Shown piece after piece: positions 1 through 64,000 of a stretch of 64,000 nt of DNA. Origin of the DNA: the human T2T-CHM13v2.0 reference genome, Homo sapiens. Numbering within the stretch: position 1 is the stretch's first letter; the number at the start of each line of letters is the position of its first letter. A program made the translations under genes and the position numbers. Under the pieces are notes generated by a model. It ran no database searches, was not told the DNA's origin, and worked only from the letters and a program-made list of their open reading frames with translations. The stretch is taken from assembly GCF_009914755.1 (NCBI RefSeq), contig NC_060939.1, one strand, 5' to 3'.

Positions 1-434
1 CTTACCAGTGTTTCGAACTGCCTCTAAACTGCCTCTATTCTTACCCTTTCAAGATCTTTGCCTACTGACTATCCCTTCTCTTCCTTTATTCAACCATTTT
101 TTTCTCAGTTGAATCTTCCCTACCATGCTCAAGTTTCTCCTGTCTTAATTCTAACAAAAATCAAAAAAACAAAAACAAAAAATCTTGATCCTTCATCATT
201 CTCCCTCCTTCCTCCCTGTCAAGGCCAAACTTTCCAAAAGCATTCTACAACTTGTCCCCATCTCTACATCTCCCCCACCTCCAAACTACTAAGTTGTTTT
301 TTTCAACCCCAGCATTCCAACAAACAGCTTTCACTGAGATAATCAGTGACCTCTGTGTTATGAAATTAAAAAAAACATTTCTCAGGCTTCATCTTCCTTG
401 ATCCCTTAGGAATAGACTACTTACTCCTTGAAGC

Positions 435-856
<422 letters not shown>

Positions 857-1129
857 TGAAGCACTTTCTTTTCTTGATTTCCAGCAGTTTATTTTATTCT
901 TAGAGGTGCATGGAGGGGTTCCTGCAGCAAATAGTTTACAATAATCCTCCATCTGCTTAAAACTCTTCAATAGCTTTCAGTGCCCCTAGTACAAAGTGGT
1001 CTAAAATTCCAAGGCCTTCCAAGATCTAGCGATTGTTGGCCTTCTAAAGCTTTCTTTCCTCTACACTCGGGGATGTACGATTAGCACTAAGCCTCTAACA
1101 AGGATGAACTACTAGAAATTTCCAGAAGG

Positions 1130-1500
1130 CGTTATGCTGTTCTCGACATAAGCTGTTCCCCAGAGCCTGGAAAACTCTAGCTCTTTCTCTGCCGGATTTC
1201 CGGGGGAACTCCTACTTATCCTTCATGACTCAAGTCACTTCCTCCGGGAACCCTTCCAGACACCCCTAAGAATAAAACGCTTTGTTCATTATCAGCCAAA
1301 GGCGCCTCAAATTTTCTATGTGCTATGCACTGTATTCTATCCACTATAATTTGTTTACATATCTATATCTTAGTCTAGACATATTGAAAGGCGATGAAGA
1401 GCAGGGAAAGCACTGTATTCGCTTTCTTTTCTTCAGCGTTCATCCAGCACAGTGCCTGGCATACGGTTTGCCCTCAGTAAATGTTTATTGCATGAACACC
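1130..1500 (+). mobile_element. L2 3'-end remnant
   Basis: Typical L2 terminus GCACAGTGCCTGGCATAC...CTCAGTAAATGTTTATTGCATGAA. Confidence 0.6.
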
Positions 1501-1559
1501 TCCCAGCTTCGGGCAGGACTGAAATCTATCCGGTTAACTAGTGAATTCCCAGACTCTCC

Positions 1560-1960
1560 GTCTGCGTGGCAGGGACATTTAAACCCCCAGCACCGTGATT
1601 GGCTCCAGCTGCAGGGGTGTGTCTGTGTCCGCGGCGAACGGGAAGTGAGCAGGCGCGCGGGCTCGGCGCGCGCAGGCGCGACTAGGGTGCAGCGCCAGGT
1701 CCGGTGTTGGGGTGTCCGAGTTGCCGCCGGAGAGGAGTGGCCTCGCCCGCTTGGTGAGTCTCCAGGAGTGGGACGGAGGGAGCTGGCCGGGATGAAGTCT
1801 GAGACTATGTCCTGAGAAGAAAGAGTGTATCGTATTGGTTGAAAAGTTGGTGGGGTCGGGCTTAAGCGGAGGAGGGGGCTCTCTGGCCCTTACTCGGCAG
1901 ATGGGCCCGGAGAGAGGACGGGAGGTGCCGGGAGAACATCGAGGGACCAGTGGAGGAAGG
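1560..1960 (+). promoter_or_regulatory. SNAP23: SNAP23 CpG-island promoter
   Basis: GC/CpG-rich stretch with inverted CCAAT (ATTGG 1598-1602), ETS-type CGGGAAGTG (1639-1647) and NRF1-like GCGCAGGCGC (1670-1679), directly upstream of and overlapping a strong donor at 1754. Confidence 0.85.
1680..1753 (+). other. SNAP23: SNAP23 non-coding exon 1 (TSS approximate)
   Basis: Ends in TTG|GTGAGT consensus donor at 1753/1754 within the CpG island; joins to AGTTTTGATTCATCATG of exon 2. The 5' end is uncertain. Confidence 0.8.
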
Positions 1961-2433
1961 GTAGCTGGATGGTAATTCTCTGGACCCTTCCTCGAAATTA
2001 AACAGAGATCACTTTCCGCCCCTCACCCTTACTGTGTTGCTGTAGTTGACATTAATAGACTGCCTGTATGGTGACCACAGTGATCAGATAGCTCTGAGAT
2101 AATGGCTTGAGGAAGGACTCTGAGGTTCCTGGTATTGGATAGCCCTTGCTCTCTAGAAAGGTTCAGCCTTACCTCGCGGCATTACTGCACAAATTAGAGG
2201 ATCAGGAAAAGAATGAATTTCACAATTCGGGATTGGAGTGGTGGGGGGAAAAAGTACTGTAAAGTGTAGTTTCATCTCGTCCTTTTTTTCTTCTTTAATC
2301 AGTCACCACAATGTTAGGAAAGGCAGTTGATGGTAGGAGGAAACGTAAAGACATAAAAGTGGGAGAGGAAAAAAAAGTCAAGAAGGGAGTATCATTTTGC
2401 CTTTTGCTATTTGTCATCTCCTGGAATGGGGTC

Positions 2434-4730
<2,297 letters not shown>

Positions 4731-5112
4731 CTCTTTGCTTTATAAATTACTTGGTGGTCTCAGCTCAGTGATCCAGTGATCTGAGTGATCTCAGGAAAAG
4801 AAAGAAATATTAGCAAATAAGAGAAACACCTTACATTGCCATACTCCTTTGACAGGTCATGTGAAAGTAATTTAAGTGATCATATCACTTAGCCTGCAGC
4901 TTGAATATTTGTCTCAGGCTAGGTTTTACTTTAGGTGCTTGTAGTATGTGTTTATGCACTAGAAAGTTAGTGTTATCATAGTTCCAGCATAAGGATGTCT
5001 TACTGTGCCAAATAAACAGTGGAATTCCTATATGTATCTTGATATTTGTTTCTTGTACACTGAATGAACTTAGGTACAATACACACAAGCCCACTTAACT
5101 AAAGGTCACATC

Positions 5113-13154
<8,042 letters not shown>

Positions 13155-13871
13155 TCCAGAAAGACTCTTTATCAGACCATGAATTATACTTAATTTGCGA
13201 GTAGATCCCGACTTGAATAATCAATCTGCTCTTTACTGACACAGCCGCCTTGGGTAAGTTACCTAAACTGAGCCTTAGTTTCTCCATCTGTAAAATAGTA
13301 TAATGAAGATAATGATGTAGATAAATACTTAGTAGGGTATCTGGTGCCTAAGAGGTACTCAGTGAACTTTTCTTTCCCTGCCTAGGTTTAAATTAGAAAA
13401 GAAAAAGGTCAAATTAGGAGTCTTTTAGTAAGCCCAAGTGAACCATAGCATGAGAAATAGGGTGTAAAAGCACTGAGAAAAATCTTGCATTTTCCTCTGA
13501 AAGGCACACTATTAGCATAGTATAAGTTCCCAGCAGCACTGGAAAAATGACACAAGTATTTAATAGATTAGATTAAATCTGAGAAAAGTACGTTTAATGG
13601 CATCTTTGTATCAACTGATGTTTTATTTTTCATCCCACCCCACCAGTTCTCTTTTCTGTAATATTCTGGGTAACCTTTTCCTGATTCCGTAAGGAAAATG
13701 TCTGCAGAGAATAATAAATATGAGTAAGGCTATGTAGCTAATTATAGGTTACATTCTCTCTGACTCGTCTCAGCAAACTTACAAAGACCAATAAGAACTT
13801 GAGGAGTATTATTCCTTGTCTGTCTTTGTCCTTCCCCTTACAATTCTACTTTGACTCTGTTACTTTCATAT

Positions 13872-14445
13872 ACAGTTGACCCTTGAACAACATGGGCTTG
13901 AACTGCGTGGGTCCACTTATAGGTAAATTTTTTTTTCAGTAAATACAATCAGCCCTCCGTATCAGCAGGTTCCACATCTATAACCAAATGCAGATAGAAA
14001 ATATGGTATTCAGCCAGGTACGGTAGCTCATCCCTGTAATTCCAGAACTTTGGGAGGCTGAGGTGGGAGGATTGCTTGACCCCAAAAGTTTCAGAAGTTT
14101 GAGACCAGCCTGGATAACATAGTGAGACCCTGTCTCTATAAAACAGCTTAAAAATTAGCCGGGCATGATGCATGCACCTGTAGTCCCAGCTATTCAGGGG
14201 GCTAAATGGGAGGATTGCTTGAGCCTGGGAGGGCAAGGCTGTAGTGAACCTGATTGCACCACCGCTCTCCAACCTGGATGACAGAGTGAAGCCTTGCCTC
14301 AAAAAAAAAAAAAAAGAAAGAAAGAAAGAAAAGAAAATACGGTATTCATACATGCAAAACTCCCGTCTACAGAGGGCGGACTTTTATATCTGCAGGTTCC
14401 TCAGGGCCAATTGGTATCCACAGGCAGTACTGAATCCAACCCTCT
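13872..14445. mobile_element. Tigger-family (Tigger2/MER8-like) DNA transposon remnant interrupted by a sense Alu (~14013-14335)
   Basis: TA|CAGTTGACCCTTGAACAAC terminus; Alu flanked by the TSD GAAAATAYGGTATTCA. Confidence 0.65.
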
Positions 14446-15447
14446 GAGCGACAGCCACACTAAACTTGTGCTCAAAACCCTCAAGAACACAGAGTAATCT
14501 TAGGCAGCTGCATCCTGGCGTTAGCATGCCAAACTTGGGAGTAGATATCTGTTACTTGTCTTGCGTGTTGTCTGGTCAGGGAAGAAAAAAATATTAAGCA
14601 GAACTTCGAGTTCACATGGAAAGGATGTGTCCTTCAGAATGACCTCATTGCGATGTCAGGGGTGATTCCTCACGTTATCCATCTCCCAGTTATATCTGCT
14701 TTCTTTTTTCTTTTAAAGAAGGCAGCACAGAGGTCAGGAGTGCATTCACTCCTAACTCTGGAGTTTTGCTTTTTTTTTCCTAGGAAGCTAGCAAAGACTG
14801 ACTTGTAATTGGCAATAATCACCTCTAGGAATAGAATTACAAAATTACATAATTTGTGATATTTGGGCTTCCTTACCCCAGAATGTCTCCCGACCCACAG
14901 GATACTATATCTGAAAACCTCACTAAGGGTGCCTTTTCCAGGCACTAATGGATTAGTGTATATTATTTTTCATATTTTCTTCTCTGTCGGGCATTGAGGA
15001 GTTACACATGACAGGAATAGATAACTTCAGAGCATTACTGCCTGGGGAGGGCAGGCTTTGGAGAGGTATCTCGGTTGGGGCTTTAGGAAGTGATGGAAAA
15101 GCATGAGGCTACCTGGGCAGATGTGGGGTATTATAGAAAGGAAAGGTGTGCAAAAGTGTGGAGGTGAGAGGGTACAAAAAATAATCTCCATTTACTTTTT
15201 GTAGTTGCAAATAGGAAAGAGTGACAAAAGAGGAACAGTAGCATGGACATGTGTATGTATGATAAAGCTTAAGACTCAAACAATTAGCAAATTAATAAAA
15301 TACCTGGTTCCTTTTATGCTTGTATCTAATGAATGATATCTTTATATCTTGATTATATCTTAGTGTGGAAACTTTTTGCCTGAAGCACAGTCTATGGCAA
15401 GCAAGATAGAAACTTAAATTTGGAACTTAAAATGCTTTTTTTCATGA

Positions 15448-16473
<1,026 letters not shown>

Positions 16474-16786
16474 AAAAATGACTGAAAAGATTTATATGTG
16501 ATCATATCATACACTTGCAATAGCAGTTTTTGGTTTGTGGCTCTAGTGATTCTTTGCGAGCTTTGTGCTACTGTTACATGCAGCTTTGTTTCTAAGAGCC
16601 ATGTAAATACTTTGAGAGTACACCCTGTTTTTCTACTTATTTGTTCATTCAGCTATTTTTGGAGTATCTACCATCAGATCCTATTAGGTGTTAGAGATAC
16701 AAAGATAAAATCTCTGCCTTCCAAGAATTCAGTCCAGTACATTCTTGGGGAATTAAGTTTTCTGCTTATCAAAGAGTATATCCATG

Positions 16787-16990
16787 GCAAGGTTTCTCAC
16801 CTCAAATTGACATTTTGGGTCAGATTATTCTTTGCTGGAGGGCTTTCCTGAAGAGTGTTGTAGGATGTTAAGCAGTTTCCCTGCCTCTACCTACTAGATG
16901 CCATTAACCAGCCCCATCACCTGGCCCAAGTTGTGACAATCAAGCAACTCCAGACATTGCCAGATTCCTGGGGTCAAATCTGTAATAAGA
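16787..16990. mobile_element. MER20 hAT DNA transposon remnant
   Basis: GACATTTTGGG..ATTATTCTTTG..GTAGGATGTTAAGCAG..CTCTACCTACTAGATGCCA..GTTGTGACAA..TCCAGACATTGCCA. Confidence 0.7.
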
Positions 16991-17884
16991 ACCAGAGTTT
17001 ATCTGTGTCATTGACCGTGAGTTTTGATAAATGAGTTTTGAGAAAATTCATACAAAGCTAGCAAATGTAACAAAGAACCTAGATCCGTTGCACAATGCTT
17101 GTTATTACTCCACATGACTTCTCAAAGAGGAATTAGATAACAGCCGTGCTGAGTAACACCTACGAAATGTTTTATTTTTTAGCTTGGATGTCTATGAGAT
17201 CTCCTTCTGAGTTACTGTGTATAGGAGAATAATTGTTTGGTTTCTTAGGGACTCCAGTAAAACAACAAAACAATATAAGCCACTGGAGGGGAAGAGTCTA
17301 ATGCATAATAAAAACCTTAGTCTTTTCCGAGCTGTTTGTACCAGCATTTCCCTTTTCTTGTTAAGAGTGAAAGTATTTTCTCCAGTGAGTGTCCTGGACA
17401 ACTGGCATATTTAGAAATGTTTCCTGTGTTCTTCAGGCACATAACTTCAAATTTTGTTACTTTACTAAATTGGACTTTTCTTCACCTACTGCTTTTCCAT
17501 GTTCAGACAACACATGAAGAACATTGAACAACCAAAAATTCACTTTAATAGTCTTTTAATGCTTGTCTTCCAGTAATGCCTTGCTTCTCTAAGTAGAGGA
17601 TCCACTTTCCTGTTGGAAAGAGTACTTCCCTAGAAGTCCTAAAACCTGTATTTTAGGTTCACCCTTGGCACTCTTATTAAACATTCATTTAGCCTCTCTC
17701 GGTCTTGATTTCTTTACTTGTGGTAGACTAATAGATATAGAAAGAGGTTCTTTTATCCTGTTTTCCTGATAAGTTCCTAAATTCCATAAATCTACACTTT
17801 TTGCTCACACAAACTTTTATATATCCTTATTCTTATACAATATCCACATTTCCATTTCTGTGCCTAATAGAGTTTTGATTCATC

Positions 17885-17941
17885 ATGGATAATCTGTCAT
17901 CAGAAGAAATTCAACAGAGAGCTCACCAGATTACTGATGAG
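17885..17941 (+). CDS. SNAP23: SNAP23 exon 2 coding part (MDNLSSEEIQQRAHQITDE); exon starts at 17871
   Basis: Acceptor CTAATAG|, Kozak ATCATGG, donor GAG|GTAAAT; translation matches the SNAP23 N-terminus. Confidence 0.97.
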
Positions 17942-18770
17942 GTAAATGTTTTACCTAAAATAAGTAAATAATTCTATTTCAGTTTTCATATTGGAGGAGT
18001 GAGAGAGCCTTCTTAGGGACATTTTGGCCTCTTCCTAGTCCATTAATATCAAAGAACACATTTGCTCCTTAGTGCCATTGCTGGTTTTTATTTTCTTTTT
18101 AACTCACCAGAAAACTAAAGTGAAAACAATTTGTATGATTTTTATTTTTTAGGTAATTATTAATATTACTTAAGTGTAACAAAGATACTCTACTATGTAT
18201 TTGAGAAATGCTAGACTTCTATTTAACAATTTCCTAATATCTGTAATTTACTTAGATTTCTACCTACATTAAATTTTTATTCCCATGAACTTCACCATCC
18301 AAATATTCTCTTTTTTAAAAAAACTTTTTCTTTCAACATCACACTGGAAGTCCTTACACATTTTCTCTTAAGGAGCGCCTGAAAATAACTAAAAATGTAG
18401 TGATCAACTTACTTTTTTTTTTTTTTTTTTTTTGAGACGGAGTCTCACTCTATTGCCCAGGCTGGAGTATAGTGATGCGATCTCGGCTTATTGCAACCTC
18501 TGCCTCCTGTGTTCAAGCGATTCTCCTGCCTCAGCCTCCTGAGTAGCTGGGATTATAGGTGTGTGCCACCACGCCCAGCTAATTTTTGTATTTTTAGTAG
18601 AGATGGGGTTTCACCTTGTTGGGCAGGCTGGTCTCAAACTTCTGACCTCGTGATCCGCCCACCTCAGCCTCCCAAAGTGCTGGGATTATAGGCTTGAACC
18701 ACCACACCCGGCCATTGTTTTGTTTTAAAGGGAAGGATAGGCTGGCAATTCTTTTTGTTTTTTCCTTTAA

Positions 18771-18920
<150 letters not shown>

Positions 18921-18991
18921 TGAATTTGGCCTGTGATCAGATTTTTTTTTCTACATATTTTGGAATGCTAAAATTCTGTGTTCTTTCCTAG

Positions 18992-19033
18992 TCTCTGGAA
19001 AGTACGAGGAGAATCCTGGGTTTAGCCATTGAG
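18992..19033 (+). CDS. SNAP23: SNAP23 exon 3 (SLESTRRILGLAIE)
   Basis: TTCCTAG| acceptor and |GTAAGA donor, 42 nt, Qb-SNARE helix. Confidence 0.97.
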
Positions 19034-19435
19034 GTAAGAAAATGTTAGTCATCAACTTAAGTATAGAAATTTATAGGAGCGATCCTAATACTTCTGGCTG
19101 GAATTAGTATTAAAGGGTAATGTATCAATATGCTTTATTATTTGAAATTAACAGTTGCTGAAATGTCAAACCATGCACTAATGGGAATTTTCTGTTTTTC
19201 CCTTTAACAGTATTGGAATATGACAGGGAAGATGAATTCACTATGAGTTTGTGACTTAATTATTTTGGGGGCTGCTATGTTAAAGTGTGTTAGTTTAAGA
19301 ATACTAGTTCTGTCTGTAGCTCTAATCCTCTGAGAGCTTGGGTTTCTAAATTATTCTGTGTTGCTCTTGTAGGTTTTGTTTCTGTTGTTTTTGGTTTGTT
19401 TTGTTGTACTATCAGCTTTTCCCCCCTTGTCTTAG

Positions 19436-19484
19436 TCTCAGGATGCAGGAATCAAGACCATCACTATGCTGGATGAACAAAAGG
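19436..19484 (+). CDS. SNAP23: SNAP23 exon 4 (SQDAGIKTITMLDEQK)
   Basis: CTTAG| acceptor and |GTAAGT donor, 49 nt; contains the Qb zero-layer Gln48. Confidence 0.97.
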
Positions 19485-19626
19485 GTAAGTTAAATTATTA
19501 GCAGAAATTCTTAATTTGACTGTGATGCCAAAAAGCCCTATCAAATTAGCCACATACAAATTTCAGCCTTTGGGAGAGCCTTCCCTTTGTAAAATAAGAA
19601 TGTTATGTTTACTTCTTGTCTTCTGA

Positions 19627-19974
<348 letters not shown>

Positions 19975-19977
19975 TGA

Positions 19978-20190
<213 letters not shown>

Positions 20191-20696
20191 TGAGTCGGAG
20201 TCTTACTCTGTCACCCAGGCTCGAGTGCAGTGGTGCAATCGTGGCTTACTCCAGGATCCTCTACCTCCCACGTTCAAGTGATTCTCCTGGCTCAGCCTCC
20301 TGAGTTGCTGGGATTACAGGTGTCCACCACCACACCCAGCTAATTTTTTGTGTTTTTAGTAGAGATAGGGTTTCACCATGTTGGCCAGGTTGATGTCGAA
20401 CTCTTGACTTCAAGAGTCACTTGATCCGCCCACGTCGGCCTCCCGAAGTGCTGGGATTATAGGCGTGAGCCACCGTGTCTGGCCAGACATTGTGATATTC
20501 TTACATCATCCTCAGAAATCAAGTTCTAAAACAGATCTAGATTCAGGTATGCTTGGAAACACTTGAGTTGAGTTGGCCCTGAGTAATCAGGTCTAGTTTT
20601 TATTACTCTTATAATAGCCCTCAGGTTTTGAACCTATTATAGAAATGATGGGGATTTGACCTCGTCAAAGTACCCTTAACTTGGTTGTAAGGATGA

Positions 20697-20901
<205 letters not shown>

Positions 20902-21272
20902 TAATTTTTGTATTTTTAGTAGAGATGGGGTTTCACCATGTTGGCCAGGCTGGTCTTGAATTCCTGACCTCAGGTCATCGCCCACCTCGGCCTCCCAAAG
21001 TGCTGGGATCACAGGCGTGAGCCACCATACCCAGCCATATACAAGCTTTTTAGAACAAATTTTTCCACAGCAAGAGGCTAGGTGCCTCCGGATCAGTACG
21101 TGAAAGATTGTTATCATGTTGAATCGCTTCTAATACCTTTTGACACTGACATACTCACTGTGGGGAGTTATTGGTAGATTCAAGGTTGAAGTTTGCTGTT
21201 CCATAATAATAGCATTTTCTGGTTGACACTGTGAATGGAACACAAAGTGTTAACTTCACAACTTATTCTTAG

Positions 21273-21390
21273 AACAACTAAACCGCATAGAAGAAGGCTT
21301 GGACCAAATAAATAAGGACATGAGAGAGACAGAGAAGACTTTAACAGAACTCAACAAATGCTGTGGCCTTTGTGTCTGCCCATGTAATAG
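21273..21390 (+). CDS. SNAP23: SNAP23 exon 5 (EQLNRIEEG...[12 protein letters not shown]), includes the palmitoylated Cys cluster
   Basis: CTTAG| acceptor and |GTGAGT donor, 118 nt; encodes C79, C80, C83, C85, C87. Confidence 0.97.
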
Positions 21391-21804
21391 GTGAGTTGAT
21401 AAATTAAGATGGTTTCAAAATAAGTAATGAGAGTACCCCACCTTCTCCCACCAGCTAAGGTCAGAAGTATGACTGGGCTTAATGAGGAACTCTATTAGAT
21501 AAATCTAAGTTGTCTCTCCTTCAGGCAGATTAAGCTTTTTGTGTAAATACTGCGTGTTCACTGAAAACTGTGACTTACATTTGACCAATCCTGGGATCAA
21601 GTCCAATTTCAATTTGTAGTAATACATGAAAAGGTTAGGAAGTATAGGGAAATGTATATCTGGATGATGGAAAGCAGGATGGAGTTATTTTCTTTTCCTT
21701 TCAAAGGAGGAGTATTAACAAAATATATATTTTGTGGTAGGCACATGAGGGATGGCCAAAAGAGTAGAAGAGTTGGGAAAGAATGGCAAAACATAAAAAA
21801 TACA

Positions 21805-21880
21805 TAAATCTAATGTTAGATTATATGATAGTGAGCAAGGCTAAATCTAATGTTAGATTATATGATAGTGACCAAGGCTA
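21805..21880. repeat. 37-bp tandem duplication (2 copies)
   Basis: TAAATCTAATGTTAGATTATATGATAGTGA(G/C)CAAGGC at 21805 and 21842, one mismatch. Confidence 0.9.
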
Positions 21881-22929
21881 GGTATACAGAACTGATAAAG
21901 GTTGGGTTGGAGAGCATCTTATAGAAGAGGTAGGATGTGGATTGGGCTTTGAGTGATAAGAAGGATTTGGATGAACAGGGAGGAACAGTGAGGGCATTTC
22001 CTATGAAAGGTTCAAAATAAAGATTAACAAGGAGCTTGACTTAACTGAGCTGTGTGACTCATGTAGATGAGAAGTGGAAAGTAAGATATAAGTAGGTAGT
22101 AGAGGAACTTGAATGCCAAACTAAGGAGTTGACAGATTGGAGTGGAGTATAAAAAGAAACGACAGTATCTGGAGATTGAATGACTGTACTCACTGCTGAA
22201 AGTTTTGTTTTGTTTTTTTTCTGAGACAGGGTCTCTGTTACTGAGGCTGGAATGCAGTGGCGTGATCACAGCTCACTGCAGCCTCTCTTTCCTGGGCACA
22301 AGAGATCCTCCCACCTTGGCCTCCCAAAGTGCTAGGATTACAGGCATGAGCCACTGCACACAGCCAAAGTATCCTTTTTTTTTTGAGACGGAGTCTCACT
22401 CTGTTACCAGGCTGGAATGCAGTGGCGCAGTCTCAGCTCACTGCAACCTCCGTCTCCTGGGTTCAAGTGATTTCTCCTGCCTCAGCCTCCCGAGTAGCTG
22501 GGACTACAGGCGCATGCCACCACACCCAGCTAATTTTTGTATTTTTAGTAGAGACAGGGTTTCACTATGTTGGCCAGGATGGTCTTGATCTCTTGACCTC
22601 ATGATCCGCCCGCCTTAACCTCCTCAAGTGCTGGGATTACAGGTGTGAGCCACCACACCCGGCCTCAATGTATTCATTTTTAAAGAGGTTCTTAGACATT
22701 AATATTTCATCCAGTTCTCAGCTGGTCTTGTAAACCAACAGCGGTTATATTTTTATATTTTCAGTAAGTGTTTTTATGAAACAACATTTTTATGCCATTT
22801 CTGTTATAGAAAGTAGAGATTAATTGCTTGTCAGTCAACTTTAGTGTTTGTTTTGGCCATGAGGAAAGGTTTGACAGTGTTCTTCCTAGTCTTATCCATT
22901 GGCTTCCTATTCTAACACAAGTCTGTTGA

Positions 22930-23310
<381 letters not shown>

Positions 23311-25025
23311 TAAGCAAACAAGTTAAAATGTACAGATTATTTGATACAAACTCTTAGCTATGTTTTACAAACATAATTGTACCTTTCTCTTGTGTTCCAT
23401 GTACCTTCTTGGAAGAGTACAGAAGAGAGGAAGTAGATGAATTTTCTTGAGATCAGATGTTAGGAGAACAAGGAGAAAGAAGTCTCCCCTAAAATCTTAG
23501 AGGAAGATCAGCTCTAAGTCACGTGTTGATAAATAGGAAGAGCACTGAATTAGACCTAAGATGGTCTAATATCATAGAAAGTGGGAAATGCAGCTACAGA
23601 GTATTAATTTTATGTCTCTTTGTGTATCCCAGCCAAGCATAGGCAAGCTTTTCTTGAAGACTGGTGGGAAACAAGGTAGGGTATGGTCCTGAATCAGCAT
23701 TCTTCAGCCTCTAACCTCAGTAGAACCCTTTCTCAGTGGATCAAGAGAAGGCATTACTTTTTTAGAGATGGCCTCTCCCTCTGTCTCCCGGGCTTGAATG
23801 CAGTGGTGCCACCATAGCTCACTGTAGCCTCAAACATCTGGGCTCAAGCAATCCACCCACATCAGCCTCCCAAGTAGCTAGGATTACAGGTGTGTGCCAC
23901 CATGCCCAGCTAATTTTTGAAATTTTTTGTAGAGACAGGGGTCTTGCTATGTTGCCCAGGCTTGTATCAAACTCCTGGCCTCAAGAAATCCTCCCACTTC
24001 AGCCTCCCAAAGCACTGGGATTACAGGCTTAAGCCACTGCACCCAACTGGCACTTCTTTCTTTTTTTTTTTCTGGCACTTCTTGAGAGATGGAATCAAGG
24101 GGCTGCTGTAACAAAACAGTTCCCTTAAGAGAAGAAAGTATTATCTCAGTTAAAGATGTCTGATTGTAATTGTCTTTCTTCCACCTATTTCTTTCTTACA
24201 CCATTGAGACCTTGGCCAGTATGATATCTCTTATCCTCAGCTCTGTTCCTATCATTCTTGCCTGTGTCTTGATCTTTCTAATCTGCTAGTCTGTGTTTCA
24301 GTTAGGCTCGTCACATGAATAACCATAACATGAGCTTCTTAAAGGTAGACATGAGATCTTAGTCCTATGTGTAAGGCCTAGTCTTCATACCAGCAGTAGC
24401 AGTAACAACCCAGGTCAGGTCCAGAGTTCCTTATTTGCCATTTGGAAATACTTTTTCTTTTCTTTCTCTTTTTTTTTTTTTTTTTTCTCGAGACAGGGTC
24501 TCGCTCTGTTACCCAGGCTGGAGTGCAGTGGCAGTCATGGCTCACTGCAGCCTCAACCTATCCTCCAGCGTCAGCCTCCTGAGTAGCTGGGATTACAGGC
24601 ACATGCCACCACACCCAGCTAATTTTGTATCTTTTGTAGAGACAAGGTTTCACCATGTTGGCCAGGCTGGTCTTGAACCCTTGGGCTCAGGCAGTCTACC
24701 CACCTTGGCCTCCAGAAGTGCTGGGATTGCAGGCATGAGCCATTAAGCCCTGCTGGCCATTCAGAAATCTAAAAAACTCCTAAAGTTTTGTTTTATTTTT
24801 GCTGTAATGGTGCCACAACTCATTAGGGTATAAAATGTAACCTGAACTGAAGCTATGTTTAGTCTTTATTACTTGCTGTAGATATTAATTGGTTTCACTA
24901 CAGAAATACTCTTTTTGAGTCAGGGTCTCACTCTGTCACCCAGGTTGGAGTACAGTGGTATGATCTTGGCTCACTGCAGCCTCGACCTCCTAGGTTCAAG
25001 TGATCCCCCCACCTCAGCCTCATGA

Positions 25026-25573
<548 letters not shown>

Positions 25574-25710
25574 TAATGTATTTTTAGTAGAGACGGGGTT
25601 TTGCCATGTTGGCCAGGATGGTCTTGAACTCCTGACCTCAAGTGATCCACCCACCTCGGCCTCCCAACGTGCTGGGGTTACAGGCATGAGCCACCGTACC
25701 TGGACTTTAA

Positions 25711-25977
<267 letters not shown>

Positions 25978-25991
25978 TAGCCTTAATATGA

Positions 25992-26321
<330 letters not shown>

Positions 26322-26506
26322 TGATCCATCCACCTCGGCCTCCCAAAGTGCTGGGATTACAGGCGTGAGCCACCGCGCACAGCCCACAAATCCTTTTTTA
26401 AAATCACATATCTTAGGCAGTAATTGATAAATTGTAATTCTAATTAACAAGAATTTGAAAGCAGACAGATTTAAAATGGGAAGTCTCAGAATAGTAAACT
26501 GCTTGA

Positions 26507-26735
<229 letters not shown>

Positions 26736-27483
26736 TAGCCAGGATGGTCTCGATCTCCTGACCTCGTGATCCGCCCGCCTTGGCCTCCCAAAGTGTTGGG
26801 ATTACAGGCGTGAGCCACCACACCCGGCCTTAAACATTCTTAGATAAGGTATTCTTCTGTCTTAACTTGCCTGTTTTATAAAGTCTAACAATGGCACATA
26901 GTTTGAAGACAAATTGGCATTTCTGGACCACTTACTAGAGAAGTTCCAAATTGGCACTACAGGTTTACTGCTATTCCGATCTTAAGTCATACCAAGGTGT
27001 AAAAATTCAGCTCCGACTAATTAAAATGAATATTGAATTATATTTCATTCAGTGGTTTAGTGCTTCTTCCATCCTGCTCACTGGAGACACAAATATGAGT
27101 AAGGCATACCTCTGGCCCTGCCTGTTTTATTTATCATGACATGATTTTTTATACCTCACATAGTATTGGATATACAGTAGTTACTCAATAAACACTTGTT
27201 GATTTGAGTGTCCTTGAGAAACTTGTTGGCTGGTGGGAGAGTTTGACGTGTAAAAAGATTTTTTAAAATTACAATGAAAAAATATATAAGAAAATAAAAT
27301 ACATAATAGAAGTCATTAAGAGAAATCTTAATCACTAAGAGGAAGGAGTCTCAAAGCACTCCATTGGTTTTTGCCTTCTCTCATATTGTCTAATTTTAGG
27401 AAAGAATATCATCACCCAAAATTCTGAGGAAAAATGAAATGTGCTCTGGTTTAAATAGTTTTCTTATTTTTCTTTTTATCTAG

Positions 27484-27516
27484 ATTCTCAGATGTTGGTT
27501 GTTTCTATGAAACCAG
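27484..27516 (+). CDS. SNAP23: Alternative 33-nt SNAP23 microexon (adds FSDVGCFYETR), GC donor
   Basis: Long pyrimidine tract then TAG| at 27483; 33 nt open in the phase-2 frame of exons 5 and 6; CAG|GCAGGA donor; downstream TGCATG x2, CTAAY/ACTAA and YGCY motifs. Confidence 0.75.
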
Positions 27517-29776
27517 GCAGGAAATTGAATGCATTATGTTTTTAAAACTTTAAACCTGCTTCTGTTCTGTTTGACTGGCATTTACTATTTTCTGCATTTC
27601 ATTCTCTCACCTAATCTCTTCCTTTCTAATCTGCTTACTAAAAATGAAGATTTAACATCAGAAGCCGGGCTCAGTAACTGATCAAAGGGAACTTTAAGAT
27701 GCAGTCTTGTGGCGCAGTTTGGGCTGCTAACCTGCTATCTAAAGGTGATGCTTCAAATGGCTTTTCTGTGCATGTGCATGGATTTTGTGAATGGTGAAAA
27801 CTGTCTCTAAACTGTGTGGTGGTGTGTAGTGTAAAGTGAATTTGTTCTTGATGGGTGCTATCTCACAAAAGATGGACTTGACAAAAGGACCTTAATTTAT
27901 AATACCATCCTTTGACAAATGTCTCTGATAACTAAGTTTTTGCTAAATAACATTTAAGATTACCAAAATAACAATACTCCTGGAGTTTCTTAAGAAATTT
28001 AAAATAGGTTGATCTTTGAGACAGCTGCTGCAGTCTAGTTCTGATAAAAGGTAAGGGAAGTCATGCTAAATGCTTCTCTGTCTTCATAGACTTTGATTTT
28101 AGCATCCTGTCTTCCATTAAGTTTCCCTACTTTTTTCTGGTTCTTGAGTCAAGATTTCCTCTATTAAAGTTTTGCTTCTAATGATTAGGATTACCCATGA
28201 TTTAGGCCACTACCAAATTAAGGAATCAATTGCCAGTCTAGTCGTCTCAAATCCTATTTGGAACAAGGTGGGATATAAAATTTTAAATGCTACCATATCT
28301 GGTATCTTCTTTCCTTAAATAAGGGTTTCCCCTCTACATATGTTATAAACTATTCTATAATTCCTGTTACATCATGTGTTAACTTGCTGTGATTTCATGT
28401 TGAATTAATACAAAACTAACTAATATTAATTTTTCATGGGAGGTAAGTTTTGTCAGCTTACTGTTTATTATTGTGTCTGACTCTTAAGTTTAGATCTTTA
28501 TGAGAATTATGAACATGATTAAATGTTAAAAAATTAAGTATTTGATTTCTACCCTTTGTTTCCTGCCCTCCTTTTTTCTTCTTTTCTTAGTTTGACTATC
28601 CAAAGCATACACACACTCACATTCACTCTTTATTATTAGTTAATAGTTATTTGGTCCCTTTTCTCCTTGATGTGAAATAGTCACAGCTAATATTTAGTTT
28701 TATTTTTGCTATTTTTAATTCAGTTAAAACTAATATTGATGCAACCAAAACTAAAAAAAAAAAAAAAAAAAAGAAATTATCGTTTTTGTGCTCATACCTT
28801 GATATTTACAGTTTTATGCTTGATACCAGCTTCCTGAATTGACTAAGGGATATTTCAGATTCTTACTTAAAACTTGCCTTTTTTTTTTTTTTTTTTTTTT
28901 GAGACAGAGTCTCGTTCTGTCCCCCAGGCTAGAGTATAGTGGCTCAGTCTCAGCTCACTGCAACCTCTGCTCCCAGGTTCAAGCGATTCTCCTGCCTCAG
29001 CCTCACGAGTAACTGGGATTACAAGCGTGCGCCACCACACCCGGCTAATTTTTTGTATTTTTAGTACAGAATAGGTTTCACCATGTTGGTCAGGCTGGTC
29101 TTGAACTCCTGACCTCAAGTAATTCACCCGCCTTGGCCTCCCAAAATGCTGAAATTACAGGCGTGAGCCACACACCCGAAAACTTGCCATTTTTGAATGA
29201 GACGTTTAAGTGGGAAAAAAAAAAAAAAGGTTCCAGTTAAAGACTATTAGACCACTCAGAACTAACAGTCAGTTGTAAATCTAAGTTTCTAGATGGAGTT
29301 CTGAACTTCATTAAAATTTATCACAAATTTACTTAGGCATTTTATCATGAAGACTAATTTCTTCCCAGAGGGGCTGTACATTTTATTTTCAAGAGTCCTG
29401 TCACAGATTAGAACTATTCTTTCTTACTGTAGACTAAAACAACCTGGTCCTAGTAATCTTTCATGTCACGATATTCCAACTACATTCATGTACCTGTAGA
29501 TCTCAAAGCCAAGAAATGGTAATGGACCAAAAAGTAAACATGCCAGTTGGTAACCCATGCACTTACAGGCAAGAACTGTTGACTAAAGGTCAGGTTGAAG
29601 TTGAAGCCAATGAATGAAAATATTTATCCAGTGATTTACAAAGCAGTTTTATGTCTGTTATCAACAGAACATTTTACAGCCCTGCTAAACATTAAGTATT
29701 GTTATTATCCTAGTTTTACGTACAAAGAAAGGGATGCTCTGACACTGAAGTTTGCTCAAGATTCTGTAGCTTCTGA

Positions 29777-30073
<297 letters not shown>

Positions 30074-30396
30074 TGAACTCCTGACCTCACGATCCACCCA
30101 CCTCGGCCTCCCAAAGTGCTGGGATTACAGGTGTGAGCCACCGCGCCTGGCTTTTTTTTGTTTTGTTTTAATCCTGACATGTCCCTTTGCTTCTTCTAGA
30201 TTAATTATTTAGTGCTCCAATATATAGACTACTAGAGTCTATAATAGACTACCAGAGTAATCTAAAGTACTCCTCCTGGATCGCTAAATGTCCCACTGAC
30301 CTTATATAAAACAACAACAAACGATTCCCAGGCTATACTCCATGTGTATTGGAGTAGAATCTTCAGAGTGCAGCCTACTATCTATGTGTTCTACAG

Positions 30397-30727
30397 CAGG
30401 GGCCCTCAACCCCCCCAGCCATGGACCACTATTGGTCCACGGCCTGTTAACAGAAACTGGTCCTCATAGCAGGAGGTGAGCATTATTGCCTGAGCTCTGC
30501 CTCCTCTCAGATCAGCAGTGGCATTACATTCTCATAGGAGCAAGAACCCTATTGTGAACTGTGCATGTGAGAGATCTAGTTGTACGCTCCTTATGAGAAT
30601 CTAACTAATGCCTGATGATCTGAGGTGGAACAATTTCATCCCCAAAGCATCCCCTGGTCCCCATTCGTGGAAAAATAGTCTTCCATGAAACTGGTTCCCC
30701 AGTGCCCAAAAGGTTGGGGACTGCTGA
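30397..30727. mobile_element. MER1B-like hAT (Charlie) element
   Basis: CAGGGGCCCTCAACCCC..., GAACCCTATTGTGAACTG, CCTTATGAGAATCTAA, ends AAAAGGTTGGGGACTGCTG. Confidence 0.75.
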
Positions 30728-31217
30728 GGTCACTCTGATACTCAGTCAAGTTTGGAAGGTATTACCTTTAAAGCATCTAAGACCCTTTGGAAGGAAAGTA
30801 AATTAGTTTAAAAACATATTTATATTTGTGAACATTTTTTATTTTATTAACTTAGATAAGCAGCTATCTGACAATGCCTTAAAAACAGGTTCCAACTTGG
30901 TGGAGGAAACTCCAGGGTGATGGCCAGTAACAGGGTCTTGAGCAACCAAAAGGCATTACCTAGAGTGGACATGCTGAATGAGACGCACTGAACTGTCCCA
31001 CCACCCCTTCATAAACACGCAGAACATACTATAACTGCAAGAAAAACAAGTAGTTTTTTTCCCCATCCCATTTGAAGGTAAACATGCCAACACAATGCAA
31101 AGCTGTAAAAAAATTCAAAGTCAGCTGGGCGCGGTAGCTCACTTCTGTAATCCCAGCACTTTGGGAGGCCGAGGCAGGCGGATCACGAGGTCAGGAGATC
31201 GAGACCATCCCTGGCTA

Positions 31218-31454
<237 letters not shown>

Positions 31455-31486
31455 TTACAGAAAGAACATCTTCAAAGATCCAGTCT

Positions 31487-31526
<40 letters not shown>

Positions 31527-32882
31527 AGACGGAGTCTCACTCTGTCACCAAGGCTGCAGTGCAGTGGCACGATCTGGGCTCACTGCAACCTCTGCCTCCC
31601 AGGTTCAAGTGATTCTTCTGCCTCTGCCTCCTGAGTTGCGGGGACTGCATTCGAGCGCCACCACACCCAGCTAAGTTTTGTATTTTTAGTAGAGACAGGG
31701 TTTCACCATGTTGGCCAGGCTGGTCTCGAACTCCTGACTTCGTGATCTGCCTGCCTCGGCCTCCCAAAGTGCTGGTATTACAGGTGTGAATCACCGCACC
31801 CGGCCAAGATCCAGTCATTTTAAAGACAGCAGAGTTTGATAACCAATCTGATTCTTTGTTTATAGACTATGCTTCAATTAAAAATCATTCACATGATCAT
31901 TTTTAAACAATTCATTTGCATTTTATGCCCTTATATCTAATTGTGGAAAGAAGAATTCTCATAAGTGTAAAGAATTTTTTCAAATATTGCCTCTTAATGT
32001 TGGGAAGGAGGTTGGAATGCATATATATTCCTTAATAGACCAGAACCCAAGGTCATGTCCCAGTCCACTCCTCTTTTTGTGCTGTCAGAAACATAATATC
32101 TCATTAGTTACTTTGGAATTTCAACCTTCTCTCTTGCACCTGTTCCACAATCCGAAATTCTAATAAAAGCCCCACTTCTGTTACTTCTGTTAATATTTGT
32201 GGTTATTAACTTTCTGATAAACTAATATATTGCTTTTGTTTTATTTACTAGCACTTACTCTGCTCTAGAATTTTGCCTGGGACCTTTCTTATTATTAACA
32301 AAGAATACATGTGAATATTTATTTTAAAAATATATATCCTACCTTGTTCCAAGAAAAATTTAACATGGCTTCTTAATAAATAAATGGGTTAATTAATAAA
32401 AACAGCATAGAAACATAATTATGATAACTTAAAGTGGTACCATGAAACACACTTGGAGAACTAGCTCTTCAGTGTTCATAAATTTGCCTTTGCAATGCCT
32501 CTCACAAAAAAAAATTAGTAGTATCCTTTCTGTAATGTTAATGATAAAGTCTAAGATTCAATTCTAGGTTTGCCGAAAATGAATCCTCACATGCCTATTA
32601 AGGAAGAAGTCACTTTTTTCATAAAATCTCTTCCCTACCTTTTTAATTTTTGCAATTTTAAAACTTCCTTATTAATGTAAAATGTAGAATAAATCAGAGA
32701 TCAATATTTGAGCAACATACTATTTCGTTTTTGTTTATAGAAAAGTGAAAACTAAAATTGAATGAAAGCTTGACTTTAGCCAAATAATCAAGAAAAGTTT
32801 TGTGTCACTTTTCCGTAACAGCCATTTTTTTTTCCCTGTAATAGCCACTTTTTCTTTCTTTTTAAGACACTTAGACTTATGA

Positions 32883-33182
<300 letters not shown>

Positions 33183-33385
33183 TGATCGTTTTTTTAAAGA
33201 GGAAACTCTTAAATGAAAAACTCCTACACTACAGGATTTATGAATGACCGCTTGTGTGGTCAAGGTACTTATTTGTCCGCTGATTGTCCAATTTGGAAAT
33301 TATTCATGCCTTTCTTTCCTGATGGCTGGTTTGTTTGTAAGAAACCATTGTTTAAAATTTCATGGAAAATTCTAATAAAAACTGA

Positions 33386-33742
<357 letters not shown>

Positions 33743-34305
33743 TGATCTTAAACTCCTGAGCTCAAGCGATCCACCCGCCTTGGCCTCCCAAAGTGCTGGG
33801 AGTACAGGCGTGAGCCACTGCACCCAGCATCAGCCTTCTTATTCTGTCATCCCTTGTCAACCTCTGAGATGCCTTCAAGGAACCTCTTAAGGTATCCCAG
33901 AACACCTTTTCTAAGGGACCTTTTTTTAAGTAATGTGCATTAACCTCTTTTCTAGATAGTGCTGGATACACTAGGAAGAGAAAAGCAAAACGATAGTGCC
34001 AGAGGCTAAGGGAACCTGAAAAATCAAATAGTTGCCTTTTGCTACTTGCTAACAGCCTAGTGAAGATTTGGTAGAAGTAGTATTTGGACCTTTTTAAAAT
34101 TTTTTTTAGTGTCAATGGGTTTACATAATTCATCTATTTCCTATTCCATATTGCCATGGAGCATAGTGTAGATCATCTAGACTTAGCTGTATGCAGCTTT
34201 TCTACTAGAGTTATTAGTGTCATCCTCAAGGTAACAGGCACTAATAATTAGAACTCTCCGTCTTCTTTTTTTTGGTATCTCCCTACACTCCTGACTTTTA
34301 TATAG

Positions 34306-34464
34306 AACAAAGAACTTTGAGTCTGGCAAGGCTTATAAGACAACATGGGGAGATGGTGGAGAAAACTCACCTTGCAATGTAGTATCTAAACAGCCAGGCC
34401 CGGTGACAAATGGTCAGCTTCAGCAACCAACAACGGGAGCAGCCAGTGGTGGATACATTAAACG
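34306..34464 (+). CDS. SNAP23: SNAP23 exon 6 (linker TKNFESGKAY...QPGPV...GGYIKR), 159-nt cassette
   Basis: TATAG| acceptor and |GTATGC donor; symmetric phase 2-2, 53 codons. Skipping gives the known 158-aa SNAP23B isoform. Confidence 0.96.
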
Positions 34465-34585
34465 GTATGCCAACTCCTCCTGATATTCCTGTACCTTTCT
34501 TAATGAATGGTTCACTTAGGAGATGAGTTTAGCAGTACATGACCCCTAATAAAACAAATAAAAATTGTATTTATTCCATTTTTAA

Positions 34586-34963
<378 letters not shown>

Positions 34964-35074
34964 TGATGGAATTAACTTTTCTTTATACTTTTCAGTACTT
35001 TCCAAATTATTGAACTAGACATATTTTACTTTTATATATAGAAAAAAATATGTTTTAAAATGTGTCATCTAGAA

Positions 35075-35495
35075 CAAGGGTCAGCTAGATTCCTGTAAGA
35101 AGATCTGTAACGAGCCAGAGAGTTAATATTTCAGACTTTTCAGGCCATACAGTCCCTTGCAATTACTCAACTCTGTTGTAGGGTTAAAGCAGGCATAAAC
35201 AATATGTAAACAAATGAGCACAGCTGTGTTTGAATAACACTTGATTTACAAAATCATATGGTGGCCAGATTTGGTCCTTGGGCCGTAGTTTTCCAACCTC
35301 TCTCTTAGGGCAGTGCTTCTTTAGATAGACTTAACTGTGCATTAGAACCACTTGAGGGGCTTATTAAACCGTAGGTTTCTGGGATGCACTTACAGTTTCT
35401 GATTGAGTAGGTCTGGAATGGAGTGTGAGAATTAGCATTCTCATGTCTAACAGCTTCCCAGGTGATGCTGGGAATTAAGCTTTGAGAAACACTGT
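35075..35495. mobile_element. MER58A-like (~35075-35300) and MER5A-like (~35310-35495) hAT remnants
   Basis: CAACTCTGTTGTAG..AACAATATGTAAACAAATGAG..GGCCAGATTTGG; TTTCTGATTGAGTAGGTCTGG..CCCAGGTGATGCTG..TTTGAGAAACACTG. Confidence 0.6.
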
Positions 35496-35718
35496 TTCAG
35501 AGTTTCTTTCTTTTCTTACATGGCTTTAAGATACTGTGCTCTCTTTGATGAGTCTCCCAGTTTTTATTATAGAATGTTTCCCAGGAATGGTAACCTATAT
35601 TCTTTTGGATCTTATACTTGCTGAGAGTCATTTTGGTTACTTACTTTTGTGAAAAGTAAATCCAGACTTTTATTTAAATTCAACAAAACCTATGGAATTA
35701 ACTGTCTTCTTGTGATAG

Positions 35719-35863
35719 CATAACTAATGATGCCAGAGAAGATGAAATGGAAGAGAACCTGACTCAAGTGGGCAGTATCCTGGGAAATCTAAAAGACATG
35801 GCCCTGAACATAGGCAATGAGATTGATGCTCAAAATCCACAAATAAAACGAATCACAGACAAG
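35719..35863 (+). CDS. SNAP23: SNAP23 exon 7 ([14 protein letters not shown]...[11 protein letters not shown])
   Basis: GATAG| acceptor and |GTAAAA donor, 145 nt; Qc-SNARE helix with Gln180; overlaps track ORF 35747-35935. Confidence 0.97.
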
Positions 35864-36640
35864 GTAAAAGCTTTTTATTGCCACAAGAAAATGAGACACC
35901 CAGTTCAGTGTTTCAGTAATAGACATCTGTGCTAGATACTGTGGGGGACACGGTAGAATAAGCTCCTGTCCTCATAGGTCTTAATTCTGATGAGGTGGTG
36001 GTTCTAACACATAAAACAAGAGCCAAGTCCTCCCTGTCATGGTAGTTGGTGCATTTTGAAACCAGAGTTTTGGAATATAGTAGTTTTACTTAAACCTTCA
36101 CACATGAAGCTTAGTATCTACTTTAGCTTTTGAGCGTGTTTTTTTCTCTCCCAAATGAGTTTTATTTTGTTAACTAATTTTTTAATTGAGAATGGGGTCT
36201 TGCTCTGTCGCCTAGGGTAGTGTGGTGGTACAATCACAGCTCACTGCAGCCTGCCTCCTAGGCTAAAGCGTTCCTCCCACATCAGCCTATTTTGTTAACT
36301 AAAAATAAATTAAGTTCCTGAATCCTCATCTCATGAAAGAGTCCGTAGGTGAAAATCTGTTCTGCAGAATAGTTCTTATGGAGTGGACACACGAAATAGA
36401 GTCATGTGAGTGAAAGAAAGTTGTGATTCTTTTTTTTCCCCCTTAACTTTACATGATATAAATATAGTGAAAGCGAAATTGTTTTCAGTGTTTTGATGTG
36501 TCACATGTAAAGTCATACCTTGGCCAACCGTGGTAGCTCACACCTGTAATCTCAACACTTTGAGAGGCGGAGGCAGGAGGATTGCTTGAGCTCAGGAGTT
36601 TGAGACCAGAGCAAGACCTCGACTCTACTAAAAAAATTTA

Positions 36641-36823
<183 letters not shown>

Positions 36824-37456
36824 TCATTAAAATCTCAGTGAACTTTAGGGTGAGTTTTTAAGCTTGGCTCTCTGTTAAATCACTTTTGATGGATTTAATT
36901 GAAACAGTGGTTCACAAGATGCTTTAAATGCTGCAGTCTGGGTTTAGGCTATATTTACCTGTCATTTTAATTCAGATGTTGGTGAGGATGGTAATAGATT
37001 CGTTTCAAAGATCTTTGGAAAGGTTATTTCAGTCTCTCCAGGTTAGACTTAGGGTGTCTGAATCCAGATGAGATTCTATGATTCAGTTCAGAGGACTCAC
37101 ACAAGGTCCAGATCTTTAACAGAGAAGAGCACTCTTTCATATTTCATTGCATCAAAAAATGCCATTGATTACAGGATGCATCCCAGTTTCAGGCATGTTA
37201 AACTATGAAAAAATGCGTTATAGAATTTATGAAATATTGGCAAGGTCTTATATGTTACACCTTTGTCATGTTTATATACCAGGGGTTTTCCAAATGAATT
37301 TCATATTCTGTTACTTCTTGCCCAACATGAGTTTTGTAATGTAACTTCACGTGGTTTCTTGGATTTTCTTGGTGTGTCAGTTACTCCAAGTGTAAAAAGT
37401 TTAATTTTTATTAGAGTTACTTACCTTGTAAAGCTGATATCTTTCTTGTTTTTCAG

Positions 37457-37522
37457 GCTGACACCAACAGAGATCGTATTGATATTGCCAATGCCAGAGC
37501 AAAGAAACTCATTGACAGCTAA
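37457..37522 (+). CDS. SNAP23: SNAP23 exon 8 coding part (ADTNRDRIDIANARAKKLIDS*)
   Basis: TTTCAG| acceptor, TAA at 37520-37522; coding exons total 57+42+49+118+159+145+66 = 636 nt = 211 aa plus stop. Confidence 0.97.
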   Translation, partial: ADTNRDRIDIANARAKKLIDS

Positions 37523-39110
<1,588 letters not shown>

Positions 39111-39785
39111 TTGTTCTTTCAAATAGGTAACATGTTTCTATGACTGTTATTTGGGGGAAAATAGTTTCATCAGCTCTCATTTAACAAATTAATAAAGCAA
39201 AGATCCATACATCAAGAAACACTACAGCAGGAAGCTGCCTTTAGCATCTTTCCAGTATTTATTGAAAATATTGATGGGACTTAAACTTACCTTGCTAAAA
39301 ATTTATTGTGAGGTTCATTTTAATCATTACTAGTCTTACTCACTTGAGCTTAAATACACTAGTGACTGGAAGGGTAATGGTTCTGTGTGAGAACTACAAC
39401 TCACTGGAGAAGATACAGTTAATGTGGGAGCTTTCAAAGGCTAAAGAGGAAAATATTTAAATAAAGTGAGATGCAACTACACCCTCTGTAATAGAAATGC
39501 TCCATGTCAAAATGAGTGGTTTGGCAGGGATGGTAAATATGTAAAGTAAGGTGTAAAACGGAGGATTGTGCTTTACCTAAATGCCTTTCCTAAAACCATT
39601 TACCATAAAAAAAAATTTTAGCACTGTTCTGGATAAAGGAAATAGTTCTGAGAATACCAGCATGCTACACTCACAGTATGATTGGTTAGAAGCATGGGCT
39701 GAGGCATTATCTGAATTTTCACTCTAGCTGAAGTGACTGTAAGATCATTTCTGTGCCTTAATTTGTCTGTAAATGCAGATTAATA

Positions 39786-42379
<2,594 letters not shown>

Positions 42380-43253
42380 TAATTCCTACATAGCATTGTA
42401 TTGCATAGAGTGGTAACACAGGTAAAGCACTTAGAACAGTTCCTGGCTAATGTAAGAGCTTAATAAGCAATAGCTGCTATTCTCTCTAAAGTGGAGCTCT
42501 TTCTGGTCAAGCATCTCTGTGAATTTGATGAAAGACAACATAGCCTCTCCCCAGAGAAACAGGCACACAAATGCAAATCATGCATAAGTGAGGTCCATAA
42601 ATGGAGGTCTTGAAAGCCCGTCCATGGAACCCAGGTTGAAACTTTCCCACAGCTTCTGCTATTGAGAAAAAAGAGAGGTGAGGCCATCAAAATTAGACTC
42701 CATCATGCATTAGAAATGGCTGTTCACTTAAAGCCCTTTCTGATTTTCTCCCATAACATTGTCTGGAAACTTGATTCACTTTTGAAAGGTAGTAAATGGT
42801 TAACACAAGCTCTGGAGTCTGACCACCTGGGATCAAATTTTGGTTCATTCATTTACTTCTAGTTGTGTGGCCTTGAGCATAATACTGACCTATAACTAAA
42901 GAGGTAAAAAATTATATCCCCCACTGAGCTTGTTTTTTAACACTAAGCTCCCTCTTCAAGTTTCCAGTCTTATAACCATAATGATCTGTGTCCCCTATAG
43001 CCATGCCTATTTCTTTGCTTCAGTTTTAATTCATCTTTTGTTTCTATACTCTAAACCTTTCCATTTCATGTGTGGATTATGAGTCTGTCCTTAACTTAAA
43101 CATCTATGGCCCAGACATCCTGAACTCAGTTGCACTTAGAATTAGCTTTTTAAAGACATACACTGTAGTCCCAGCTACTTGGGAGGCTGAGGCGGGAGGA
43201 TCACTTGGGCTCAGGTGTTCAGGACCAGCCTGGGCAGCATAGTGAGATCCCAT

Positions 43254-43260
43254 CTCTCTG

Positions 43261-43310
<50 letters not shown>
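43254..43310. repeat. (TC)n(CA)n compound microsatellite
   Basis: Read directly from the sequence. Confidence 0.95.
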
Positions 43311-43312
<2 letters not shown>

Positions 43313-43315
43313 GCA

Positions 43316-44240
43316 CACATGGCCAAGAGGTATGTGAAAAAAATCTCAACACTGCTAATCATCATGGAAATGCAAATAAAACCTACAATGAGATGATCTC
43401 ATTCCAGTTATCATGGCTATTATCAAAAGTGAGAAAATGCTGGCAAGGATGCTGAGAAAAGAGAACTAATTCCCACTTGGTGGCAATGTGAATGAGTGCA
43501 GCCACTATGGAAAACAAATATGGAGATCTCTCAGAAAACTAAAAATGGAATTACCATACTATCCAGCAATCATACTACTGGGTATTTATTGAAAGGAAAG
43601 GAAATCAATATATTAAAGGGATACCTGCACTCCCATGGTTATTGCAGCACTATTCATGATAGCAAAGATAATGGAATCAACCTAAGGGTCCATCAACAGA
43701 TGAATGGATAAGGGAAATGTGTATATACACAGTGGAATACTATTCAGCCATAAAAAGAATGAAATCCTATTGTTTGCAGTGACATGAATACACTGGAGGT
43801 GTATCCAAGGAACTGGAGGTCATTGTGTTAAGTGAAATAATCCAGGCACAGAAAGACAAATACTGCATGTTCTTACTCATGTGAGCTAAAAAATTTATTT
43901 CATGGAGGTAGAGAGTAGAATGATAGTTACCAGAGGCTGGGTAGTGGGTGTACAGGGTGGGGCGATGAAGGAAGGTAGGTTAATGGGTAGATACAAACAT
44001 ACAGTTAGATAGAAGGAATAAGTTTTAATGCTTGATAGCATAGTACGGTGACTATACTTAATGTAAGTTTCAAAATGGCTAGAAGATTTGAAATGTTCCC
44101 AACACAAACAAATGATAAATGTTTGAGATAATGAATAACATAAATATCCTGACTTGATCATTATACATTCTATGCATGTCTCAGAATATCACAAGTACCC
44201 CATAAATATGAACAAATATATATCAGAAAAATAGTAAAGT
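43316..44240 (+). mobile_element. Old 5'-truncated L1 (L1M/L1MA-type), ORF2 end plus 3'UTR
   Basis: GAAATGCAAATAAAACCTACAATGAGAT, CAGCCACTATGGAAAACA, GGAATACTATTCAGCCATAAAAAGAATGAAATCC, AGAGAGTAGAATGATAGTTACCAGAGGCTGGG. Confidence 0.85.
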
Positions 44241-45227
44241 GAAAAAGGAAAACAAAGTAGCTTATCTAAGTGCTGTTTTCTTTAGGTCACTCTTACCAAA
44301 ACTTCAGGTTATCCCAATTACATTCCTAATCAGATTTTATTTCTCAGATTGATATTCAAGTTTCTCATCTAGTCATTTAAAAATTTATTTTTTCCATAAA
44401 GTAAAAGCAAGTTTATTAAAAAAGTAAAGGAATAAAAGAATGGCTACTCCATAGGCAGAGCAGCCTATTTTTTATTATTTTTTTGGAGCCACAATCTCAC
44501 ATTGTTGTCCAGGCTGGCCTCAAACTCCTAGGTTCAAGGGATCCTCCAGCCTCAGGCCTCCTCAATAGCTGGGACTATAGATGCCTGCCTCTGCCTGGCT
44601 CCATTTTTTTATCCTTTTAATGTAGTGTCCACTCCAAGCCTTCTATTTCTGTACAACTTGTAAAATTCTACTTTCATGCCTTATAGATGAGATAAATGGC
44701 ATGATTTACTGAGTGCTTACTCTGTCATGGCCACTATGCTAAGTGCTTTTATATAGTTTTTTGCAACATACCTGAGAGGTAGGAGCTATTCCCTATATTT
44801 ACAAGTGAGACGAAATTGCTCAAATTCATAAAGCTAATAAATGACGGACTCTGTATTCAAACCTGGATCTTTCTGACTCCAGGGCCCATAATTTTAATAT
44901 ACTACATTGCCTTCCAAACCAAGCTGTAAAAAATTTGGGTGACTTGGGCCAGATGTGGTGGCTCACACCTGTAATCCCAGCACTTTGGGAGGTAAGGCAG
45001 GATTGCTTGAGCCCAGGAGTTTGGGGCCAGCCTGGGGAACACAGGAAGACCCCGTCTTTCTAAAAAATTAAAAATTAGCTGAGTGTGGTGGCAGATAACC
45101 TGTAGCTCCAGCTACTTAAGAGGCTGAGGTGGGAGGAGATAGCTTGAGCCCAGGAGATCAAGGCATTTGTGAGCTGTGATCATGCCACTGCACTTCAGCC
45201 TGGGCAATAGAGCAAGACCCTGTCTCA

Positions 45228-45437
<210 letters not shown>

Positions 45438-45521
45438 CTAGAACTCAGGAAGTGGAGGTTGCAGTGACCCGAGATTGTGCCACTGCATTCCAACCTGGGC
45501 GAAACAGACAGCCTCTGTCTC

Positions 45522-45552
<31 letters not shown>

Positions 45553-46136
45553 ACTTAAAAGCCAGGCAGTGGCTCACACCTGTAATCTCAATACTTTGGG
45601 AGGCCAAGATGGGAGGATCACTTGAGTCCAGTTTAAGACTAGCCCAGGCAACACAGCAAGATCTGTCGCAAAAAAAGAAAAAAAAAATTAGGTGACTTGG
45701 ACTAGTGGCCAGATTCAAATCTGGGTCTTTAGACCACAAGCTAGTTTACTTGATTAGCTCATATTTAAATCTAAATCTTGTTTGCTGTAACTTTGGGCAT
45801 ATTACTGTATATAGCCCTTGCCCTCAAAGAGTTAGTCTATCATGAAAGATAAATATAGAATGTGAGAAGTGCTATAGTAACAGATGGGTGAGCAGTTAAT
45901 TCGGCTTAGACGCAGGAAAGAGGCTTAGACATACAGAATGAGCATATTAATTAAGAGAGGGCAGGCTGGGCACGTTAGCTCACGCCTGCAATTCCCAGCA
46001 TTTTGGGAGGCCAAGGCAGGTGGATCAACTGAGGTCAGGAGTTTGAGATCAGCCTGACCAACATGGTGAAACCCCGTCTCTACTAAAAATACAAAAATTA
46101 GCCAGGTGTGGTGGCACCTGCCTGTAATCCCAGCTA

Positions 46137-46592
<456 letters not shown>

Positions 46593-46931
46593 ATAAAGGA
46601 GGTCAGAAAAGACTGCACTGTGGGTTTAGAGAGAATAATCTGATATGGGTGGGCAGGCAAATGAGAGTGAAGAAAGGGCAATAAGTCTAGGCCCAAATTG
46701 TGAAGGGTGGTAGTTGTGGATTCTGATAAGAGTGTGGATTAAACTCCAATTAATAATTAAATGGGAACATTTAAATTGTTAAATGTATAAGTTCTGGCCA
46801 GGCGTGGTGGCTCACGCCTGTAATCCCAGCCCTTTGGGAGACCAAGGCGGGTGGATCACCTGAGGTCAGGAGTTCGAGACTAGCCTGGCCAACATGGTGA
46901 AACCCCATCTCTACTAAAATACAAAAAATTA

Positions 46932-47164
<233 letters not shown>

Positions 47165-47783
47165 TCAATAAGATTAATAAACATTAAAATTTAGAAAAAA
47201 CAAAACTCCTAAACTGGTATGGATAAACTAGTACCCCTTTCAAAGTGAGAAATAGAAAATGACATATGGGAGGCTGGGTGTGTTGGCTCCCACCTGTAAT
47301 CCCAGCACTTTGGGAGGCTGAGGTGGCTGGATCACCTGAAGCCAGGAGTTCAAGACCAGTCTGGCCAACACGGTGAAACCCTGTCTCTACTAAAAATACA
47401 AAAATGAGCTGGGTGTGGTGGTGCATGCCTGTAATCCCAATTACTCAGGAGAATGAGGCACAAGAATCAGTTGAACCTGGTAGGTGGAGGTTGCAGTGAG
47501 CCAAGATAGTGCTACTGCGCTCCAGTCTGGAATGAAATTCTGTCTCAAAAAAGAAAGTAACATATGGGAAAAAGAGAACACCTAGACCAGATTTACGTCA
47601 GAAAGATTTTGTCGTGGAGGTTAAATAGTAGGTTTGTGTGATCTCTTGACTTAATGGATAAGCTAGGTTTAACCATTATTGAGAACTGTTGATATATAGT
47701 TAGTAATAGCTTTGTGACTAAGATAAAATCAGAAAATGACCAAAATGGTAGCTTTCTAAATGTTGATGTTAGTGGTAGTCTGA

Positions 47784-48014
<231 letters not shown>

Positions 48015-48586
48015 TAGCCAGGATGGTCTCGATCTCCTGACCTCGTGATCTGCCCGCCTCGGCCTCCCAAAGTGCTGGGATTACAGGCGTGAGCCACCGC
48101 GCCCGGCCTTTTTTTTTTTTTTTGAGACGCAGTCTCACTCTATTGCCCAGGCTGGAGTTCAATGGCACCCTCACTGCAAGCTCCGCCTCCCGGTTTCAAG
48201 CAATTCTCCTGCCTCAGCCTCCTGAGTATCTGGGATTACAGGCACGTGCCACCACACCCAGCTAATTTTTGTATTTTTAGTAGAGATGGGGTATCACCAC
48301 ATTGGTCAGGCTGGTCTTGAACTCCTGACCTCGTGATCCACCCACCTCAGCCTCCCAAAGTGCTGGGATTACAGGCGTGAGCCACCGCGCCCAACCTCAG
48401 ATTCTCTTAATAAGCATAGTTCTAGTATCACAAAATGTTTATGTCACATGAAGGCATTTCACTACTCATACAATCTGAACATAAGCATGAAACATGTCTT
48501 CCTAATCTATTTATAGGTTTAAGTTCTCCTGTCCTCCTCCTTTAAAGGATTAACCTTGCTTCCAGCCAAAGTTCATTAAAAAATTC

Positions 48587-48592
48587 TTTATT
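48587..48592 (-). terminator. LRRC57: Candidate LRRC57 poly(A) signal AATAAA (others at 48661-48666, and ATTAAA at 49561-49566)
   Basis: TTTATT on the + strand about 1.5 kb downstream of the LRRC57 stop. Confidence 0.5.
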
Positions 48593-48872
48593 TAGTATAT
48601 TCTGTCACTCAGAGAGTAAGCTTGATAAACATAGGTTGTTTTAAAATATTATAGTAATGGTTTATTGATAGGTAATTTGGTTAGTAGAGTTATAAATACA
48701 AAAAGGGAAAGGTTACCAGAAATAAGACATTATTTCTAACAAATCTTCAAGAAAATCTTGATTATTAAAGTCCCTTTTATCTTACAAGTGTTGCATATAC
48801 AGTTTTGGCTCTTCAGAGCCCTCTACCAATAAGGCACCTGCAATAGTAGATAATTTGCTACCGCAGCCTTAG

Positions 48873-49199
<327 letters not shown>

Positions 49200-49235
49200 T
49201 GAGTCGCCGTGCCCAGCCAACAAAGCGTACTTTAA

Positions 49236-49562
<327 letters not shown>

Positions 49563-50132
49563 TAATCAAGACAAACAGTCACACATTTATGTACATCCTA
49601 AAGTCCTAGTATAAAAACTGCGACTGAACTGATGGACTAGAATAAAAATAATAAATCCTTAGATCCATGCCAGCCTCTCACAAATTATCTGAATTTCATA
49701 AAAATATGAAGTGTTAACACAGAGATGGAATGGCAACAGACTTTATGAAAGCTCACACAGTGAAACTAAACAAAATCTCAAGCTGTGGTGTGGAGCTATT
49801 CTGTTACCAGGCAGCACCCCCTCACCATATAAATAGCAGCTAGCTACTGGTTTCTTAAAGCCAAACTAATGATGGTTTTGAAGAGAACCTTGTCTATTGC
49901 CCTACTCATGACTCAAAACGGAAGACTTTTCCTGTCTCCTGATCCTTTTTCTTTTAGCTTATTTGAGAAGAGCCCTGAAATGAGAAAAGATCATTGAGTG
50001 AAATATAATCTCCTGAAGTATCATCTCCTTACTGTAGATACCCCTAACAACAACAGGAGGCTTTGACTCAGCCACATTCCAACAGAGGTTCTAAGTCAGT
50101 ATCCTGTAAGGTTTCCATAGTCCTGGAGAACT

Positions 50133-50174
50133 TCACGCAAACTTCTTCTTGGTGGCTGTGAACCTCTCCATGTA
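50133..50174 (-). CDS. LRRC57: LRRC57 last coding exon (YMERFTATKKKFA*)
   Basis: TTTTAG| acceptor, TGA at 50135-50133; total 84+139+269+186+42 = 720 nt = 239 aa plus stop. Confidence 0.93.
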   Translation of the reverse strand, partial: YMERFTATKKKFA

Positions 50175-50653
50175 CTAAAAAACATGAAAGAATACATAAG
50201 GGGTATTTTGGCATGAGTAAATAAATATAAGCCTAACTATTTTTTTTTTCATTTTGGTTTTTATTGCATGTGGTTTTTCATTTCCTACAAAATATAACTG
50301 CTGTAAATGCAAAATGAATTACATAGTTTTGGCCAGGTGCAGAGGCTCACACTTGCAATCTCAACACTTTGGGAGGCCAAGGTAGGTGGATCGCTTGAGC
50401 CTAGGAGTTTCAGACCAGCCTGAGCAATCTACCAAAAATAGAAAAATGAGGCATGGTAGCGCCTGTAGTCTCAGCTAATCAGGAGGTTGAGATGGGAGGA
50501 TCACTTGAGCTGAGATCCTGCCACTGCACTCCAGCCAGGTGACAGAGTGAGACCTTGCCTCCAAAAAAAATAAATAAATAAAGCACATAGGGCCGGGTGT
50601 GGTGGCTTACACCTGTAATCCCAGCACCTTGGGAGGCTGCGGCGGGCAGATCA

Positions 50654-50909
<256 letters not shown>

Positions 50910-51123
50910 CAAAAGACAAAGATGAAGACAAAGATGCTTTACAATAAGCTGTCTATAGAGAAAAAGTCATCTTGGTACAATACCATTCAGCCAATGCTTT
51001 GAATCTACTTCCAAAATGGGGAAGAACAAATCCTGTTGACATGAGCTATAAACATTTCTGTGGATTACTTCACCATTGTCTTCTCTGGGGTAGTGACTAG
51101 AAATGCAGAAGTACATTAATTCA

Positions 51124-51312
<189 letters not shown>

Positions 51313-53307
51313 CTATTGAAAAACCACAAAAGAATAACAGGAAAAAGCATAAGCACTATACTGGTTACTTTTAGTACATTAAAACAAAACAAAAATCTTT
51401 ACTTGACTATTTGTTCTAGTTTTCCCCTCTTTTACCACCTCCATTTTCTCACTGCCTACTCACTCCAGAAGCCTCTGTTATCTAGCTTCTGTTACTACGC
51501 CCCCACTTAAAAAAAATGCTTTTATGAAGGTCACCCATGGCTTTTTGGGAACAAAATTTTCTGATGATAAAAGCACTGTATGTTCATTATAGAAAATTTG
51601 AGAATCACAGGTTTAAAGAAAAAAGTTTACCTGGAATCCACCACCCAGAAATAACCACCATAAACATTTTGGTACATTTACTGCCAATGTTTTATGTGTA
51701 CATAGATACTGACCACTTTACTACCAAATTCAAGGATCCATTGTCCTCAGTCCCTACTGCATTTAACTGTACTATCTATCCCTTCCTTAAAACCCCTTAT
51801 TTTTGTCCTTTTTTGGTTTTTCTTCCTATCTTTTGGATTCTTCCTTACTTCTCTTGTTTTTATGGGCATTTTTCAAGTAGCTGTCTGTAATACTTCATAT
51901 GTCATCTTCTCTCTAAACTTCTTCTAGAAAGCTCATTCATTAAAGTCCATCACTTTTGTTATGACCTCAAGATCTGTATCTATACTCTTACCTCTATTCT
52001 GCTCCCACGTTTCCAACTTTCAGTAAGATATTTCCATTTACAAGATTCACCACAGACAACTCAGCATGTCCATTCTCAATAGCACTACTGTTCCTTTAGG
52101 CCCTCAAGCTCAATACCAAGCAATTGTCTTTGACTCACCCCTTTTGCCATTTAAATACTAAAAGTCACCAAATTATTTGATTCTGCCCAGTATCATCTCA
52201 GACCATCACTTATTAGAAATCATGGGAACTTTAATAAGTTCAATAACTAGCAATGCAAGTTCTCAGACCTCATCCCAGCCCTACTGGATCAGAAACACTG
52301 AGGGTAGGGGGCTAGTGATCTCTTTAAACAAGCTTTTCTGGTTAATTCTGATGCATACTAAACTTAGAGAACCACTGAATAAAGGTACTGGCAGAGGTGA
52401 ATGTGGAGCAAATCCTCAACTAATACTTGCTGCTTAATTGATTCAGTTTTTTTTTTCCCCCAAGAAGCTCTATAACATACAAGAATATCCACTTAAGGTA
52501 AAAAAACATGAGGCCAATTCCTCAAAGACAGACTGAATTTCATCATGATGTAAAATCACTACAATCTAGAAAAGTAATAACCACATGCAGCTTCTGGCCA
52601 CTTTAATGGACCATGCAGATCTAGAAATACAGACACTAGAAAACTAAAGGCCATCCAGTCTCACAGTGTTTAATATTTCATCACTTGTGCCTTCATGCCT
52701 AGACAAGAATCTTTGGATTGGTTTTCCAGACAAATATTAATTGAAAGCTTCCAAAGTAATGGAAACAAATTTCAAATATTATAATTAAAGCTGTACAACA
52801 GTGAAATGGGCTATCTCCAGAAAGCCTATCACTTAATATTCTTCAGCAAAAGGAGACACACTTTGTAACAAAGATGTCAAAACCCCACACAAAACGAAAA
52901 ACAAAACTGAATTACCTCTGACTCCCGACTCTGAGAACCTCAGTTTAGGCCTCATTTCCACATTATATCCCTGACATAGCTCCTGGCTAGCTGGTTAGGG
53001 GCATATATTTGAGGAGGATCTGAAGAAGTCTTCAAGATTTGTGAGACAGTAGTTTAACTTTTGAAATGATCTCTCCCTGTTACCTACCCCACCCTCCCCA
53101 AAACACCTACACAACTAACACATCCAGTGTCTCAACTAATTCCATGGCACTTTGGGCCTTGAAATTAGTTCAGCCTATAGAAGAAACCTCTCATTTAGCC
53201 TCTGATACTTAGCTCTATGATGGCAGTTTAGGAAACAAGAGGTTAACAGGTATCAGGAGACCTTAAAGCCACACATATGCTGTAGGAAAAAAAACCTTAA
53301 AGCTCTA

Positions 53308-53598
<291 letters not shown>

Positions 53599-53907
53599 TT
53601 AAAACCTGAATGTGATAGAGCTGAAAACAACTTTGATGAAGTTTATAAAGACTATATGGCAGCCTGCTTCGCCTCTTGTTAATATATGTAAAACTCCCAC
53701 ATGTGCCATTTTTAGATATTGCATTTTACCAACATAGTCTTTAGAAGGTGAGGGTGCCATCAAAATGCCGGAGAGCATTTGTGTGTATAATGGGCTCCTT
53801 TTGTAAAGGGGCCCAAGGCACAATCCGACAGCAATTTTGTGATATTTGGAAGATCCTCCCCTTCTCATCCATCCCCCATTCCAAGTTAGGTAGCTTTGTT
53901 TACATTA

Positions 53908-54712
<805 letters not shown>

Positions 54713-54799
54713 CTACGGAAGATCAGGGAGCCCCGGACTCGCCTCCCACCGCTCAGCTGCCGTAAGGCTCCGCAGGTGAAGACCCAGGACCCGCAGTAG

Positions 54800-55075
<276 letters not shown>

Positions 55076-55335
55076 TGAGTTGGTGCTGCTGGCTGTGGGA
55101 GTGGTGAGGGTCCTGGTTGGGGTCTGTACTAGAGTAATAAGAGCCCCTTCCAGGCAACAGCCGCGAACGTTCTGCCGTGGATGCTTGGAAAGCGGGGATC
55201 TGAGTAGATGGTGTTTAGGGTAGACTGTGTTTTGAGTGTCTGTAGGGTAAATTTGTCCCAGTCCAGTTTGTGGGAGATTAGACTGTTACCAGCCTTTTTT
55301 TCATCCAGTGATACTGCCTCTAGACTGTAGTGTAA

Positions 55336-64000
<8,665 letters not shown>

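What the first reader, a model, noticed from the sequence alone, without database searches (positions are those of the whole stretch)
27484..27516. Hidden 33-nt in-frame SNAP23 microexon that adds a cysteine beside the palmitoylation cluster
Seen: in the 12.9-kb intron 5 a strong acceptor (TTTTCTTATTTTTCTTTTTATCTAG) precedes ATTCTCAGATGTTGGTTGTTTCTATGAAACCAG. These 33 nt are open in exactly the phase-2 frame joining exon 5 to exon 6, giving ...[28 protein letters not shown]... (222 aa instead of 211). Established: C79-C87 are the palmitoylation and membrane-targeting sites, and their spacing to the downstream QP motif matters for zDHHC recognition in SNAP25-family proteins. Inference: inclusion adds another candidate palmitoylation site and lengthens that spacing, tuning SNARE localisation or exocytosis by tissue. 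I recall a striated-muscle-regulated 33-nt Snap23 microexon being reported, so novelty needs checking. It is absent from the canonical protein and from the ORF track.
Basis: partly seen in the sequence, partly recalled or inferred. Interest (0 to 1): 0.85.

Follow-up and report, generated by a model that had tools for sequence, protein, structure and literature searches.

The report
Known muscle-specific SNAP23 microexon

Summary
Window 27484-27516 holds 33 nt behind a strong polypyrimidine acceptor. Spliced between SNAP23 exons 5 and 6, they stay in frame and insert FSDVGCFYETR directly after the cysteine cluster, giving 222 instead of 211 aa.

It is not hidden. The hub's RefSeq table lists the exon, and Gentile et al. 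2025 (RNA Biol, PMC12064062) is devoted to it. They report a 33-nt microexon included only in postnatal heart and skeletal muscle in mouse and human. Its weak GC donor gives full inclusion when changed to GT. Downstream RBFOX2 and QKI sites activate it, with MBNL in a minor role, and it is skipped in disease models. Their human primers map to exons 5 and 6 of this window.

My additions:
- The human intron has a tandem TGCATGTGCATG at +253 and an ACTAA at +121.
- 43 mammalian SNAP23 protein clusters carry an 11-aa insert, 41 of them with Cys at position 6.

The palmitoylation idea is untested in the library I searched. The spacing idea is weakened by SNAP25 work showing that flexible insertions are tolerated.

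Verdict: already known, low interest.

The parts
21273..21390 (+). SNAP23 coding exon 5 (upstream constitutive exon). Codons for the S-acylated cluster Cys79, 80, 83, 85 and 87 lie at 21359-21385. The exon ends with AG, the first two bases of an Arg codon.
   Evidence: hub RefSeq table. The paper's human forward primer maps to 21367-21386.
27459..27483 (+). 3' splice site of the microexon: polypyrimidine tract plus AG (TTTTCTTATTTTTCTTTTTATCTAG).
   Evidence: 18 of 20 pyrimidines at -22..-3; only 9 of 870 AGs in intron 5 do as well.
27484..27516 (+). 33-nt cassette microexon, phase 2, encoding FSDVGCFYETR. The final Arg codon is completed by the first base of exon 6. The Cys95 codon TGT is at 27500-27502.
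   Evidence: RefSeq 'exons of other transcripts 27484-27516' (hub table); PMC12064062; 11-aa insert in 43 mammalian protein clusters.
27517..27522 (+). Weak GC 5' splice site (GCAGGA).
   Evidence: 6 of 9 matches to CAGGTAAGT, with C at +2. In mouse the donor is also GC, and a C-to-T change gives complete inclusion in myoblasts.
27637..27641 (+). ACTAA, a QKI-type core motif 121 nt downstream of the exon. It is the only exact ACTAA in the 300 nt downstream.
   Evidence: Its role is inferred from mouse, where two QKI motifs lie within 300 nt downstream and bind QKI at nM Kd. Binding at the human site was not tested.
27769..27780 (+). Tandem TGCATGTGCATG, two RBFOX-type motifs 253 and 259 nt downstream of the exon.
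   Evidence: these are 2 of the 4 TGCATG in the 12.9-kb intron (0.09 expected per 300 nt), with none in the 300 nt upstream. In mouse, two RBFOX2 motifs within 300 nt downstream are needed for inclusion. Human function is inferred.
34306..34464 (+). SNAP23 coding exon 6 (downstream constitutive exon). Its first base completes the Arg codon. VVSKQP, which fits the zDHHC17/13-binding consensus, is encoded at 34379-34396.
   Evidence: The paper's human reverse primer maps to 34357-34376 on the minus strand. A VSKQP signature in SNAP23 is named in PMC4571948.

Best explanation
Window 27484-27516 is the known striated-muscle-specific cassette microexon of SNAP23. Its strong acceptor is paired with a weak GC donor, so the exon is skipped by default. 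It is included only where downstream intronic enhancers are occupied, chiefly by RBFOX2 and QKI, with MBNL1/2 as a minor helper. This happens in postnatal heart and skeletal muscle and reverts to skipping after injury or heart failure. Inclusion yields a 222-aa SNAP23 with 11 residues (FSDVGCFYETR) inserted directly after the S-acylated Cys79-87 cluster, in the disordered linker between the two SNARE helices. Shown in print: tissue and stage specificity in mouse and human, the isoform switch at protein level in mouse, the role of the GC donor, and the RBFOX2, QKI and MBNL dependence in mouse C2C12 cells. Inferred here: that the human TGCATGTGCATG at +253 and ACTAA at +121 are the working human counterparts. 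What the peptide does to the protein is unknown. My preferred guess is given as the novel case.
For: Sequence, frame and GC donor. RefSeq lists the exon (hub table). From PMC12064062 I read the abstract, sections 4, 28, 29 and 31-35, and the supplement legends. [quoted passage not shown] The GC donor changed to GT gives complete inclusion. QKI and RBFOX2 knockdown, motif deletion and morpholino block reduce inclusion, and MBNL1+2 plays a minor role. Inclusion is lost after LAD ligation, TAC and BaCl2 injury. The paper's human primers map uniquely to exon 5 and exon 6 of this window. The human intron has two TGCATG and one ACTAA within 300 nt downstream and no TGCATG upstream. Conservation, pooling two database searches: of 165 proteins, 152 have both junction anchors, 106 carry no insert and 46 carry one. 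43 of those inserts are 11 aa with the pattern F-S-D-V-x-C-F-x-E-[T/I]-R. They come from primates, rodents, carnivores, artiodactyls including whales, perissodactyls and bats.
Against: Nothing contradicts the identity of the exon. Limits: I saw no human junction reads myself; the human evidence is the paper's Figure S2A, of which I could read only the legend. Most orthologue proteins are automatic predictions and are related to one another, so 43 clusters are not 43 independent observations. The human downstream region has one exact ACTAA, not two as in mouse. No mouse or other vertebrate DNA was available, so motif conservation could not be checked. The local RNA folds no better than shuffles (z = +0.66), so there is no sign of a structural element.
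Confidence: 0.95

Rival explanations
1. The peptide's job is to remodel protein-protein contacts of the SNAP23 linker, such as accessory proteins, kinases or SNARE regulators, rather than lipidation. This is the prediction of the authors who study the exon.
For: The authors predict this by analogy with brain microexons and with the SNAP25a/b isoforms. The insert lies in a region with pLDDT below 50, where short linear motifs typically sit. F1, S2, F7, E9 and R11 are conserved about as well as the Cys, which suggests more than a lone acylation site.
Against: No partner has been named or tested. R11, and partly F1, are constrained by the splice junctions as well, so their conservation need not reflect protein function.
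Confidence: 0.3
2. The insert acts mainly by lengthening the spacer between the Cys cluster and the zDHHC17/13-binding motif VVSKQP, changing how efficiently the existing cysteines are S-acylated.
For: The spacer grows from 26 to 37 residues. In SNAP25 the spacer length matters for zDHHC17, and rigid 8-12-aa inserts lower S-acylation. SNAP23 binds zDHHC17/13 through this motif.
Against: In SNAP25 only shortening or rigid inserts hurt. A flexible 10-aa insert had no negative effect with zDHHC17 and none with zDHHC7. The SNAP23 spacer is already longer than the SNAP25 one. The insert is modelled without confident structure.
Confidence: 0.1
3. The exon is regulated and conserved mainly as RNA, as part of a co-regulated muscle splicing programme, and the 11 residues are a near-neutral passenger in a tolerant disordered linker.
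For: In SNAP25, replacing the corresponding linker by Gly-Ser of the same length left S-acylation and localisation unchanged. Positions 5, 8 and 10 of the insert vary freely. One lineage lacks any Cys (Nycticebus, P0019) and one has a 10-aa variant (Pipistrellus, P0127). As two papers summarise it, the only published functional test redirected four genes together (Tmed2, Cltc, Snap23, Trip10), so no phenotype is assigned to Snap23 alone.
Against: Length and frame are kept in 43 of 45 mammalian insert-bearing clusters, and Cys6 in 41 of 43. Inclusion tracks tissue health closely.
Confidence: 0.2

Closest known systems
Mouse Snap23 exon 6 microexon (Gentile et al., RNA Biol 2025, PMC12064062; first reported per that paper's references 34 and 41, Giudice et al. 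2014 and 2016, which I could not open)
   Same: Orthologous exon. It has the same length (33 nt), the same position after the Cys-rich motif, the same phase, a GC donor, two RBFOX motifs within 300 nt downstream, and striated-muscle postnatal inclusion also shown for human.
   Different: The peptide differs at 4 of 11 positions (mouse FSVGDCFFETR; human FSDVGCFYETR). Human has one exact ACTAA downstream instead of two QKI motifs. All mechanistic tests were done on the mouse sequence.
SNAP25a/b mutually exclusive exon 5 isoforms
   Same: This is alternative splicing in the paralogue that changes the arrangement of cysteines in and around the S-acylated cluster. It is developmentally regulated and alters handling by acylation and deacylation enzymes.
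   Different: SNAP25 swaps one exon for another, giving nine substitutions and no length change. SNAP23 adds a cassette of 11 residues after the cluster, in muscle rather than neurons.
RBFOX/QKI/MBNL-activated muscle cassette exons with weak 5' splice sites
   Same: Downstream intronic (U)GCAUG and ACUAA elements promote inclusion, and the dependence disappears when the donor is strengthened. An NAR 2025 paper cites this exon as an example of such co-activation.
   Different: None in kind. The GC donor places it in a class that the paper puts at under 1% of human and mouse donors.

Membership tests
Alternatively spliced cassette microexon (51 nt or less) | Length of 51 nt or less, flanked by AG and a U2-type donor | tested here: met
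   33 nt, AG acceptor, GC donor.
Alternatively spliced cassette microexon (51 nt or less) | Multiple of three, keeping the reading frame | tested here: met
   211 aa becomes 222 aa with no stop.
Alternatively spliced cassette microexon (51 nt or less) | Both inclusion and skipping observed in transcripts | not testable with these tools
   No RNA-seq was available. RT-PCR and western blot are reported in PMC12064062, RefSeq has transcripts with and without the exon (hub table), and the paper's primers map to this locus.
Alternatively spliced cassette microexon (51 nt or less) | Conservation of length and frame across species | tested here: met
   43 of 46 insert-bearing protein clusters have exactly 11 aa, across six placental orders. 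No marsupial, monotreme or fish record appeared in the listed rows, so the depth beyond placentals is open.
U2-type GC-AG intron | GC at +1/+2 of the donor with an otherwise consensus-like context, and AG at the intron's acceptor | tested here: met
   CAG|GCAGGA matches CAGGTAAGT at 6 of 9 positions. The downstream acceptor at 34305 is TATATAG|. The consensus string is recalled, not taken from a tool.
RBFOX-activated exon | (U)GCAUG in the downstream intron within about 300 nt | tested here: met
   TGCATG at 27769 and 27775, none in the 300 nt upstream, and 4 in the whole intron.
RBFOX-activated exon | Inclusion falls when RBFOX or its sites are removed | not testable with these tools
   Shown for the mouse exon only.
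SNAP-25 family Qbc-SNARE (host protein) | Pfam SNAP-25 family domain above the curated cut-off | tested here: met
   PF00835 scores 74.9 bits in a 222-aa orthologue and 82.1 bits in the 211-aa cluster that includes ape SNAP23, against a cut-off of 25.
S-acylation site (the claim about the new Cys95) | Thioester-linked fatty acid on that cysteine | not testable with these tools
   No experiment found: 0 occurrences of 'palmitoyl' or 'acylat' in PMC12064062. None of the 17 papers holding SNAP23, palmitoylation, splice, isoform and muscle addresses it, judged from titles and abstract openings. The peptide strings occur in no other paper.

The most novel reading that the evidence does not exclude
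[quoted passage not shown] That would change acylation stoichiometry, acylation and deacylation kinetics, or partition into sarcolemmal or T-tubule membrane domains. Loss of the exon after injury would then reset SNAP23 membrane behaviour to the fetal state. The evidence does not exclude this. Cys at position 6 is kept in 41 of 43 11-aa inserts. Several lineages have gained further Cys at positions 7 or 8 (rhinoceros CCC; pig, Leopardus and Cercocebus C-F-C). The first eight residues are far more hydrophobic than the rest of the spacer (mean Kyte-Doolittle +0.79 against -1.64). One extra cysteine next to the cluster is enough to change enzyme selectivity in this family. Against it: Nycticebus has no Cys in the insert, the insert carries net charge -1 next to a region where positive charge aids membrane targeting, and nobody has measured it.
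Probability: 0.3. Interest if true: 0.4.

Novelty: already known. Interest (0 to 1): 0.1.

Why it matters
SNAP23 is the ubiquitous plasma-membrane Qbc-SNARE, and the paper reports that it is needed for embryo viability and for myoblast differentiation. A muscle-only isoform whose inclusion tracks cardiac ejection fraction and muscle regeneration could serve as a marker, and possibly an effector, of muscle maturity. That is already in print. The open part is biochemical: what the 11 residues do. The conserved cysteine next to the S-acylated cluster gives a direct, cheap hypothesis that the existing SNAP25/SNAP23 S-acylation assays could settle. For this genome scan, the finding is a correct rediscovery, not a discovery.

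Tried and rejected
1. Chance test of the sequence alone. In-frame, open AG...GY windows are common in the intron (653), so the sequence statistics are not evidence. I relied on annotation, literature and conservation instead.

2. RNA family or structure at the site. Rfam gave 0 matches at gathering score over 26500-28500. The fold of 27440-27800 is no better than shuffles (z = +0.66, with 75 of 100 shuffles folding at least as well). I rejected a structured-RNA reading.

3. Structure of the insert. AlphaFold2 on a 222-aa orthologue with the identical insert (P0020) and a 50-sequence alignment gave mean pLDDT 62.3 and pTM 0.24, with residues 80-155 below 50. DSSP draws a helix at 98-115, but at that confidence it means nothing. 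I take the result only as 'no confident structure'.

4. Earlier papers. Giudice 2014 (PMC4018662), Giudice 2016 (PMC5140099) and Gentile 2022 (PMC9836321) are not held. What I say about them comes from the reference list and text of PMC12064062 and from PMC7532667.

6. Conservation below placental mammals. The second protein search listed turtles and a rail without the insert, and one swan record with an unrelated 8-aa insert at the same junction. No marsupial or monotreme row appeared among the 120 rows listed in each search (153 and 328 hits in all), so the exon's age is not settled. No vertebrate DNA collection was available to look for the unannotated exon.

7. A first literature search failed on a term that was too short; I repeated it with other terms.

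Full report
**1. Observation**

The tract TTTTCTTATTTTTCTTTTTATCTAG precedes ATTCTCAGATGTTGGTTGTTTCTATGAAACCAG at 27484-27516. I joined the coding exons of the hub's RefSeq table by coordinates.
- The canonical product is 211 aa.
- With the 33 nt added between exon 5 (ending 21390) and exon 6 (starting 34306), the product is 222 aa.
- The junction reads ...[28 protein letters not shown]....
- The added cysteine is residue 95, eight residues after Cys87.

- The 33 nt are open at two of three offsets, not one.
All six other coding-exon donors are GT.

**2. Is it more than chance?**

Not from sequence alone.
- Intron 5 is 12,915 nt. It holds 653 windows of 9-51 nt that are flanked by AG and GT or GC, are a multiple of three and are open in the required phase. 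33 of them are exactly 33 nt.
- The acceptor is among the best in the intron: 9 of 870 AGs have a polypyrimidine tract at least as rich.
- Even so, 28 candidate windows from 12 acceptors pass a cut-off of 85% pyrimidines. 11 of those 12 acceptors are poly-T followed by GAG.

The case for the exon therefore rests on outside evidence.

**3. Outside evidence: annotation and print**

The hub's RefSeq table lists 27484-27516 under 'exons of other transcripts' of SNAP23.

A full-text search for SNAP23 plus 'microexon' returned 6 papers. The first is Gentile et al., RNA Biol 2025 (PMC12064062), which is devoted to this exon. I read its abstract, sections 4, 28, 29 and 31-35, and the legends in its supplement. 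It reports the following.
- Inclusion occurs only in heart and skeletal muscle during postnatal development and is confirmed at protein level.
- The peptide is conserved in mammals (their Figure S2B).
- The donor is a weak GC. A single C-to-T change gives complete inclusion in undifferentiated C2C12 cells.
- QKI and RBFOX2 are the main activators, acting through two motifs each within 300 nt downstream. MBNL1/2 contribute in a minor way.
- Inclusion is lost after coronary ligation, aortic constriction and BaCl2 injury.

The paper's human primers each match this window once, at 21367-21386 (+) in exon 5 and at 34357-34376 (-) in exon 6. Their human assay therefore spans exactly this junction.

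The paper credits the first reports to Giudice et al. 2014 and 2016, which I could not open. Two other papers describe the 2016 work as redirecting the splicing of Tmed2, Cltc, Snap23 and Trip10 together in adult muscle. A 2025 NAR paper cites the exon as a striated-muscle microexon co-activated by RBFOX2, QK and MBNL1.

**4. What I could add on the human locus**

- Within 300 nt downstream of the exon there is a tandem TGCATGTGCATG at 27769-27780 (+253 and +259). These are 2 of only 4 TGCATG in the intron, against 0.09 expected per 300 nt. By my arithmetic, the Poisson probability of two or more is about 0.004, but the two copies are adjacent and so form one event.
- There is one ACTAA at 27637 (+121) and five YGCY motifs.
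- The 300 nt upstream hold no GCATG.
- This matches the mouse layout for RBFOX but gives one exact QKI core rather than two. Function at the human sites is inferred, not shown.
- Rfam finds nothing in 26500-28500, and the local RNA folds no better than shuffles.

**5. Independent conservation test**

I ran two searches of the large protein collection. One used the exon 6 peptide against longer proteins. The other scored only residues 66-115 of a 222-aa orthologue. Each listed its 120 best rows, out of 153 and 328 hits.

Pooled, I held 165 proteins:
- 13 lack one of the two junction anchors, being fragments or divergent at the anchor, and were set aside.
- Of the remaining 152, 106 have no insert and 46 have one.

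The 46 inserts break down as follows:
- 43 are 11 aa.
- One is 20 aa (Castor; the 11 plus 9 more).
- One is 10 aa (Pipistrellus).
- One is an unrelated 8-aa insert in a swan.

The 43 give 24 distinct peptides with the pattern F-S-D-V-x-C-F-x-E-[T/I]-R. Cys is at position 6 in 41 of 43, and any Cys is present in 42 of 43.
- The two exceptions are strepsirrhine primates. Nycticebus has FSDVGGFWETR with no Cys. Microcebus has FSDVGGFCESR with Cys at position 8.
- Extra cysteines appear at positions 7 or 8 in several lineages.
- Carriers come from primates, rodents, carnivores, artiodactyls including whales, perissodactyls and bats, going by the names.

In the second search, the mammalian insert-bearing proteins score 81 bits or more, the swan record 73 bits, and the insert-free ones about 59 bits or less.

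Caveats:
- Most records are automatic gene predictions.
- Clusters are related by descent.
- Lack of an annotated isoform in a species is not absence of the exon.

**6. What the peptide does**

This is the open part. PMC12064062 does not mention palmitoylation or acylation (0 occurrences each) and predicts altered protein-protein interactions.

- SNAP23 binds zDHHC17/13 through a [VIAP][VIT]XXQP motif (PMC4571948, passages). The human protein has VVSKQP at 114-119.
- In SNAP25, shortening the spacer between the cluster and the motif blocks zDHHC17-mediated S-acylation.
- A flexible 10-aa insert caused no loss and a slight gain. Rigid Ala-Pro inserts of 8 or 12 residues reduced S-acylation (PMC7247313, abstract and passages).
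- The SNAP23 spacer is already 26 residues and becomes 37.
- An AlphaFold2 model of a 222-aa orthologue with the identical insert gives residues 80-155 pLDDT below 50.

So 'longer spacing tunes recognition' has little support.

The 'extra acylation site' idea remains possible.
- The cysteine is the most conserved feature apart from junction-constrained residues.
- The first eight residues are much more hydrophobic than the surrounding spacer.
- A 2026 preprint shows that one additional cysteine at the edge of the cluster changes deacylase selectivity in this family (passages).

Against it:
- The insert has net charge -1, next to a region where a small positive excess promotes membrane targeting (PMC5362264, passages).
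- One lineage lacks the cysteine.

I found no paper testing this.
- A five-term search (SNAP23, palmitoylation, splice, isoform, muscle) gave 17 papers. Judged from titles and abstract openings, none is on this point.
- The two peptide strings occur only in PMC12064062.
- Supplements of other papers and proteomics tables were not searched.

**7. Verdict**

It is already annotated and described in detail, including in human, so the finding is a rediscovery. The remaining novelty is a testable but unproven hypothesis about Cys95.

Noticed in passing
P0128 (Cygnus olor SNAP23 'isoform X1', 218 aa), junction equivalent to window 21390/34306: A bird record carries an unrelated 8-aa insert without Cys at the same exon junction. 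Four turtle records and a rail record listed in the same search have none. It is a single automatic prediction, so it could be an independent microexon in the same intron or an annotation artefact.
   Followed up: partly
P0059 (Castor canadensis, 231 aa) and P0127 (Pipistrellus kuhlii, 221 aa): The beaver record has the 11-aa insert followed by 9 further residues (20 in all), which suggests use of a donor further downstream. The bat record has a 10-aa variant with the Cys shifted. Both are exceptions to the 33-nt rule.
   Followed up: no
window 34306-34464: Exon 6 is 159 nt, or 53 codons, so skipping it also keeps the frame and would give a 158-aa protein without the VVSKQP motif. From memory only, this matches the length of the SNAP23B isoform.
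   Followed up: no
window 34373-34375 (codon of Cys112 of the 211-aa protein): Human SNAP23 has a sixth cysteine two residues before VVSKQP (...NSPCNVVSKQP). The 50-sequence mammalian alignment has Ser as the consensus there, and cattle and Chinese hamster instead have Cys inside the motif.
   Followed up: partly
window 24493, 25112, 25429, 26109, 26552, 28904, 31529 and others in intron 5: 11 of the 12 acceptors in intron 5 with at least 85% pyrimidines upstream are poly-T runs ending in GAG, followed by similar short peptides (for example R-x-S-L-x-L-x-P-R-L-E). They look like antisense Alu tails, the usual raw material for exonisation. None is listed as an exon in the hub table.
   Followed up: no
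window 34371-34545, minus strand: According to the hub table, an exon of another LRRC57 transcript (34371-34545, minus strand) overlaps SNAP23 exon 6 (34306-34464, plus strand), so the two genes overlap tail to tail at exon level.
   Followed up: no
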